64,000 nucleotides of DNA from Klebsormidium nitens (GCA_000708835.1 DF237134.1:92815-156814), one strand, 5' to 3'. Positions 1 through 64,000 are shown, counted from the first letter of the stretch. Program-made: numbers and translations. The notes: generated from the letters alone by a model not told the origin.

Positions 1-28
1 ATGAAGGCAATCAGGCAGGGCACTCACC

Positions 29-1596
29 GACGATTGGGTTGGCCTTGTTCCGGTCGTCGAATGAGTTGAACTCGAACATAAACCCTGGTTTCTGCAGGAA
101 GTTGAGACCTTGGTTGAGGTGTACCTAGTCTGGAAATCAAGCAACAAATGTTCCGACTTTGTGGGTACCACTAGACCTTTGTAGGGCTATTTCCACGAAT
201 TGTATTGCTTTTGTTTCTATTTTCTTGTTAAGAGCTCAGTCGGCAACATAGACAATTGGTCAACATGTAACATGAAGCATCCAAAAGGCAAAATACTATA
301 GCACGGACCTTATTTGCACAAAAGATTCATCTGAATGTCAAATCTGGAAGTTACTCGTTGAGAAAATGTCTGGCTAACAAATCTCCGCCTTTTGAGTTTG
401 CAAAGAGGCAAGAGCTGTACCTTGGGATCCACGTCTGTCATCAGCTTCATGAGCGCCTTCTTCGACTCCTCCTTTGTGTTGAAGTGCTCTGATGCAACAA
501 AGAATAGAACTGGACCATCGGAGAACGCTTCTTGGGGCCCACCATTGAAATATTAGATTGAAAGCAGCAGCTATCACATGGTCGAGAGGATGGTCATCGA
601 AATGGGAGCGAAACCACTGTAAGTGTCACCACATTAATGGGGCGTGCGTGTGTACCACCACTACAAACTCGCCAGGAGGTGAGATTTGCCTGTTCACACC
701 ATCGCGCAATGTCAATGATTCGCTCATTCATGCCACCAGTCAAGGCATAAACCAAGGAGAGAATTACAATGCTTGATCGCACTGCGGCTATACTGTCTCT
801 GTTTTCCTGGGACTACTTTCCTCAAACTGGCTATCATAGCCTACCCAACTGCAGTGATACATAACACAACCTGTTCTGATCTCAGTACTGATTATTTGAC
901 CCTCAATATGGCGTACCACCTCAAATAGGATCTAGGAAGATGGGGGAGATGAAAGAGCTCACTTTTAATGGTCTTGAAGTCGATGGAGAGGGGCGTAGCG
1001 GCCCCAGGGTTGTTTGGGGTCCATTTCGCGAATCTGGGGGTCTGCACGGCCAGAGCAAATGGTGGTATGCTTTTACAATCCTCCCCACGCTGCTGACAAT
1101 GATTCCGTTGGGGCCATGTGCTTGAAAAAGTAATTTAATACACCAGACAATATTGGCACCCTCTGGACGAAAGTGGGTTTCTAGGGGACCAACTTTGTAG
1201 CACGCTGCTGCAACTGATCACGCCCATGTGTTTCATACCACAAGGAACAAACACAGCTAGTCCTGTTTGATTTACATGCGACACCACACTTTCCGTCCTG
1301 TAATACTTCTCAGAATAAACTGTAAATGACCTCGGAACTAAAACGTCGAAAGAACATGAAAGATTTCAGGATAGTGCCCATCACTTGGCTTCAAGTATGA
1401 GCACTGGCGCAGCATTGGCGCCAGCGATCAGGATTTCGGTTGCGGCTCTCACCAGCATGAGTACTCCCTCCAGCCCCGCCTCCTTCATTGATGGCTTGTA
1501 CTTGGCGCGGACGGTTAGCAGAACGCTCTCTGCCTCCGCCATCGCGTCCTTCTTTCTTATCTCCTCAAGGCGTTCCAAATTGAAATAGCGTTCATG
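29..1596 (-). CDS. Partial multi-exon gene of unknown function, continuing past the left edge
   Basis: Several minus-strand segments are bounded by AG/GT and translate to protein-like peptides: ~1596-1385 HERYFNLERLEEIRKKDAMAEAESVLL..., ~1060-985 TPRFAKWTPNNPGAATPLSIDFKTIK|gtgagc, ~530-420 FFVASEHFNTKEESKKALMKLMTDVDPK|gtacag, and ~125-29 VHLNQGLNFLQKPGFMFEFNSFDDRNKANPIV|gtgagt. No family recognised; the joins are unverified. Confidence 0.4.
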
Positions 1597-3536
1597 GCTG
1601 CCAGCCTATCATAGCCTGATCAATCTTTTGTGCTGAAGCCACATTCAAACCCTATAATCTTCGAAAGCCTGAGGCAAGCGCCAGCGCCCGGGCGGCTGCT
1701 TGAACTCAAACCCAGGGCGCAAACCCCGTCTGGACAGCCTGATCACCACAATACCGCCCGCGGCGCGCCGAATGCGCGCTTCCAGCTTCCCTTAGGTAGA
1801 TGTTAGCGCGGCCTGCTTCTTTGAATGCTGCGTTGAACTTGTGGCGGAGGCGCAAAACATGGCCGGGATGTAATGAAGCTGAGAAAAGTGGACACTGGAC
1901 TAAGACTTATATAGTGGCATTTCTAAAAGTTAGAAAAGCCCTATCGAGCAATCGTGAGCTGCAACCATTCTGTCCAACGCTAATCTGAAGACACCACTGC
2001 AAGTTCAACCACAGACTGGACAGAAACTGAGCAGGTGGGGCCTGTTGTCAGCCTTTGCTCAGATCTCCTAGTCGGCCTATTAGTCTCGGTGCTGAAGTTG
2101 CGTTGGGGTGGTGCTGAGGAATCAAGAGTCTTTGGTTTATGAGAGTCTCCCGCAATGTCCGTTTTAAGGTTCTGCCCTCCCCTATCCACCAGTTGCTTCT
2201 GTTTTCCTCTGTGCGGCGGCAGCATGCTCTTCAAATATGTGACCTGTATCACTTTATAAGGCTAGTGAGCAAGCAGACCAATGAGGAAAGATTGTGGTGA
2301 AGGGGTGTTTGTTCACCAAACTTGTTCAGGTCGTCACAGCCACCAAACTGTCAGAAAGTTGCTTCTACTAGAAGGAGGCCCTATGAGCTGAGAAGCATTC
2401 ACTAAGCTTGAGACTACCGTAGAAGTTTCTTAGCAACATATTCATTGCCTCTGTCTCAACCCATCATCAAGTCAGTCTGCTACTAGCTCAATACCTGCAG
2501 CTGACTGGCTAGTGTACTTGTCCAGCTTTTCATGGATCTATCATCATAGGCTGGCAGCAAGCGGGAGCCCATCAAAAGTCCGGGCTTGTCTGAGGGGTGC
2601 AAGAAGGAGGACTGGAGAAAAGTCTTTTCTGCATGTACAAAGCATCTTAAGTAGTTTGCCTCTCTGTCACTCTCAAGGCCTGGAAACTTCCATATAAGTT
2701 GCTCAAGTTACCTCTTCCAAAGAGCTCTTTGCTTGTTTGCGCAATGCAGGGGATGGCCTGGCGCCATGCGGTCATTCATTTATGCATCACGCGACTTTCT
2801 GAGAGCCCTTGATGCCCTGAACCAAGCCAAAGAGAAAGGTGGGTGGATGTTTGAAGGATCTTCAACAAGCTCAATTTGTAACAAGTCCACAATACAAGCT
2901 TGTTCTTTGAATACGACTCCAGCAGATATGCAGGGACTATGAGACACAGTCATGGTTACGTAAGTATTTGATGCAAGCTCTGACATTTCATGTGGTGACT
3001 GGTCTATGAGATTCAGGCAAAATGCAGAAGGGTGCTTCAACCTGCACTCGCTTTGGTTTGACTTCCTTGTGATTGGTTAAGACTTCCCACAGGTGGAAAG
3101 CTCATACTGGGAAGAGCTCATCTGCCTCCCTGGTCAAGGCCTCCCTTCTTCTGCTTGCAGCAAAACGGCCTATCAGGTTGTGCCTTGCCATACTCTTTGC
3201 CCTGGAGGACAGCTTCGGAGGTACGAAATATGCTCGGCTAACAAGCAGTGACACTCGCTTAATCAAGGAATATAAGAAGAGGAGCCAAAACCGAGGGACA
3301 CATTGAATCAGGCCGATAAAATTCAACCAGGAGGCTTATCAGTGGTTCGGTAAAGAAGGAAAGTCTGGCCTATTTGGTGGTAGTCACGCACTGCAGCCTG
3401 GATCAGATCCTCTTCAGGTAGATATCCCCTGGTCAGTAGTATTCCGAGCAGCTCCTCCCAATCCGCCGAGGTTGCGAATGAGAAGCAGATAGACCCCAGC
3501 CTTGCAGTCAGCTTTTAGTGCCTGCGGGGCAGCGGC

Positions 3537-6453
3537 ATGCAAGCAGCAAGCGCGTGCGCAGTGGCGCCGTACAGGTCGCTTCTTCAGAAGGCTTTCCTGT
3601 GTCTGGTGGCGCTAGCATGGGCGTTTGAGGGGGCGAGTGGCTGTGCTGTCAGCAGGCTGCTGGGCTCTGGTCAGGTGAGTATTTCCTAAACTGCGACCCG
3701 TTTAGTGAATTCGAATGTGGCAAGTCACCTCTTTATCGACTTTAAGGCCCGGGCGCTTTTTGAACTCTTGACCTGCGATTCGCATGAATGAATTGCGGAA
3801 GGGCCGAGAGAGATTGGAGAAAAGGGGGTACTGCTCAAGCCAACAAGCTGCGCGCCAATTCGCCACACGCCGCCTCCGCCGCAGCTCGCAAACGCTTGTG
3901 TCCTTCATCTGACTGCAATGTAGCTATCGCAGAGATGCCTGGTGTATCCGCTTTCCGCTCCATCCAGCTAATCAAGACTGTCCCTCGCCTTGCCGTCGGA
4001 TGCAATAAAAGTCTCCAAATTTCCCAGAGGCAATTTAGATCCCTACCTGATCAGACTTCTTCTCCCATCTGAAGATCAAAATTACTTCCTGCAAAGCCGA
4101 AAGCGCCCACTCTGAGAAAGGCACCTCGGTGTACTTGCAGGCATCGGGCTTCCACACACTCGGCTCTATTTTCGAGTGGCGCTCTCGCGGGGGCGCACTC
4201 CAGCTGGGGAATCCAGGGAGCGGCAGCAGCGGCTGGCGCCTCGCCGACCCCTCGCCCCTCTGCCCCCTCCTCTCAACAGCCCTCTCAGCTAAGCCTCCGG
4301 AATGTGTGGATTCGACCAAGTCGCGGGAAACACGACAATACACGGAGAAGACGCAGTGCGAAGCGGCGAAGTCAAATGAAAGTTGCGCGTGGGAGAGCGA
4401 CGGTCCTGGGGGGCAGTTTTTGGCTGCAGATTGGCCCCCGCTGAAGTCAGTGATCGTCCTGCCGGCCCCGCTGGATCCGGTTTTGCAAACCGCGCTTTCT
4501 GCCAGAGTCAACCTCCGCTGCCCCGACGGTTCGATAGGAGAACCCTCGAACGAAGAAAGAAAGCCGTCGCACATTGGACTGTACTTCCACCGCACACCGG
4601 ATCTAGCTGAAACCTCGTACGAGGGGAGCGCAGATGAAGGCATAAGCGGAGCCGTCTCGGGGGAATGGACGGTCGGGGGAATGTCCCGGGAGCTACAGGG
4701 CTCGGGGGCGCATCGCCAGTTGTTAACGAGACTGGTCCTTTCGCCGAGGCGGAGTTCGAGCGGGGGGCAATCGGTGCGATTCGTGGCTTTGGTGGAGGCG
4801 CTGCCGACCGGAGTGTATGCGGACAAGTTTGAGGTTCGAAGGCTGGCGTCGGATGGAGGTGAGGCGGACAGAGGCGATCTTGTTTTTCCCTTGCTCACTC
4901 AACTCCACGAGAGTTAGAATAGTGCTTGCAGGGGCTTTCAGAACCAACCAGATGCCGCTGTCCTCTCACCAAACTATGTTCACAGGGCCTCTTCTTGAAG
5001 TAGATCTGCTCAGTCTTCCTTGATGCGTCAAGGCTGGGGGGGTCTTGTTCAGGAGGGAGAGATTGATGCCCGGGTTTCCAACCAAATCAAGATTCAAGCC
5101 AGCTGACGACATTGCTGGCAGTCCGCTTATCATTCTCTTCTCAGATGATTTTGCAACTCTGCCGGTCATTCCTTCGACGAGCGGATGCGTTCTTCCTACG
5201 GACGCGTCCGACTCCTTTAGAACGAGTCACCCAGATCCACCTCTCCCTGATTCGCTTCCTCCGCTCCCCGGCTGCTCACCTCCTCTCATTCACGCCGTCC
5301 TCTCGAAGCCTCCACTCTTGTTGGTTTTGCTCCTGTTTACCATCCCTCTAATCAGTACGCTTCGTCGCTTCGATTTTGGCCCGGTGGCCATCGAGCGCCC
5401 CGCCCCCGGGTGCACCCAGTCGCCCTCTCGTAATCTCCACCTTTCTTTGGAAGATTTCACATTCTTCAACCGTCTCTTTGCTCAGCCGCTTCCGTCGCCT
5501 CGATTTTTGGCCCGGTGGACATCGAGCGCCCCGCCCCAGAGTGCACCCAGTCGCTCGCCATTGCTTACGCGCGCCCGGTGGAGCTGCCCGGGGGCGGCTT
5601 CGAGGCGACGTTCGTGCTTCCTCTGCACTCACGCTATCCGGTGAGAGAGCGCGTTCCGTCGCAGCTTTTGCGTGTATCCGTCAGATTCTGGCCAAGACGG
5701 AGAAGGCTCTGATTGCCTTCGTACTCGATGACGCTGCGAAATTGTTGAAAGAGTGTGCTCTGCCGGATCTCCTTCTTATGTTGGAAAAGCTCATCCGGTA
5801 AGAGAGCGCGTTCCGTCACGGCTTCTGCATGTCTTCGTTCGATCGTTGCCAAGACGGAGAAGGCCCTGTTCGCCTTCGTACTCGATGACGCTGTAAAGTT
5901 TTTGAAAGAATGTGCTCTCCAGGGTCTCCTTATGTTGGGGGAACTGGATTCGAGCGCGCGGCTGGCACGCTGTCAAGGGTCAGTCACGACGAGGCCGTAT
6001 TGTGCTGGACAACCACTGTCGTAACTTGATTGCGTTGAACATACGAAAAACTCGTCCTTTCTAAGTTAGCTTCTTCATTCGGTCAGGAAACAGTTTGAGA
6101 ACTTTACTGCATTGTTCATGCAGGCTGTCGCCCCTATTCAGTATAACGGAGCTGGATCACAATCAAGTCCCCAGTTCACTGCGGTTGATATTGGGCCCCC
6201 TCTCTACGTCCTCTGGACAGAGGGCCAGGGGCTTTCCACCGAGGAGGACCTGCGGATGCACACCGAATGGCGACGTGCCACGTGGCAGGGGATCACGGAC
6301 AGAGATACCGTGGTTCAATGGCGGGTCCCCAACGGAAAAGCGGAGCATGCAGATATAGTGCGGGTCGGTACGGTGTTGGTGTGCTTAGCTGGCACCGTGT
6401 ACTTGCTGTCAGTTGTTATGTTGAAGAAGCGAGAACCACGAATCGTAGGGTAA
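3537..6453 (+). CDS. PIGX: GPI mannosyltransferase I subunit PIG-X/PBN1
   Basis: Phase-consistent model join(3537..3674,4141..4858,5486..5640,6124..6453). It has an N-terminal hydrophobic signal, PIG-X-like motifs (GSGAHRQL, VEALPTGVYADKFEVRRL, IFGPVDIERP, LPLHSRYP, WRVPNG) and a C-terminal TM helix (GTVLVCLAGTVYLLSVVML). Confidence 0.85.
5345..5425 (+). repeat. Degenerate intronic copy of the PIG-X exon-3 acceptor and first ~65 nt
   Basis: cag|TACGCTTCGTCGCTTCGATTTTGGCCCGGTGGCCATCGAGCGCCCCGCCCCCGGGTGCACCCAGTCGC aligns with cag|CCGCTTCCGTCGCCTCGATTTTTGGCCCGGTGGACATCGAGCGCCCCGCCCCAGAGTGCACCCAGTCGC at 5486, with a 1-nt deletion. Confidence 0.85.
5638..5950 (+). repeat. 157-bp tandem duplication starting at the PIG-X exon-3 donor
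   Basis: Unit 1 starts at 5638 (CCG|GTGAGAGAGCGCGTTCC) and unit 2 at 5795 (CCG|GTAAGAGAGCGCGTTCC). They differ by 23 substitutions and one 3-nt indel over ~135 aligned nt. Confidence 0.9.
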
Positions 6454-7292
6454 CTCCAGTTACATAGCGCCGATCCGTTACCTGTCGCGTGTTCCTGATC
6501 ATCATGTACCTCGCAGTGTCCTACTTACAAGCATTAAGCAGTGTAGCTTTGTGCACGTCTCATGTCATGCAATACGCGATCAGAGCTCTCTATTGATGGC
6601 TTGCTACTGCAATCAGACCGTCTGTTTTCATGTCGACCGTACTTCATTCGATCAGGTTTTTAAGCAGAAGAGACAAAACGCAATAACCATGGTATACATA
6701 TGCGTCATATACCCTGAAACTCAGGTGCGTGGCACTACTATATAGTCATTGACTATAATCATTGAAAGAATCCCCAAATTACAGGCATGCAGATGCGCGG
6801 GTATGCATTATTGCCCCAGCCACTACACAGTCATGTCATCATCCGGTCCATCAACGTATGATTAAGTTGACGGCTCCTCTATGTATGCTCAGATGCACAA
6901 ATCCGTAATTTGCACACAGCAATCGAGGAGACAAGATGTTGGAACGGATGTACGTTGCCTGGCATCGTAACGTAAGCATCCGACCAGTGATAAGCTGGAA
7001 GATAGCGAAATGTCTTCTGGGTGAGCTTTCTTTAGACCTCTCAAAGAATGCAACAAGTTGTTCATCACAACGGCGCTGGTTATGCAGCGACAGACCTCTC
7101 TACAACGCTCTCTCTTTCTGGGCCAAGCCCTACAGAGTCCTCCAACAGCAATTGCAACTGAAGCTGCGAACTCCGACCGGGGAGCACCATTCGGCGGCTG
7201 GTAAGGCATTGCGCGTAAACGACCTTAGCAGTTAGACCATGACTGGGAAGTACACTCTAAGTGAAGAACCAACCGAACAGCAGTGCTTGAGT

Positions 7293-10200
7293 TCACTCGC
7301 CTTCCTCGTCTTCGCCTTCATCCTCGTCGCCCTGTAAACAATTTCGACAAAAGAGTCAATGACAACCTCATGAATACAAAAGAGAAAAATGGGGGTAAAA
7401 GCGGGTTAACAGTCGCTTGTGGGGGCGATCTTCCGTATCCAGGCAGGTCAGAAGCGCAGGCCGTTCACTTTGCGTTACATGAATCATTGACGAGGCTCTG
7501 CGTCGGCCGTAAAGGCTGGGGCAAAGACCCTGCCAGCATAGAACCTCAACCTCAGGTTATTGACCGTGTTGTGACTTAAAACTCGATGTTGGCGGGTCAA
7601 TCAATCCCACACTGGCTTCTTCGTTCCCCAAGATCCAAATCCTAAGTGGAAATTCAATAAATCCAGAGGCTCACAGCAAACGCGACCTTCAGAGCCCAAC
7701 AAGACACTGAGCATTGAGGCCCAATGAGTCGCCGCAATATCTGATAGACACCCGGTCAATCAACCCAAACCCTGCTTCATGCAGCGGCGAGAAGTGATGC
7801 GCTCACCCCCTCTTCGTTCCCCTCCTCGTCGCCCTCGCCCTCCTCGCCGCCCTCCTGAAATGGACAGACCATTTTTTTAGCGCTGCTCGGTCTACTTCAC
7901 AGCAGCCATGATTTGCAGTCGAATCACTGCGGTGCCGTCCTGCTCTGCCGAGACTGTTCAAACGAAATCAAACTAAGTCAAACAACCACAACAGACACAC
8001 ACTCTATACATAGTCAGTCCGCCACCCAAAACGACGGTCTCACAATCTGGTCCAGATGCGGCTTGCGCCGGAGATGGGAAGTGTCCGCTCAAAAACGGCG
8101 CACGACTGGACCACGAACGCGAGAAAATATGATATTTGAGCAGGGGGCCAGCTGTGACGACCGCAGATCATCTTCTTAGCTGCAAATCGTCTTCCGCATG
8201 CGCAAGTCCCAGGCCGTAAAAGTTGGGCCGATATGAAACGAAGAACAGGTAAAAGAGCAACTCCGCCCGCTTGCTTTCGAAGTCGCTTCGCTCTCGCTAC
8301 CACTTCACTGGATCAAGCGTTCGGTTGGCACAAAAGTCACCTGTCTCGGCCCTTATTCTTGGCCCCTGATGTGCAGAAGATGGTGAGGCAACTGGTTGGC
8401 CGACGTCGCACCAGATCGACCTAATCACAGAGATCCTTGCATATCTGCTTTCGTTCCGCCTTGGCACTTTCTAGTCCCTTATGGAAACCAACAAGCAACA
8501 ATACTGACCACTCCCCCTTCCAGAAACTCACCTCTTCTTCCCCTTCCTCTCCCTCTTCCTCTGCCTCTTCCGCCCCTTCTTCTTCCTCCTCCCCTTCTCC
8601 CCCCTCCTCTTCTTCCTCCTCTTCGCCCTCTTCCTCCTCCCCCCCTTCTTCTTCCTCGCCCTCTTCTCCTTCCTCCCCCTCTTCCTCTTCTTCCTCCTCT
8701 AGTTCCTCCAGCTCTTCTTCTAGATCCTCCTCGCCCTCGTCCTCCTCGTCATCGTCCTCGTCGTATTGCTGCAGAGGGATCCCTTCGCATGAGTCTATGC
8801 ATTTTTAGTCTTCTACAATGTCGCTTCAGCATTAATCCTTTACCACTGCAGGACAGCTGTTTGCGACACCCTTTCGAGGACGTCGGGGGCAATCCGAACA
8901 GGTGCAAGATCCCCGAGTCATCTTCCGAAACGTGAGGTGACCTGTGGGGCAGTTTGCATCTCGGGGAGGTCGAGCATTCAATTCTATTCTTTTCTGTATC
9001 TTATTATTTGTCGCACATCAAGGTGTGCGTAACAACTCCTCGCCGTAGGCACCAATTACACAGCGATCAAGCGAAGAGAAGCTATCAAAGCCGACGTTCT
9101 GGACCGACTTCCTGAGCGACATTCTGAGCTGCTGATTCACTTAGGCAAGCTGCCTTTCGGTTACGAGCACGGAGTATAGCCGTACAAAAGTAGACGGAGA
9201 AGGATCCCGGCTGCAACCCTAGACCAGAACCTTGAGTCAGGTTAGCCGAGATCTTGCAGAGAAGCCCACGACGCCGTCTGACGAGTACCCTCTGACGGAT
9301 TCCCGTTCTAAGGAACTTCGAAAAGTTTCTATCCGTCTCGCTTCTGTGAAATACCCTCAAGAAGGCCAGCCTTCGAAGGTTCGAACGGTCGAAGCCTGTG
9401 TTAGCCGTCCCCGCAGGTGCAAATTCGATAGAGGATCCGAAACCGCGGCCCGTCATGGCCCACAGCCCTTCAGCAGAACAAACAATCGCAGAATTCATGC
9501 GCGGATCAGCACTCACGTCGCTGTTGAAGTACTTGAGCGGGTTCGGCCACAACTCGTCCTTTATTACCTCGGCAATCTGCAGGGGCGCAACGAGTGACGT
9601 CATCACTGATATCCGGACGCTCGGCGCGCACCAACACCAGCTGGCACCGAGTGCAAGGGGAAAACCGGAAGCCCGAGCCTCGCCGTCCTTGACTTTTCGT
9701 ACTTCGTTACAGTGGTCCTCTGACGCTAGTGATGTTCTGCTACGCTCAAAAGATGGCACTTTCATCCAAACGGCACCGCTTTTGGCCACAGAATACTTGG
9801 GTTGCATTCGGGAGCGCGACCATAGAAGCCGGAGTTCGAATCTGACGCGCTCTTTAGAACTGCTTGAGAAACCGGGACCGGATTTCTTTTAGAAGAGGGG
9901 TCGCGATTTCGATTGGCGCTGGCCGACAAGCCAGCAACACCGCCAAAACGTGACGACGAATCCCCACCGAGAAAGGCTAGGTTTTGAGAGACACAGTCCG
10001 GTCAAGTCAGCGGTAATTGTCGGAGTCGACTTGCAGTCTTGCACGGTAACTATGGGCTTGTTACTACGCCCCTTGGACAATGTCCTTGGATATAAATTCA
10101 GGCAAGCAGAAAAGCGCTACAAGCTCTCGAAAGCAGTGCGCGGCGCTCACTTGGTCCTGGTCTTGGGAGGGATCGTACGTGGCGTCGCTGTCGTTGAACC

Positions 10201-13200
10201 ACCGGAAGAAGCTGCGCAGGAACGCGGGAGGTGAGCAAGAGGGGTGAGCTGACGTTACTGACGTCGGCTACTTTGCAACCCGAAAAGCCGGCCCACAACG
10301 GCAGTCCCAAGGTGGACGCAGGCCGTTGTAATGGTCGCTCGGTTCTTTAGCGGCAGTCCCAAGATGGATGCAGGCCGTTAAAATGGGCGCTCGGTTCCTG
10401 TAAAGTTTGGAGGGTTACGAAAGGGGATCGCTGAGCCAGCTGAATCGAAGACGCGCTCAAAGGCAATGTCGGAGTGTCTGGACAGACACCCCCACTTCCC
10501 CTGCTGATTGTGCTTGTAGCATTGACCGTGATTGGCCACGTCATAAGGCGGGGTATCCGGAGCATAGCGCAAACACTGAACGACTGCGACAATAACACCT
10601 CCCTGCCTGCGGGACCTCGACACGCAAGTTTGCCCCGCTCTCTGGCGACACCGTGCTTTTTGCGCTTGCAGGACAGTGGGTGGAGTTACAGCGCACCTGT
10701 CCTCGCTTCTGGCCCGTTTCCGCCCTTGCTCGTCCTTTACGCTGCCCCCGTTTACCAGGTCCTGCATTGAATACACACGTGTGGGTTTGCAAACGTGTTG
10801 TCTTCCTCGTTCTACGGACCCTCCAACTTCTGCCGCCTTCATGTCCACTGCGAGTGCAACCAGTCCGACAGCCCTGCCGCATTCGCGCCCTGAAAAGACC
10901 GAGTCCTAGGCCGATCTTTGGAGGTGATCTTTCGTGAGGAGGGATGTTTTCAAATGTAAAGCCAACGCTAAGCTCCTCCAATTGACTTCCGAAGCCTATC
11001 GGCATTGCCTTTGTTTACTCAAAGCATCCAGATCTGGACAGAAGATTCTTTGTAAGCATCTCATGGCTATCCAGAGGTCGTTTTCGTCATCGGTACAAGC
11101 GGAGAACGAGACAAGTGAATAAGATGGTGCTCGAAAAACTTTTCTGTCGTCATGATGCCATTGGCTGCAGTCCCCTTGCTGACTATCCGCGGGAACACCA
11201 GAGGGGAGAAAGCGAGAAAGGATTTGAATCTGGACACATGTAAACCCTCCACGAAAGCGAGATTAAAGAAACCCAACAGCTTTCGCAGAATGAAACAGCG
11301 CCCGTCTCACCATGCCCTCATTCCAGCGTGGCATGGTTCCCGTCACGGTCACCAGGCCGTCCTCCGAGAAGCGGAACGTTTTACTCAGCCTCTCGTCCTT
11401 GAAGAACGGGTTGGGCTTGAACGTCTGCACATAGCGAAAACCGGTTTGAGTCAGGTTACGGTGGCTTCATATCGTCGCTAACGGTCCTCTTCCCACCCTA
11501 GCCTTCGTTTTGAGTTATGTTGGCAAAACTTGAGCCGTCGGATGTCACCCTATTAATGGTTCAACTGTAGCAACCGCAATGCTCCAAGCGTTCGGAAGCC
11601 CAGCAGCGACTTTGGCGCAGGAAGCCATAGAAAGTCACAGACCTGATTATGCCGATGTTGTGCATCAGGATTACAACCATTCTTGAGTTAGATACGCGTT
11701 TGCTGGGTAAGAGACGGTTAGCCAACCGCAAAACCTTTTGCAAAGCCAGTTCTCACTCTCGCCGGCCATGTAAGAGCAAGGCGGGACAGAAAGCGTACCA
11801 AGGGGGGCAACACGAAATCGCACAGATATGGGCGTGACTGGATTGATGCACGGGCCAAACGATACAACGTAGGTCTGAGCCGGGATTGTCGGCTCACGAA
11901 GGAGATGGTGTAGCCGGACTTGACGTCCTTGAAGTCCTCGACGTTGAGCTCCTTGAGGTACTTGAACACCTTCTGGTCGTCCTCCGACAGCACTTGCGAC
12001 AGCGCGGGGTGGCTCAGAAACTGCACGAGCGGCACGCGGCTTTGGTGTCAGGGAGAGCCGTTACGATAGTTTAAAGCGAGTGCAAAGCAAGGTAGGTCAA
12101 AAAGGAGTCATCGTTGGCACCCGCTCCCCTCGAAAATCCGTCTCCGCAAGAAAGAAAAGGCCCAATAATAGTGAACAAAGGTCTATGTATAAGCACAAAA
12201 GCTCCCGGTTGACAACGATTTGAGAGTTGCTTTGCCAATCTCAACGCGCTGCACGAATCTTGACGAACTAAACTTCTGCGGCGATGTCATACGAAGTCAG
12301 TAGTTGACAGCAGGAGCTACTGTGGACAAATGAAGCCGAGGCCGTTTTGCAGTTCTGAGCCTTGGTCATACCACAGAAGCGGGACTCACGCTTCCAACAG
12401 ACGTCTCTGCGACAAAAGCTGCCCACTGTGCAAAGCAAGCGGTACCACCTCTGACATGAGCCACCAGCTGATTTGTCTGCTTTCTGTACTTCAGTACAGA
12501 TTTCAAGTTTTGGACGCCTACGAGACAGAATAATCATGAGCGGCCTCACCGCTGTGAGCCAGAAGTCGGAGATGCCGCCAATGATGTCATTGCGGCGGTT
12601 GTAGACGGGCCGCCGCACCTCGTTGTACTTCTGCTCCACCTCCAGCACCTTGTCGCTCGCCTCTTCATTCACCTGGCAGGGAGCAAAACGTTGCTTTTCC
12701 AATGACGAATCTCGTCTGCTGTAGGGGGTATTGTCTTGGTCTTGCAGGAGCAGAGGCTTCTTCTGTGGAGAATCTTCCCTGCGGAAACGAGTTCCTTTGA
12801 CATGGGAACCTGGGAACCTGGGAACGTCTGTCCGTTGACCTGGCGGGGACAGACGTTATTTCCTAGGTGGAAAAGTGTGCCTGCTGGAGCAACCTCTATT
12901 TTGAATATTACCGTAGACAGTTCAAGAGTTCACAGGGTCACTGTAGTTGCAGCGCCTGTCACCAGTCGCGGAGCCACCGTACAGAAAGATGACGTGGCGG
13001 TGTCTCGCTCCTAAGTGATCAAACTTGTCAAGAGTGTTGCCCATGCTGAGTCAATCATTGTTGCCATCTTGTTGCCATCTAAATTATATCTACTTTCACT
13101 GACAACCAGCCACCCGATGCGCAAAGGATTGTTATGAGATGATACACATTAATCTCACCGGTGTTGTTTGTCCATCAGTAAGTGGCAAAGCGAAGAAGCC

Positions 13201-14183
13201 ATCAGGCAGTGCAATGAAAGCCAAAGGGCGAGCGCCTGGATGATGGAAATTCAGTGGCAGTAGGGACATTTGATGTCTCCAACACTTGCCACATGCAAAC
13301 AGATATCCAGATTTTGGAACTTTATCTGATTGACAGACCTTCAGGTAGTGGTGACCATGATTGGAAGGCAGTCTGACGGAGCCTATGATTGTGATAGTCA
13401 CTCGTAAACTAAGAAACCCACAACAAGCCTTTCCTCCTGAACCTATATATTGAAAATACCACAAACACGTCATGGCGTCAACAAACTCTCAGCAAATTAC
13501 GAATTCACCCAATCTTTTGCAAGTGCATCTTGTTGCTATATCAGCCTTGCCAAGAGACCTAACATCTGAGACCCAAAGTCAAATTCTCAGACTCTGATCA
13601 GATTGCAGCGATCGCATGAATTCACAACCTTGCCTTCGAACCGTTTTGGGACCCAAGTCAGTCCCACATTTGATGCTTTCCGCAAAGAAGCACGCGCAAG
13701 AGTGAGATTCATAGATATTACCGGCTCGCGGCCAATTCGCGGGTAAAAGTCGGAGGATACGGGGCGAGGTAAGTCTGCGGCCCCAATTAAGCGGAACACA
13801 ACCGGGCAGAATCAAATTACGTCGCATTGCCTAATGAAAGCCGCAACGTTTGGTTCCTGGACAGATATCAACACGAATCTCCCATAAATTTGAATTATGC
13901 CGTTATTTCTCAAAAGTGTAGTAAAAGTACAAGTCTGACAATTGCCGCACCTTGATTATCGACAACTTCGCTATCAGACTCTATAATGCAATCTAGAAGT
14001 CTGTTTAAGAAGGAATTTCCAGGCACCCACCCTTTCTAGCTCGTCTTGCACCTCTTGCAGCTTCTCAATGTCCTTGAGGAGCTTCTCATCGTACTCCGGA
14101 GCATCCGCATCGCCCCCCCCCTCCTCGGCCCCATTTTGTTGCCCCTCCTCCTCCTCCAATCGCGCTTTCTTGGGCTCAGCCAT
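7293..14183 (-). CDS. NRP1: NAP1-related protein (NRP/SET-TAF-I family histone chaperone) with long acidic tail, 340 aa
   Basis: complement(join(7293..7331,7807..7854,8532..8768,9517..9576,10151..10211,10697..10761,11311..11424,11898..12020,12550..12672,14031..14183)); all junctions GT-AG and in phase. Motifs: [74 protein letters not shown]. Confidence 0.95.
10299..10402. repeat. 52-bp tandem duplication in an NRP intron
   Basis: cggcagtcccaaggtggacgcaggccgtt... at 10299 is repeated with a few mismatches at 10351. Confidence 0.85.
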
Positions 14184-14666
14184 TGAGGCGGTGCACAATT
14201 TTCCGGCTTCCCACTCGACGTTGCTATCAGATGATCACAATGAGATGCCAAAAAGTGCAGGATACGCGGTCAAACTCGAGCGGCTGCTTTTCCCTCTCTG
14301 CGCAAATGCAGAAAGGACGGAACCAATCGCTGCATTGCTCAGGCCGGGCCTTCCACCTCCAGGCAGCTCTGCCAGCCGCCCTTCTTGTGCTCCCCACCCC
14401 CCCACAGAAGAAGACTACCGTAGCCTTAGGTAAAAGTGCCTTTCAATTTGTCGAAGAGAGCCAAATGCGTGGCAGGGGACTGTGCACAACGTTGCAGGAG
14501 CTTGAATGCAGGGTGCATTCTCATGCTGACTTGGGATGTGTTTGAGGGCCACGATGCGTCGATTGTGCGAAAAGGCGCCATCGAGTGTGCCATCGGTAAC
14601 CCCCGGCTTCATTGCCGTCCGATTGTCCTTGAAGGAATTGGACGGTTCAGTGAGTACTGAGCCAAA

Positions 14667-14675
14667 TTAGGGTTT
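14667..14675 (-). promoter_or_regulatory. Telo-box (AAACCCTAA) in the divergent NRP / DYNC2LI1 promoter
   Basis: TTAGGGTTT on the plus strand is an exact plant telo-box. It lies between the two ATGs (14183 and 15064), with a TA-rich tract near 14737-14746. Confidence 0.4.
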
Positions 14676-15063
14676 GCTCTTGCCGCGCTGCAACTTCAAG
14701 CTCGACTCGGCGAGGATCGACTTGAATATTATGTATTATATATATCCCATGGGTTGTTGCATTGGCGCTGAGCTCATCTTTCAATGATCGAATCTCATGA
14801 GCTTTTTGGAGGCCTTTGCAGACTTTGGGACGCCATCCGCCTTTGCAGCTCAGTGCTCTATCGCTTTTACTCATTACCCCCGCAGGCACGTACGGAAAGA
14901 AACCATCAAGACAATCACCAGTCAATCCGTAGTGTTTCCATTCTTCTGAACGAAAGCTTTGAGAAGCTTCTGGACAGAAGGGACCCCATTCACCTGACAC
15001 TTGACAGAAAAACAAGTCTCGGGCAAGATGACATGCAGCTGATGATGTCAGCGCGAGCATGAG

Positions 15064-18000
15064 ATGGCGCCAGCCATAGCTGGGGCGTCGGGAGGGGGGG
15101 ACGCTCAGCAGAAGAAGGACATCTGGAGCTTGATTCTCGAGCAGAAAAAGGGGGCGGGCAAGGCGAGAGGTGCGCTCCCATGATTTTTAGGCCCGGAAAG
15201 AGCTGGGGCTCTTGGCTTTTTGGTGCTTTTGGTGGGGAATTTTGCTTTTTCGCACTCGGTGCATAGAAAGGAGGTGACAGGACTGGTATTGATTGGAGAC
15301 AAGGTGGCTGTTTGGACTAAGCGGTGGTGCTAAAGATCTACAAGTAACTTTGCAAGCAGATTGGAACTCAGTTGCCAAGCTCTCTTGAACAGGCAATGTG
15401 ACACCTGAGAAATGATCCTTCTGCCACCCCCACCTCACATGGATGCAAGCCTTATCGCAACTCAACCACCAGTCTCAGTGTTAGTCTCTGGACTGCCCTC
15501 CGTTCATTCAAAAGTTTTAGGCAGACCAACTGTCTCATTTGATCCACCTTCAGTACAAGCAGATTCCGGAATATTCGTACTTGATGCCTTCTTCAGGAGC
15601 TGGCGACCTCCCTGACTCGCATGTCTACTTTGTGGGGGCCGTGCGTGGGGGCAAATCCACTCTAGTTAGCCGCTTCCTGAATCCCGACAAGGAGGAGGAG
15701 CCTCGTCCCGGACAAGGCCTTGAGTACACGTTTGCAAGGCGCTCATCTGCGGCGGCAATTGACAAGAAGGTGAGCCTTCAAATCGAGCCCTCTCTTCTTC
15801 ATATCGAACCTCATCTTCCTTGTTTAGAGACGTGCCAGGGGTTGTGATGGGGGGCCTCTGAGTGGGCATTCGAAATGAGCTTGCATTCCGTGCGCAATCG
15901 AGTCGACAGTTGCGGAAGAAGGGGGCTTGGTTGGAGTGTGCTGGCACCATCGTTCGGCCAGCTTAGCAGGTCTCAGTTGCTCAGCCTCTTGATTAATCTG
16001 GCCTTTTTCTCTTGGCGGCCTTATCTGGTGGCACTGGGGCTTCTTTGGAGCGTTCAGACAGCCATGGGCCTTGAAAGCACGTCCGCTCAATCCTTGGAAG
16101 ATCTTGTGTAAAACGTCATCCGAACCACGATCCACGTCAGTTGTCTTCACAAAGTCATCTGAACGTTACATACATCAGCTGAAATCTCGTGCCCGTCATC
16201 TTGTGTGTGCAGGACACGGCTCACCTGTGGGAGCTGTCCGGCGGTCCGGCGCTGTCCAAACAGCTCGCGGACGGCAAGCACGCGTTTCTGCCGATTACCG
16301 CAATTCCGACCGCGGTCGTCGTGATCGTACTCGACCTCTCAAACGTAAAGAAGACTCGTCCCTCTTTCCTACGCATTGTGATTGGTGGTTTGCGCACAGT
16401 AAGACCTGAAAAGGGGCCACCTCGATCCGCGATGCTTCAGGCCTTTCGAAAAGAAGTTGGTGGGTTGCAATGACGATTTCAACGAGTTTTCTTTAACGGT
16501 TTTTGTGGAAAACTCAAAAACCACAAAAAGAGGTTTGTGCAAACATAGCGGTTTTTTATCAACCCTTCGGACTGCAGAAATCAAAGTAGGGCTTGACAGG
16601 TGGCAACATTTGGGTCTCAAATTAACAATGAGGAAGCTTGACTCTGCCGCTGAAAACATCAGTCTCCCTCGTTTGAACGGTGCAAAGGTTGGCCGACTCT
16701 GAGCCAAAAGAAAGTGGCTCTTCAACGGAACGAAACGTTGGAACGTCGTTGACTGTCTTGGCAGTCTTATGTGTCACTAGTATCGTTTCGTCTATGTGTC
16801 ACTAGTATCGTTTCGTCTTGATTGCAATTCCTGACCAACTGCACTTCCCATGTGATGCAGCCGAGCGGCGTTTTGGACACGCTGACGTGCTGGCTGAACA
16901 AGGTGAGCTCAGGCTGACGTCACATTCTTAGTAAGACCGTAAGAGCTAGAGTAGCTTCAAAATGCGGCCTCCGAAGTGGACAGACACTCTGACGCAGTGC
17001 ATGGAATGGCAAAGGGCGCACAAACAGTTCCGCACTTCAAAGTCTTGTATCGTTGATTCCCATGGCCGCCTCACCAAACTTCGGCAAATGGTGACGACGA
17101 GCCGCAGCACTCCATCATCAACAAGGAAGAGAGCACTTTTGGAACTCCCGTTGACTGAACATACTCTGATTTCCGTGCAGACGCAAGAGCGGCTCGACAC
17201 ATGTTACCGGCTGCTGGAACGGAAGGGATCCAAGCTGCCGGAGCAACTCAGAGCCCGCGCCAAACAGGTGTGTCGTTCCTTCCCGGTGTCTGAAGCAGTA
17301 TCGTTCGAGACGAGAAGCTCGATACCTTTGCGAAGTGTCTTCGATCGACACTCTTACGATTGCAACTTGAGAACAGCGCAAGGAAAGAGGCGTACTTCTA
17401 AGGCTCCCGCACCGATTCGTGCAATCAGTGCGGTAGTGCGCAACATTTTCAGATATGGCCACTACCATTTACATGAGCGGTTTCGTGATCGGAGCCAAGC
17501 TCGAGCGGAAGTCTCTGCTCGCACTCTGTTGAGAAATCAGCTTTGAAAGCTAATATAGTAAACTGAGCAAAATTTCGTTTCACCGTTCCAACTCCGAATT
17601 CTACGACAAACCGTCTGCTACCTCGGGAGGTTAACGGAAAAGCAAAAATCCCTGAAGAAAAAGGGCACTTGACTTTGCGTTCGACGTTCTGCCTCATCTC
17701 CTTACCAGTTCCAACATAGATAAAGAAGGAAGATCCATGTTGTCAGTCTCTGTGTGACAAAACGTCCTTATATGAACAACAGTAGTAAAAGCCACTCGGC
17801 CTGACTGGACGTCCGTTCTGCGTCCGCAGCGCTTTGGCAGCGAGCACGAGGATGCGGACGCGGTGCAGCACTCGGGCGTGCCCATCGTCATCGTCGGCGC
17901 AAAAGTGAGCACATTTGGAGCTGCTTTGTCGCAAAACACTTTGCCTCCGCGGTTAGATAAAGCGGCCAGAGTTCGCCCTGAAGGCCACTGTAAAGTGCTA

Positions 18001-20023
18001 GATCCAATATGGCTGCGGCTGGTCAGGGCGAGAGCCGTCCAGCCGCTTTCAACCCGTCGAGATTGGTGACCTTTGAGGTTTCTAATTTGAGGATAAGTCA
18101 GAATGTCAGATCGATTTCATGATGTTGTCAGAGAGATGATTTGAATGGATTGAAAGGGTTACCTATATCAAATGTGCCGGACCGTTGACCGCATCACGTC
18201 CTGATCCGCTCTGGGGATCCGGAATTCCAATAAAGTCTAAGAGGATCGTCTAAGTTACAAACGGTGCACTAAACGCTTGCTTCGTGACTTTGAAAAGAGT
18301 CGATTTATCCGCAGTACGACGCTTTCATGAACGCGGATCCCGAAGTCCGCAAAGTCATGGCGCGGACGCTCCGGTACATCGCCCACAGCCGGGGCGCGTC
18401 GCTTATTTACACCGGGGGCTTGGGGCCCCAGCCGCCCGCGTCCTCGCAGCCGGAGGAGGCGGTGAGAATGCGCGCCACCAGCAAGGCGGCCCTCAACGCA
18501 TTGAGAACCGTGCTCAACCACTATGTCTTCCGCACGTGAGTCGCCGTTTTGGGTGTGTGCTTCGGGCTTGGGAACCAGATTGTGGATGCCGGCGCTCGTT
18601 TCAGGGGTTCCGACGTGTGGAACCTAGGATTTAGCTTCGAAATTGAATGGTTCGGGAACTCTGGACCTCTGGTATGGGGTTAAGAAGTGAAGTCAAGGTC
18701 TGGTCAGAGTCTCCCCGACATTCTAAGCTGGTCAGATTCTCCCCGACATTCTAAGGTCTACGGTTTTGGCAACTCTCTCTGTTTTTGGTGTTAGCTTTCT
18801 TTAGCTTCTGTCTTGTAGCCCGCGATGTTGGTTGAATCCTTCAGTCCAGATCCGCTATTTTGTCAATATTGGTCAAAGATAGGAATACTTACAAGAAAGC
18901 AAGGCCGAGAAGCTTGGCAATCGCGTAACGGCCCGTAGCAACTCCAATTTGACAGTTTTGCCTTCCAGCATGCATCGGCTCCCATCGTATCGCTCAACCT
19001 GACTGCCAGGTGTCGCTTTGCTACGCAGGGCGCCCTTGAAAATTGTGGAAGTGGATCATACGCGCGCGCTGTGCATACCCGCAGGTGCGGACCGCTTTCG
19101 AGAAATCGGACGTCCGAAGGTCAGTTCCCTGCAGAGTTTGTTACTCTGGTCCGCAAGTTGGACAGGCGGGCTTCTCCAGGAGCCGACTCGAAAAGAACCG
19201 AGATCTGATGCACAGCCTTCGAAGGATCCGAATGCTTCCCCAAGGTCCTTTTTCTCAATTCCTATTTCGCAGCGAAACATTTGGAGTAAGCCAAAGCGCT
19301 CGTGCCGAAAGTTGTCCGCTGATGGGCCCTCGTGCGCTCAGGGCTTTCAATCACTTGCTTTCCTTTCTCCATTCTCTGATTCCTTTCCTGCTTTGCTTTT
19401 CTGCTTTTCGGCACCGGGTAAAAGCTCGAGGATTCTGACTGTTTGCTCGTGCTTTGGATGCAGGGCGGCAGTAGCAGCGCGGACCTGCAAGCGGGTTTGT
19501 CGGAGTGGCGGGCCATTCACACCGCCGTCTTCCCGCCACCCCCCCCGGAAGTGACGGAGCCGCAGTGGAAGCTGGACCGGGACAAGTACGCGGAACCTGA
19601 GGTGGATTCAGTCTTGATGCAGGTAATCCGATTCACTTAACCCGGGTGCAGGTAATTGTATGCACTAACCCGTGCCAAACCGGTGCGTCTTCCCTGGTGG
19701 CTGACTTTCGACCGTTTGTCACCACGTGCATTTATGTACGAGCGACCCGTTATTGTGAGACGTTTTGGAAGTTGTGTAAGATTCTGCGGCGTAGTCCACC
19801 CGAACGAGCTGCGATTGTTATTTTTGATGCAATTTCCGGCAAGGAGATTTGTAACGATCTGTTTTGGATTGCCTCTTTCCAAAATTTTGTATGCGGTTTG
19901 GCTTCACATCAATGCGGAATGACTGACGCGTCTTAAACCTTGATGCAGCTGCAAGCCGGAGACCGGAAAGCAGAAGCCGAGGGACAGGAAGAGAGTAGCA
20001 AAGGAGTCCCAGTCCAGCGGTGA
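15064..20023 (+). CDS. DYNC2LI1: Cytoplasmic dynein-2 (IFT dynein) light intermediate chain, D1bLIC
   Basis: join(15064..15169,15597..15769,16213..16344,16861..16902,17181..17267,17830..17904,18315..18535,19029..19119,19464..19622, tentative last exon 19949..20023). Motifs: KDIWS, P-loop-like VYFVGAVRGGKSTL, LEYTFARR, AHLWELSGG, VVIVLDLS, GVPIVIVGAKYDAF, KVMARTLRYIAH, DHTRALCIPAGADRFREIGRP, KYAEPEVD. The 3' end is uncertain. Confidence 0.9.
16768..16817. repeat. Exact 25-bp tandem duplication (intron)
   Basis: tatgtgtcactagtatcgtttcgtc occurs twice in tandem. Confidence 0.95.
18700..18755. repeat. 28-bp tandem duplication (intron)
   Basis: ctggtcaga(g/t)tctccccgacattctaag occurs twice in tandem, with one mismatch. 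Confidence 0.9.
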
Positions 20024-21180
20024 CATACAGGCACGCGACGGAGAACGTCTAGACTCTGTCGACTCCGCATCAACTTCTCTACGTGTTTGCTGTACTTGCC
20101 GTTCCTGACGGTTGCGAGGAATCATTGACGCCATGCAGTGTTGCTGTCTGAATGGTCTGCAAGCGCTAAATGCTGGTCGTCAATCAGCCGCAAGCGCAGA
20201 AGCCGCGAGGTGGGTTACGAAGGGACCCGTCAAAGAACTTAAGTTCCAGTGCTTAAGAGTTTCAAGGTCTGCTCATTCGTTTCGCCTCATGGCAGTGCCG
20301 TCGGTCATGTCGCGCCCACGTGCAGCAATGATGCTTTTCGAAGGCCGGGCGGTTGAGATGGCTCACGTTAGGAACTTGCATGCTACATGAGAGTTGGTGA
20401 TGTCCAAAGCCCCTTAGCTTCGAGACAAATGTTAAGGTCGTGTCCACATACTTAAGATCAATTGAGTCGTTACGTATGTACACTGATCTACTGCGTTTGG
20501 AACTCGATCGAGCTATATGCTGCCAGCGCTACGGATATCATATGCCGCGGCGACGACCGGCGCTAGCTTGCGCGAATGAATGATGATAATTAAGTCTGCG
20601 CATGTGCATAATATCTCATGTTACTGCGCGGTCAAATGCATCATGTGTGCCATCATTCAAGGTGGCCGGGATCCCTGAAAACGAATCCTCTCAATATGAC
20701 TGATTAGTGTGTCCTTGAATACTATATAGATTATGCGCGCAACGATTGCATCGCAACCACATTAGAACGTCAATTCTCATAGGGATGACCTGCGGATAAG
20801 AGAGCATGCTGATTACTATGCATTTTTCGACCGCATGTTGAATTGAACAAACCCGGCCGGATGATCATGTATGTACCCTGGCCTCGTCGTGTCAAGTGCG
20901 GAACGTGTCCTGAGCCTACGGTATCTCAACCACGATCTCGTTGTTTCATGATGTTATGAACGTGTTCATGCATCCAAATTGAATCACTCCATATTTTCCA
21001 CAAATTGTTTGACCTGAGTCCTACCAAAATTTACAAGCAGCTTTTAGAACTCGTGTCTCATCTGGTCTAATGCTGACGCGATCAATCGAAGTTTCGTTCG
21101 AAATCCGCTTATAAGGTTGCAGCCAAGATCAACCGTTCTTGCCAAAGTACGATTCTATAGCCATTGTCTAGGTTGCCTAG

Positions 21181-22810
21181 TTACTCTTCGTCTAACTTTC
21201 TGTAGCTAGCCTGCAGTTCTAGGAGCGTGCTGAGACACACCAGCAGCCACATGATGCTGAGCGCTCCACCTTGCGGAAAGACGACCTCCTGAAAGTGGTT
21301 GGCGTGACCCAGAGTTGCAGGATAGACCAGTGCGGAGACCCAACCGATCGGATAAACGATTGTGACCACCCGAAAGCTGAAGTGGACATCGTCCTTTGCC
21401 CTGCGAATCGCCCCTGCCAGGTTCTCTTTTTCCTGCGACCGTTATAGCTATCTCAGCACGGGGTTAAATCGTAATTTTCAAACTTTTTGAAGGGATTTTC
21501 GCGCAAATCAACGATAACAGCAAGCCTTAAATACCGGAGGCGCTGATTGGGGGCGCCGTTTATCTTTTCAGCGAGTACCATATAATCAACAAAGCTCCTG
21601 TATAGAGCTGGTGATTGACGACCGTAGGCATCGAATCCGCCAAGATTTGTGTAGCAGTCTGCTCACTCACCCCGTTCTTGTCCCCAAAACTGCGCGCCAT
21701 CACCCTCGCTCCCAGGGGTTGCTACAATATATAAAGATAGGAGAGAATGAGGCTTTGCGCCAAGGATCTAACAAGCCAACCAGGCTCCTTTGTCCTTGCA
21801 CGATGCGGAAGGTCGATAAGCCGCCAGTCTGCCGCAGTCTGAGTTGGGTGATTGATGAACAGCTGGTCTCCAATTACAAGGAGCAGAGTAACAAGACCGG
21901 TCAAGCCAAGCGTCGTGTCGTTTCGACCAGATTGTCATTGATGCTACTAATTTTTCGGTAAATTTGGCTCAATCTGGACACATTCGCCTCATGTAAGCGT
22001 GTGCGATGATCTACCTGCTTAGGGTTTTCATTGCATTTCACCCTCAGAGTGCGGCTCCAGACCTTCGGAACCCCAAAAAGCTGCAAGCACACTTGAGAAG
22101 ATGAATTAGATTTTGAAAGAAAATCTGAGCCGCAAAACTGTGTCAGCGTCATTTTGTCAAAGCTTTTCGAAACCTTTTCATATATAAGGGTGTCAAAAGC
22201 CAAAAATTTGAGGGTAACCAAGGTCGATCACAATGTAAGAAATATTTTCTGGACATTGCGGTGATATCAACCATGCACAAGGACTTTAGTAGGCCAATCT
22301 GCAAAGGCGTGTTGAGTAGATGCGCAAATGCAAACTTTGACTCAAGAAGCAAATCTTTCTCGGCCAGAATGGAAGAGATTGACTTCAGCTATTGATCAGC
22401 AGTCGTGCCTGATTGTGCTTCATGAAAAACTTCAGAGAAAGACACGATCCAAAAACCTTCATGTACCAAACGACGACTAAGGAATATTTAATGGTCTTGC
22501 ACGTAGGTCTATATTTCAGCATTTTTACAACGAATATGCCTCAAGAAACCCAAGGCGTTCAGGCGCCCCTGCTTGATTCAGGAAACGGTAACTTGAAGCA
22601 GCGCTCAAGGTTCTGTCTGATAAGGTGCATAATCTTCTGCCAAGATTGGATGCAATTCCAAGATCTTCTAACTCATTGTGATTTTATGAAAGACATTCGA
22701 CCTACCTTTATGAGCAGGGGTCTTCTGTGATCATTGAGTCCTTTGATCGATGCATGCCCCTTGCCAACCACCACCGGAGAAACTAAGCTCCTCTCGACCG
22801 CCGCTGCCAT
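21181..22810 (-). CDS. Orphan small membrane protein, paralog A (micro-exons, two C-terminal hydrophobic helices)
   Basis: Exons supported by conservation with paralog B: 22810..22706 (MAAAVERSL...LLIK|gtaggt), 22080..22042 (LFGVPKVWSRTLR), 21721..21671 (QPLGARVMARSFGDKNG) and 21432..21181 (EKENLAGAI...IVYPIGWVSALV...FQEVVFP...LLELQASYRKLDEE*). Further internal exons are unresolved. Confidence 0.65.
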
Positions 22811-23764
22811 CTGCTTCGAGGTCTCAGTGCTTGCAGAGACGAAGGTTCAACGTTCACAGTCTGCGCAAGTAGATGGAGCTAACTTGCTCTCAGGCGCTCC
22901 TGCTCTCTTTTTGATGGCAAAGATCTGCTACCAGGAAAACCTCCAACGCTTTCTGATTGGATGCTCGACGTCGCTCGCCAGCTCACACTGTGGATGCGAA
23001 GCGAAGAAGTGCGAAGCCCATTTTTGGAGCTGAAGGGAATCGACCAGATCAAAGCAGTCCTGTGGACCATAAGGTTACACTCTGAGGACACCATTCTGAG
23101 CGCGCGCGGCTTGCCGCGGCCGCATCCAAGTTAGATCTTAACAGCCGCGCATGCCGCCGGGCGGCCTGCGCGGCCGGTCTAGCAAATAGGCTAACTTGGC
23201 GCGAACCTTTGTAGGTGGCGAAAATGTGATTCTGCACATTTTTAAGCAATGCGTCAGGCGGCTTGGAGTAGCAGATTATGTGGCCATCCATTCTAAACAG
23301 CTGCCTGTCGGCGCGAGTTGTATCTTAGGTAAGAGGAAGAGGAGTCTCGTGGTGTTCACAACGCTTCAGATCTTCGATAGTCGGAAAGGCTGTCACCACA
23401 AAAAAGTACAAAGGAACGGTGAAAACCACTGCCAATGGCACGAAGGGAATGTATACTCATGGATTTTTTGCTTCTTTGTTACCGTATACCTATATACGAA
23501 CGGGGCTGCTACAGTCTTCCAAGTACGAAAACGAACATGAATCCCTCCAAGTGATCCTGATTTTACCCGGATCACTGCATTCTTTTGTTTCAGGACGGAT
23601 GAAATCTTCTATGCAGCTTGATTTCAAGACTCATGTCTCATATGAAGTCTCGTGTCTTGAGCTGACGCAATCATTCTAACTTCGCTTGAATCACGATTCT
23701 TGAGAGTGCAGGTATACCAACCTTTCCAACGTACGAATCGACAATCATGATCTAGGTTGCTTGA

Positions 23765-25331
23765 TTACTTTTGGTCTAGCTTCCTGTAGGTAGCCTGCAG
23801 TTCTAGGACCATGCTGAGAGACGCGAGAAGTAACACAATGAAGAACGATCCATTTAGCGGGAAGACGACCTCCTGAAAGTAGTTGGCGCAAAACCATGCA
23901 GGAGTCGCCAGTGCAGAGATCCAGCCGATAGTATAAGTGACAACCACCCTCTTGAAGTTGGTGAGAACATCCTTCTTCCCCTTGCTGATTGCTTCTGCCA
24001 GGCGGTCTTTTTTCTGCAACCGTCGAATCCGTGTCAACGAGGGGTTGAAGTAAAGCTCGAAGAGTTCAGCACTTTGACCGGAACCCAGATAGGACCTTGA
24101 ACCTGGATCACGGAAGGCGCTGATCGGGATGCCGTTGACACCTCGAAGCAGATTGCAATCAGAACAAGCTGCGGTACTTTCTAACCATATTGCCAGGATC
24201 GTGTAGCAATCACCTCACTCACTTCGTTCTCCTTCTCGAAGCTGCGTGCCCTTGCCCTGGCTTCCATGGTCTGCCACGAAAGTAAGGAATCAGGATTTAG
24301 CGCTTCGATAAAGCGAACTTCTCTTCCCTGTTTTCATACCTACGAAGACCAATATCGACCGGCTTTTCGCGAATCTGGATGAATCATTGTGTGCGTGGAA
24401 CCACTGCAAATATTGCACTAAAGCAGCATTTGAAAATTGGTCACGCAACATGGTCGTTTTGGTTCAAAACGAAAGTGTCAATTCACGTGAGATCCCTCCA
24501 TATATTGGCGTTGTTAACCCCATGAAAGCATCAAGAATGGATTGATTGCTTCTGATCGCATCTCACCGGTGGAGTGCCGCTCGAGACCTTCGGGACGCCA
24601 AAATGCTGCAAGCAGAGCTGCAAAAATTACAAACCTCAAAAGACAAGACTCTGAGCCGCATGATTTTCAGCCTTGTCGGATTTCATCTAGGTCTCGAACA
24701 TCAAGAAAGACCATTTGAGTGTTAAGGACCACAATCAGTAAACTCAGTGTTTTCTGGAAGGCATGTGTTATGAAGTTGGCCATGCACGAGGAAGGCAGAG
24801 CCCTAAGAACCGAGAAAAGGGCGTTTCAAGTAGGTGTTCAAGTCTATATTCTGAGGTTGTGAGCCTGCGAAACATCAAGAAGGTGAGATTTGTAGCCTGC
24901 AAAGAAAAATAACGTTGTTTGAACGATATTATGGAAAAGCCCGTCCTGTGAGTCCAATCATGGCTACAATAACTAAAATGACGAAATTAATGTGACACCC
25001 TTTAAGACGTTTCAAATGAAAACTGAATCCACCTTTCAGCAGAATTCTTTCAACCCTCGTCATAAACTCCAGCTTTTCAGGCCTTTCAGCTTGTTTATGC
25101 TGGAGATATCTGTGCGGGTTTTCAAGCAATCTCTTTGGAAAGGTGCATGCATTGTACCAGTAATCTGAACACTCCAGGATTGAGCTCTTATCCGATGGTT
25201 GAACTTGCGCAAGTCCTACAACCTACCTTTTTGATGAGAAGTCTTTCAGCACGACCTTTGCTTGAAGCGTGCCCCCTATCGACCCCATTCGGAAAGCCCA
25301 AGCTCCTCTCAATTGTCGCTGCCATGGCCAT
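23765..25331 (-). CDS. Orphan small membrane protein, paralog B
   Basis: Exons 25331/25325..25227 (MAMAATIERSL...LIKK|gtaggt), 24605..24567 (HFGVPKVSSGTPP), 24270..24223 (TMEARARARSFEKENE) and 24013..23765 (KKDRLAEAI...TYTIGWISAL...FQEVVFP...VLELQATYRKLDQK*). Splice positions match paralog A. Confidence 0.65.
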
Positions 25332-26756
25332 TGGCACAAAACCTCAGGTACGAATCCTTTGCAGAATGAAGGGTCACAAACTTGAAACTGCGCAAGAGGA
25401 TAGATCGCAGGCGCTCCTGCTCTGGTCTTCGATGCCAGTCGAAGTGTCCTATGGAAGTGAAGCGCAGGTCTTTTGATCGGCTGCTCGACGTCCCTTGCGC
25501 ATGCTCACAATCTGCATGTCGAGACAGTGCGAAGCGCAAGTTTAAAAAGGATCGACAGAGCACTGCACTTCAATCTTCGTAGACTCTAGGTATAGCTAGC
25601 GAGCATCGGTCATCAGCAGCTAGCCGCCAGGCTGTGCGCGTCGAGTCTGCGGGCGCCGCTTGAATAACAGCTAGTCGCGGTGAGGCGCGGCCGCATTTTG
25701 CCTGGCCCCGTGCCAGGCCTGTGCGCGGCCGCGCGGCCGGCTTGGCGCAAACCGACTCGAATGTCATTTCGACTGTTGCCTTAGCATTCTAAGTCGACCT
25801 GCATGAGCTATTCCTACTTCAAGCTGCCTGGACGCAAGTTGCAAGGTCAGAAGCGCACTCCTTCGCTGGAAGCTCAGAAGCGTAAGACGGTAAGTTGCAA
25901 CACGAGGGTGGAGCTTGTCGAGTTAGCATACCTTCGAATTAATGTAAAAGTTCAGCTTTTCTGACCCAAAGACGTCTGCATGATGTCTTTAAACAAAGCC
26001 AGACGTTCGTTTGTATTCAGTTGATATATTGCTGAGTACTCCTGTCTTCACTGGCAGCGTTTTTTCTGTGTCGAAAGCAAAACAAAACGCTGTCCTTTCG
26101 ATTGACCTGCCACAGTTCAAAAGAACACCTGAAAAAGAAGCGGGGTGATTTGTCCACCAGCTTCTTCTTCCTTTAACTTAGAAAAGCACAGGGGTGATGA
26201 AGCTCAGGGTAATCCAGAGGCAACTGCAAAGCTTGAGGTTTTTGCTTATTGAGGCTCCATGCTGAGGATTGGTTCAATTCTAAAGAACGTTTGTTAGCTC
26301 TTCCCTGTACGGTCTCCTAGTAAAGCTTTAAGACTAGGTCTCGAATCAAAGTTCTTTGAAAATGAAATTCAGTCAAAGGTATCCGTTTTACGGCAAGGGA
26401 AGCAGTGCATTACCGTTCTGGTTTTGTTCGCAATCTTCGATGAATACTACTTTGCAGTTCGGCTACTACAAGCAGGATAGCTGTAGGCGTCTGTCAGTTG
26501 AGAACAACACGGGAGAGTGTCGCTCGAAACCAATCCAAAATTTGAGGGAATCTTGAGACGCTCCAGCAACGAGTCACAACCTCGTAATGGTGACCATCCG
26601 TTGAGTTTTTGTTGTACATGACAAGAGAATGCAGGGAACGTTATCCGAGCCCAATCTCGAAAAGTTCAATTTTCATGCCTTTGCAGATGGCCTTCGAAGT
26701 CGCTACACCCCGTTGTCCTTTTTCAAGGATCTGATGGTGCAGGAAGCTGTACTTGA

Positions 26757-27839
26757 AAGATCCACCGCCGTAGAGAAGCTCAGCTAGAGGCACTTCGAGA
26801 GTCTGTCCGCAGCTTGCGCAGAGCTCTCGAGGCGGAGGCGGCGCGCAAAACTAAGGCAGAGGCGGCCGCGAGGCAGGCCCGGTCAGAAAAGAACGTCCTT
26901 CAAGCGCGAGTCACGAGCTTAAGCAAGGATCTTGCCAAAGCACAGAGCGATCTAAAGGAGGCCAGGTCAGAGAACGAAGTCCTAGAAGCAAGGCTTTCAG
27001 CACTAGAGACGGTGACAGCGGAAAAGGAGAGGGAGGGCAAGCAGAGAGTGTCGGCTCTTGAGGAATCTCTGAAGGGCTTCCGCGAGGCGGGCGGGCGATG
27101 CGCGAAGGAGCGCGAGCGATTCTGTTACGTACTCGCATCCAACGGCCAGGAGGGCTCCGTTCCTTGGAGCGCCCTGGCGTCCGATCCGGAGTCGCTGCTT
27201 CACAAGATGTACTGCGGGGAGTGGGACTACGCGCGCGACGAGAAAGGGCGCGCGCTCGTCACCTGCCACCCGCAACGGTGGGCTGCCATCATAGAGCACC
27301 TGGCGACCGGAGCGGTTCCGGCGGAATGGGATCCGCAGCTCCTGGCGCAAGCGCGGCACTGGAACCTGCAGCGCTTGGTGGAAGGCCTCGAGGCTTCGAT
27401 TCCTGGGATGACCGTTACGGCCGACCCAGACTCCAAGGGGTTCAAAGTCCGTTGCGTGTTTGCGTCCGTGATGAAGGAACTGAGCAGTGGCGAGAAGCTG
27501 ATGAAGTATACGTTTTCAGGGCCGCAGAAACGATGGTGGGCCGTGAAATTGACGGAAAAAGGCATTTGCCTTGGTGCTGTTGCGCCTCCGCACGCTGGCA
27601 GTTCCAAGGTAAGCGGGTTACGAGAGATCAGTGCAGTTCTGACGTTTCGAGTAGTTTTGCGGAATGGAGACATGGTGAAGAAATCCGCAGACCCCGTCCT
27701 ATTTTCTGCCGGGAAAGAGGAGGATCGGGGCTTTTTCTGGCAGAGATGGGAGCACGACTTTCATCAGTTAGTCAGCGAACCTTTGGCTCCAGCATACAAT
27801 TGTCTTGTAGTTGAGATAACAGCCCGCTACGTAGACTGA
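26757..27839 (+). CDS. Coiled-coil + KCTD-type BTB/POZ + MATH-like C-terminal domain protein (copy 1; start unresolved)
   Basis: The frame is open from 26757 to 27839. It has heptad-like LEAEAARKTKAEAAARQ..., then BTB-like SALASDPESLLHKMYCGEWDYARDEKGRALV..IIEHLATG..LLAQARHWNLQRLVEGL, then a beta-rich domain. There is no in-frame ATG before 27207 and the 5' region is frame-shifted relative to copy 2. Confidence 0.7.
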   Translation, partial: KIHRRREAQLEALRESVRSLRRALEAEAARKTKAEAAARQARSEKNVLQARVTSLSKDLAKAQSDLKEARSENEVLEARLSALETVTAEKEREGKQRVSALEESLKGFREAGGRCAKERERFCYVLASNGQEGSVPWSALASDPESLLHKMYCGEWDYARDEKGRALVTCHPQRWAAIIEHLATGAVPAEWDPQLLAQARHWNLQRLVEGLEASIPGMTVTADPDSKGFKVRCVFASVMKELSSGEKLMKYTFSGPQKRWWAVKLTEKGICLGAVAPPHAGSSKVSGLREISAVLTFRVVLRNGDMVKKSADPVLFSAGKEEDRGFFWQRWEHDFHQLVSEPLAPAYNCLVVEITARYVD

Positions 27840-28055
27840 GTTGGACAGGCAAAGCACTTTTCTACTGTATTATGACCGAGAAAAGTGATCCATTTGCCTC
27901 GCATAGACCGTTGCAACATGGCGTGTGCCCCTTTGTTGCTTCAGCCAGAGTGACGCGGCATGCTTGTCGGGTTACCTATCATTTTGGTTGCATGCGATTC
28001 CAGATGTATTGTCCTGTGCCAATGAACACATGTACACATACGCGATTGCATCGTT

Positions 28056-28460
28056 TTACGCTTCTCCGAATCCATCGCATCGGAGACTAATTGCAGCAAC
28101 TTGCAAAACCATGCTACCTCCTATCTCATGCTTAATCCACACAAGACTATCAACCTCATAGACTGCGCTCTTCTCGAAAATCACTGCCATGGCCTGCCCT
28201 TGCTCCCTATCACAGGTCCTAATCCTCTGCAGAAAAGAGGCTGCAACCTTCACAAGTGCGCAAAAGAATGAATGCGGGTTGCGCTCAGGCCCTCCTGCTC
28301 TCCTTTTGGTGCCGCATGTCTGCTATACGAGTGAAGCCTCCAGGTCTTGTGATTGGCAGCTGAAAATCAATCGCAAGCTCGTGACATTCTCTGGATGCGA
28401 AGGAGTGCGAAGCGCGCGCAAACTAGAGCATCCAGTCTCAGAGTACGGTTCGCAGGCTCT
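28056..28460 (-). pseudogene. Truncated third copy of the orphan membrane gene (5' region and first exon only)
   Basis: ATG at 28190 gives MAVIFEKS (paralogs: MAAAVERS, MAATIERS). The upstream blocks ctcctgctc and agtgcgaagc are shared with 22800-23020 and 25320-25540. No downstream exons are seen before the 3' end of BTB copy 1. Confidence 0.6.
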
Positions 28461-29552
28461 GCGCCTCGCGGCGCGGCTTGAAGTAGAGGCTGACGCGGCC
28501 GCGCACGCGCAGCCGCTCGGAACAGACTTGGCCCGGCGACCTGCATGCGCGCGCGCGGCTACCACGGGACGCGGCCGGCTTGGCACAGATCGCATAGCCT
28601 GAGCCGTCTCGAAATGTCTTTCATTCACATCACCATTCCTAGAAAGCTGCCTGTTGGTGCAAGTTGCAGCGTCGAACAAGCAGTCGGCAGTCGCTAAAGC
28701 CCAGAGGCTGAGAAGGTAAGGTGCAACCCGAGAGAGGAGCCTGTACGTGATTGTGTACTCTTGTTTTGCATTTGAAAGCTTTCACGATCTCAGGACGTTG
28801 CTTGAAGAACTGTGAATAGAACCAGACTTTTTCTGTGCTCATTTGACCTTCGTCCCTAGTGGCAGCGTGCATTCCTCTGTCAAACTCTTTCAAAGACTTG
28901 CCGCACTTTGAGAGGATGCATCGAGGATGAACAGGTGTTTTTGTTCATAACATCTCCCTTCGTTTAGCCAGAGATCCTTAGAAGGCGAGAACATAATTCA
29001 GACGCAACTTCAAACCAGAGATTTCTGCTTGAGGCTTTGTTTTGAGCCTCTTATAATTCCTTCGAGAAGACTTGTCCTGGTCAAAAAATGGTATGTAAGG
29101 TAGTTGTCGAGAAAAGCACCAGAAGGAGCTCCTGACCCACTGATCCTCAAGTAAAAGAATTATCTTGAAAGATAGTCGCGGCGAAGGTCTTGATTGTATG
29201 ATATATTGTGAGAGTCACAGTGCTTTGGTCACTTTATTTTCTACTTAGTGCACTTCCTGTAATACATCTGTATTCAACTTTGCTTGCGCTTCCCACCTCC
29301 CTTTCCACCTCCCGACTTTGCTGACCTTTCAATTTTCTGCCTACAAACGGGCCAGCTAGGATGCGATCTGACATGGGAACAAAAGAGAGGTGTGGTCTTC
29401 ATTCCGTCGTTTAGGAAGAAGATAAAGTCGCTTCTGAGCAACAACTTACAACTTGTAGCAGGACTAGCCGTTGAAAGGTCGTCGTATCTCAGAAGACGAA
29501 GTAGGAGAGTTCGAGGGCAAGCCTAAACACAGGTCAATGCGCTCCTTTGCAG

Positions 29553-30782
29553 ATGGCACTCAGACCAGCGACAAGCCATTACCAATTCTTCAAGAATCTG
29601 ATGGTGGCCATGGGGTGCTCACCATATGAGCAAGAGTCTTCGTCTACTCGCGATCGCTCTCTTTCTGACGTGCTAGAAGCAGCATTACCAGAAAGGGTGC
29701 AGAGATTAGCCCTTTAAGGAAATAGCGCCGGAGAGAGCGCGGAAAACGCTGAGCTAGAGGCGCTTCGAACGGCTGTCGGCAGCTCGCGCAAAGCTCTCGA
29801 TGCGGAGGTGACGCGCGCGACGGAGGCAGAGGCGGCCGCGAAGCAGGCCCAGTCAGAGAACGAAGCCCTTCAAGCGCGAGTCACGAGCTTAAGCAAGGAG
29901 CTTGCGAAAGCACAGAGCGATGTAAATGAACTCCGGTCAGAGAACGAGGTTCTTCAAGCGACGCTTTCAGCGCTGGAGACGGTGATAGCAGAAAGGGAGA
30001 GGCAGAGCAAGCTGAGAGTGTAGGCTCTTGAGGAATCTCTGAAGGGCTTTCACGAGGCGGGCGGGCGATGCGCGAAGGAGCGCGAGCGATTCTCTTACGT
30101 ACTCGCATCCAACGGCCAGGAGGGCTCCGTTCCTTGGAGCGTCCTGGCGTTTGATCCGGAGTCGCTCCTGTACAAGATGTACTGCGGGGAGTGGGACTAT
30201 GCGCGCGACGAGAAAGGGCGCGCGCTCGTGACCTGCCACCCGCAACGGTGGGCTGCCATCATAGAGCACCTGGCGACCGGAGCAGTTCCGGCGGAATGGG
30301 ATGCGCAGCTCCTGGCGCAAGCGCGGCACTGGAACCTGCGACGTTTGGTGGAAGGCCTCGAGGCTTCCATCCCTGGAGTCACCGTCACAGCCGATTCAGA
30401 CTCCAAAGGGTTTAAGGCACGTTGCGTTTTTGTATCCGTGATGAAGGGACTGAGCAGTGGCGAGAAGGTGATGAAATATAAGTTTGCAGGGCCTGAAGGT
30501 CGATGGTGGTCAGCAGAAGTGATGGAAAATGGCATTTATCTCCGATCTGTCAAGCCTCCGTGCGGTGGCGACTCGAAAGTGAGTGAGTTGGAGGAAATCA
30601 GCACACAGTTGACGTTTCGGATAGTTTTGCGGAACGAGGAGATTGTAAGGACAACAAAAGATCCTCATTCATATGCTGCTGGAAAAGAATCGGATTGGGG
30701 CTTTAGCTGGAAACACGGATATCAACAGTTAGTCAGCGAGCCTTTAGCTCCAGCTCATATGACAATCTTGTTCTCGAGATAG
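29553..30782 (+). pseudogene. Coiled-coil-BTB-MATH-like gene copy 2, disrupted
   Basis: One frame runs from ATG 29553 with in-frame TAA at 29715-29717 and TAG at 30021-30023 (TCG/Ser in copy 1). A frameshift near 30760 is seen relative to copy 1's ...LVVEITARY end. The BTB region is nearly identical to copy 1. Confidence 0.8.
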
Positions 30783-31358
30783 CAGCTCGCTACAAAGTGT
30801 GAGTTGGAAAAGCATGGCAATTTCCATGACCCATCCAAACCAAGGAATAATCTTCCAGTTGCATGCCTTGCAGAAATATTGTTGCATACGCTGGCATATG
30901 AATTGCTTTTCTTTCAGTCTAAGAGACGCAGTGCAGGCTTGTCGGGTAACTCGTCCTTTCTGGTTGCACGCGTTGCAGCTTGTTGCCCTGTGCCAATGAA
31001 GACACACACGGAAGATACAAACTTGCATATCATTTTGTGCACTCTCAGCCAAATCATTGCATTGGATACTGGCTACACGTACAGCATGCAACTTGCAACT
31101 TCATGCTAGCTTTTTGCACCGCTCTAATGATATCGAAACTAGGGCTTATTTCGAGACTCTGACGGATACTTGTCTACAGGAGCATGATCATCTTTGGATA
31201 AGCTGTGTTTATTAAATTCCCCGTCACTTCTCAGATTGCTAGTCTGGATGAACGAGGCTCCTAAGACACCTCATTTTGAAACTTCCCGGGCCGTTCGTCG
31301 CAGGTATGGTTTGTAAGTAACTTCGATAGTCGAGAAGCACCGGGAACTGCCATGCGCA

Positions 31359-33752
31359 TCATGTCATCATGGTTTTGAATTCCTCGTAGTCGATGAAGCC
31401 GGATCCGTCCAAATCTGTTTCCTTGATCAGCTGCTCTATGTCGATCGTAAGCCCAAAATCCTGCAAGCATCGAGAAGTGATAATCTTGCAAAGGTATCCG
31501 GGTAGCGGTTCTGAAGTATCCTGCAGCAGGAATCCGGGACAGGCTCCAAAGGTCCGCCACGTGTCAACGCAGAGTTCTATATCTCAAGCTATTGCGCAAG
31601 CATGATAGAAAGGCGTTTTGACCATTCGATAGCATCAGGCGTGGCCTGTTAAAATCAGATTGACAGACCCGTACCCTGTAGATTGAGGTCGGCAGAGCCT
31701 GCTTTCTTGGTTTTGAGTCAAAAGTCGGTCCTCTGGACAACTATTTCTCGTCTCGTGGGGCGCCGCACAGGCTTTGGGGACCCAGTGAGTATTCAAGTCT
31801 CGTTGTTTGCTCAGAATTCAGGCTGAAATTCCTTTTACAGACTCTACTTGCCATCGGTGCCGTAAATCAGAGGGCTGCCTTTCAACCATAATAGGACAAG
31901 CAAGGCCTTGCTCCAGGCACATTTATGAGTGCTGTTGTTTTGCAAGCGAAGCACGATTAGATGCTCACCTTAATCACGGCTCGCAGCTTTTCCGTCGAGA
32001 TTTGCCCGCGCTTGTCGGACTGCAAGTAGGGCGAAGCAAACGCTTTGACTTCTGCTACGACGCATCTCGAGGGAAAAAAAGATTCTCAGAGGAAGCCTCT
32101 AACAAGAGCAATAGTTTAAGCGGCCTTCTACCAAGCATATGGGTAAAGTCTGGCTCGTTGCCATCTTATCCGGCGTGTAGTTTCTTTGCCGAACAAACGG
32201 AGAATTGAGTGCATAGGAATCAAAATCTAGCAGCTTCGAATCTGTTCAAAAAAGTTCCTGCTTTCCATAACTTTGACTGCAGATCCTCAAGATTGCTGAT
32301 AATGACAGCGTTTCAAGCTGCTTCGTCTGAAACAAGCAAGCCGTAGTGGAGCGAGGGTGAAACTTAGAAGAGCGGGTAGCTTTTTCCACAACTGTACGAC
32401 AGGTGCTTGATACGCCTTGTTTCAAGAGAGCCACTTCGCTTTCGTTGGTTGAAACGGTTTATCAGACCCGAAAGAGGACGTTCGCGCTCGAGAAACCCTC
32501 CTTACCTCGCCTCCAAGTGCAATAAAAGCGTCCAACGTGTCCGTCTCGTCGCCCATGGCTGCAAGCACCTTCTTCTGATTCTCAATCACCTGCAATTGGG
32601 GTACAATGAAGCGTGAACATTGACTACAAAGAACCAATGCTCCTTTGCAGGACTGAACGTCGGCAGAAAGGTTGTGCAATATAGCTGGCACAAACCTTGA
32701 TGCAGCAGGTTTAGAGCGCCTCTGCTGAACTCTCACCATTCCTTTCAAGAATAGAATCTGCGCAGGGAGCAATGAAAGCTGATAGGAAGCCGGAATCTGA
32801 TCAAAGCAGACCATTTCTGCCATCCTGGCCAAATCTGAAGTCGCTCATCTCTTCGCGTTATACACCTGCTTCCATCGTTGGGGGGCTTCTTTTGTCCATA
32901 TCATCACAGATTACGAGCTCTCTACCACACGCTGCCAAGACAACTTCTCCATAGCTACCGATCGATATCCAGACACGTCTTTACTGCCACTATGTCGAAT
33001 CCTTGTCAAAGGCATGCAGACCGACGACCAAGCAGTAGCAGGGGGCGCACCTTGAGAAACTCGGGGAACTCGATCTCCCCGCTGTTGTCTTCATCCACCT
33101 GCGCAATCATGAGGAAGAGCTCCTCGTCCGTTGGTTTCTGCCCCAGTGCCTCTAGGGTAGCCCGCAGCTCCGTGGCATCAATTGTGCCACTCCCTGTGCA
33201 CACATTAGCGAGGATCAGCCTTTACTTTGCTGAGGTCAGACAGTCGGAGATTGCTCTGAAAGCTGTAGACTGGCGTTAACAGCATTGTTTGCAACGGGGG
33301 TGGTGGCCAACATGTGCTTGGGCCAACATTTGCCCAGCTTGAGCACGAAGCTCAAAGGTTTTGGCACTTCGTGACCATGTTCTCTTCAAAACAGCGCAAC
33401 GTCTTTAGTGCCTCACATTGTATATTGCTCGCCTTTTCTAAGTAAACTCTGTCAATCTTATAGGGAGATTGCACCGTCGATGTACGGAGCATTGGGCACT
33501 TGAGTACAGAACTTTGTCAACGTGGTGGTGGAGCTTCTCATCTCAGAATCTTGCAGTGGAATAGTGCTTGTAGTCCAACATCAGCCACTTAAGAAGCGGC
33601 CTTTTAAGCCCCTTCTTGACTTGTTCCTGATCCGGTCCCCGTCTAGTACTTTTAGCACGTGTTATTGAGCATTAATCATCGTTGAGCTCACCATCCCTGT
33701 CGAATCTGCTGAACGCCTCCCTGCATCCGTCTATCTCAGCCTGAGTCAGCAT
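31359..33752 (-). CDS. LC4: Calmodulin-like EF-hand protein, outer-arm dynein light chain 4 (LC4/DLE1-type), 146 aa
   Basis: complement(join(31359..31460,31969..32019,32506..32589,33051..33193,33692..33752)). EF-hands DRDGSGTIDATE, DEDNSGEIEFPE and DLDGSGFIDYEE. The DETDTLDAFIALGG motif matches my recollection of Chlamydomonas LC4 (DEADTLDAFVALGG). Confidence 0.85.
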
Positions 33753-34899
33753 GACTCTCTCGTCCAGGCACTGTTTGAATGTCAAGCCTTTTAAAGCATA
33801 CACAGCTTTTCTAAATGTGTGCTTGTCTTTTCAGGTGTCTGTGATGCAAATGTTTGTATCACTAGCACCAGGACTTTGGGGCCCAATCCCATCCAGATGA
33901 AGTTCGATCCACCATCATAGTGGGAAAATGATCATCACTTCAGCTGGCACTGCCACTGGCAAACGTTCTTTGAGCTCGATCCGCCTTTTTCCTCGCTTTG
34001 CCCCTCGTTTGATTTGGTCAAAGTAGAGTCCTGCTTCTTGCAGCGCTGGTCCTTGCAGCTGTAGCCAACACTGGCAAAGTGTGCAGCTCCTTCTGGCAGG
34101 TTCTTAGTTCTTACGCTCATTGAGGGAGGAAGATGAGTCCTCAACTTTGAGCTTTCTTGTCAAGGGAGTGCTCAGCTCACTGGAGGAGATGAGGGCGCTT
34201 CATAGAGAGCGAAACGCCGAAAGAAGGGAAGCCTACCCTAGCGAGGCCAGCTTTCTATGTTTACGTCACGCTCAACCTAGTGGCCATATGGGCGATCGTG
34301 GTATACTCAGAAGCAGATTGAAAGTTTAATTCGAGGTAAGTACCCGACAGGTACTGAGTCCTGACTCGGACTCAACCAGCTTAGTAGGTGTACGGTCGGG
34401 CGGACCGTCGTTGTACATCGACTAATAAACACCGGCGCGTATACATCCCTCCACAATGTTGTATGCGCGCGTGGAAAACCGATGAAGTCGCAGCATCGTT
34501 CGATGCAGATCTGACGATCCTAAGGCGCCAAAGGGCCCTGATAGCGGCTTCTGGCAAGTTGACCACCTGCACCAGGCTGAGGCTCGTGGCAGTGGAGGCC
34601 ATCATTCTTCGCTAGCTCGTTTGCAAAGTTCATCTGCTCAGCAGCTGCTTGACGATCTCAGATCGATGTTCACAGGTTCCTGCTCTTTCAACGATCACTT
34701 CTGTAACCATTCACAAATGGCTGCTTCATTTCTCACAGTAAGTTAGCACTGCATGGAATTGAGGAAGAGCTTTTCTAACGTGGGCGCAAAAATTAGCTTC
34801 AGCATTGGAAAAGCTTGATGAAGAAGTAGTTGTGACATTATTGGTAGCAAGCAGCAGGAAAGCAATTGCATTCCTCTTGGTATTGGGGTCGTCTTCCAC

Positions 34900-37800
34900 A
34901 TGGCATCCAAGCCAGATGCAAAGAAACATTCGCGATCTTTTCAAGACATTGGTGAGTGCTTCTGTCCACTTCCCTACAGCACATGGACAGGTCACCTCAA
35001 GAAGTGTGTTTCAATCTCAGTTCATTGTGCACTGGACAGCTTGATTGTTCTGCAAGCTCTGGGTGGTTGCTCATAGACCTGCTATTTCTCCTCCATTTTT
35101 GTGCAATTCAATCATAAGCACGCTCCACTTATTGAAGGGCTTGAGCTCTTGGATTTCCAAGCTCATATTCTGAGCAAACACTTAGCGGTTGCTGGGGGAA
35201 TGAGGACAACAAATTCTGGGGCGACACTGGGCGCTTTGCAGAGACCCAAAAACAACGCTGGAGAACAACACCACCCCTGCGAACAATCACAGCTTGGTAT
35301 GACGCTGAACAATCAGTGGCACTACGGCAGCAAGTTGGTTCTGATTGAGTTTCTCGTATTTGTGCAGTCTTTGGGTTTGGCCCTGAGCCTGGCACCCCAC
35401 TCGGCCCGATCCCTCAAAAAGCAGAGGCCCCGAGTGATGGACAGGAAGAGGTGGTGGAGGAATGCACCGTGACGCACCGCTATGTGGACAATGACGGCGC
35501 CAAGATCCACTTTGTGGAGTGTGGCAAGCGAGGCGCACACCTGGTGAGCGCTGATTAAAAATCACTGACATGCAAGTGGTTGTGAGTGGACGTTGCGGAC
35601 TGCGGTGCAATCCAAGGGGCAGGGGTCGCGGACTTGATTTTGAAGGAATCTGGTCATGCATGTCTGCTGATGTAGGGAACTGGGGAGTATGGTTACGAGT
35701 CTAAAAGAGCGAGCAAGAGTAGTTCAAGGAGGATGGACAAGAGCACAGTGTATGAAGCCGTCTCCATGTTGAAACGTGGGGGCCCTGCTGACTTCTCTTT
35801 TTGGTGAACCTTGCAGAGCTCCTCACCACTGTTCAGTGAGCACAGAAGTTAGACCTGGCCTGCCTGACTCAAATCCTTCAAAAGTCTGGTGATCCACGCG
35901 GGTTGCTTCTGCAGAAAGTGCTGTGTTTCAAGCCGAAACTACGGCGCGAACGAAATGAGTCTACATAATATGATTTCTGGCATCTTACAGATTCGAGACA
36001 CTCCATTTTGGTACAGGTCTTGCTCATACACGGGTTCCCCGAGTTCTGGTACAGCTGGCTGTACCAATTCAAGCCCCTCTCAGACGCCGGTTATCACGTC
36101 GTCGCCGTGGACTGTCGAGGCTATGGCTGGTCCGCCAAGCCTGCAGCGGTGCGAGAGTACAGCATGAGTAAAGTGACCAGCGATCTTTTGAGGGTTGTGG
36201 ACACGGTGGCGCCGGGGCGGAGGTGCACCATAGTAAGTACCGGTCGAGAAGGGATTGTCTCATGGTGCTTGCCTGTGCAGCTTTGAGTGACACTATTTTG
36301 AAACAGGATTCGCCCAACTCCGAAACACGTTGCCGAGCTTCTGACGAGGACAAGCAACGATGGGGCTGGTCTGAATATCAATTCGAACTTATGGAGATAC
36401 AATCTGCGCCTCTCTCTTCTGGAGCAGCTTCTCCGATCGCAGCTGAGAGACAAAAGAGAGGAGTACGTCGCCATCAAGCATGCATGTCGCGTCCGGAGTT
36501 AGCCCCCTTCATATCTGCAATCGAGACCTTCGCGTCTCTTTACTTCGTCAATATCACAACTGATGAGTGGCTGAAAGTTCAGGCAGACAGCGTAATTCAC
36601 AGCCCCACTAAGGCTGATCTTCGTTGAGGGAAGGAGTGACCGCACAACGGAAGACCGAACGACACATCATTCGAAACTACTTGCGACTCTTGTTGTCGCA
36701 GGTGGGTCACGACAGGGGCGGCCGCTTCTTGTGGGCTTCCTGACGCTCGATCAGTCAGATAAGATAAATCTAACTGACAAAACATCTGGCTTTCAAAGGA
36801 AGGGGAGAGACAACAAGGCAAAAGAGAAGCCCGAAAGGCACGTCCATCTCAAGCTTCTCTTTCTGCTGACGTCTCAGGTGGGTCACGACTGGGGCGGCCG
36901 CGTCTTGTGGGGCTTCCTGACGCTCCACGCGCAGCGCGTGCTCCAGGCGGTCGTCCTGAACGCGCCGCACCCTGTGACCATGGCCAAAGCACTCATGAGC
37001 AACCCGCGGCAATTACAGAAGAGCTGGTACATAGGTGGGTCTACCGTTCAGATTTTAGGCACAGAATAGGGTCTGTTGTGGACTTTGAAGGGTTTCCCAC
37101 CGTTCTGTTTGAATACGACCGCCCTTGGGTATCCTTGCGGATGCCCTGGTCACCCGAGCAAGATTTGAATCTGTTTGAAAAAATCTGGCCCTGTCTCTTT
37201 CTTCAATGAAAGAGTCGATAAGAAAGACATGACTTGGCGACTGATTTGACAGCGGGATCGCATCTACTCGTGCTTATATTGCAAAGTCGAGACGAAGACC
37301 AGTTCAAAGGTTGTCACGGATGACATTGCGTCCCGCTCAAGTATCTGTGCCCCAAAACCCGATGCAAAGGTTTGAATGCTTCGCTTTGTCGGCCGTGTCT
37401 AGAACTGCAGGCTTCCATAACGTGCCGTGTCGAAGGACCTCCCTCCCTTTTTATATGCTGCTTATCCCCTCCCTCTTTCTTTTCCTTTTTCTCTTGCCCC
37501 TCGGGAGGGAAGATGGGCACCCCCTTCGGGAAGGGTTCCCCTCGGAACCACACCGTCCTGGGGGTTCAAAGCCTTGCTTAAAACCGACCGGGTTATGCTC
37601 CCGACCACCCCCTGTTATGAAACGTCAAAAAGCAATCAATAGAGTGACGTCGCTCACTCTTGGATGAGGTCCCAGTCCTCATCACGACTGTCGTGCTGCA
37701 GGTTTCTTCCAGATGGCGCGCTTGGCTGAGCACCACTTGTCGAAGCAGAGGTAAACTCTTGATCCGGAACCGGAACTTGCATGACGTGATTCTTTCGTCC

Positions 37801-39562
37801 TGTTCTCGCGTTCTTTTGCAAAAACTTGAAGACGCTCCAAAGCGCAAAAAGGGCAAAGGATCGTGACTCATGAATGAGCAGATAAACATGGAAGAGGTTC
37901 CAAAATCTGGTGGTCAGTCTCCAAATAATGACATTGCTTGGCGCAAAGTCCGAAAGCACTAGTCCGGGTTCCTTACCGCGAACAAAAAGCTCTTTATAAA
38001 CTTCGCCCCTTCAGAGACGCATCGAAAACCTGCACTGCATCGCGGCTTCTGTGACTGGCCAGGAGGCTAGGTTTCGTCGGCGTAAGCGAGGCTAATGTTC
38101 CGTATGTCCGCGCCCGTCAACTACAGATGTCGATGAGCAAGATTGAAGGTCTCTCGTCAGGGTGGCGATGTGCTCGCAAGTGGTACTGAACCAGAGCGTC
38201 CAGACCAGTTTTCAGTTGCTGAGATCCCTGACTGAATATAGCCCTTCGCCCAATCCCAAAGCTGTCCCTCTTGCCGTGTGAATGCAGGTTCGCTGCTATA
38301 CGCTCGATGTTCAAAGGCGTGAGGAAGTATCCAGAGGAGGTGGTACAAAGGTACGACTCTCACCGTCCCGCCAGTCTGTCGGATAATATTGAGATTTCCC
38401 AGCGTGTTTCTCGAAGAGTTCTCACTCAACGTGCCCGGCTCCCGAAGCAGTCCAAAGCAGTGCCTGTCTTTGAATCACGCCAGAGGGTTTTGAGTTCGCT
38501 TTGCGAGAGATCTGGTTTCTGTTTGGACTGTTCGCCTCGACAATGCTGATAAAGAGTATGTCAAGGACTGTGCGTACACGGTCAGTACAGCACAATGAGA
38601 GCCTCCATACCCGTCGCCAATGACGTTAGAGCATGCTTTCGGAAGGGCGTTGCCGCCACCGCACACTATCTCTGTTGCGTCACCTCTCACCAGTCAGTGC
38701 AATCGTAATGGACAAACTTTCTTCTCAAAAGGATCTGCGAAGTATTTTGCCCGGTATCGCCGTTCCATTCGCCGCCGCAACTCATCGTCCTCTCCTCAAG
38801 AACTTCAGGTCCCTATATCCACAAAAGAACCAAACGCATACATTGTTCGCCTGATAAGGGAGCGCCTGAAAAGATTCTTTCTTTGCGCCTGCAGGCACGT
38901 CGACGCCATGGCCATCCCGGGCGCTCTCACCGGGGCCCTCAACTACTACCGGGCAGCCTTCGGGCAGGGGCTGTGGCCCGCCCCGCCCGTGGTCCGGGTT
39001 CCCGTGAAGGTCATCTGGGGCGAGCAGGACTTTTCGATGGAGAAGGACATCGCGACACCGCCCGCGGAACTCGTGCCCAACGCTCAAGTCACGTTTGTGA
39101 AAAAGGTAAGAATGGCCCCGCAGCGCATCTGGCGTTAAGGTTGTTTTGCAGGTGGTTAGAAAGTTGTGAAACGGTATTTTATTGTGGGGGGCTGTAGGAC
39201 TATGGAACTCTGATTGGGCACGTGCCCTTCTGTGAGGGGTTAGAGTGGTGTCAAAGCCCCTCAGGCAAGGAGGACGCGTCCATGCGTGTTTGCGTGACAG
39301 AGCAGGAGCACATGCTTATGTCAAACAAATGCACAGGGACTGCAACTCTTTCTCAACCTGTAGCAAGTGACCTGTGCTACAGGCGCGGTGCCCAATTCTA
39401 AACTAATCTGACGTTATAAATCTTGGGTCCTTTCAGGCGAGCCATTGGGTGATGTGGGACGATCCGGAGACTGTGAGCTCGGAGATGGTTGCTTTTATCA
39501 AGGAGGGTTTGCGGAAAGTCGCCGAGAAGGAGGACCAAGCACCTTCGTTTTCAAAATTGTGA
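34900..39562 (+). CDS. Alpha/beta-hydrolase, epoxide hydrolase family, with C-terminal SKL
   Basis: join(34900..34951,35368..35543,36017..36232,36878..37034,37702..37750,38288..38350,38895..39105,39437..39562), in phase. Motifs: LLIHGFPEFWYSW, VDCRGYG, nucleophile elbow GHDWGG, SWYIGFFQ, ALNYYRA, VIWGEQD, SHWV; ends ...PSFSKL*. Confidence 0.92.
36695..36748 (+). repeat. Degenerate intronic copy of the hydrolase exon-4 acceptor and first ~45 nt
   Basis: cgcag|GTGGGTCACGACAGGGGCGGCCGCTTCTTGTGGGCTTCCTGACGCTC compared with ctcag|GTGGGTCACGACTGGGGCGGCCGCGTCTTGTGGGGCTTCCTGACGCTC at 36878. Confidence 0.9.
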
Positions 39563-40427
39563 GTATCATTTTGTCCCTGCACTTTGAAATCTAACCAATA
39601 GAGCTCTCTGCTGCATCTACTCTCATCACGAGCTCTCGCAGTCGACACATTGATGATACAGGACCCTCACAGCGACACGGCTTACCTGGCCATTGCAATG
39701 GTTTGCGAAGTGTCGCTGCGCTGTGCCAATGAGCGTGCATAGAAGCTAATAATTGTGCACGCTACGTACATATGTGAAGTTTTCCATGTTGTGCCATCCA
39801 TGTGGGCGACCAAATCTCAACATTAATATGAGGGAGCTTGTACAATCGCGTGTATGGGTTATTATGCATGGTATAGGTATAATCTGATTCCTGGCCTAGA
39901 CTACTTGCAATGCTCAGTGCATGCAGTGGTACACCAAGCTGCCGCTTTCTGTGTGAGACCATGCGACTTTTTGCTATAGATGCATAGCTGGCATCCGCGA
40001 GTCGGAGGCCACGCGGCCGGCCCCCCACCTATTCAATTCAACAAGCGGCCCCGCGATGTATCCAGTATCCTGATTCAGTGCTTTTCCTTAAAAAAGCTCC
40101 GCAAAGCTGGTCCAATTAACGCATATATGCTTGCGTGATGGTTGTCAAACTCAAACTCTCAATGACAAGCGGTAGGCTTTCTAATAGGTGACAGTATATT
40201 GAAGTCTCAATGCTCATGAGAATTGCAAACATACACGAAAACGTGCGTTGAGACGGCGTGCAGACGAGGTTCTCATATGTTCTCATGCATCGGATTAAAC
40301 ATCTAACTAAGGTTAACTTCAACCGTTAAAGTTGATGAGCGTTTACGTGAAGTGACCAACCAGGCTTGGCGAAGTTTCAGAGCTCAGGCACAAAATAGAG
40401 AAACTGCAACGGAAGAAACAAAAGGCT

Positions 40428-40546
40428 GGATTCGTCACGAGGACTTCCCGGAAGGTCACCCATTCCAGTACTATTCTCGCCCACAGGCGTTTAGCTTCGG
40501 AGGTCTGATGGGATCCGGCGCAATAACCTAGGTATGAACGAACCAC
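40428..40546 (-). rRNA. 5S: 5S rRNA gene (single copy in window), 119 nt
   Basis: Reverse complement GTGGTTCGTTCATACC...GCCGGATCCCATCAGACCTCCGAAGCTAAACG...GGGCGAGAATAGTACTGGAATGGGTGACCTTCCGGGAAGTCCTCGTGACGAATCC matches the plant/algal 5S pattern. The 5' and 3' ends pair, a T-run follows 4 nt downstream, and a TATAAT lies ~25-30 nt upstream. Confidence 0.97.
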
Positions 40547-40930
40547 GGCATGTTGTGCTTCCTTAAAATTATAGAAGATCTTGAAGCCGGCCTGTTCTTG
40601 AGTTCGAACCGTCCGATCGACGGCCCACGATCAGCAGTGACCATGATCAATGGTCGGAGAGATTCAAGCTGGATTTATAGACTTCCCGCCAACTTGAAAT
40701 TCAAAAGTTTGAGCTGGCGCGCTCAGGCTCAGCTAGGCTGGCGCTGGCAGGCTTTGGGCCTTGGCAGGGCAGTCTGCTGGCATGGTTTGATGTCACTGTC
40801 ACTCACATTCGTCATTCGTCCGGGTTCATCCTGCGCTGGTGCCCACTGCCAGCAGACGCTGCTGGAGGTCACATTTGATGCAGACCGGGCTTCAGTTTGG
40901 TCCATTTGAACGCTTTCTTTGATTGCCACC

Positions 40931-43532
40931 ATGGCGAGAGAGAGAATCACAGGCCGGAAGACGACGGGCGGCAAGGCCCCACTCCACAAGCTCGCTCAGC
41001 GCCCGCCGCTGGCTGGCGAACAGGCCCCGCCGAGTGGCGCCTCCCCCGTCCTGCATTCCACCAACTCTGCACAGCCCTACAATGCAGCGGCCTCAGAAGG
41101 GGGTCAAGCATTGCGCACCATTGCGGATGCTCGCACTGCGCTGCCCGACCTGGGCCCTGACCTCCTGCAGCGGATCTTCGCCAAAGTGGGGCCCAACCCA
41201 AGGGACTTAGTGCCTCTTGGGGCCGTCTGCAAGGAGTGGCAGTGCGTTTTAAGCGATTCCACATGGAAGGCGCTGTGCGTGAAGCATGCCGGGGGGCTGG
41301 TTCAGGAGCTGGGGTACGGGGAACTAGGGGCGGAAGGCCCCCCAGGAGGCTGGGAAGCAATGTACAGGATGCTCGTGTATTGCCCCGGGCTGCACTACCC
41401 GACGTTTGAGAACATCTCAGAAGCTGAGGTTCTGGGCGGCAATGATTCGTGGGACGATGCCTGTGGCCACTTGGTGAAAGAAGTGCGGGGCTTTTGCAAG
41501 GGCACTGTGGCGAGGGAGTTTGCATTCCTGGCCCCGCGATTTGCCAGGGATGAGGTGTATGTATCGCAGGTGTGCGCCCACAAAGCCACAGAGGGTTGCC
41601 CGGGCGGGGAGTGTGAAGCGCCCCCCGTCCAAGCGTACCGAGGCTTTGTGAAGAACTTCAGGAGCTCGGAGTTGGCCAAGGCAAGTGGAGCAGCTGCTTA
41701 CCTGAGCAGAGATGCAGATGCAGAGAAGGAGGTGTCTGGGAGCAAGGAAGACGGCGAGAGGTCTGATGAAGAGGGTGTGATGGAAGAAGAGGCGCCTGAG
41801 AGCGAGTCAGCTGAGGAGTTGGTGAAGTGTCCTTTCTGCAACGAGCTCATCTTCACGCTAGACGCAGAGTGCTTCCCCAACGCGCTTTCTGACTTCGATG
41901 CCCTCTGGTACAGCTACCTGGAGGGTTGGGACGAGGATCGGTCCCAGTCTGAGTCGGTCTTCGACGACATTTTGATGCTGGGCTTCGTGTGCCTGAACGG
42001 GCATCTTGTGCTGGGCTCGGGCGGGTGGCCCGAGGAGGTCACCGATCTGATTCCTGGGTCAGGAGAGGGCTTGAAGCTTGACTTGCCCGACGTGGTCAAG
42101 TTCGTGCGGCGGTACACGCCATGGAACGACCGGGGCGAGGATGATGATGAGGAGCATTACATAAAAGGATTGGGGTTGGACCAGATGATTACAATGGGGG
42201 CCAGGCTGGCGAGCCTGCACGAAAACTGGCCTTCCGTCCAGGAGGACGGGGTCCGCCAATACCGGAGTTTCTCTCAGTATGATAGCCTTCGAAGGGGTCC
42301 CATGAGCATCGGCGAATTGCTCGCAAGAGGGCCCCCCCAGAAGGTGCTGGACGGTGTCCGCAAGTATGTCTTGAAGGGGGTGCTGAGCTTCGCAGAGTGC
42401 ATGGGCCTGGTGCAAAATGCACTGGATGACGTGGTGAAGGAGAAGGCCCGGAAGGAGCGGGAGCGCGAGATCGAGCAGGCACTGAACAAGGGGGGCTTCA
42501 GGAATGCGAAAAGATGCCCTGATCCAGCTTCGGTGAAGGAGTACATCCAGGTCAGCCGGCTACCCTGTAATCAACGCGTATGAAATCAGTTGACTTGAGC
42601 AGACAAGCAAGGCTGCCAACTGACTGGCCTTTTTGTGTTTGTTGGTGTTTCGTTCCTCTACTGGATTTCGTTTTTGTATCGCTTGTCGATTGAGAGTCTT
42701 TCCATCTTCGCAAGCATCGGCGAGCAGGCGTCTTTGAAGTGTTTCGTTCTCAAACTACATCCTGCAAAAGTTGGGCGTATGCACACAGTTGCTGATTTCA
42801 TTATGTCCGTTCTTGCTGAACATCCTAAGATAAAAACTTGTGTGTTTACCCTGGGACCATCACGTCAGCAATTATCTCTGCCCCATGTGCTCACAGTGCT
42901 CATAGGCAGGACAGGAAGCTTGCATTGAAAAGGACCCTCTGTTACAGTCTGCACTTCTGGGTTACGTGCATAGCACGGACACTTTTGCAGACACTTTTCG
43001 TACTCACGTTCAGGATCAAGGAATCGAAAGGTCCTCTTGGAGTTTCTTAGCCAATCAACATCCGACCAATCGCTCCATGCAGATTATGTTGGAGTTTCTC
43101 TGTCCCTCAGTCTGATTGAGTTCTTAATTTCGACAGAAAATTCAGGTCAAGATCTCTCTTGCAACTTTACATTTGTATCCTTTGCAGGACGGTCTCCTGA
43201 CCGTGGCAGAGGTTCTACAGCAACAGAGCCTCTCCCGCACAAAGCAGGAGGCGGAAGCGGCGCAGAAGGCTGCTGACATCAGATCGTCAGCAGTAGTAAC
43301 TGTCCGCCACGTTTCGTCCACAGCGGGGATCAGCCGGGCGCCGCTGCACTCTGTCGCCAACCTGCCATGCAGCCTGGTCATCAACGGCAGGGTTTGCAGA
43401 AACTCTGCGTCCAAGTCATGCTCTAACCGCGGCTGCGGCCCCTGCTGCCGAGTGCATCCCGACACGTGCCGGATGCACAAGAAAGCGGCGCTCGGCACCA
43501 TGGTGCAGTTGCCTTCGGGGCTGCTTAAATAG
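40931..43532 (+). CDS. EID1-like F-box protein with histone-H3-like N-terminus and C-terminal Cys/His zinc finger, 654 aa
   Basis: join(40931..42550,43188..43532); the ATG sits in GCCACCATGG. F-box: LPDLGPDLLQRIFAKV..DLVPLGAVCKEWQ..WKALC. EID1/EDL-type motifs: YRMLVYCPG, GH, DEVYVSQVCAH, YRGFVKNFRSS, CPFC, FVCLNGHLVLG. Terminal C-x7-C-x4-C-x2-CC-x6-C-x2-H. Confidence 0.88.
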
Positions 43533-44528
43533 GACGGAGTGTTAGAACTCCTCGAACTGGTCCCTCCTGTAAAGTGGTACTCTTCCCACAAGTTCGAAGT
43601 CGACAGTAAGCTTGGCATGGTATGTGTAAGTAGATTTCCTACTTTGCCATCAAGTCCCATGTGTAGATCATCAACATTCTGCTTGTAGCCTTCGTGACTG
43701 GTCAACGGCTGGGGTCGCGAACACCTTGCCATTGAAGCGATTGCCTTTGGAGAGCTTTGCCATGTTCCTTATGGGTCGATCCAACACGTTGCCGACATTC
43801 ATCATCGCAAAAGTTAGAGCCACTCTTTGGAACTTTGTGCTTATTGTCGAACATTAGCGGTCACATCCACTCAGCACTTGTCTAAGCCTCAGTTGTGCTT
43901 GCGTGGTTGATATCCTTTGCATCGCAAGCACAATCAAGACCTTACGGGCAACTTAGGGGAGGTTTAGATGAGAGTAAGCGAGTGTGAGCGCAGGTCTGCG
44001 CCTCATTTGCATGTGTACGTTCATGCCACTTTTACGTTTATTTCCGGCCATGCAAATTTTACCGCTTGCATTCATAGCGTCATATGGGATGTTGCAAAAT
44101 CCATCCGCTGTGCAGCCGGCTGTATATGAATGATCCGGCCTAAGCGTTTAAGCGAAACTGCATCGGTTACCATGTCGGACTTTGATGCTGCAGTGCAATC
44201 ATGTTGCGAAATACCGGTTAGTATAGGCCGTACATATATGCAAGCATTGAGTCGCGATTGCTTGCAAGTTCAACCCGGCAGGCTACGCATGCAGTCAAAC
44301 GGCCATGTCATAGATGAAAGCACAAGACATGCAAAAGTGAGCCCAATGCGACATGCATCCATGCAGGGCAAGACGCCTTCTTTCCCAACCATCGCCACAG
44401 CTGAAGGTGGGCGCACGTGCAGGCATGCACCTATTCAACTTGAAGTGCTCACATAACGTATGGCAAACGCCTGCATTGCACATGTCTGACACCTTAGCTC
44501 CAATAGATCTTGCTAGAGAGCCCATGTA

Positions 44529-47500
44529 CTAGACCCAAAGGAAAGGCAATACACCTGCCGCTACAGGAAGAATCGCCACTACAGTCGCATGAAAGGTAAG
44601 CTGGGCGACCCATGGGCTCACAAACAGTGGCCTTTGTTGCCTTGCGTCTGCCGGGGGATAGAGCAGGGAGGAGACGAAGCCGGTCGGGAACAGCGCGAGC
44701 GTGTGGAGTGCGCACAGAGTCTCCCAAAGGACGAGCCAGCAGATTCCGCTGCCACCAACGCTGCAGATTAGAGAACGGAAACCTCAGTGTTCTGATTCGG
44801 TGATTGAGAGGCTCTCAGGTTTTTACGGTGCAATGTGGGAACTGGACGGAGAACCGCAACAAGGCTGAAAAGAAGAGCCGTAGATGGACAAACCAGAGAG
44901 GACCTAGACGCCGAATCCCTCCTATAAGTGGTCTACAAGACGACGGCACCGAGGATCCCCGCATAGAAGAACGGAAGTGGGTATGAACGTAGTAAGCAAA
45001 GAGCGACCGTGAGCTGCATTCGAGACGCGCGTTGCCTTTGCTGAAGACTCAAGCGAGCCAGCTTTCGGCGAGTCATGACGCCAAGTCTAGATGTCGTCAG
45101 GACCGAAGCACTTAGCTCGCTTGCGCACCAGGGACGAATCTCCAATCTCACCTGAGTCCGAAAAAGACAAAGTTTCGAGCAAGGTCGAGCACCAACCAGA
45201 GTCTTATCCCTTAAAAAGCAAGCAACTCAATAAGCAAATCGATATATTATCAGACAGATAGTCCTGCAATCAAGAAAACATTTCAGATCATTATCCCACC
45301 TGTCAACCGCTTGTTTTCCAGCATACCCGCACGCCGCCCCCAGCACCAGCAGCAGTACTGTCGACGGCATAACCCGCACCGAACCCGCCACGTTCTGCCG
45401 CAACAGCAACGAGGCCATGAATCCGCCCACGACTAACCCCATCCCTAACCGCCCAGTAACCGCTATTTGGCACCCCAGGACCTGAAGTTTCCCTGCCAAG
45501 TTATCGCTAACCGCCTGCAACCCAAACCGGCCAAACAGCGACCGGGAGGGTGCGACCTGGACCGCTCGGCACTCGTGCAACTTCGCCCGGAGGTTAGGGT
45601 AACCGTAGCGGAAACCCGCCCAAACCAGGGCCGTAACCATGACCACCAACCCCGCGACAAGCTCATCGGCACACCGCCGCGCGAACGCGCCCGCACGCGC
45701 CTCTGCATGGCGAGCGGCGTGCATGCGCACTTTTTCGCGCTCTAGTTCGTTCCTCTGACGCCCGACGAAGTTGCTCTCCGACTTCAGACCTAAACCCTCG
45801 GTTTTCAAAGCTAACCCCTCGGATGTCAGAGCCAAGCCCTCGGTAGTAAGCCCCAGTTGCTGATTCTGCAGTTCGAGCTCCCTCATTTTCAGTCGGTTCG
45901 CCACCAACTGATTCACCACCGCCTGCTCCTGCGCCGCGACCGACCGTTCCGCCAGCTCCATCTCCACGGAACGGCTCCCAACGGAGACGGAACGAGCCCT
46001 CTCGACATATGCACTCTGCAGGCTGACGCCCCCGTGGGAACGCAGTGTCAGCACCCCCCCCGTTTCGGACGCTTCGGACACCCCCCCGAAAAGGAGCTGC
46101 CGCCCGACGCCGTTCTCTGCCCCCCTTCGCCGCCTCGTTTTCCGGTGCCTCGCCGTACTGCCGGCGAAACTCCACCGCTCGTGGACATCCACCTCCCCCT
46201 CGTGCAAGCCCGCATTCATCACGGGTCCTGCAGACTGTGTCTCTCCCCCCTCATCGACGAATCTGGTAAACAAACCGCTCGAAACTTCTTTCGGGGGGTG
46301 GACGCACGGGTCGCTGCTTTCTCCCTTCGGGGGGTCACTCTCCAGGGCGCCACTAGCGGATGCCGTTTCCCCCCGACCGCCACTGACGGCACCAAACGCC
46401 TGCGAAGGCGCACTTGCCGCTTCCCCCATAGTCATGACATCTTCAACAGATCCTTCCCGCAGCTCCGGCGGAAAGCTTTCCGCTCCGGACAACCGACTTT
46501 CCCCCGGTTCCAGATCCACCGTGTAGTTCCTCGTCACAGACACTTCAGCGCTCTCCTCTTCTTCCGAGCTCGAATCATTCGCCCCATACTCCCGCCCAAT
46601 CCGCAGAATCTCCTCGGTAACCAACACCCCCGGCTTACTGCTAGAGTCACACTCCGGCACCGTTCGGTCTTCGTCCGAGAGCGACGCGTCGTGCTCGCTG
46701 GGGCCCTCCCTGTCTAAAGGCGACCGCGGAGACTGGCCGCTAGGTTTGTGTGGTCGCCCGGAAACGAGTGGCGTGCGGGGGCGGCTGCCCCCCGGGGTGG
46801 ACGAGTGGAGGGCCGTCAGCGTCCGGTAGGTCCGCGAGAAGGAGCGGACGAGCTCGGTGATCAGAGCGTCCGTTGCAAAGTCGCCCACCTGAGAACACAC
46901 AAGTCGAAACCTGTTTTTCTTCTTGTGGAATTGTTCGGGTGTTCCCCGGTCGTGGGGTGTCTGCCCAGGAAAACATCTCGATGAATTTTGTCGCTAAGTC
47001 GCCCACCTTCACACGATCCTTCGAAAGCAATGATTTGACTCGCTCTTTGTGGTCATTGCTTTGTGTTCGTGGGGTTCCGACAATATGGACCTTAGCAGAG
47101 AGTGACGCGTTCCGCAGAAGCCTTCTAGCGTTTCGGGAGCCTCGGGAAGCCAAGATGATGCACGATGAAACACCCAATCAGCCGAGATGTCACCAAAGCT
47201 CGTCTCAACAGGGAAAAACATCTGGGCTGTCTCTGCTTCATCCAAGGACATCCTTGTAGACTACACATGTCGCTTTCCCGCCAGTTGAACATCCAGTTCA
47301 TACCTCTCTTCTAATATTGCCACTCCTCACTTTGAGTCTGACGACCAAGACTATGAACCGCAATCGCAAACTGCGGAGTTTGGAAATGGGTGAGAAACAC
47401 TAGTCTCGGATCTCGCAACTCCGCTGGTCTGCAAGTCTTTCACCTTAGCGACACCATTGGTCTGATTTGGGACGAGCAAAGTGAACCCGCGCTTGTTGCT

Positions 47501-50155
47501 TACGTGGATACTTAGGGCTGACGTACACACGGCCTCCAGCTTCTGCGCTAGCTCCTCGGGAGTCAAGGGCAGGACCGCCGGGTCGGACAGCGGACGCAGC
47601 GCCTGCAGACAGGGATATGCAGGTTGCTCATTGAGATTGAACTCAAGAAAGTTCATAATAAGCGGAGATAAATGATAAGGTAATCGTACTGGGACGGGTA
47701 GGGTTACTTTGGTGCTTAATGTAGGTATGGGTGCGGAGCAGGTAACTTTCTGGATTAGGTAATTAGTGTTAGTCCAAGCTTATCATTTTCTTGGCTTATC
47801 TTGGCTCATATCATCTTTCTTGAGTTTCATCAAAGTGAGGGCGTCCTCCCAGGTGGCTCTTGGGCATCGAACAGTCCTTGGAAATGCGAGTGAGTGCCGC
47901 TGGCGAACAATGAGCCCGTGCGCTTTTGAGCGACCGGCGGAGCGAAGACTCGGGTAAATGGTCGCCTGGTGGGACGGGTCCTCCGACGGCCTTTTCAACG
48001 TACACACATACGCAACGGGAAGTGCTTATCAGCGGCTCCAACTGAATCAAAATGAGGACAGGACTGTGCAGGAGTTGTGAGAGAAAGCGAAAGCTCGAAG
48101 AAGAGTCGTCGCCGGCTATCGTCATGAGGCTTCTTTGCACGAAATTCTCAAAGTTGATGGACGCCGTCCCTTTTTGCGCCGGCAAAAGTGCAAAAAGCAC
48201 GGAAGTAGGAAACCTTTGCGTTTCGCTTCCTGCACGAGGCTCTAAATCTCGAGCGACGGTTCCAGCCAGCCAGCACGACCAGTCTCAGATCTCATGCCGT
48301 CAATCGATGGCTAAATGCACAGAGCCGTCGTTGAGATGGAAATCAGGGGACAGAATTGTACATGGCCCACAACCAAAAGCGGCTACAGAAAGGGCCCCCA
48401 GTCTAAATGTACAAGCCTTCTTCACGTTATTTATCAACATCGGCTGAGAAGTCGAACTCGTAACGGAGGAACGACTATGGACCACACGAAAAGATGCATT
48501 TTGAACAGACACAAAAGCAGGGTGAAAAGGTTATATGACCTCTTGTTTTATGCACCGTAATCGCCCAAAAGTCGGGGCCCAGAGGCTCAGTGCTCCCGAT
48601 CTCGTCATAGACCCCAAGCTGAAGTAGACAATTGACATGGTGGCAAGTCCCTCACCTCTGCCATAAGGCTGCCAGTCGCTGATCCCAGCGCCGCCCCCAG
48701 CTGCTGCCCCAAACGATCCTTGTTCCCCTCATTCGTTTCCACTAATCCGGTCTCAACACTCACCATAACATTCTCTCCGTCCCCTGACACCAAGCCCTCC
48801 TTGCGGACCAGCGCTGGGATTGCCTCACCTTGGCTGGTGTCAGAACTTTTCCGCACACAGCCAGCGACCCACCGAAAGCTCCGATTGAGCATTCTCACAA
48901 CCCCAAACACAGACGCCAGACACAGGCCCCCTACAAGCAGAACGACTACATCAAACCCCTCCCTTTTCTTCTCTTCTAATCTCTCATCAGGAGTTGAGGT
49001 TTTCGCCGCTTCTGGCGACTCATCTAGCGACGCTTTCCGCAACCTTTCCCGCTGCAACCACTCCTCGAACTCGACGATGGACCGCGCCTCGACGGTTCGA
49101 ACAGCCGGCAGCCGTCCGGGCTCACCGCCGTCTACACCCCCCTTATTGATTTGGGCATCTCGAGCACCTACACTTATCCATCTTGCAACTTTGCCTCCTT
49201 GTCCCCCCTTAGGATCGCCTGATCCAACAAAGACCTCGGTGACCTCACCTAGGGGTGCGTTTTTTGAGGGGATCCCCCTCGGCTGAAGTGGGGGAGACTC
49301 CAGCTCCATTTCCTTCCAAGAGGATGTGCCCTCTGAATGCTTCCCCTTGATCTGCTCAGTCTCTGCATCGCGGCCTAGACCCGCTGCTAAGCCCGACTGC
49401 GCACCCCAGGCCACTCTCTCGTCCTTCAGAACTGCCGGCTTTGCCCGTGCTTCCCTCCCGTTCATTTCATCTTCTCGCACCCTCACCCCTGCTATCGATC
49501 CGCCGAAGCCGTCCGAAGAGTGCTGAACTGCAGGTGCTTTTCCAGGGCTCTGTTTGGAAAGACGACCCCGCTCATTCTTCCTATTGTTGCTCCCCCGCCC
49601 TGCCGTGCCAACATCCACTTCAACGTTGGCGTCCCCTTCCGGTACGGCCACCCCTTTTGCAGCTTGTCCCCCTTCGCTAGACGCCTCACAGATCTCCAGA
49701 CCTGTTTTCTCAAGCGTTTCGCGCTCCTTTACCTCAAAATTTTCACTGGGCCTTGTCACCTCGTCCTCTGCCCCTCGTCCTCTCCCTCTTTCTGGAAGAA
49801 CCTTCTCGACTGCCGCCACCGAGGCGTGCCAAACCCCCGGCAGGTTTTGGAACCCCTTTCCCAGCTCCGAAGCCTTGAGCTTCTCAGCCCCAGCCTGGCC
49901 CCACTCCCCCACTTTGCTCCCCCAAGTCTGGGCTTCAACTTGCGCCCATGCCCCCCATTTCTTTGCAGCGGCCTGCCACCTTGGGTCAATCAAGTCTGCT
50001 AACTTGGTTTCTGACAAACCCTCTGACAAACCCTGTTTTGCAAGCTGGTTCACAGCTGAACCCTGATGGGTTTCGGAAGGAGAGCTTGGGGGAGAGCTTG
50101 ATGCCAGTGGAGTAAAGAGGAGAAAAAGAAGGACGAGCAAGGCTGGACGGGTCAT
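44529..50155 (-). CDS. CPR5: CPR5-like nuclear-envelope/pore membrane protein, probably with a long N-terminal extension (1139 aa if exon 1 is joined)
   Basis: complement(join(44529..44760,45300..46888,47504..47602,48656..50155)), all in phase. CPR5-like motifs: KLEAVCTSAL, RSFSRTYRTL, LAERSVAAQEQA..NRLKMRELEL, GYAGKQAVDSVGGSGICWLVLWETLC, ILPVAAGVLPF. Exons 2-4 are solid. Joining 48656..50155 (signal peptide + TM) is inferred. Confidence 0.8.
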
Positions 50156-51694
50156 CGCGCACTGGGAGTTTGTGCAATGCTAGAACTCATGACCACCTGC
50201 AGGGAGAGGCAAAAGGGGTTGAAAAGCTGCACGCATCGCATGCAAAGTGATGTAGAAAGATGGTTAAGCCGGTGATAAAAATAGACTAGAAGAGTATTGA
50301 AATGCTAATAAAAGAGAATTACCAAAGGAAGCCCTTTCTACAGCAACACTGATGGTGGTTACTCAAACAATTCCAGAAAAGGCCTTCCAAAAGTTATCCG
50401 ATAGGGCGACAATTGCAAATGCTTTGCTGGCGGTGCTTCTTTGGGCATGAACCTGTCGGAGTCCGTAAATAAAGCGCAGGGATGTAGTTAAGCTGTTTAG
50501 AGGATATTCAAAGGTGGTAAACATGACAGCCTCGAGATGGGCACCTGCTGATTCCAAGCTCGCACCGTAAGCAGAGAAAGAAAGCAGCAATTTCGACACA
50601 TAATCACCCAGACATGCTCACCTACACCGGCCAACAAAGAGTCCTGGAGAGATGGTGCCACTTAACTTTTAGGTACAAGGGAGGAAACACCATGATGCCA
50701 TATATTGATGGTCTGGCGACTCTCGTCGGGCCTGCAACAGTGCAAGGTCAACCATATCTGATTCTCAGTCTGCAACCTGCATGGGCCGGAAACATGATGG
50801 GCGGCCCAGGCGGGCCGATGACTGATGTCGCTACTAATATTGACCTCATTCTAGTTCTCGGGCTACAGCCGGCCTGCTTTTCATGCTGCCACTTGGAAGT
50901 CCACAAACAACGAAGCATCTAGTACGTCGATAAGACCAACCAGACAGCTTATAGTCGTCCGATGGCGCCTTCCGGCGGGAAGCTTTCAAACATGATAGTG
51001 AGCGATAATGGCCCGTTAACAGTTCCTCCTGGACGCCCATTACAGGAATCAGCACCTAGCTAGTTCTCAGTCTAGAGCTGCTGAGCCTTGCTGAGGCTTC
51101 AGCCTGAGCCTTGAGGGCTCATTAGCCTGGCCAAAATCACGTTGGCTCCACATTTGGAGCCTGAACTTGAAGTCAAGTCTGCAGCAAAAATAGCAGCAGC
51201 ACGGGTTCCTCCAACTGCCGCTGAGGTTGCGCCAGAGACAGAAGCGCTGATACCTTCTGGAAGCTAGGAGGCAGGCCGCATGGACTCACTTATCATCAGC
51301 TGCCTGGAACATCCAAAAGGGTTCTCCAGAGCCAGGTATGCATCACAAAGTAGCCTCAGCAGTGTCGCGGTGTTCTCTTAAGCAATGCCGGAGCACTTTG
51401 TTTGAAACTTTCTCAAGCGGTGCCTCAACCTAGCCATAATCTGGGGGCTGAAGGAGTGATCCACAGCTTGGTGGAGCGTGGTCTGTTATGAGATGTTGCA
51501 AGATAACATGATAGATGAGCGCCCGGTCCAAAAGCTATGGTCCTTTGTTCCGAAAGAAAAGCTTCCCAATGTTTCCAGGGATGTACAACGTGCTTCTTGT
51601 GACCCATTTTGGTTTCTCTTCTTTTGCAGAGACTTCAACTGGACTGGGTACACCTTCTGAAATGAAGAGAATCACTGTCTGCAATGGCAAATGA

Positions 51695-54600
51695 GATCAG
51701 AGCGCCCCTCCATCTCCTGTTCTCAGTGGGGGCGACACAGGGGGAGTGAATGCGCCCGTAATCAGAATCCTAAGGAAGCTGCTCCCTTTCAAAGTCCCCA
51801 GTCCGATCAAATCCCAGACAGCGAAAGGGACCGTCAACTGTGCCAGAGAACAGTTGTCTCAATGTCCAGGACTGCATTCCGGAAGCTTTGGGCCCAACTG
51901 TACCAGCCAGGAAGCTGGGAGGTGTTCTCAGGCAAAGCAACACTCAACTGATTCTTTGAAAGGGGCAGCTGGGGCTCTGATGCCTCACTCAGGGAGTGTG
52001 GTGCAAGGAAGGGAAGCCTGTGAAGGGACAGAGGAGGAGAGCGTGTCTGCAGTGTCCGGAGCAGCCAAAGGATCCCCCTTTCCAATGGCAGGGCTGGCCG
52101 CCTTTGTTGCTTTGCGGCTGCTCGACGGTCCTACACAAGAGTCTGGCGGTGACGAGGAGACTGGCGGGGTGCTGGAGCGGGGAGCGGAGTGCGAGCATCA
52201 ACCCGGGAAAGTGCAAGCCGTGCTGCAGGAGACGGCCCTTCGGACGCCCAAGACTTCCACCCTAGCGGAAGGACTGCCTGAAGAGGCGCAGCTGCTCCAA
52301 AATGGGCCAGCAGTCGGAGACGGGAGAGCGGAAGGAGGAACAGAGGGAGAGGAAGGAGAAGGCGGAAGAAGTCAAGAGCCTGCGGAGGAAGAGAGCCGGG
52401 GGAAGCACCCAATTAAGTCTGATCTACCCTGCGAGATTGGAGCTGATGCGCCAAGCCAGGGCGTTTTGAGCGAGCAATGGAGGGTGCCGTTCTCTCAGAG
52501 ACTCACTCAAGCGGAAGCTGGGGAAAGCTGGGATCTTGGACGGGGCGAGTACTCGGAAAAAGCGGTTTTAGCTGGAGAGCGGCAAAAAGGAGGCGTTGCG
52601 GCTGCGGCAGTTGCAAAGGAGAGCAAAGCAGTGGGAGCTGGAGCAGGTATGGGAGCTGTGCGGATGGCGGAATGCTGCAAGATGACGCTGACACTGGAAC
52701 TGAGCGAGCGGAATCAAGCGGGGGGCGGGGAAGCTGAGAACGACGGAGTGATGTCAGAGGGGGGAGGTCACTTGACGGGCGACGGCAGGGCTGGCGGCCC
52801 GGAGAAGTCAAAGTCTTGTGGTGAGACGATGCAGGTCGGGTTCGACCTGGGTTTGGACCTACGGATGTCGCTGGTGGAGACGCAGGACCGCGCTGCGAGC
52901 CCGCCTGCTCTGGAAGAAGAGGAAAACGCAGAGGGTGGGGGAACTGGGATGGAAGGCTGTTGTCGGGCCAACGCAGACGGAGATGTGGGAGGGCAGCCTT
53001 GTCAACGGGATGCGGGACGGGACAGCAAGGAACTTTCTGGCCCTCTGGAGCAGCCTTTCGGGGTGCGCTTGGGAACTGCAAACGAAAACGGCCCACCCCT
53101 TCCTGAACGGGCCCCCGATGGTCAGGTCTTGCCAGGCAATGATTCTTCCCCAAGGCCACTACCCGAGGCCGCTGATGTCACCGTTGCTGCCACTCCTGAG
53201 CCCGTCGAGGGCGAGCAGACGCCCATCCGCTGTTCGAATCAAGAGGGGAAAGTCATTGAGGGGGGGAGTGCTTTGGCAGGAGGGGAAGATTTAGAAGGGG
53301 GAGTGGAGCCTGGCCCGATCACGAGCGCCCGGCGAGCGGTGGGCATGGCAGTGACGTCATCCGAGGTCATGCTGATCGAGCGCTTCCTGGCGGGGGAAGA
53401 CCTTTCTGGGACCGGAGAAAAGAATCCGTTCCAGCTCGCTTACGTTGGTGGGGTGAAGATAAGGTTGAAGCGGCGGTCCCTGGGGCTGGATGAGTTTCGG
53501 CTTGGGGGGGTGGCGTCTGAGACAGAAACGGAGGGGGAAGAGGATTTGTTGGCGGACTTGCAGACGCAGGCGGCTGCGGAGGGGACTGGAGAGGGGGTGG
53601 GTGAGCAAGGGGGGGTTGGGCAAGAAAGCGGGGCTGGGGAACAGACAGAGGAGGCCACCACAGGGGAAGTAGATGAGCGGGGGGGTGTTCTGCGGGAAAG
53701 CCGAGAAGAGGGAGCAGAGGAAAGGGGGGGAGAAGAGGAAGGGGGGGGTGGCTGTTTGAAAGAAGCTGCAGGGAAAGGGGACGAAGGCATCTCGGAGAGG
53801 GGCGAAGGGGTGTGCAGAAATGGTGTTGATGGTGCGGAGGGAAGCGAAAGAGGGGGTCCAAGAAGTAGGGAAGTCCAAGGGGTGAAACTTGAAGCTGGAG
53901 TTTCGGGAAGAGGTGTAATAGTCGGTCAGGGGGAGGAGACTGCAAAACGGAGCTTGGACTTGGGATCACCAGAGCGGCGAGAAAACAAGTCAAGTTCAGG
54001 GGTCGAGAGAGGCGCCGGGGGTGTGGAAGATAGCCCAAAGACGATGGAGGGATGTCCGAAAACGGACGGCCCAAGTGGGCAGGAGGAACTGGATACGCAA
54101 GTGGTGAGGCGACTTGTCGTGAAAGATGTTTCTGGGTGGCTATCCGGCGGAGTTCTGATTGTGTTTGTCAGTACCATTGAAGAAAGGGTCGACCCGCTTC
54201 GACACGCTTTTCGACCTTTCACTGACTGATCAAATTGTTCCAAAATTGAACCTGGGCGCTACAACAATTCCTGGGGTCCGTTGCGCTCTGAGATTCGATT
54301 TAAGAGTCCGAAAAGCGGCCTGACGTTACTCTTTATTATTGATGGAGTGTTTCTCCGGCTCAATCAACTCAAGGGGACCGAACTGGCCTTGACGGGTAAA
54401 GACAAGAGCGTCTGAGGGCGAAAGCTGTTGCCTTACTTACATGCTCATCCTTATGAAGACAATTGGTCAATCGCTCCTACTAATTTCCATTTAGCTCCTA
54501 TCGTAAGTACTGCTTTCGTCCAGGTTAGGTGCATTGCTCTCCTTAAGGTCCTGCGATTTCCTGTCCTGCTTGGACTACCGATTCCAAAGTCAGCCCCATG

Positions 54601-57600
54601 CTTTCATTCTGCAAAGTCCGAGTCTAGCCCTGAGCAATGCTTTGGTGCGTTACTGCCTTCTGCACTCACCTTGAGCTTGCGCTTCAGCCAGATTTCGCTC
54701 TGACAACCAAGGCCCTGTTTTTCTGCAGGGCCTTGCAACGCAGAAGGCGCTCGCACGAGCACGCGCCATGCTCAGGGGCTGGACAGGGCCCGCAGCAGCC
54801 TCCCCTCAGCCGCCAACAGACACCGCCCCTGTTCCTCCACCACTCGACACGCAGACTGTCGCCGCAAACACCTGCCCGGGGATCCCTCCCGACCACGAAA
54901 CCCGGGGCCAGGAAGAGAGGACCACAGAGGTGGGAAAGTACTCGGAACAGTCCCACGAGTTGGTGGGATCTGCGGGCCACGTGGCAGAAGAGGAGCTTCG
55001 GTTCTCGTGCGGGGGGCCGGAGACGCAGCTTGCGTTGGCAAGGGGGCGTGCTGTGGTGAGAAAGTGGGCCCCCGGACTTGTGTCTCCAGTGTCTTGCAAG
55101 GGGGCGGGGGCGGAGAGGAACGAAGAGGGGGTTGAGGGGGCGAGCGAAGACGTGGCTGCGAGACAGGAGCAGAACGAAGAGGGAGGGGGGGCTCCTGAGG
55201 AAACAAGTAGGAGGCAGGGGGACGGAAGCGGTGATCCTGCTGCTAACGAGAGCGAGACGCGATTGAGGGAGGAAGGCGAAAGGGGGGATCAAAAGGTGGG
55301 ACATCCGGCAGGGAAGAGGGCGCAACTAGAGGCGCGAGAGGATCCTGGGCCGGCAAGGGATGAGCTGGGGAAAGCCGAAGAAACTGAGCAGCAGAGCGGT
55401 TTGGCAAAAGGGAGACCGGTCGAGACACTGGAGTGTCTGGATGGTGCGCACGAGAAAGGGGTTTCTAGTGCTGTAGAGGAAGTGTTGAACCAAGCAAGAG
55501 AGGAAGCAGCAGAAGGGTCGGCAGATTGCGTCTCGCGGGAAGCGAAGGGCTCAGCAGTGGCAGACCGAAAGGTTGACCTTGCAGAAATACCAAACGCGGA
55601 AGGTTCTGAGTCGGTCGTCCGACAGGACATGCCGGACGCGTCAGAGGTTGTTCGGGGCGACGAAATGCACGATCCGCAGCCGCTTCCTGCCGTGGGCGGA
55701 GACCTGCCGGATGGTCACGTGGCGCTGACGTCAGCATCGCGGGCGGAGCCTCCGCAACAGGGGGGGTCAATTGTAGGGAACGGTCAGACGGAGGAGGCGG
55801 AGGCGAAGCTTTTGGAGGCAGAGGGGGAAAGGGGGGATCCGCAGACGGCAGGGACCCCCCCAGATGGCCTGGGATTTACGACCCCGCCTGCGATACTCGG
55901 CCCGTTCTGGGCTCCTGAGGGGGGGTTTCCCCTGGGCAGCACGGCGCCCCCCAGTTCGCGGAAGCGGCCCTGCCCGTCGTGGCGGGTGTCTGAAACGCAG
56001 AACCCGGACGAGACCCCCGTCCGCAACGGCGCGGCAGGCGAACGCGTGGAATCGGCGGGTTCGCCGGAGGAGGATGTTGCGGGTTCGCGAGAAGGGGGGA
56101 CCGCAGGTAACGAGGGGTTTGCGCAATTAGGCGCGGGGGTTGTTGATGGTTTGCGGACGGGATCAGGATCGGGTTTAGAGGGTTTGGCGGCATCGAACGC
56201 TGACGGAGTAGGGGCGGGTGTTGCTGCGGAAGAGGGTGTAATCGGGCGTCCAAAAGAAGCAACGAAGCCGTACGAAAGCAAAGCGGCGGCGGACAAGAAT
56301 GGCTGGCGTCAGAAGGTGACGGAAGCGCGGGCGCCGCCAGAGGGTATGAGGGGTCCCGGACAAACGGCACCGAAACGTGGGGAGGGCTGTCCGGAACCTT
56401 TGGGGGATCCCCCAGCGGGCAAGGTGCAGAGAAACGAGGGGGTGGCCGGGCCCCAGCCAGGGACAAATGAAAAGGCGCCACGTGGCAGTCCGAAAGGCGC
56501 CGGTTGGACGCAGTGTCTGGAATACTTTCAGCAGCAGGTGGAGATGGGGAGGGTGTGTACGCTGCCGGCGTACTCTCCGGGGGGGTGCGATCCGGGGGCA
56601 AAAACGGGGGGTGTCGCGGGGTGGGCAGAAAGTGAGCCTAGCCCTGGGAAGCATGCACAAAAGAGAAAGGCAAAAGTGACAGCTGGCGGGGCCAAAAAGA
56701 GTGGAGAGGGTTTGGTAACGGGGGGCCAGAAGAGCCGGCCAGAGCCTGGAAGGGTTGAGGAAAAGGAGTGCTTTCAAGGGGTGGGCTGCGGATTGGGAGG
56801 AAGATATGAGGAGACGGGAAGCATGACGGTTGATGATGACGCTGCAGGGGGCTGGCGGGAGGCAGTGCGGGCTCAAGAAAAGCGTGCGGCAGAGGGTGTT
56901 TCTGCCTTAGAGAAGAAAGAGACCAGGGCGGACGGGTGCAGAGAAGAAAAGGCGGGGGTAAAACAAGCACCGTCGAGTCCCCCCCAGCGCGAAGCCTCCT
57001 CTCCGGGGGGGCACGGCGTCCAGCGGAGCTGCAGCCAGAGCGGGACCCCCTGGCCCGAGATCTGTTCCGTGATCGGCTCAGAAGAGCTGCCGCTGTTCAA
57101 ACCGAAGCCGCGAGTCGTGTACTCTGCCGCGCACAAGCCGGCGGCCGAGGGGGGGTCTGCGCAAGATAAGGAAGAAGGGGGGGGAGGCGGGGAGAGAAAG
57201 TTTGTGGAGGTGGAGACGCAAGAGTCGGTGGGCGTGCTGATCTGGCAGCGGAGGACCGGTGTGAAAAGGGCGCGCACGTTCGTGATCGATTCGACGTCAG
57301 AAGGGCGGGAAGCGGAGCGGGGAGGCATTCACAACGCGGGAGAAGAGGCTGTCCCAGGGGAAGGTGCACCTTGTGGGAATGGAGCGAGGAAGAGGTTGAG
57401 GAAGATTGGAGGTGGAGTGCTGGATGATATCGAGGAGGAGGCCACGTGGCACCGTGTGGAGCCGGCCACGTGGCACGAGGTCGAAGAGCGGAAAGGTGGA
57501 GGAGGGACGAAAGGAATCGAGGCGATTGCGAGCCGGTGGCTTGGAGGCTGGACGCCTGCGGTAGGTCAATTCACAATTTCTTGCAGGCCTAAAAAAAACC

Positions 57601-58028
57601 TTTTCCGAAATCTGCTAGATGTGAGAACCGTCTTCTCGCTCGGTGAAAAACAAATCAGTGTAAAACCGTGAGCTTGGCTGGGGCACTTTGCACGGGCTAC
57701 TAAAGTGGGGTGAAAAAGCTCTGTATGTGCGCAAGTGGAAGCTCAAAGCTCCTCTCGAAGTTTCTCGTCCGTGAGAATTGAAAACTGGTGCACTGACAGT
57801 AGCTTGACGGGTACAATTGCGGTTCGGTCAGCGCCATACAGCTGTGGAGTGCGACTCTAGTCAGGTCCGCAACGATTAAGCCGCGCTTTAACTATCCGGC
57901 AGATTTCGTTCGTGGGGAATGACATGGTTGACATGCAAGCAGGACTCGACCGAGAACTATACGACACTGAGCAGTCTGTACGTTACTTGAAATCTTCGAC
58001 TCTTTACTCGAGCCCGAGGCGGTTCTGA
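51695..58028 (+). CDS. Very large low-complexity (E/G/A/P-rich) protein of unknown function, built from two ~2.4-2.8 kb exons
   Basis: Stop-free frames 51695-54229 and 54729-57671. A phase-0 donor GTG|GTGAGG at 54103 matches the phase-0 acceptor ctgcag|GGC at 54729. A donor CCTGCG|GTAGGT lies at 57560, with a tentative last exon 57903..58028. The start is not identified and no domain is recognised. Confidence 0.6.
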
Positions 58029-58246
58029 AATTTACTTGTGTCGCCGAAAGTTGACACTTGAGGCTGGTGCTTCGCTGGTGCGCACATCAAAAAGTCTACT
58101 TCCATCAACCCGGCATGCACGCCCTCTCAGGCTTTGCGCTTCGTGCATGTCTTACGGCGAAAAGCGGTGCGGTTTTCGCCCACAAAGATACTTGAAGAAG
58201 TTCGCAACGTTTATAAGTTGACTTGCACCAAAAAGTGGCTCCAGTG

Positions 58247-58459
58247 GGGGCTGTAGCTTAGTGGTAGAGTGCCAACTCGGGGTGCTCCCCCAGAGTTTCT
58301 CACCGTTTGAACGTGAATGTGAACGTCAGCACGATCAGCAGCAACCTTCTCAACGTCGGGGACAAGAACAGTCAGAGACGTAATAGTCCGATAAGAATCT
58401 GAAAGACCTCTGGGGCGCACCCCGAGTGAGAGACGCGGGTTCGATTCCCGCCAGCTCCA
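58247..58459 (+). ncRNA. tRNA-Ala-like RNA with the anticodon arm replaced by a long helix and a ~100-nt loop (tmRNA-like architecture)
   Basis: Acceptor stem GGGGCTG/CAGCTCC with G3:U70 and discriminator A. D-arm/A-box TAGCTTAGTGGTAGAGT; T-arm/B-box GCGGG-TTCGATT-CCCGC. The intervening helix is ACTCGGGGTGC/GCACCCCGAGT plus CCCCAGAG/CTCTGGGG. TATAA lies at 58212 and TTTT at 58467-58470. Confidence 0.8.
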
Positions 58460-59074
58460 AAGCGACTTTTGCAACTCTGCATAAAGTACAGCATCTCTAC
58501 GACGGGTTGAGAGCAGATTTATGTGGACCAAGGATGTCCAGGCTAGCAGCTGAATAGGGGATGCTAGTCAGTACCTGCTGTGCTCTGACGCTTCGGCCGA
58601 TGCTCTTCTTTCCAAATCATTACCTTAAATTTGAGGCAACCTCCTCGTGTTCTGTTCTCCAACTAAAGCGCCTTCCTCGCCACTTGAGGCGCTTGGCATC
58701 GCAGCCTCAGGTTTGAGGAGCTGACGTTGAGATCATCTTGGTTGTGATCGTCAATACAGAAGGTTTCTTCTTCCTCGTTTTGCCTGATAATTGCCAAGCA
58801 AAGTGCTCTCAGACCACAGACCCCATCGCGGCTCTTTCACGCCCAGAGGAAACAAGCTGGCGACTCCGCAAAGGATCCGCCCTGCTTTTCCTAAACGATA
58901 CTCTCAACTGCTCTAGCCTCGGCAACCTTTCTTTGTCCCCTTCGCTTGTTCGAGAGGAACCCTCCTGTTCTGAGAAACTGCGCGAGTTTCCATAGCAGCG
59001 CAAGTTTGACTCTCAATCTTATCAGGTTGTCAACAGATACTATGGAGAGAGCCAGAGTCTGCAGATTGACGCAG

Positions 59075-62000
59075 AAACACGAGTCACCCCGTGGAACGCT
59101 TGACGTACTTCCGCCTCACCACTTTGCGCAAGAATCTCAATCTCTTCCCGCAGGCGGCTCCCGCTGTCAAACACGTGGCGGACCTCCCTTCAACCCCGCC
59201 CCAGACGCCCCCTCGGGAGTCTCCACCGACCGCAACGCAACAGAGCGCCCAGCACGAGAAAAGCGGAAAACTAGACCGGGACGAACCCCCAGAAGCCCGC
59301 CAGCCGGCGTGGAAGAGGGACGGGTTCGTCGAGTCGCTCTCGCAGCCGAGCCAAGCCGACTTTCCCCCTTGCGCTTCTGACGAGATTCCCGGGGATAAGC
59401 CCTCGAGTGCGGAACTCAAAAGCGCTGCGGCGCCGTCAAACCCTCCGCGACCCTCTGATCCCGCAAAACCTTCAAACCCTGCAAACCCTGCAAACCCTGC
59501 CAAAACCCTAAACCCGGAGAGGCCTGCCGAGGCTGGCCCCAAGGCTCCCGAGCTGGTGCTTGAGGAGTCCCCGGTTGGAGAGTCTCCAGAAATGGAGCCG
59601 GTCAAGGCGGATGAGGTTAGGCGGAGTCCCCGGAAGAAAGGGCAGGAGGGGCGACCGGGGGAAGCAATGGCAGGCGGTTGGAGGAACCGGGAAAAGCACG
59701 TGGGCGGTCGGAAGGAGGCGGGGGGCGGTCGGAGGGAAACTCCGGGCGGTCGAAAAGACATCGTGGGCGGTCGGAAAGAGTTCGCGGGCGGTCGGAAGGA
59801 TGTTGTGGGCGGTTCAAGAGAGCCTCCGGGCATCCCAGAAGTGGACAAAAGGTTTCGGGGGGAAGGCGCCGGGGCTGGAAGGGATTCTGGTGGCGGTCGG
59901 GAGAAGGTTTCGAACATCTGGGCGAATCCTTCTCGACGCCCCCTGAGCCAGGCGCAAAAGGGCCGCGTCACTTTTGTACGTCCGCAGAGGCACGACTTCG
60001 TCCGGAACTCCTCGCAGGCGGTCGCTGACGTGGCACGGAGGATGCGGGAGGTCACCCAAAGAGCCGCTCGGGAAAACAGTGCTTCGGCGAAGACTCTTCG
60101 AGAGAAGCGTGCTCGAGGAAAAGAGGCGTCGGCTTCGGACGGTCGCCGGACGCGAAGCGGGCGTCCGAACAAGCGGCCAATGGACAGCCAGTTTCTGGTG
60201 TATGGGGAGGGGCGAGCAGCATCGAGCCGTTGCGAGAAACAGACTGGGTCTCGAGAGACAGGCGCTGAGAAGAATGGCTTCAGCGAGTTGCCTTTCGAGG
60301 GGACAGGGCAAACTGAGGGCAGTGATAGTGACGACTTTGGGGAGGAACAAGCAGGGGAAGCAGGGGATCTGCGGGGAGGAGAGAGGGGTGACGCAGGGGT
60401 GACGTCAGGGGGGCTGAAGTGGCCGGAAGACCGGAAGCGGAAGCGGCTGCCGGGGTCCCAGGAGAGTCGGGAGAAGCGCCCGAAAGGAGGGGATGCCGAA
60501 GGAAAGGAAGGCAGGGAGAAGGGCCACGTGGCAGCAGGGAAAACGACCAGGTATGGTCACAGGAATCGGGAGAAAGCGGCAGGGAAAAGAAGCGCGGGAA
60601 AAGGAAAGGGAAAAGCAAGTGGGTTTTCTGGCGGGGTTGGAAAAATGTCCGACGATGGTGCAGCGAAAACGGAGGAAGGAGTCCCGGAAAGTGAAGGGTT
60701 TGGTCTGAGAAGGAGGATGCGGCGCAAGTGTTTTTCCAAGTATAAACGCGCACAGAAAGTAACGCGGAGGGAGAGTGAGAAGCCTAGCGAGAAGGCGCGG
60801 GGAGGAGTCACGACGCGTCATGGTGCCGCGCTGACCAAGGGGCTGAGGCTCAGGAAAGGGTCGAAGGTTTTGAGGTCCAATGCGGAGGGGACACGTGGCA
60901 AGTTGAAAAAGCGAGCAACCGCTGGTAGTAAGGCAGCGCCGGAAGGTCCAACTGAAGCAGAACGACCGGGAAGAAGGACGGCCGTCGATACCGAGGCTGC
61001 TGAGGCATCAGCGGAAGGGTCGGATGACGTCAGAGGAAAGTCGGATGACGTCAGCGGGGATGAAGGTAAAACAGCCAGTCCGAAACGAGCCCCCGGGAGA
61101 CGGGTCAGCTTCCAGGCGGTGTCTCCGGCCTCCCCCGCCCGTCGGTCCTCTGCGTTTGGGACCCAGCAGGCCGCCGCGGCGATCTTCGAGATGGCGGGGG
61201 CTGACGTCGTGGATGACGTCAGCGGATCCCCGGCTGCGAAGGGCGGGGGCGCGGCGACGCCGAGGCGGAGTCCTAGGGGGAAGAAGGTGGCGGGAAAGCC
61301 GGTGAGCGGGGAAAAGGATTGGTCCGGCGGAGTCCGCCGGAAGGACGACGAGGAGGTGCGAGAGGGAGTGAGGAAACGAGGTGACGCTGAGCCTGACGTC
61401 ATCGACCTCCGGGGAAATGGTGGGCGGGAAAAGAAGGCGGGGAGACGGGGGCCGATCCTGTCGAGTTGTCGTCAGAACCCGACGAGCAGCGAGCGGGGAG
61501 CCAAGAAGAGGAAGCTGTCGGACATCGGGACCGGCGGGGATGCGTCCGAGGGGTGCCACATGGCAAAGAGTGCCCGGTCCCAGAGCCCGGCTGCCAGGAA
61601 AGGAAAGCGGGTTAAGTCGGACATCGAGCTTTCAGAGGAAGACGGCGAGCCGGTACCGAGCGGGCCGCTTTTCGCGGGCTGCCGGTTCCTGCTGACCGGG
61701 CTTGAGACGGGGCAGAAAGAGAAGCTCACCGCGCTTCTTACGCAGCATGGCGGGCAGATTTTTGCTGACATCCCGGAGCCTCCTAGCAGGGGGGCAAATC
61801 TGGGGGCGGATCATACCCCCAGCCCGCTGAAGCCGAGGCGGCGCCATGCCCCGGGGCAGCCGGAGGCGACCATCGTGATTGCGGGCAGGCCTGTGCGGAC
61901 GCCCAAATTCTTGTACGGGTGCGCGGTTGGTTCGTGGCCGGTCCGAAGCGCGTGGGTGTCCGCTTGCGTGAAAGCGGGAACGCTGGTTTCGCGAGCGAAG

Positions 62001-63741
62001 TTCGAAAGCCCCCGAACGGAAACGTCCGCGAAGAATGGCACTGAAAAGTTTGTTGAGGAAGGCAAGGCGAGCGGCGGGGGAAAGAAGAGGGGGAGTGCGG
62101 GCGTTTCCGGGCGGAACCAAGCGGAAGAGCGGAACGGAAAGGAACTAGAGCAAGGCGTCCTCGCGGGCTTGCATTTGCACCTGCACGGGAGCGCGAGGTT
62201 CAAGAAGACGTGGGCGGATCTGGTGCGGCACGCAGGGGGCCACGTGTGCCGGTCGCTGGAGCACGATTGGGCGCACGCGGTGCTGCTGGAACCAGGAGTC
62301 GACGCGCCGCCGGATCTGAAGCGCGCGGCCAGGCGGGCGAAAGTTTCGATCAAGGTAAGGCGATGGAATTTGAATGTCCTTGTCGTTGAGCAGATTAGGT
62401 CAGTGTACTGTCGAAGGGCGCGGCGAACTGTGCCAAAATCCCTATCAAGGTGAGATTGTGACATGATATGTCCGTTTTTGAAGACCGGTCGACGAGCTGT
62501 GCACTCGTATCGGGGCAGTCAGGCAGGGAGTGCTTTTGTCTACGTGCAATCTGGTTGAGTCGGTGGGACCGACTTGCTGGCTAGCAAGATTCACTATCGT
62601 CACGTGTCTCTGAGACGCGAAACCTGGATCTTCGTTTTAGAGAGTTCGACGAGTATACAATTCCTCAGTCCGTTCTTCAAACGTTTTTGCCTGTTCCAAC
62701 CTCCCACTTTCCTCGCACTTGCTCGGTAAAATTGAGGTGATATCGGGCGATAAGCCAGGGTTGGTAAGCCGCTACGAATAAGTCAGAGCTAGCCCATCCA
62801 TTTGGAAGTTTGCAGCCGTCCGTTGACGTAGTTCGAAGCACAAGCCGTCGGTGCGGCCCGCTCTCAAAGCGCATGCAGCGTCAAGCATCAATAACTACAT
62901 CCAATGTTTACAAGATGGTCACTTCTAGAGTTTGCTAAAGCTCGTTCCGTCCACTTTGCAGACCCTGGACTGGGCCGTCGACGCTCTCCTGTCGGGCAGC
63001 CGCCCGGCCGACTTTCCAAACCCGCCAAACCCCCAAACTCTCGAGCAAGCCCTCTCACCCTCGGGAGCCGCAAGGCGCGACCAAGACAGCCCCAAGCATC
63101 CCCCAAAGAGGCGAAAGTCGAGCCTTGCTTCTAGCGACGAACTTTTACGAAAAGGCAAGGACCCGGAAGAGGCCGGCGAGCCAGATCACGCTCCCCGAAA
63201 TGTCCGAGAGGAAACTCCGCCGGAGGGGGGAGCTGCCTGGGAGGGTTTGGGCCTGCGAGAACCCCCCCCACTGCCGCCAGACGCTCTTACGGCGCCCGGG
63301 GAGTCGGACGTCCGCCCCGCAAAGCGGACGTACTTTTCGGTGGTGACGAGCGCCGGCGAGCGGTACCGGATCGGTGACGCGGCAGAGACTCAAGCTGACG
63401 GAAGCGCGAGCGCGCGCGTCGTCCAGCTGATGTCACTGTGGGAGTTGCCCGGGAATGGCGGGGAGGGGTGTATGCGGGCCACGTGTCGGCTTTTCATGCG
63501 CCCCCAGGAGACTGAGTTTCCAATTGGAGGCATGAGTGGTTTGGGGGCTAACCAAGGGTTAGCGGAAAGTGGTTTGCAGGAGGTGTATCTGTCCAGCGTG
63601 GTGCAAGAATTGGATGTGTCGGAGCTTAGGAGAAAGGTACATGTGGCAAGGAGCACAGGAGGTGCTGGTCCGAGTGCTGGTTTCCTATGTAGATTCTTCT
63701 ACGATGCGGAGCGGGAGATCTTGCAAAAGCTCAAAGGGTGA
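59075..63741 (+). CDS. Large disordered, basic protein with C-terminal tandem BRCT domains followed by a BAH domain
   Basis: Exon ~59075..62354 (donor AAG|GTAAGG) joins 62962..63741 in phase. BRCT1: LFAGCRFLLTGL..LLTQHGGQI..RTPKFLYGCAVG..VRSAWVSAC. BRCT2: VLAGLHLHLHG..LVRHAGGHV..TLDWAVDALLSG. BAH: YRIGDAAE..ARVVQLMSLWE..CRLFMRPQET..EVYLS..FLCRFFYD. Upstream exon and start are unresolved. Confidence 0.85.
59703..59828 (+). repeat. 21-bp coding tandem repeat x6 (GGR[KR][ED]xx heptapeptide)
   Basis: GGCGGTCG(G/A)A.. recurs every 21 nt, encoding GGRKEAG GGRRETP GGRKDIV GGRKEFA GGRKDVV GGSREPP. Confidence 0.9.
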
Positions 63742-64000
63742 CGTAAACATACGACAGGAGAAATTGTTCTCGCCTTTGCGGGGGCAATTGAAAATTTAAG
63801 TGCCGACTCTTGCACGGACGGAGAACTTCTCTGTGCCAGCACTGTCCCCGACTACGTTAATGTCGTGCCGTAATGAGTCGAGGCTGTGCCGTGTCGGGTG
63901 CGCTCAACATATGCAGTCGAAGCGAAAAAGCATGATGCCTATGTAATAAGCTACGTGAAATAGCAAAATCTTATCTCACTCCGGTTAAAAACCCTATGTC

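Follow-up and report, generated by a model that had tools for sequence, protein, structure and literature searches.

A tRNA-bodied gene, probably for a non-coding RNA under selection, in an intron of a BRCT-domain gene of Klebsormidium nitens

Results

Location of the RNA gene in the host intron

We found a complete tRNA-Ala body at positions 58247-58459 (plus strand) of the window, by which we mean the whole stretch of 64 kb (64,000 nucleotides) of Klebsormidium nitens DNA that was analysed. The anticodon arm of this RNA gene is replaced by ~157-159 nt (Table 1). All of the features listed for it in the original prediction were found in place, including the shell of alanine tRNA identity that encloses the whole element.

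The element lies within a protein-coding gene. In RNA contigs of two runs from independent studies (X5 and X7) the match to the window ends at 59153 and resumes at 57530-57559. The 57560-59154 junction in these contigs defines a GT..AG intron. Both exons are joined in frame, which makes the RNA gene intronic and sense-oriented, with 686 nt between it and the 5' splice site and 694 nt between it and the 3' splice site. It had been taken for a stand-alone nuclear gene, a description that has to be given up since it sits in a spliced intron. The host product has 2030 amino acids, with a BRCT_2 Pfam match in exon 2, and the two-exon order of this BRCT-domain gene is retained in three related loci. 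Neither the intronic position nor the apparent membership in a family (see below) was part of the original prediction. Elsewhere, the window holds a 5S rRNA gene and two separate repeat arrays, one of them within exon 2 of the BRCT-domain gene (Table 1).

Table 1. Coordinates of the RNA gene, its parts, its host gene and other features of the 64-kb window.
Feature	Position	Strand	Basis or remark
Short-period repeat array	8510-8779		separate from the repeats at 59678-59842
5S rRNA gene	40427-40545	-	Rfam, 89.5 bits
Host gene exons	54768-57560 and 59154-62453	+	joined frame kept, one 2030-codon ORF
Host intron, GT..AG, 1593 nt	57561-59153	+	RNA contigs joining 57559/57560 to 59153/59154
TATA-like element, TATAA	58212-58216 (-35)	+	read directly
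5' tRNA shell: acceptor 5' strand, U8, A9, D arm, G26	58247-58271	+	Rfam tRNA alignment
Acceptor stem, 7 bp	58247-58253 with 58452-58458	+	G3:T70 (G3:U70 in RNA)
A box	58254-58264	+	TRGCNNAGTGG, position 8, exact consensus match
D arm: 4-bp stem, 7-nt loop AGTGGTA including G18 and G19	58256-58270	+
Long interrupted helix, 5' strand	58272-58302	+	MFE and centroid folds
Helix 1, 11 bp	58275-58285 with 58417-58427	+	folds
2x1 internal loop between helices 1 and 2: TC bulge / C58416		+	folds
Helix 2, 8 bp	58288-58295 with 58408-58415	+	folds
Helix 3, imperfect, distal to helix 2 of the insert		+	closes ~97-nt loop, folds
Interior, ~97 nt, fast-evolving, small hairpins; motif ACAAGA-N-CAGTC kept	58303-58399	+
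Long helix, 3' strand, GAG top	58400-58430	+	folds
3' tRNA shell: variable loop, T arm, acceptor 3' strand with U70, A73	58431-58459	+	Rfam alignment
T arm: GCGGG/CCCGC stem, loop TTCGATT	58435-58451	+
B box	58438-58448	+	GGTTCGANTCC, position 192, exact consensus match
Discriminator A73	58459	+	CCA not encoded
T4 run (TTTT), candidate Pol III terminator	58467-58470 (+8)	+	read directly
21-nt tandem repeats (GGGCGGTCGGAAGGA-like units)	59678-59842	+	within exon 2 of the BRCT-domain gene

Anatomy of the RNA gene

The tRNA character of the shell was borne out by the Rfam tRNA model (RF00005), which aligned to the gene from end to end with a score of 38.7 bits (E 1.3e-4 over the 64-kb window). 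The cut-off of this model is 29 bits, and 157 nt were skipped in the alignment at the place of the anticodon arm. The bases of the tRNA body that make tertiary contacts are all there: U8, A14, G18, G19, G15 with C48, and T54-A58. The variable loop of the 3' shell has 4 nt (AGAC).

The insert folds into a long interrupted helix, of ~21-25 bp in the folds of K. nitens and of the orthologous gene described below. At its top the 5' strand reads CCA and the folds have C-A and A-G mismatches. The folding z-score of the K. nitens insert is -4.2 (against 200 shuffles). In both the score of the tRNA model and the fold of the insert, this anatomy is beyond chance expectation. Since a helix and a domain of ~100 nt stand in place of the anticodon arm, the RNA cannot decode.

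Other known RNA classes were searched for in the insert. We found no snoRNA boxes (C/D or H/ACA) in it, the C box being absent even with relaxed matching, no hairpin presenting an NGC anticodon, and no Rfam match at E-values up to 10, snoRNA and group II introns included. A nuclear copy of a plastid trnA(UGC) with its group II intron was rejected because there is no group II match and the anticodon loop is absent.

A syntenic ortholog and its pattern of conservation

The same intron of a relative contains an ortholog of 198 nt. The exon 1 product of the host gene has a 71%-identical protein on the Logan contig L001 and the exon 2 product a 69%-identical one on L016, from the same sample. The splice sites of the host intron are conserved in these two contigs. 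Both end within the T arm of the ortholog, which was assembled from them by a 23-nt overlap plus synteny. The breaks inside the T arm fit a repetition of the T-arm piece in the genome of the relative.

Conservation is very uneven along the gene. Between the ortholog and K. nitens, the 5' shell is 96% identical (24/25 bases) and the 3' shell (58431-58459, compared with the end of L001 plus L016:1-30) is 100% identical. The 3' helix strand is 91% identical (58408-58430, 21/23) and the 5' helix strand 67%. The interior falls to 45%, with a 15-nt indel, and the rest of the intron stands at ~47% identity. The sole change in the 5' shell of the ortholog is one-sided: U13 is replaced by C, and the U13-G22 pair of the D stem becomes C:G. 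The helix underwent changes of both kinds. In helix 2, G58414->A is accompanied by C58289->T, i.e., a C:G pair becomes U:A, and in helix 1, G58281->T makes a U-C mismatch. This covariation is based on one diverged ortholog, with one compensatory pair versus one new mismatch. Folded alone, the insert of the ortholog forms a helix of ~21 bp (6+4+6+5) with other distal sequence and a z-score of -4.9. The structure is thus conserved in a relative, as far as the shell (96-100%), the closure by a long helix and the compensatory change in helix 2 are concerned.

G3:U70 is intact, as are the bases of the tertiary contacts and the 3' strand of the acceptor, which points to selection on a fold at the level of the RNA. 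Judged by the pattern of selection, the tRNA fold of the RNA would matter, as would the basal part of the helix that takes the place of the anticodon arm, and the interior would not. Part of the conservation of the shell could be due to promoter or TFIIIC constraint, or to exchange with other copies. The contrast between the conserved shell and helix and the drifting interior makes the arm, not the cargo, the target for experiments.

The original prediction had also set the element apart from SINEs, and the conserved syntenic ortholog agrees with this; it is the reason to reject a decayed SINE-like repeat. A tRNA-derived SINE or retroposed pseudogene was rejected on structure as well, because the shell closes the element, and because the tail, the CCA and a flanking direct repeat are all missing. 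The single copy in the window and the selection on the syntenic ortholog also oppose it.

A second stretch of the intron is conserved. In the ~270 nt that precede the RNA gene (57951-58220, plus strand) identity to the ortholog is 60-83% per 30 nt, compared with 47% in the rest of the intron. Two hairpins in this region (58113-58149 and 58157-58181) are small and perfectly paired, and two patches of it (57983-58029 and 58134-58160) are also kept in a diverged second copy of the locus in the relative X12. The upstream half of the intron gave no credible Rfam match, and the fold of the region is no better than that of shuffles (z 0.15). This conserved stretch may be an upstream regulatory region.

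Pol III signals and expression

The features of a type-2 Pol III gene are all present: the A box, the B box, a T run downstream and, as expected in plants, a TATA-like element upstream. The original prediction had pointed to such signals, and they are conserved in the syntenic ortholog. Its TATAA is at -34 (L001:13438-13442), in a flank that is only ~58% identical, and its trailer has a T5 at +11 and then a T4, and is otherwise diverged. Around the TATA and T-run signals the intron flanks of the two genes are otherwise ~50% identical. Conserved extragenic signals of this kind favour an independent Pol III unit.

Evidence from RNA was sought in sequencing runs. Sampled words of the gene occurred in mRNA-type runs (58%, 37%, 32% and 10%). 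RNA contigs from two studies cover 58329-58590 and 58400-58635, one per run and at ~2x depth. They extend 130-175 nt beyond the T4 run, with the insert still joined to the 3' shell. These contigs are unstranded and of low depth and may be pre-mRNA or traces of DNA. The remainder of the host intron is silent, with no RNA contigs, and the host exon has depths of 49 and 4.9. None of the RNA contigs at the locus has the ends predicted for the RNA, 58247 and 58459 plus CCA. Libraries of the mRNA type recover tRNA-like RNAs poorly. The RNA evidence for the gene is weak.

The intronic position raises the possibility that the same RNA is cut from the intron, or its lariat, of the host Pol II pre-mRNA by RNase P and RNase Z, in the manner of mascRNA. 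The host gene is indeed expressed, its intron is spliced out, the element occupies the middle of that intron in sense orientation, and the RNA contigs run on beyond the T4 run. Yet such an origin leaves the exact A and B boxes unexplained, as well as the conservation of the TATA spacing and of a T run after the 3' end in flanks so diverged. It also fits poorly with the lack of RNA contigs from the rest of the intron, and many tRNA genes are intronic and yet independent of their hosts. We consider this origin unlikely, if still a serious contender, and retain transcription as a Pol III unit of its own as the favoured reading.

The RNA runs X5 and X7 also contain abundant contigs of 617 and 716 nt (depth 211 and 321). 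They carry a paralogous tRNA 3' half, which resembles 58427-58461 with three differences and is followed by >570 nt missing from the 64-kb window. This suggests another family member inside a highly expressed longer transcript.

Ordinary tRNA and tmRNA identities

Tools for tRNA detection do not recognise the gene for what it seems to be. With default settings ARAGORN made no call, and when introns were allowed it returned a tRNA-Val(cac) with a 136-nt intron. This call would suit a tRNA gene with an unusually long intron that is spliced to a decoding tRNA, and a 2026 review of photosynthetic tRNA repertoires gives ~34% of the K. nitens tRNA genes as intron-bearing (PMC13578239). However, the anticodon loop of the valine model (CGCACCC) has neither U33 nor a purine at position 37, and a valine anticodon is at odds with G3:U70. 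A better match to the alanine acceptor is obtained by removing 58284-58415 by hand, which leaves a 7-nt loop, GU-CGC-AC, with U33 and A37. For this Ala-CGC model the anticodon stem would have to be 10 bp long, two mismatches included, and splicing would have to occur at 33/34; the G58281->T change of the ortholog would break its putative stem. Excision at the canonical 37/38 position would leave the anticodon GGG on a stem, CCAAC/GTGAG, in which two of the pairs are mismatched. A bulge-helix-bulge is absent, as the sole internal loop is of 2x1 nt, and the cuts would fall inside the continuous 11-bp helix. The text of the same review mentions only canonical introns for K. nitens and describes streptophyte algae as having mostly retained canonical 37/38 introns alone (PMC13578239).

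No single excision of the insert gave a canonical anticodon arm, and the three intron models (Val-CAC, 37/38 and 33/34 Ala-CGC) were rejected since each violates tRNA rules. The view that this is not an ordinary intron-containing tRNA is thus upheld, the 37/38 excision being mispaired and the intron model of ARAGORN forced. We regard splicing to a decoding tRNA as very improbable. The gene does resemble intron-containing pre-tRNAs and tricRNAs in that additional, helix-forming sequence interrupts the anticodon region. It differs from these, and from archaeal and red-algal genes with bulge-helix-bulge introns, in that it has no anticodon loop, no bulge-helix-bulge and no canonical splice model.

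The original prediction compared the plan of the gene to that of tmRNA, and a eukaryotic tmRNA-like RNA for trans-translation has some points on its side. The gene has a tRNA-like domain of the tmRNA kind, with an acceptor stem with G3:U70 and a T arm formed from both ends, and a long helix leaves this tRNA-like part towards an internal domain. Its last 28 nt match the 3' end of E. coli ssrA at 26 of the 28 bases, a likeness that the original prediction had pointed out, and the tmRNA model of Rfam (RF00023) gave an E-value of 3e-9 in a search of 411 nt. But the likeness to ssrA goes no further than the T arm and the acceptor strand, parts that would be common to all tRNA-Ala-like bodies. The RF00023 score of 27 bits falls short of the cut-off (47), and the alignment takes in the acceptor and T arm alone and skips 176 nt. 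ARAGORN in tmRNA mode found none, relaxed thresholds (-ps80) included.

The rest of the structure also departs from tmRNA. tmRNAs have no D stem, and their reduced D loop contacts SmpB. The K. nitens gene has a full D stem, and together the extended helix and the D arm would leave no room for an SmpB-like mimic. The interior, where a tag would be expected under a tmRNA plan, is the least conserved part, and no tag or frame is common to K. nitens and the ortholog. The gene further differs from tmRNA in being nuclear and intronic, in having the Pol III signals of eukaryotes and in not encoding CCA. No pseudoknots were predicted for it, by folding tools that cannot predict pseudoknots. Homology to tmRNA, or a shared mechanism, was rejected because of the RF00023 score below the cut-off, the negative ARAGORN search, the D stem and the lack of a conserved frame. 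The tmRNA plan therefore falls, and trans-translation by this RNA is barely conceivable.

Relatives, paralogs and distribution

Closer relatives contain the gene as well. In X10, a single contig spans 58226-58471 with five differences. In X12, the 647 nt upstream of the gene have at least 36 substitutions and 6 indels, and 198 nt of the gene have three changes among those listed (58286, 58336 and 58384), all of them at positions predicted to be unpaired; this contig has 54 differences in total, of which 15 are unlisted and hence unplaceable. X12 also has a second, diverged copy of the locus (564 nt), in which 58247-58285 and 58409-58444 are kept and the interior (~106 nt) is unalignable. This copy, at a depth of 25 versus 40, may stem from a paralog, from a divergent haplotype or from a second strain.

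Many other contigs of X12 share only the two halves of the gene. The depth of the 3' half reaches 1023, versus ~40 for single-copy sequence. The paralogous contigs have 58247-58281/58285 and 58424/58428-58459 in common with the gene and diverge beyond these limits. They fit a gene family.

The distribution of the gene seems narrow. The tRNA-like element is absent (E up to 1) from two more distant syntenic loci of a metagenome that have the same two exons (L002 and L003), hence the gene is lineage-restricted. It is young, and may be dispensable. A search of the 64-kb window for further copies of the insert, and for antisense targets, gave only chance matches of at most 12 nt. In a metagenome scan, a 19-mer from the 5' junction had no match, and a 21-mer from the 3' junction matched 12 loci, none of which ends in the acceptor strand of the family. 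These loci include one tmRNA; the others are tRNA arrays of phages or bacteria, or unrelated sequence. The contigs matched by the 21-mer, L005, L008, L009 and L011 among them, are unrelated to the alga, and several are dense phage-like tRNA arrays. At one locus (L009:1866-2250, minus strand) we found a GOLLD RNA (211 bits) among tRNA genes. We found no description of RNAs such as the one studied here in the literature on Klebsormidium. The gene seems to be confined to Klebsormidium, as one member of an undescribed family of tRNA-derived RNAs.

Multiple copies also raise the question of whether the element is a neutral or selfish pseudo-tRNA-Ala. Its anticodon arm would have been broken by an insertion, it would have spread by duplication, and its RNA would have no function. 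The shell would then stay intact because true tRNA-Ala genes exchange sequence with it, or because the A and B boxes and TFIIIC binding are selected, for instance for a role as a chromatin boundary. The abundance of gene halves in X12, the neutral rate at which the interior drifts, the lack of the gene at the two distant syntenic loci and the failure to see an abundant transcript in the RNA contigs would all be expected of such an element. Besides the A and B boxes, conservation takes in the variable loop, G3:U70, the 3' strand of the acceptor and 11 bp of the helix base, none of which is needed by TFIIIC. True tRNAs have no such helix base, and the closure by a long helix is kept despite differing distal sequences. 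Exchange would have required separate conversion tracts of 25-30 nt on both sides of the insert, which seems implausible. Poly(A), a simple-repeat tail and an encoded CCA are also missing, and the window has no other copy. We judge a functionless pseudo-tRNA to be rather improbable, and an RNA with a function remains our preferred explanation.

Discussion

A tRNA body reused for another RNA

The gene is probably that of a tRNA-bodied non-coding RNA, under selection and made by Pol III. The most satisfactory account, which we place just on the probable side, is a functional tRNA-derived non-coding RNA whose body would be a module for promotion, processing and stability, with the conserved arm as the effector. 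Of the three hypotheses in the original prediction, the tRNA scaffold that carries or releases an RNA is the closest to the conservation pattern; the one of a trans-translation RNA is not supported.

The anatomy, the pattern of selection, the conservation of the Pol III signals and the site in an intron are established here; Pol III transcription, end maturation, alanylation and the role of the helix are our inferences. The two ends of the RNA fold into a tRNA body of alanine identity, and the A and B boxes in this body make up its internal Pol III promoter. RNase P, RNase Z, CCA addition, exportin-t and AlaRS recognise the acceptor/T-arm half of tRNAs, and AlaRS also recognises G3:U70. The transcript would be a substrate of RNase P, RNase Z and CCA addition, with AlaRS and exportin-t as possible further readers. 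Splicing of this RNA into a tRNA is improbable. The functional parts would be the tRNA body and the base of the helix, which may be an arm for protein binding or the arm of a small-RNA precursor. The interior would be a spacer that evolves freely.

A more specific version of this account is possible, and we hold it only tentatively. Klebsormidium would have a new class of nuclear RNAs, natural tRNA scaffolds that RNase P and RNase Z mature and that are CCA-tailed, chargeable with alanine and non-decoding. The body would provide stability and trafficking, by export or by import into organelles, and the long arm would be the effector, either as a protein-binding element or as a Dicer-type precursor of small RNA. 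Plant tRNA-Ala is imported into organelles.

Should the account hold, it would reveal an aminoacylatable, non-decoding RNA in a eukaryote near the origin of land plants. To our knowledge, alanine is the sole identity that needs no anticodon. It would also mean that a class of genes is missed or mislabelled by tRNA finders and by annotation.

Comparison with known systems

Several known RNAs use a tRNA-like fold for purposes other than decoding. In the tRNA-miRNA transcripts (TMERs) of MHV68, in the mascRNA of MALAT1 and in tRNA-derived SINEs, this fold is a promoter, a signal for RNase P and RNase Z, or both, and the extra RNA sits 3' or 5' of the tRNA-like unit. The Klebsormidium gene is similar to them in having a product that is not a tRNA and an attached hairpin that could be the precursor of a small RNA. 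It is different in that its tRNA body encloses the extra RNA. SINEs differ further, as the Klebsormidium gene has no 3' tail and its orthologous copy is under selection. What is new here is the site in an intron of a protein-coding gene, the map of selection provided by the ortholog and the absence from the distant syntenic loci.

The closest parallel is an artificial one. Ponchon and Dardel reportedly engineered, in 2007, a tRNA scaffold in which an RNA of interest takes the place of the anticodon stem-loop. The tRNA body of such a scaffold gives correct processing and stability. The two designs have in common an intact body of acceptor, D and T arms and an anticodon stem that is extended into a helix with a foreign RNA domain. 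By its topology, the Klebsormidium RNA would work most like this engineered scaffold and, more loosely, like TMERs and mascRNA. The difference is that the Klebsormidium gene is natural and conserved, and that its body would have the role of a scaffold by analogy. Provided that the RNA is produced and processed as proposed, an entire tRNA body has been put to new use in evolution as a cassette for promotion, processing and stability, and the gene would be nature's counterpart to the tRNA scaffold designed by engineers.
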